Assembly: GCA_044352465.1 (NCBI GenBank)
Contig: JBILDU010000079.1
Coordinates: 1 to 14,523 of the forward strand
Direction: 5' to 3'
DNA length: 14,523 nt
Source: Bdellovibrionota bacterium
GTDB taxonomy: Bacteria; Bdellovibrionota_C; UBA2361
Below, one piece after another: positions 1 through 14,523 of this stretch. The position numbers were made by a program, and so were the translations under genes. The first letter of the stretch is position 1. The number at the start of each line of letters is the position of its first letter. The notes under the pieces were generated by a model. The model was not told the origin of the DNA. It searched no databases and saw only the letters and a list, made by a program, of their open reading frames with translations.

Positions 1-1
1 C

Positions 2-511
2 GTCAAGCCAGGGGGGCGGGCGGCGAGTATGGAGGCGCAACCCAAGGTCGATGAGGATTTCATTCGGGCATTCGTGGAGGACGAGAGTCGGAAGGCAGAG
101 CGGATGCTCTTTACCAAAACGGCGTGCTATTTGTGTCACGAGGTCTCAACGAAGGATGTCAGCGACGATCAGCTTCGTGAGGAGGGGGGGAGTCGATACG
201 AGGTATTAAAGCCCCAGATTCCAGAGGTTTGGATGCCGGAGGCGATCTTTAGCCACGGTGCGCATGAAGAGGTCAGTTGTGAGAGCTGCCATGAGGGTGC
301 TCGAAGCTCAACCCAAACGAGCGACGTTTTGTTGCCAAAGGTCGATTCGTGTCGTACCTGTCATAGCGCTCTTGGTGGGCAGCATCCAACAGGCGGCCAC
401 TCAACGGTGAGGAGCGATTGCATTATGTGCCATTCCTTCCACGAGTCGCTCCTGATGGATCTTGATAGGAAGCATTCGATTGCGGATATCGTCGGCCGTC
501 CGGTGCGGTGA
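2..511 (+). CDS. C-terminal part of a multiheme c-type cytochrome (cytochrome c3/c7-like); 5'-truncated by the window
   Basis: The frame is open from position 2 (VKPGGRAASMEAQ...), so ATG 29 is probably internal. Four CXXCH motifs: CYLCH (125), CESCH (278), CRTCH (350), CIMCH (419). An F-S-H-x-x-H motif (FSHGAH) precedes CESCH, typical of c3/c7-type distal ligands. Stop TGA at 509-511. Confidence 0.9.
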   Translation, partial: VKPGGRAASMEAQPKVDEDFIRAFVEDESRKAERMLFTKTACYLCHEVSTKDVSDDQLREEGGSRYEVLKPQIPEVWMPEAIFSHGAHEEVSCESCHEGARSSTQTSDVLLPKVDSCRTCHSALGGQHPTGGHSTVRSDCIMCHSFHESLLMDLDRKHSIADIVGRPVR

Positions 512-567
512 CCGATGATTCTGTGGGGAAGCTCACGGTGTAGTTTTTGGCGATGGGGCGAGTAACC

Positions 568-2532
568 ATGAAATCCACGTTTGCGCTTGAGTCACTCCGG
601 CATGCTCTTCGGCTCAGTGCTCTGGCGCTGAGCCTCGCTGGGTGTGGGGGCGGAGGCGGCGGTGGTGGTGAAGGGGGCGGTGATTCTCGGGGTGGCTCAA
701 CGAGCGCTGACTTCGGGTGCACCGGCGGTTGTGCCAATCTGAATCTCTCAGCCGATGAGGTGCGTACGATCATAGCGAACGGTGTCCAGGGTGCAGAGAC
801 GCTTGGAACCGCTGCGACTTTCGCCGTTGTCGATCGAGTTGGCAACGTGCTCGCGGTCTATCAGATGGCGGGCGCGCCCGGAGGCGCCTCTATCAACGGT
901 CAGATCGGAGCGACCGGAGGGCTCGAAGGATTGACGGTCCCGGCTACCCTTGCGGCGATTTCGAAGGCGGGAACCGGGGCGTACCTCAGTAGCCAGGGGA
1001 ACGCGTTCTCAACCCGAACGGCGAGCCAGATCATTCAAGAAAACTTTAATCCGCAGGAGCGCAACCAGCCGGGTGGGCCTCTTTTTGGGGTGCAGTTCTC
1101 GCAGCTTTTGTGTGGGGATGTGGTGGCGCACAACTCGGCCGCGGGTGGACGGGGAAGGTTCAATGCCGGTGGCTCCATCGGTCCACGCCCTTTGCCTCTC
1201 GGTCTCTCCGCAGATCCCGGCGGCCTGCCCCTTTATAAGAACGGGGATCTCGTGGGCGGAGTCGGGGTTGAGTTCGACTCCCTTTATACTATCGATCGAG
1301 TGGTTACTGATACCGATGACGATCCCGAGGAGCGGGTGGCGCTTTTTGCGACTCGTGGGTTCGGGGCGCCGTCTGCCCGAACCGCTGCCAATATGAATGT
1401 CGGCGGTAAGGCATTGCGTTTCACGGACCTTGGCTACAACGACCTCGCACTCACTGTCGCCGCCTTGCCGCCGCTCGATCCCGCCGGTTTCGTGCGGGTC
1501 GGCGGATTCACGAACGGCGCGGTGCGTGATGGTGCTGTCTTTGGGGAGCCCTCCTCCGGAGTCGCCAAGACGGCACGTGGAGGGATGCCGGCGGCGATTC
1601 TGGTCGATGGTGGGGGGAATAACCGATTTCCACCACAGAACGGAAGTGTGCTGCCCGGGGGGGCGGAGCTTAAAAGTAACGAGGTTGATGCGCTTCTTAA
1701 CTCGGCCCTGCTGACCGCTTTTCGAGCGCGGGCAGCGATTCGGCGGCCCCTCGACGACGCCGCCCGGGTCTCAATCTGGGTAATTGACTCGACCGGTCGG
1801 CCGCTCGGATTCATTCGGAGCGAGGATGCGCCGGTTTTCGGTATCGATGTGGCGCTGCAAAAAGCTCGGGCCGCGGTTGTTTTTAGTCGGCCGAATGCGG
1901 CTGCCCAGCTCTCCGCAGCGGGCCTTGGGGGTTATGTGGCGGCGGCTCAAGGGGTGCTCGGTAGCGACGCTTTTGCGAACGGTCGGGCGTTTGCGAATCG
2001 AAGTGTGGGGAACTTAGCGCGTCCGTTCTTTGTCGATGGGATCAATGGGAACGGAAACGGCCCCCTGTCGTTGCCCTTTCCCGGTAGCGGAGTAGGGGAG
2101 TCGTGGAGTCCTTTTAATACCGGACTACAGCTGGACTTCGTTTTGGGGGGGCTGGCGGCCGCGTTGGGCGGGGGAGCACCTGCGAGCTGTGGCAACACCG
2201 GAGTGTTCGGCCCGGCTGCGGCGAACGGTATTCAGATCTTTCCGGGCTCGGTTCCACTCTATCGGGGGACAACTCTTATTGGAGCTATCGGGGTTTCGGG
2301 GGATGGAATCGATCAAGATGATCTGATCGCCTTTTATGGGTCAAGTCGTCAGGGACTCGATGACTCGGGTAATGGGGGAGTCGGGGATTCGATGTATGGC
2401 TTTAATGCGCCGATTGAGATTCGCGCCGATGTGCCGGAGCTGTTAGTTCAAGGAGCGCGACTTCGCTACGTCAACTGCCCTGAGGCACCGTTCCGTGGCG
2501 ACAACAGCCAGAACGTATGCGATAGATTTTAG
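568..2532 (+). CDS. Lipoprotein with two GlcG/HbpS-like (Haem_degrading family) domains
   Basis: Signal peptide MKSTFALESLRHALRLSALALSLAG-C has a lipobox LAGC (Cys codon 643-645), followed by a poly-Gly linker. Domain 1: AVVDRVGNVLAVYQM...AISKAGTG...PGGLPLYKNGDLVGGVGV. Domain 2: VSIWVIDSTGRPLG...VALQKARAA...FPGSVPLYRGTTLIGAIGVSGDGIDQDDLIA. The start could instead be TTG 547 or ATG 553. Confidence 0.85.
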   Translation: MKSTFALESLRHALRLSALALSLAGCGGGGGGGGEGGGDSRGGSTSADFGCTGGCANLNLSADEVRTIIANGVQGAETLGTAATFAVVDRVGNVLAVYQMAGAPGGASINGQIGATGGLEGLTVPATLAAISKAGTGAYLSSQGNAFSTRTASQIIQENFNPQERNQPGGPLFGVQFSQLLCGDVVAHNSAAGGRGRFNAGGSIGPRPLPLGLSADPGGLPLYKNGDLVGGVGVEFDSLYTIDRVVTDTDDDPEERVALFATRGFGAPSARTAANMNVGGKALRFTDLGYNDLALTVAALPPLDPAGFVRVGGFTNGAVRDGAVFGEPSSGVAKTARGGMPAAILVDGGGNNRFPPQNGSVLPGGAELKSNEVDALLNSALLTAFRARAAIRRPLDDAARVSIWVIDSTGRPLGFIRSEDAPVFGIDVALQKARAAVVFSRPNAAAQLSAAGLGGYVAAAQGVLGSDAFANGRAFANRSVGNLARPFFVDGINGNGNGPLSLPFPGSGVGESWSPFNTGLQLDFVLGGLAAALGGGAPASCGNTGVFGPAAANGIQIFPGSVPLYRGTTLIGAIGVSGDGIDQDDLIAFYGSSRQGLDDSGNGGVGDSMYGFNAPIEIRADVPELLVQGARLRYVNCPEAPFRGDNSQNVCDRF

Positions 2533-2550
2533 GATCTCGGCTCGAACGGT

Positions 2551-4365
2551 ATGAAAGGGATGAAGAGCGACGGCAGCGTTTTTTTCTTCGGGGTGGTAAC
2601 GCGACTTTTCGGCATCGGCTGTGGGGTATGGCTGGGTTTCGTCGCGCCGGTTGACGCTGAAGAGGGAGTCCCTGCGGCGACACCGGAGGTTCTTGAGGAC
2701 TCGGTTCCGCGCGATTCTCGTCTGCGTCAGCGCCCAGGGGAGGAGTCCAGGCCGGTGCAGTTCCCCCAATACATTTACGAGGTGATTCCAGACATCGAGA
2801 GCTCGGCCTCTGATTTTGCGCCGGTGTTCGATCGGTGGCGACAGTTTTATGCCGGCAAGTGGTACGATCCCTATAATCAGAATGTTTTGAAGGGGGATAT
2901 CCCGGTCTTTGGGGATCCGGCTCATCCGTGGTTCTTTGAGCTATCGATGATTTCGGACACCCTTTTCGAGGCGCGGCGACTGCCTATTCCGGTGGGGGGG
3001 GCCTCGACGGATAAGCCCCAATCGACCGATACGTTTGGCTCGGGAGATCAGTGGGTCGTGGCGGAGAATTTTGTCTTCTCGCTGGTCCTGTTCCAGGGCA
3101 ATACGAGCTTCAAGCCCCAAGATATCGAGTTTCGCGCGGTCCCGGTGGTGAGCGCGAATTATGCTGACGCTGACGAAGATGGCGCGCTCCGGGCCGATCC
3201 CACGCGCGGCACGACCCGTGGTGATAGCCATGTGGGTTTCCTTGAGTTGTTCGCTGATGTCCATTTGGCGAATATCACCGACCGGTACGATTTTGTGTCC
3301 ACCCGGGTAGGTATTCAGAAATTTAATAGCGATTTTCGTGGGTTTATTTTCAATGACGAGGCCCCCGGGGTGCGCTTTTTCGGGAACCACGACAATAACC
3401 TGTGGCAGTACAACCTCGGATGGTTCAATCGACTCGATAAAGACACGAATACCGGTGTGAATACTTTTCACAATCGCTATGAGCAGGTGATGGTGGCAAA
3501 CCTCTATCGGCAAGATAAGCCGGTCTTAGGTCACCAGATTCAAGGTAGTATCGTTCACCGCATCGATAACGCGGGGGACCACGGGCAGCACTACGATAAT
3601 AACGGTTTTCTCGTTCGGCCGGCTGCCATCGGTGATGAGCGGGATAAAAATATCCAATCGACCTATTTCGGGCTTACCGGAGACGGTCACTTCGATCGAA
3701 TCAATTCAACGGCGGCTTTTTACTACGTGACTGGCAGTGAGAGTCACAACCAGATCGCGGGACAGCAGGTCGATATCAACGCGGCGATGGCTGCGCTTGA
3801 GCTCTCGTACGATCGCAACTGGATGAGGTTCCGGACGTCGTTTTTCTGGGCTTCAGGTGACCGCGATCCGTTTGATGGTGATGCTGAAGGGTTCGATGCT
3901 ATTTTCGATGTGCCCAATTTCGCGGGGGGCGATCTCTCGTTTTGGCAACGCCAAGGTATCCCACTGATCGGTGGTGGTGGGGTGAATTTGGTTAACCGGA
4001 ATAGTCTCTTACCGAATCTACGCCCTGGCAAAGAGGAGGGGCAGTCGAATTTTGTAAACCCTGGACTCCGTCTGGTGAATCTCGGTGTTGATTTCGAACT
4101 CACACCGAAGCTTAAGTTGATAAATAACGTGAGCTATCTCCAGTTCGATGACACCAGCTCGCTTGAAGCGGTGCGCCAAGATGGAAGTATCGGTCGAGAC
4201 ATCGGATTCGACATATCGACGGGGCTACTTTATCGACCATTCCTCAATAACAACGTTCAGTTTCGGTTCGGGGGGGCGCTCCTCTTACCGGAGAAGGGGC
4301 TGGAGAACCTCTTCGGTGATAAGCGGCTGTACGATGTATTCACAAACGTAATCCTCCAGTACTAA
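2551..4365 (+). CDS. Predicted outer-membrane beta-barrel protein (porin/export-channel-like), function unknown
   Basis: N-terminal hydrophobic stretch with a probable VDA|EE cleavage site. Many alternating amphipathic strands rich in aromatics, Asn, Asp and Gly (WQYNLGWFNR, STYFGLTGDG, AALELSYD, FRTSFFWASG, LVNLGVDFEL, FDISTGLLY, VQFRFGGALL). Ends in VFTNVILQY with a terminal aromatic residue, BAM beta-signal-like. No CXXCH. Alternative start ATG 2560. Confidence 0.75.
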   Translation: MKGMKSDGSVFFFGVVTRLFGIGCGVWLGFVAPVDAEEGVPAATPEVLEDSVPRDSRLRQRPGEESRPVQFPQYIYEVIPDIESSASDFAPVFDRWRQFYAGKWYDPYNQNVLKGDIPVFGDPAHPWFFELSMISDTLFEARRLPIPVGGASTDKPQSTDTFGSGDQWVVAENFVFSLVLFQGNTSFKPQDIEFRAVPVVSANYADADEDGALRADPTRGTTRGDSHVGFLELFADVHLANITDRYDFVSTRVGIQKFNSDFRGFIFNDEAPGVRFFGNHDNNLWQYNLGWFNRLDKDTNTGVNTFHNRYEQVMVANLYRQDKPVLGHQIQGSIVHRIDNAGDHGQHYDNNGFLVRPAAIGDERDKNIQSTYFGLTGDGHFDRINSTAAFYYVTGSESHNQIAGQQVDINAAMAALELSYDRNWMRFRTSFFWASGDRDPFDGDAEGFDAIFDVPNFAGGDLSFWQRQGIPLIGGGGVNLVNRNSLLPNLRPGKEEGQSNFVNPGLRLVNLGVDFELTPKLKLINNVSYLQFDDTSSLEAVRQDGSIGRDIGFDISTGLLYRPFLNNNVQFRFGGALLLPEKGLENLFGDKRLYDVFTNVILQY

Positions 4366-4373
4366 GGCGGTCT

Positions 4374-7300
4374 ATGGCGGCAGGCGGGCGTACGATGCAC
4401 AGAGTCCTCTGGATTACGATGGCAGTGTGGTTTGCTCTCTCCACTCGTATGGCCGGAGCGGAGAACGCTCCCGTCGTTATGCCGACCGTTGAGGTGATTC
4501 GACCTGGGCTGACCATGGCTCACATGGCCGAGCAGAGCCGCGGTTGCCAGGATTGCCATGTGAAGACCGACGCGCCGACGATGCACCATAATCCCGGTGT
4601 GGTGATCGGATGCGCTGACTGTCACGGGGGAGATCCGCAGGTCCGCGCTGACGGGCTGGCGATGAGCTCTCCCGAATATCAGACCGCGAAGCTGAAAGCT
4701 CACGTACAGCCGAAATATCCGGAGAACTTTCCAACCTCGGCTAATCCGCAGCATACCTATTCGAAGCTCCTCCAAGAGCCCGCCGAGTTTGTCAAGTTCA
4801 TGAATCCGGGGGATCTGCGGGTTGCCCGTGAAACGTGTGGTGGGTGTCACGCCAAGATCGTTCATGCGGTTGAGCGGAGTATCATGACGACGTCGGCGAT
4901 GTTGTGGGGAGGAGCCTCCTATAACAACAATATCTTGCCGTACAAGAATTACGTCTTGGGTGAGAGCTACGATCGAGACGGCCAGCCCCGTTCGATCACG
5001 GCCACGACCGCACCGACTGCGGCAGAAGCGGCACGCGGGGTCTTGCCGAAAATCGTACCGCTCCCTCAATGGGAGGTGGTCAAACCGGGTGACGTGTTTC
5101 GCGTCTTCGAGCGAGGGGGGCTTTTCATCAAGAGCACGTTTCCGGAAATCGGTCTCCCGAATCCTTTCGAGGAGCCTGGCAAGCCAGATATTCGTGCCTC
5201 AAACCGCGGCCCGGGAACGGGCGCGCGGATCTCGGTCCCGGTTATCAATATTCACAAGACGCGGCTAAACGATCCGCATCTCTCGATGCTGGGGACGAAC
5301 GACCATCCGGGGGATTACCGCTCGAGTGGATGTACGGCGTGTCACTCAGTGTATGCCAATGATCGTGACCCCCGACACTCGGGGCCCTACGCGCAGTTTG
5401 GACATGAAGGCAAGACTCAGACGGTCGATCCGACCATTCCAAAAGATGAGGAGGGGCATCCGCTCAAGCATGAATTCACTCGGGCAATCCCGACTTCTCA
5501 GTGCATGGTGTGTCACATGCACCAACCGAATATGTTCGTAAACTCCTACCTCGGATATACGATGTGGGACTACGAGTCCGATGCGCCGAAGATGTGGCCC
5601 GAAAAGCAGAAGTACCCCACCAACGAAGAGCTCTATAAATCCTATTACAGTAATCCCGAAGGGGCCGCCGCCCTCGGTAAATGGTCGGATAAGGACTTCT
5701 TAAAGAAAGTCAGTGAGCTGAATCCAACTCTTAAGGATACCCAGTTTGCTGACTACCACGGTCACGGCTGGAACTTTCGCGCTATCTTTAAAAAGGATCG
5801 GAAAGGTCGTCTCCTCGATAAAGACGATAAACTGATCGATTTCAACGATCCGAAGAAGTTCCAGAAAGCGGTCCATATGGCTGACATCCATGTCGATAAG
5901 GGCCTCCACTGTATGGATTGTCACTTTGAGCAGGACTCGCATAACGACGGCAACATATACGGAGAAGTGGCTCAGGCGGTGGAGATCGGATGTGAGGACT
6001 GTCACGGAACGGTGCAGTCGAAGGCTACCCTTATTACCTCAGGTCCGGCATCAAAGGGGAGAGATCTCAGTCTGATGCGTACTCCCTTTGGCGAACTGCG
6101 CTTTCAGTGGCGGAACGGGGAGCTCTATCAACGCTCAAGCCTCACGCGCGGCCTCGAGTGGCGGGTTGATCAGGTCCGAGATTCGGTAGACCCGCAGAGC
6201 CCGCATTACAACGCGAAGTCGTCGCGCGCGAAGACTGTCGGACGGATCCCGGCGGGGGAGACCGAAGCGGGGTGGGTCGATCTGAAGACGCTCGACGGGG
6301 CGAAAGAGCCGAGTAAGGTGCTTGCTCATGCGAACGAGAATCTCTCTTGTTTTGCCTGTCATAGCTCGTGGGTGACGAGTTGTGCCGGATGCCACCTTCC
6401 GATTGAGGCCAACTGGAAGAAAGAGTCGAATCATTACGACGGGAAGACGACGCGAAATTGGGCGACCTACAATCCGCAGGTGGCACGCGATGACATGTTC
6501 CAGATTGGACGACACGGTCCGGCGAAGAATTTCAAGATCGTGCCGGTGCGGTCATCGAGCGCGCTGGTTTTGAGCTCGACCGATATCAATCGAAACAAGA
6601 TCTATATTCAGCAACCGCCCACCGCGGCTTCGGGGCATAGTTCGCAGGCATTTGCGCCTCATTTCCCTCACACGGTTCGAACGAAAGAAACGAAGCAGTG
6701 TGAGGACTGTCACGTTTCGAAAGCGGGGGACAATAACGCCATTATGGCGCAACTCCTCCTGCAAGGGACGAATTTCGTAAACTTTATGGGGTATAACGCC
6801 TGGGTTGCCACCGGTGATGCGGGACTCGCCGCTGTCCAGGTAACCGAGTGGACTGAACCCCAGGCGGTTATCGGTAGTTTTCTCCATCGGTATGCGTATC
6901 CGGATTTTTATAAGGCGCACGAGGAGAGCGGTCGTGAGCTTAAAGAGTACCACACCCATCACGGGGCGGGTGGGGTAACGAATACGGTGCAGCTGCGCGG
7001 TGAGTATCTTTATTCCACTGCCGGCGAAGGTGGCTTCAGGGTGTACGACGTCGCCAATATAGCGAATAAAAACTTTTCGGAGCGTATTGTGACGGCACCG
7101 GTGTCGCCACTGGGTCAAGACACCCATGTTGACTCCCCGAATGCGACGTCTTTCGCACTGCCGACCAATATGCCGGTAGCGCCGTTTCGAGAGGTCTTGA
7201 AAGAGAATCTGGAGACACCACTGCACGCCATCTATCACTACGCTTTCATCACTGATAGCGAGGAAGGGCTGATCGTGGTGAATGTGGACACCCTCCAAGA

Positions 7301-8084
7301 TGGCGACCCACTCAATAATTTTCTCCGTCGGGCGATAACGTGGAATGAAGGTGGAGTGCTCACAGGGGCGAAGCATATTTCGATGGGCGGCGCGCGCGCC
7401 TATGTCGCGACGGCGGATAAGGTGGTTTTTCTCGATCTCGATGATCCGTTAAAGCCCCGGGTCATTGCGACGTTGCCGTTCAATGCCCCTCGGGCAACCG
7501 CCCTCCAGTTCCGTTATCTCTTCGTCACCGACAAGGATGGATTCCATGTCGTTGATGTCACAAGCCCGGAGAGGCCGATGAAGGTAGCGGGAGCCTCGGT
7601 GCCGCTAAGCGATGCTCACGGAATCTATGTGGCGAGAACGTATGCCTATGTGGCTGGAGGAGCGGAGGGGCTTGTTATCGTTGATGTAGAGAAGCCCCAC
7701 ATCCCGAAGGTGTATATGCGTTTCACCGATGGTGGAAAAATCAACGATGTACGGGATGTGAAGGTGGCGAGCACGAATGCGAGTCTGTTTGCTTATGTGG
7801 CTGATGGAGTGAACGGGCTCAAGGTCCTACAACTTACCGATCCTGATCGTGTGCCGGCGTATTACGGATTCTCACCGGAGGTCCAACCGGAAGTGATTGC
7901 TCATCATAAGACGCATGGGCCGGCGCTTGCGATTTCGAAGGGGCTTGATCGAGACCGGGCAGTCGATGAGACGGGGCACCAGGTCAGCGTATTTGGTCGT
8001 CTGGGGTCTCGACCGTTTACCGCAGAGGAGATGCGCAAGATGTATCTGACGAGGGAAGGGAAGCTCTTTGCCGTCAAGAATTGA
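4374..8084 (+). CDS. Exported decaheme c-type cytochrome fused to a C-terminal LVIVD-repeat beta-propeller
   Basis: Sec-type signal (MHRVLWITMAVWFALSTRMAGA|EN; alternative start ATG 4395). Ten CXXCH motifs begin at nt 4545, 4611, 4836, 5331, 5502, 5910, 5991, 6348, 6381 and 6699. About seven LVIVD-like repeats follow, e.g. YLYSTAGEGGFRVYDV, YAFITDSEEGLIVVNV, YLFVTDKDGFHVVDVTSPERP, YAYVAGGAEGLVIVDVEKP, FAYVADGVNGLKVLQLTDP. Confidence 0.92.
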   Translation: MAAGGRTMHRVLWITMAVWFALSTRMAGAENAPVVMPTVEVIRPGLTMAHMAEQSRGCQDCHVKTDAPTMHHNPGVVIGCADCHGGDPQVRADGLAMSSPEYQTAKLKAHVQPKYPENFPTSANPQHTYSKLLQEPAEFVKFMNPGDLRVARETCGGCHAKIVHAVERSIMTTSAMLWGGASYNNNILPYKNYVLGESYDRDGQPRSITATTAPTAAEAARGVLPKIVPLPQWEVVKPGDVFRVFERGGLFIKSTFPEIGLPNPFEEPGKPDIRASNRGPGTGARISVPVINIHKTRLNDPHLSMLGTNDHPGDYRSSGCTACHSVYANDRDPRHSGPYAQFGHEGKTQTVDPTIPKDEEGHPLKHEFTRAIPTSQCMVCHMHQPNMFVNSYLGYTMWDYESDAPKMWPEKQKYPTNEELYKSYYSNPEGAAALGKWSDKDFLKKVSELNPTLKDTQFADYHGHGWNFRAIFKKDRKGRLLDKDDKLIDFNDPKKFQKAVHMADIHVDKGLHCMDCHFEQDSHNDGNIYGEVAQAVEIGCEDCHGTVQSKATLITSGPASKGRDLSLMRTPFGELRFQWRNGELYQRSSLTRGLEWRVDQVRDSVDPQSPHYNAKSSRAKTVGRIPAGETEAGWVDLKTLDGAKEPSKVLAHANENLSCFACHSSWVTSCAGCHLPIEANWKKESNHYDGKTTRNWATYNPQVARDDMFQIGRHGPAKNFKIVPVRSSSALVLSSTDINRNKIYIQQPPTAASGHSSQAFAPHFPHTVRTKETKQCEDCHVSKAGDNNAIMAQLLLQGTNFVNFMGYNAWVATGDAGLAAVQVTEWTEPQAVIGSFLHRYAYPDFYKAHEESGRELKEYHTHHGAGGVTNTVQLRGEYLYSTAGEGGFRVYDVANIANKNFSERIVTAPVSPLGQDTHVDSPNATSFALPTNMPVAPFREVLKENLETPLHAIYHYAFITDSEEGLIVVNVDTLQDGDPLNNFLRRAITWNEGGVLTGAKHISMGGARAYVATADKVVFLDLDDPLKPRVIATLPFNAPRATALQFRYLFVTDKDGFHVVDVTSPERPMKVAGASVPLSDAHGIYVARTYAYVAGGAEGLVIVDVEKPHIPKVYMRFTDGGKINDVRDVKVASTNASLFAYVADGVNGLKVLQLTDPDRVPAYYGFSPEVQPEVIAHHKTHGPALAISKGLDRDRAVDETGHQVSVFGRLGSRPFTAEEMRKMYLTREGKLFAVKN

Positions 8085-8130
8085 AAAGGGGCGGAAAAAG
8101 GAGCCCTTCCGGCTGGGTAAATGATCCTCC

Positions 8131-8153
8131 GACCCCCAGTTAACCGGGGGGTC
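8131..8153. other. GC-rich inverted repeat between convergent genes (possible terminator or RNA-stabilising hairpin)
   Basis: GACCCCC-agttaaccg-GGGGGTC has 7-bp arms, overlaps the stop codon of the minus-strand glycosyltransferase, and starts 47 nt after the cytochrome operon stop. No clear U-tract on either strand. Confidence 0.3.
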
Positions 8154-8763
8154 TCTCCCAGCCAGCTTTGGTAGAATTCCAGCCCTGCCGCGCAAAGACT
8201 TGGCCTTTGCCGGTATAGGGTAAGCCAGCAAAATGCTCGGGTAGAAAATAGTGTGACGGGTAAATAGTGATGTCGCGGTAGCTCATCCGCCGAATTGTTT
8301 CCGTGAGTCTGCCAGGTCCACGGTATTCCCATGGGAGGAGGTTCCCCGGATATTCCACCCCTATGTCGTGGATGATCTGCCCGATGAGGGGATGTTCGGG
8401 GATTGCGCCAACGATCCCGTTGGCGATGAGCCCGGGGCGTAGAAGTTCGGATTCCCAGCAGGCGAAGACGTCAGGTTCTAAGAGCCAATCTTCAAGGGGG
8501 CGCAGGCATTCGGAGTCAGCATCGAGTGCTATTCCACCAAACTCGTACAGCAGCTCCCATCGCATGCAATCAGCTACTCCGCAGATATGAGTTCCCCAAA
8601 AGTGCTGCATGCGCACCGCGAGTCTCCAGCCGCGCTTCAGGGACTCATTTCCCCAGAGTGTTATCTCGTAGTGAGGGTTAAATTTTCGCCATGTGTCAAT
8701 GAGGGCGTGCGGGGCTTTTGACTGATCGCCTACCCATACGAAGTGGAGTCGCTTTGGGATCAT
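8140..8763 (-). CDS. Glycosyltransferase family 32 (DXD sugar-binding region, OCH1/SUR1-like)
   Basis: MIPKRLHFVWVG N-terminus; IDTWRKFNPHYEITLW; ADCMRWELLYEFGGIALDADSECLRPLE (DXD = DAD); IANGIVGAIPEHP; GPGRLT; IYPSHYFLP. ATG 8763 is preferred over TTG 8784 because family members typically start at MIPK. Confidence 0.9.
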   Translation of the reverse strand: MIPKRLHFVWVGDQSKAPHALIDTWRKFNPHYEITLWGNESLKRGWRLAVRMQHFWGTHICGVADCMRWELLYEFGGIALDADSECLRPLEDWLLEPDVFACWESELLRPGLIANGIVGAIPEHPLIGQIIHDIGVEYPGNLLPWEYRGPGRLTETIRRMSYRDITIYPSHYFLPEHFAGLPYTGKGQVFARQGWNSTKAGWERPPG

Positions 8764-8909
8764 CGGGAGGTGCTTGGCTGGCAAAATAAAAAATGGCTTC
8801 TTAAGTGTAGAGCGACCGAGCCGATTCGTCTACAGTGCGCCCGTGAGCTTTCTGTGTGCGGCTAATTCCGCGGAGCATCATCAGCGCCGACGGAATGGGG
8901 ACGGTGATT

Positions 8910-9734
8910 CTATCGATTGAAATCGAGTACCGCTCGTATTTTGTGTTCTCTCGGCGCGATGGGTGCGATTACCTCAAAGACCGGTGGCGTGCGGTTGATG
9001 TCGGTGTGACGGACGACGAAGGATTGCGTATCGGGTAGCTGCTCGCGATAGCTCTCGATATCTACCTCGAGCAGAATCCCCGTGTTCATCAGCTTGCGAA
9101 CGCGGGGGTCGGTGGTGTCGATTTTGAGCACGGCGAGAAGGTCGTTGGGGCGGTTTTTGGGCCACGGCTGGGCGTACCCCGCTACCCAAGAGAGCTCGCT
9201 CCCCATGAAGAATCCCGGATCGATCTCCAGGAAGTCGGGGAGTTGGCAGATCTCTTGGGCGACGAAGGCGATATCTTCCGGTGACAGCCAGCCGACCTGG
9301 CGTTGTAGCGCGTAGGATAAGCCATTCGTAGCATGGTATAATTTTTGGTCTGGGAAAATCCGTTTGATGCGCTCGAGGTCGACAACTCCAGAGCGCTCAT
9401 AGGAGAGATCGAAGTAGGTTCTAATCTCGCCGTACTCCTGAGCTGTCAGGCGTCGATCGAGGGGGAGCGCCGTGATGCCTTCCGGGCGGTACCCGCGAGA
9501 GGAGAGAAGTTCTCGTAGCGGGGCGAGTATGTCCTCGGGGAGAATAAGGTCTGCTGTAGGGCCGAGAGTTATCTCGGGTGAATGCCCCTTGCCTCCGACC
9601 AGGGCGGCTCTTTTGACAGCGGAGAGGATGGATTCCTCGTCTCCCTGTGACGGGTCCTCGCCCCCCTCGCGGGTTAGGCGCGCCATCCGCTCGATGGAGC
9701 GATAGTTTTGTTCGATCCGTGTCTCTGCCATCAC
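8910..9734 (-). CDS. Hypothetical protein; C-terminal half has an ADP-ribosyltransferase-like (H-Y-E clade) motif pattern
   Basis: 274-aa ORF with natural-looking composition (start GTG 9734 or ATG 9731). Motifs in order: KLYHAT, PGFFMGSELSWVAGYA, LAVLKIDT, QSFVV. The CDS call is fairly secure; the ART assignment is tentative. Confidence 0.65.
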   Translation of the reverse strand: MMAETRIEQNYRSIERMARLTREGGEDPSQGDEESILSAVKRAALVGGKGHSPEITLGPTADLILPEDILAPLRELLSSRGYRPEGITALPLDRRLTAQEYGEIRTYFDLSYERSGVVDLERIKRIFPDQKLYHATNGLSYALQRQVGWLSPEDIAFVAQEICQLPDFLEIDPGFFMGSELSWVAGYAQPWPKNRPNDLLAVLKIDTTDPRVRKLMNTGILLEVDIESYREQLPDTQSFVVRHTDINRTPPVFEVIAPIAPREHKIRAVLDFNR

Positions 9735-10031
9735 ATCTTGTTATGGGGCGTCGGCCGATTATGCGACCGATCTGTGACATTAAAGATTCCGAGTAAAATC
9801 AACTGTCTGAGTCGGCTAGTTATTTCCGGGGAAGGCGCCAAAGCTAGGCTGCGAAGAAAAATCTGAGCAAGTCATATCATCAACAACTGTAGGGGGTCGT
9901 TGAGCTGAGCCCCTCGGAGACTTTTTTGCGCTCGTGTGCCGATATCCCCACTTCCTTAAGCACAGCTATCAACGGCTGCCCTAGCTGTATTTACACCAAT
10001 GCTGGATTTTCCAAGAGCTAAGGGAGGAGGC

Positions 10032-10679
10032 CTATACTCCTCGATTGGTCCATTTGGTCTCGTCGCCGCGCGGGGTGCAGTAACCTTGTAGATCGTCGAG
10101 TTGGGCGCGGGTAAGAGTGAGCGGGGTAGCCTCGTGCGCGCGGCCTTCCGACGACGGAGCCGTGTTCCGTTCGGCGATGCGATTAAACTCCATCGTGGCG
10201 TCGAGGAGGGAGGCGTGGAGAGCCGGTAGGTGTTCCTCGATCGGCGACCTTGTCTCGTACGCCATTAAGACCTGTTCGAGGCAACGCTGAAGATCTAGTA
10301 ACTTCCCCCAAGCGCGGTCGAACGCACGTTCATCAAGTTGATGCAGCGAGCTCATTCTCGTTGGAGTCGCGGAGAACTCTCTTACGATGGCGAGAAGTTC
10401 CGGCTGTGCCGCGCTGATATCCTGAACAAGTTTGGGTAGATTTTCAGCCGCGACAGACAGAGGGGTGAATTGATCGGTCATGGTGGTTAGGAGAGAACGT
10501 ACTCGGTCGACGGAGGAGTCTCTTTGAGCCAGCGCGTTCTCTTGGCTTGTGCGCTCTGCGCAAGCGACGACTGCTCGTGCTATCGAGGGGCAGAGGCCCT
10601 CAAGCGACTGATCGGTGAGGGTGTCAGAAGCTGCGTGTGTCGGGGGTGTGGGGTGATGTGCGTTATTTGGCTGCATCAT
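10032..10679 (-). CDS. Hypothetical, predicted alpha-helical protein
   Basis: 215-aa ORF with a GAGGGAG Shine-Dalgarno-like sequence 9 nt upstream of the ATG. Pro/His-rich disordered N-terminus, then amphipathic helical segments. No recognisable family motif. Confidence 0.6.
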   Translation of the reverse strand: MMQPNNAHHPTPPTHAASDTLTDQSLEGLCPSIARAVVACAERTSQENALAQRDSSVDRVRSLLTTMTDQFTPLSVAAENLPKLVQDISAAQPELLAIVREFSATPTRMSSLHQLDERAFDRAWGKLLDLQRCLEQVLMAYETRSPIEEHLPALHASLLDATMEFNRIAERNTAPSSEGRAHEATPLTLTRAQLDDLQGYCTPRGDETKWTNRGV

Positions 10680-10856
10680 AGAACGAAACTCCCTCAGAGC
10701 AGGGGCGTTAACCCCTATCAGTTAGGGAGCAATGATAGCCGAAGGAGGGGGTCTAATAAAGGCGAATGTCTATGAGGGATTGATTGGAGGGCTCTATAAC
10801 CGCCGTTTAGACCCGGCCAGGTGTTTTCTATCGGTCGGGGCATTATCTCAAAATCC

Positions 10857-11708
10857 TCATCGGGACGTTTTCGGGATGCGGGTGGAGGGTCTGGCACGTT
10901 TAGGTATTGGGAGTGCTGGCTCCTCACCAAAGCTGTACGAGGTCACAACGATCTTCGCACCACTCTGTCCGTCAAGCTCCACTGCTTCGGTAGTGTCTTT
11001 GTCAAAAGCTGCGAGGTAGCCCCGGACACGCTGATGAAATTCCCTCCCGTTTTCAAGGATCCAACGCTTAATCTCAGGGAGTTTGTCGACAGGGAGGTTG
11101 TCGTACGCGGTTTTGAGATGGAGATTGCGCGGGTCTGGATTGAGAAGCATGTTTTCTTCGGCAGAGCGGAGGCAGCCCTCGAGGTTGGTTTCAACGATCT
11201 TCGTGGCGCGGTCGATATCCCCTGGGATGAGGGCCTCGCGCTTGATGAGACGGACCATGTCATCCTCAACCACGACGAGTCCCGCTCGTTTGAGTTCAGC
11301 CAAGATAGTTCCGTCATGAGTATCTTTACTCACGGAGTAGACAAGTTTACTGAACTCATTTCCTTTAACTTTCCAGCCGAGGGGCCGCGGTTTTTTTGAG
11401 CTATCGAGAAATTTTGGCGCGGTTTCCCACTTGCTGAGTACCCGGGCCACCAGGCTGGCGCTGTATTCGCTTGGTTGGTGTTTGCCCTTGAGGTACTCGC
11501 TAATCTCCCGGCGATAGAGCCCCGTCATGACACTGATGCGGCTGATGTTGACCTTGCGGCCCTTGTTTACCATCTCCTCTTGGGCAGCCTCGATGAAAAG
11601 CTCTTTGCCGATGACGATCAGGTCGTGGATCGAATAGCCATGGCGAAGGAATGCCCGGATGATCGGTTTTAGGTAATGCCGTATCTGTTCCTTCGTCAGT
11701 ACCGCCAT
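10857..11708 (-). CDS. DUF6502-like protein (putative HTH/winged-helix DNA-binding protein)
   Basis: The pattern LKPIIRAFLRHGYS...KELFIEAA...NISRISVMTGLYRREI...ARVLSKW...PRPL...FSKLVYSVSKD...ILAELKRAG matches my recollection of DUF6502 proteins. ATG 11708 has an upstream GGAG and lies downstream of the predicted promoter. Confidence 0.8.
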   Translation of the reverse strand: MAVLTKEQIRHYLKPIIRAFLRHGYSIHDLIVIGKELFIEAAQEEMVNKGRKVNISRISVMTGLYRREISEYLKGKHQPSEYSASLVARVLSKWETAPKFLDSSKKPRPLGWKVKGNEFSKLVYSVSKDTHDGTILAELKRAGLVVVEDDMVRLIKREALIPGDIDRATKIVETNLEGCLRSAEENMLLNPDPRNLHLKTAYDNLPVDKLPEIKRWILENGREFHQRVRGYLAAFDKDTTEAVELDGQSGAKIVVTSYSFGEEPALPIPKRARPSTRIPKTSR

Positions 11709-11751
11709 TTTGTTTCTCTCCGCAAAGAGGTGTATCGGCAAAAACTGGTAA

Positions 11752-11780
11752 ATCTTAACAGATAGAGGTGGGGCTGTCAG
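11752..11780 (-). promoter_or_regulatory. Sigma70-type promoter for the DUF6502-like gene
   Basis: The minus strand reads CTGACA-17 nt-TAAGAT: 5/6 match at -35, 4/6 at -10 with the key T, A and T kept, plus an extended -10 TGn (TGtTAAGAT). It lies about 45 nt upstream of ATG 11708. Confidence 0.55.
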
Positions 11781-12004
11781 TGGGGGTATTCCGCTGGCTT
11801 TAGGGCGAATTGGTTTGATTCGGGTCTTGTTAGGGTACTTCAGGTACGTCGGGCGCCTCCGCTACGGTACGGTATCTGCGCGGCCATCCTGGCCGCACTC
11901 GGATCTCGGCCCCAAAATCTCTGGCAGGTAAAAAAACTTTTTTAGCGGAACACGAAAGGGCTATTTAAACCCAGTTATGCGGGGCGTCTTGTGGTGTCGA
12001 AACT

Positions 12005-12032
12005 TTCCAACATGGCGTTACTCTGCTACTTT
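12005..12032 (+). promoter_or_regulatory. Possible extended -10 sigma70 promoter for the PHP-like/pyruvyltransferase genes
   Basis: TTCCAA-16 nt-TACTTT with TGn directly before the -10, 30 nt upstream of ATG 12063. Confidence 0.3.
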
Positions 12033-12062
12033 CGGAGGCTTAGTTGTTGGTTTAGCTCGGTT

Positions 12063-12920
12063 ATGTTGCTCGTCGCAGATACCCACGTTCATATTTATCC
12101 GTCCTACAATCTTGAGGTAGCGCTGGGTGCCGCCTTCGAAAACTTGGGGCGTCTGGCCGGTCAGGCCAGCGGTGGAGTTGTTCGTGTTGCTTGCCTAACG
12201 GAGCGGCATGATTGCCACATGTTCAAAGCCCTACGGGGTGGCAACGTTCCCCTCGATCCCCGTTACTCTTTGCATCATCACGGTGACGAGGTGTTAATGG
12301 TGGCGCGTGATGGGGGGGAAGAGCTGCTCCTCCTCGTTGCGGGCAGGCAGATCGTCACTCGCGAGCGGCTTGAGGTATTGGCTCTCACCACCGATGCGGA
12401 GATCCCGGACGGTCTCGCAATCGGGGAGGTGCTCGAGCGAATAGGAGGGGCAGGGGGCGTCCCGGTCCTCCCATGGGGTGCTGGTAAGTGGTTGTTTGGT
12501 CGTGGAAGAGTGATTCGCCGGGTATTGAACGCGGCCCAAAAAGCGACCTTGCTCGTGGGGGACTCATCTCTTCGCCCAGCGGGATGGGGTGAACCTGGAA
12601 TCATGAGTTTGGCGCGCTCGCGTGGTATACGGGTGGTTGCTGGCTCGGATCCGTTACCTGTCCCCGGAGAGGAGCAACGGATCGGGACGTATGGAATACT
12701 CGGAGAGTACGATTTCAACTGGCGCGATCCGCTCGGTTCGATACGTGGCTTGCTGCTCGAGTCGCCGAGTCTACGGACGGTTGGTGAGCGGGGAGATGTA
12801 CGGACCGTATGGTCGCGTCTTATGGCTCATCGGCGGATGAAAAGGGGAGGCTGTGACCGAGGAGGTGGGGCATCGCCGGTCGGCGGCCATCGAGGAGTTG
12901 TTGAAGTGCCGTGTGCCTAG
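12063..12920 (+). CDS. PHP-fold (polymerase/histidinol phosphatase-like) protein with a degenerate metal site
   Basis: ADTHVH (D-x-H-x-H), CLTERH, AGRQIVT, EVLAL, GGVPVLPW and VVAGSDP occupy the positions of the PHP motifs DxHxH, TDH, GxE, H, aHP and GSDxH. ATG 12063 is preferred because DxHxH normally lies at the extreme N-terminus. Confidence 0.7.
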   Translation: MLLVADTHVHIYPSYNLEVALGAAFENLGRLAGQASGGVVRVACLTERHDCHMFKALRGGNVPLDPRYSLHHHGDEVLMVARDGGEELLLLVAGRQIVTRERLEVLALTTDAEIPDGLAIGEVLERIGGAGGVPVLPWGAGKWLFGRGRVIRRVLNAAQKATLLVGDSSLRPAGWGEPGIMSLARSRGIRVVAGSDPLPVPGEEQRIGTYGILGEYDFNWRDPLGSIRGLLLESPSLRTVGERGDVRTVWSRLMAHRRMKRGGCDRGGGASPVGGHRGVVEVPCA

Positions 12921-13068
12921 AGCGTCGCGGTCAGGCGGCTAGGGGAATGACGTGTCAGCAAGGCAGTCATGGCGAGCCGTTGCCTCATGATTTGCCTGTC
13001 CCGGGGGCGGGAGTCTTCGTCAGGGATTACTTTTTATTCGCTCACGCAGTTTTTGTGAAAGGCTTGAT

Positions 13069-14313
13069 ATGGTTCATTCAGTGACACTTTTGGGCTCCTC
13101 GTCAGGTCGTAACGCCGGTGATGCTGCGCTCATCTCGGGGATAATGGAGTCGGTCGATGCCGCGTTAGGACGGTCGTTGGTATATGAAATCCCGACGATA
13201 AAGCCTGATTTTGTGCGCTCCAGTTATCCAAATCGGGTGGAGCCGATCTCGATGCTGCCCTGGAGTGGTTCGCTAAAGATGTTAGGGATTCCCACCTATC
13301 GTTCGATTATGCGAACCGATCTTTCGCTTATTTTTGATGCAATTCTCTTCGATCGACAGCTCTATAACCCGCTTTTTAATTTTCTGTCGACGCTGGCGTT
13401 GATGTTACCGATGGCGAAAAAACGGGGGAAGAAGCTGGGGTTCTTTAACGTTGGTGCGGGCCCGGTGACGACGCCGCGGGGGCGCGAGATGCTACGACGC
13501 TTGGCGGACTCGATGGATTTTATCACCGTCCGCGATCAGAGCTCGTATAATATTCTGATGGATATCGGAGTGTCGAACCCACGGATTTTGGTAACGGCCG
13601 ATGCCGCGTTGAACGTGACTCCGGCGCCAGTTGAGCGGGTTGATGCGATTCTACGTTCACATGGACTGACGCCAGGAGAAGAGATCTTGGCGATAAATAT
13701 TAGTAAGTATCTCGATACATGGGCAGGTGCGACAGCATCTTCGATGGGTAAGGAGCGTTTTCTGAATGAGTATAGCGCCGCGCTTGATACGGTGGCGAAA
13801 CAACTTGATGTGCCGATGTTGTTTGTCTGCACGCAACACCACGATATCGAGGTGACGCGTGAACTGATGATGCGGGTTACTGCGGCGGAGCGTAAAGCGC
13901 TCGTAACAAACCGAGAGTGTTCCCACTACGAGATCCACGGTATTTTGGGGCGGGTCGCGTTGCTTTTTGGAATGCGGCTCCACGCCACTATCTTGGCGTC
14001 CTCGCTGCTTACTCCGGTGCTGGCACTGCCCCATCAGCCAAAAGTGGCCCATTATTTTAAGACCCTTGGATTGGATGAGTATGTTCTCACCTTCGATAGG
14101 TTTAGCGCGGCATCGCTGGCTGAACATATCCTGAAGGGCTGGGCGGAGCGGCCTCGGATCTCCGCCCTCCTCAAGCAGTTCATTCCCCCCAGTAAGAAGC
14201 GAGCGCTGAAAGCCTCTGAGCTCGTGCTTGCGATCGCTCGTGGGGAGGACCTCGACGCCGCCGTCGCGCGCCTCAAGAATGACGCGATCCTCTCCGCCGC
14301 TCAACTCGGCTGA
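13069..14313 (+). CDS. Polysaccharide pyruvyltransferase family protein (WcaK/CsaB-like, GT-B fold)
   Basis: LLGSSSGRNAGDAAL, NVGAGP, FITVRDQSS, VTADAAL, LFGMRLHATILA and PVLALPHQPKV match the NxGD, GxGP, vRD, aDxa and mRLH motifs of PS_pyruv_trans proteins. Confidence 0.9.
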   Translation: MVHSVTLLGSSSGRNAGDAALISGIMESVDAALGRSLVYEIPTIKPDFVRSSYPNRVEPISMLPWSGSLKMLGIPTYRSIMRTDLSLIFDAILFDRQLYNPLFNFLSTLALMLPMAKKRGKKLGFFNVGAGPVTTPRGREMLRRLADSMDFITVRDQSSYNILMDIGVSNPRILVTADAALNVTPAPVERVDAILRSHGLTPGEEILAINISKYLDTWAGATASSMGKERFLNEYSAALDTVAKQLDVPMLFVCTQHHDIEVTRELMMRVTAAERKALVTNRECSHYEIHGILGRVALLFGMRLHATILASSLLTPVLALPHQPKVAHYFKTLGLDEYVLTFDRFSAASLAEHILKGWAERPRISALLKQFIPPSKKRALKASELVLAIARGEDLDAAVARLKNDAILSAAQLG

Positions 14314-14455
14314 GCCGCTCTCCTTGTCCGTCCCAAGTGTGTAAGAGGTTTATCTGAATGAAGAAAGTGATATTTTCTGGTGGATCTGGCGCCTGGTAGT
14401 ACAAAAAAGTCGCTGAATTTTGCAACAGCTGCTCCGTGTTTCCGAGAACGGAATC

Positions 14456-14523
14456 ATGGGCAGACCAAGAAAACAAATACTATCGAACGAAGTCTACGAG
14501 GTTTGTATGCGAACGGGGCATGG
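14456..14523 (+). mobile_element. 5' end of a probable HUH/Y1 transposase gene (RAYT/IS200-like); truncated by the window
   Basis: ATG 14456 opens MGRPRKQILSNEVYEVCMRTGH..., similar to the RAYT N-terminal pattern M(P/A)RxxR....xYHvxxR. An imperfect hairpin lies directly upstream (14433-14452). Only 22 codons are visible, so the HUH and Tyr motifs cannot be confirmed. Confidence 0.5.

Follow-up and report, generated by a model that had tools for sequence, protein, structure and literature searches.

A predicted outer-membrane barrel, a twin-GlcG lipoprotein and a decahaem-propeller cytochrome encoded with a PCC4/ptd-like redox module in a Bdellovibrionota bacterium

We analyzed a window of 14,523 nucleotides that constitutes an entire contig of a Bdellovibrionota bacterium and whose 5′ end falls within a gene. 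It carries four co-oriented genes, the last three separated by gaps of 18 and 8 nt (Table 1). The open reading frame coordinates and motif counts confirmed the arrangement described in the first-pass annotation, with 14 CXXCH motifs distributed as 4, 0, 0, and 10 over genes 1 to 4. All cysteines in the products of genes 1 and 4 belong to CXXCH motifs, and 5000 residue shuffles of each sequence gave at most two and one such motifs, respectively. The export signals proposed for the three complete genes were also recognized, by eye and by pattern, as a lipobox (LAGC, Cys33) in gene 2 and signal-peptide-like N termini in genes 3 and 4.

Table 1. Positions of the four genes and their features in the window
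Feature	Position	Strand	Description
Gene 1	2..511	+	Part of a PtdG/PCC4-decahaem-like FHA-decahaem cytochrome c anchored in the membrane: its last 169 aa, with haems 7-10; 5′-open
Gene 2	547..2532	+	Lipoprotein of 661 aa with twin GlcG/HbpS (DUF336) domains; ATG 568 is a possible alternative start
Second GlcG domain of gene 2	1861..2319	+	K439, S584, and D591 align with EfgA ligand pocket K57/S114/D121
Gene 3	2551..4365	+	Predicted 18-strand outer-membrane beta-barrel, AlgE/Occ(OprD) fold, 604 aa
Barrel loop L7	3853..4065	+	Loop of 71 aa; across 100 rows, 26 positions reach 90% conservation or more
Gene 4	4374..8084	+	Decahaem cytochrome c of 1236 aa; its C-terminal domain is a 7-bladed LVIVD beta-propeller
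Gene 4 multihaem region	4545..6713	+	10 CXXCH (residues 58-780); most of 17 further His at least 90% conserved
Gene 4 residues 246-282	5109..5219	+	Conserved, unstructured in the monomer model (pLDDT <50)
Gene 4 beta-propeller	6789..7949	+	Residues about 806-1192

Gene 1 is not a tetrahaem cytochrome: it is the C-terminal piece of an FHA-decahaem cytochrome, the N-terminal part of which (395 aa, an FHA-like domain and six haems) lies at the end of another contig of the same genome, C4 (C4:2-1186, minus strand). The gene is split by an assembly gap in which approximately 16 profile positions are missing, and the two contig ends have no exact overlap. The same end of C4 encodes a membrane protein with two haems, a protein with FAD, cNMP, and four [4Fe-4S] parts, and a c554-like tetrahaem cytochrome (C4:4804-6087). 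The electron input predicted to lie upstream is present there as the FAD/Fe-S protein and the di-haem membrane protein. The flavoprotein gene (C4:2011-4371) matched PF00027 twice, as well as the Fer4 families, fused to a flavin domain that has a TrxR fold and is Pyr_redox/YpdA-like. In all 52 flavoproteins, the flavin part lacked CxxC and the tail had 16 Cys; both cNMP cassettes matched the binding pattern in 30 of them and one cassette in 15 more. Three unrelated pyridine-nucleotide modules adjoin the cNMP/Fe-S unit, namely, the TrxR-fold module found here, an FNR-fold module in ptd-type loci, and a NuoEF-like module in a further locus (L227). All 51 rows of the membrane protein carried two HX13H motifs; in 42 rows, both motifs had the W, and SGxxG was present in 42; in the source genome's own copy, C replaces W in the first WX3HX13H motif. 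Relatives of this protein serve giant cytochromes of 24 to 55 haems (L190) and PCC3, both of which look wire-like.

The gene 2 product scored 65.4 bits against the Pfam HbpS-like family PF03928 (gathering cut-off, 25), and a lipobox-like motif was found in 58 of its 67 distinct homologues. Its two domains liken it to the GlcG/HbpS/PduOC/EfgA proteins, the second keeping the EfgA pocket residues as judged by alignment to 6BWS and conservation among homologues, but it differs in having them in tandem, with large insertions, in a lipoprotein. Across 67 full rows, Cys189, 548, 644, and 658 were invariant and no column had a majority of His, whereas the haem ligand of PduOC is His18. The K/S/D pocket is common to the GlcG family and therefore names no ligand for gene 2.

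Gene 3, which had no Pfam or NCBIfam match, was modeled with 18 long strands at a mean pLDDT of 89, bearing out the earlier suggestion of an outer-membrane barrel. The best structural match was AlgE (Z 27.5, rmsd 3.0, 367 residues aligned), with Occ/OpdQ channels at Z of about 25, a Foldseek E of 1.8e-17 to 3RBH, and an Atlas feature score of 0.95 to an alginate-export cluster. The modeled protein appears to share the 18-strand monomeric fold of AlgE and the substrate-specific Occ/OprD channels, but the identity is only 14-16%, and the locus has redox genes, not alginate genes, as neighbors. PF13372 was absent from gene 3 and was carried by 1 of the 120 homologues listed. Conservation peaks at loops L3 and L7, the two most conserved outer loops, and also at periplasmic turns T1 and T8 and the N-terminal segment. 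In AlgE and the Occ channels, the constriction is formed by L3 and L7. An N-terminal tetrahaem on one barrel (L231) and an N-terminal AMIN domain on four others point to the periplasmic face. MtrB, for which 28 strands have been predicted, was not among the 50 structural-match rows listed, and the 18 modeled strands compare with approximately 26-28 in MtrCAB/PioAB-type barrels.

Gene 4 passed Pfam LVIVD and several multihaem families, and its multihaem part had no solved relative by sequence search. Its propeller matched a 7-bladed design (Z 20.5, rmsd 2.2, 269 aligned) and the YVTN propeller 1L0Q (Z 20.1, rmsd 2.3, 276 aligned). The protein has 121 residues per haem, and full-length representatives of 50%-identity clusters are approximately 42-60% identical. 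Conserved His exceed the need of ten haems; in 14 further, mostly acidobacterial sequences, the invariant His numbered 11 (12 ignoring one gap), one to two above the ten needed. Residues 246-282, conserved yet disordered in the model, are a candidate partner-binding segment. The decahaem-propeller family has at least 8000 members at E 1e-20 in several phyla. Among its variants, one (P0250) has 18 extra N-terminal haems, acidobacterial ones adjoin 9-, 9-, and 4-haem cytochromes, and a single record (P0403) fuses a barrel without its last strand to a decahaem-propeller; if real, this fusion would place the cytochrome outside.

The four genes were expected to form a conserved unit, and the lipoprotein and barrel genes were indeed found upstream of the decahaem-propeller gene in all 85 loci for which 2.3 kb or more of upstream sequence was available. 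All seven genes were present in 26 of the 27 loci with approximately 10 kb on each side, the tetrahaem and flavoprotein genes varying in position between loci. Among 41 related genomes, gene 4 occurred in 23, always with the membrane protein, which occurred in 24. In the class around genome G041 (301 genomes), the barrel was found in 17, every one of which belongs to the 20 genomes that have a close match to the membrane protein.

The inner module, comprising the C4 genes and gene 1, is by sequence homologous to the PCC4 cluster (He, Barco, Emerson, Roden 2017, PMC5566968), equivalent to ptdABCDEFG (Elbon et al. 2024, bioRxiv 10.1101/2023.11.21.568154). These clusters, whose function is putative, were proposed as extracellular electron conduits, and PCC4 is noted in some iron oxidisers. 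Common to both are a membrane protein with two (W)X3HX13H motifs and SGxxG, a cNMP plus 4Fe-4S protein upstream of it, a periplasmic tetrahaem and decahaem, a pyridine-nucleotide flavoprotein, and an outer-membrane barrel. Our profiles matched ptd-order loci at 174-219 bits for the cNMP/Fe-S protein and 46-82 bits for the membrane protein, the tetrahaem (48-74 bits) and decahaem (41-88 bits) giving weak matches. The source locus differs in its flavin domain, which is TrxR-fold and fused rather than a separate FNR/2Fe-2S protein, in the FHA-like head of its decahaem, and in the added twin-GlcG lipoprotein and decahaem-propeller. Neither PtdC, a separate FAD_binding_6, NAD_binding_1, and Fer2 protein, nor, at E 1e-10, the pentahaem PtdA with its C-terminal beta-sandwich (identified by matching genes one for one with the description in the paper rather than from its sequences) had a match in the source genome, which is 95% complete. 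The alignment of gene 4 with PtdA, at a probability of 32%, spanned 32 columns around a single haem motif, a likeness of the CXXCH stretch only. No resemblance between the barrel and PtdB was detected when 100 rows of the former were aligned with 11 of the latter in hhalign (probability 0.3%, E 0.19); the two may share a remote barrel ancestry.

The outer trio of lipoprotein, barrel, and decahaem-propeller consists of non-PCC4 parts that stand in place of PtdA and PtdB, and our literature search found no description of it. The trio looks swappable because two genomes carry the same inner module with PtdAB instead. The cluster had been put forward as distinct, which holds for the trio but not for the upstream half; judged by homology, what we have is a variant of an already described, putative kind, its inner half resembling a named cluster and its outer trio being made up of other proteins.

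It was also correctly separated from MtrCAB/PioAB. It resembles MtrCAB/PioAB/MtoAB in having a barrel gene beside decahaem cytochromes but differs in its 18-strand AlgE-like barrel and in the cytoplasmic flavin/Fe-S input within the cluster. The DmsE/MtrA family TIGR03508 reached 22 of 192 bits with the gene 1 piece and gave no match with gene 4 or a full-length gene 1 homologue. A precedent for how the locus may work is Geobacter extHIJKLMNOPQS (PMC5877670), in which a solute-type porin and an accessory protein accompany several multihaem cytochromes, an Fe-S protein, and a cytochrome b, and which is proposed there to take up and reduce a small oxyanion. The best NCBIfam match of gene 4 was ExtM (NF040943; E 5.8e-23, 81 bits against a cut-off of 800). 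However, ExtI resembles phosphate porins and gene 3 resembles AlgE/Occ, ext has a rhodanese where our locus has GlcG, and its cluster description names no NAD(P)H or cNMP input. A further system for comparison is the peat "porin-scaffold-cytochrome" EET1 of Terriglobales (bioRxiv 10.64898/2026.05.27.727921), whose genes are not listed in the main text.

Taken together, the seven genes probably carry electrons from cytoplasmic NAD(P)H to the decahaem-propeller under a narrow outer-membrane pore. Sequences and models incline us, by a modest degree, to a two-module redox chain in which the decahaem-propeller is a periplasmic redox enzyme under a substrate-selective pore. NAD(P)H would give electrons to the TrxR-fold flavin domain, and these would travel via four [4Fe-4S] clusters to the membrane protein with two b haems, and from there to the membrane-anchored decahaem wire in the periplasm; the two cNMP-binding domains, which lie between the flavin part and the Fe-S part, may gate the flow. 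In the outer module, made up of genes 2 to 4 and the tetrahaem, the decahaem-propeller would be the terminal enzyme; together with the lipoprotein, it would dock on the periplasmic side of a pore that lets a small molecule in or out, and the GlcG domains may bind this molecule or an intermediate. Gene content, linkage, motifs, predicted folds, and the exchange of outer cassettes between genomes are what we observed; cofactor binding, assembly, the periplasmic position and enzyme role of the gene 4 product, the outward direction, and the existence of a substrate are inferences. Counted against this reading are the small His surplus of the acidobacterial set, the giant-cytochrome and PCC3 relatives, the P0403 fusion, and the inward flow read by He et al.

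The first-pass annotation offered both a substrate channel and an electron conduit, and the former fits better because the barrel is AlgE/Occ-like, has 18 strands, and has L3 and L7 as its most conserved outer loops. Its envelope-spanning complex gained weak model support: the barrel with gene 4 residues 41-525 scored 0.41 (runs 0.02, 0.56, and 0.41; partner pLDDT at least 77) against 0.01 for the best control, but the runs agreed in at least 0% of contacts, and the score mark is one that 116 of 157 solved pairs attain, as do 2 of 215 mismatched ones; those attaining it at 0.60 or below are only 18 solved pairs and both mismatches.

This score concerns the N-terminal haem half of gene 4 and would also suit an extracellular conduit, in which the barrel would insulate a short row of haems, such as these, and the decahaem-propeller or lipoprotein at the cell surface passes NAD(P)H-derived electrons to metals, humics, or other cells. 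The porin-plus-multihaem layout, the proposals made for PCC4 and ptd, the haem-rich P0250 and acidobacterial variants, the P0403 fusion, and the occurrence of LVIVD/YVTN propellers in surface proteins all speak for it. We nevertheless regard it as unlikely, given 18 strands against the 28 predicted for MtrB, solute channels as the nearest folds listed, a conserved 71-residue L7 that would compete for the lumen, and a lipobox-like motif that could anchor the protein at the surface in no more than 7 of 85 gene 4 homologues. Among the named carriers are Sphingobium, Sphingopyxis, Parahaliea, and Fontimonas, none of which is known as a metal reducer.

Electrons might instead run inward, from a small imported donor oxidized by the outer cassette to quinone or NAD(P)+ via the membrane protein. 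This would agree with the quinone-pool flow proposed for the homologous membrane protein in PMC5566968, with PCC4 in iron oxidisers, and with the aldehyde-forming pathways to which GlcG-family proteins have been tied, but a module dedicated to NAD(P)H persists in three forms unrelated to each other, and we think inward flow improbable. Such flow to NAD(P)+ works against the membrane potential and requires a donor of very low potential. Redox sensing with little electron flux, an external ligand or haem state being relayed to cNMP- or phosphorylation-linked partners, is highly improbable: the cNMP cassettes, the FHA-like domain, the sensors HbpS and EfgA, and FHA, Ser/Thr kinase, PP2C, or HD-domain genes (each flanking 5 to 9 of 96 loci) suit it, but these neighbors are confined to single lineages, the FHA domain lacks S/T-x-N-G-T in 50 of 53, the seven genes have no DNA-binding or kinase output domain, and 24 c-haems, 2 b-haems, 4 Fe-S clusters, and a flavin far exceed the needs of sensing.

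Returning to the enzyme under a pore, the partners of the decahaem-propeller hint at a path that leads from NAD(P)H to the outer membrane and is controlled by a second messenger. Metagenome studies already count PCC4/ptd as candidates for extracellular electron transfer or iron oxidation, readings that need care if the barrel is a solute pore, and one inner module with two unrelated outer cassettes offers a handle for testing them. The question is directly testable in cultured carriers (Sphingobium herbicidovorans MH, Parahaliea, Fontimonas, and Sediminihaliea). The trio could even be a new class of pore-coupled redox enzyme, an exchangeable cassette on a cyclic-nucleotide-gated NAD(P)H wire, a view that we hold only tentatively. 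If this is true, the multihaem fold of the trio would be an unsolved one and its reaction one not yet described, PtdAB would be a second, unrelated cassette on the wire, and the wire itself would be a general, quinone-independent means of delivering cytoplasmic reducing power to the outer membrane in thousands of ordinary bacteria.

The four open reading frames that the first-pass annotation had described, with gaps of 18 and 8 nt and 14 CXXCH motifs, were recovered by ORF calling and motif counts, and residue-shuffled sequences never contained more than two such motifs. The source genome (G000; 3.13 Mb in 170 contigs, 95% complete) holds the window as the complete contig C84. The expectation that the operon continues upstream with an electron input also proved right: the remaining genes were found at the end of contig C4, and the partial cytochrome gene opening the window (gene 1) is the tail of an FHA-decahaem protein whose N-terminus ends that contig. 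Two matches to PF01578 mark cytochrome c assembly proteins in the genome, and only one frame beyond the cluster has at least three CXXCH motifs. The closest named relatives of the decahaem-propeller (gene 4; about 66 to 73% identity) are mostly labelled Bdellovibrionota or Bdellovibrionales.

Coordinates of the cluster genes on contig C4 and of the other ORFs of the window
Feature	Location	Strand	Remarks
FHA-decahaem N-terminus	C4:2-1186		
Membrane protein	C4:1196-2014		
Flavin/cNMP/Fe-S protein	C4:2011-4371		
c554-like tetrahaem	C4:4804-6087		Divergent from other C4 cluster genes
DXD-type glycosyltransferase, 214 aa	8140-8784	-	PF04488, PF05704, weak N-terminal PF12919 match; convergent with the cluster, of which it is no conserved neighbour
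ORF, 274 aa	8910-9734	-	No family above cut-off in Pfam or NCBIfam
ORF, 215 aa	10032-10679	-	No family above cut-off in Pfam or NCBIfam
DUF6502 protein, 294 aa	10857-11741	-	
ORF with DTHVH motif, 309 aa	11991-12920	+	No Pfam match; possibly a PHP-like metallohydrolase, as the motif suggests
Polysaccharide pyruvyl transferase	13069-14313	+	PF04230

We found seven recurring gene families by clustering the ORFs of 96 loci (L011 to L106) that surround homologues of gene 4. Some genomes entered this sample twice, its related members are not independent, and the family profiles were also built from it. In all 85 loci that extend 2.3 kb or more upstream, the lipoprotein and barrel genes preceded gene 4. 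The lipoprotein, barrel, FHA-decahaem, and membrane protein genes did so in 63 of the 66 loci with at least 6.5 kb, and the complete seven-gene set was present in 26 of the 27 loci with about 10 kb on either side. Two genomes account for the three misses; their inner genes are located on other contigs. A reciprocal metagenome search from the membrane protein recovered the cluster on all contigs of sufficient length apart from L140 and L184, two loci with inner genes only.

Among 41 related genomes, gene 4 occurred in 23 and the membrane protein in 24, including all 23. With the centre genome counted in each case, barrel-bearing genomes numbered 17 of 301 in the class around an alphaproteobacterial record (G041), 12 of 301 around a gammaproteobacterial record (G042; the unpublished G382 included), 18 of 151 of the phylum around an Acidobacteriota record (G044), and 2 of 151 around a myxococcal record (G045). 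The barrel adjoined the decahaem-propeller in 14/14 loci fetched from the last two samples, and the lipoprotein was present in 13, the 14th locus lying near a contig end. Other 4-, 8-, and 9-haem cytochromes adjoin the cluster in six of these loci, and a distant membrane-protein homologue was kept in all five tested genomes with such cytochromes. In Sphingobium herbicidovorans, the cluster is split into two groups that converge, the outer genes (tetrahaem, lipoprotein, barrel, and decahaem-propeller) and the inner genes, and a Sphingopyxis plasmid has the outer four with no inner genes within 14 kb. A further conserved ORF, about 150 aa long and without a Pfam match, separates the FHA-decahaem and lipoprotein genes in four alphaproteobacterial-class loci (L201, L200, L206, and L207). 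FHA, PP2C phosphatase, and Ser/Thr kinase genes lie directly downstream of the cluster in L052, L067, L082, L089, L098, and others, mostly from Halieaceae, and a glutamate dehydrogenase gene lies upstream of or near it in L052, L059, L082, and L209.

In the inner module, a TrxR/YpdA-like FAD-NAD(P)H domain forms part of the flavoprotein, and CxxC is absent from this domain in 52/52 sequences. The protein also has a GxGDxA motif (44/52), two cNMP domains, and 16 C-terminal Cys (52/52), the last predicted from the sequence to bind four [4Fe-4S] clusters. The membrane protein has four invariant His arranged as two HX13H motifs, and a sequence search of solved structures with it gave no meaningful match. 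The FHA-like head of the decahaem has degenerate motifs, and a hydrophobic segment, as read from its sequence, precedes the haems; an apparent decahaem-tetrahaem fusion at L101 was rejected, its junction being a run of Ns. A small HD-domain protein encoded beside the tetrahaem gene on contig C4 (L107:6156-6839, minus strand) could be a cyclic-nucleotide phosphohydrolase, and a homologue flanks the cluster in seven related loci. In L190 (genome G176), which is PCC3-like, a distant membrane-protein homologue and a free-standing TrxR-fold flavoprotein are encoded next to cytochromes with 24, 55, and at least 33 haems. In L227 (16010-19851), a NuoEF-like diaphorase gene immediately precedes the cNMP/4Fe-4S gene, next to the outer module.

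The cNMP/Fe-S unit is found beside NAD(P)H modules of three unrelated types (TrxR-fold, FNR-fold, and the NuoEF-like one of L227), which speaks for a link between the chain and the pyridine-nucleotide pool. Electrons would run outward from this pool along the chain, a direction favored by the membrane potential; the opposite course, oxidation with inward electron flow, appears improbable to us.

The proposal that gene 3 encodes a β-barrel was upheld by a structure model with 18 strands (pLDDT 89, pTM 0.86). Its nearest folds among the matches listed were the AlgE and Occ channels, and MtrB was absent among them. With loop sides assigned by strand order, mean conservation was highest in outer loop L3 (0.84), periplasmic turn T8 (0.79), and outer loop L7 (0.74), followed by turns T1 (0.69) and T3 (0.67), loop L4 and the N-terminal segment (0.66 each), and the remaining outer loops (0.43 to 0.59). 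L3 and L7 form the constriction in AlgE/Occ channels. Three barrel fusions were set aside: P0404 and P0342 have junk junctions and look frameshifted, and P0403, in frame, is a single record without the last barrel strand or a signal peptide and was not counted as support. One barrel has a cytochrome c3-like tetrahaem fused N-terminally (L231:9107-11464, minus strand; a single case).

Homologues of gene 2 are lipoproteins in 58 of 67 cases, some others having a plain signal peptide. Gene 2 has no conserved His; its K439, S584, and D591 correspond in alignment to the EfgA pocket.

The gene 4 model is one compact protein (pLDDT 90.6, pTM 0.92) with a 7-bladed propeller by fold comparison. Its sequence had no match among solved structures at E 0.1, and its profile had marginal ones only (NrfB, E 0.0045). 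In an Atlas search, the haem part retrieved nothing beyond generic multihaem look-alikes, and propellers filled the match lists of the whole model, leaving them uninformative on that part; cd1 nitrite reductase and N2O reductase, among many propeller matches, were rejected as functional evidence. Over 97 full rows of 122, conservation was at least 96% for all ten haem motifs and at least 90% for 17 other His; 11 of the further conserved His stayed invariant in 14 additional sequences. Positions of the surplus His are 362, 366, 462, 464, 687, 763, 766, 849, and 862. Residues 246 to 282 are conserved, yet unstructured in the monomer model. The protein P0250 (two records) extends the decahaem-propeller by 18 N-terminal haems to a total of 28, and this extension is weakly similar to acidobacterial 9-haem proteins (22 to 28%, best E 6e-8). 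The Tenderiales LVIVD protein, in the accessible text on it, is not called a cytochrome. A complex model of the barrel with gene 4 residues 41 to 525 weakly suggests contact between the two: it scored 0.41 (runs 0.02, 0.56, and 0.41), against 0.01 for the best of three control runs. The contacts of the runs agreed at 0% or more, and the partner pLDDT was at least 77. A pass as low as this occurred in 18 of 157 solved pairs and in both passing mismatches.

A similar inventory has been named PCC4 (He et al. 2017, PMC5566968: porin, 4-, 5-, and 10-haem cytochromes, a WX3HX13H membrane protein, and redox genes) and, with the same content, ptdABCDEFG (Elbon et al., bioRxiv 10.1101/2023.11.21.568154); function was assayed in neither paper. 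GlcG, FHA, and Pfam terms were not found in the accessible supplements of He et al., which are mostly captions. The gene 3 barrel has no detectable relation to the porin PtdB, nor gene 4 to the pentahaem PtdA. The membrane-protein profile gave 20 strong and 12 weak matches in the 301-genome sample around G041. A pentahaem was present in 10 of the 12 weak-match genomes, and the ptd order was found gene for gene in loci L188, L189, L191, L193, L194, and L199. A gene 3-type barrel was present in 17 of the 20 strong-match genomes, and G308 has a gene 2-type lipoprotein truncated at a contig end. In G159 (locus L205), PtdA and PtdB directly adjoin a G000-type inner module and tetrahaem, and in G261 PtdAB lie elsewhere on the same 3.07-Mb contig, with no gene 3-type barrel found. 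From these two genomes, we read the arrangement as a single inner module on which outer cassettes can be swapped; the cassettes are not strictly exclusive, given partial PtdA matches in two barrel-bearing genomes (G235 and G332). In a quick tree of 44 membrane proteins, the ptd-type rows formed, together with L190, a long branch (support 91); L190, like L204, is out of frame and meaningless as a row. The two PtdAB-paired proteins fell among the G000-type rows at an unresolved fork.

As for the outer genes, we lean somewhat toward a periplasmic redox enzyme beneath a selective pore. This fits better than a wire because the barrel is of a channel type with a conserved periplasmic face, the cytochrome is haem-sparse and highly conserved, and the lipoprotein has a small-ligand pocket; a conduit to the cell surface is an unlikely, if still credible, alternative, and a signalling role seems very improbable. 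The Geobacter ext cluster (PMC5877670) is a works-like precedent for such an enzyme under a pore.

In the largely non-subscription literature searched, we found no description of the lipoprotein-barrel-decahaem trio and no paper with "multiheme" together with "GlcG" or "HbpS" as whole words. The EET1 "porin-scaffold-cytochrome" system of Acidobacteriota in the peat preprint could overlap the acidobacterial form of the cluster. Our verdict is that the cluster is real and widespread and belongs to the untested PCC4/ptd kind, as a variant with an undescribed outer cassette.
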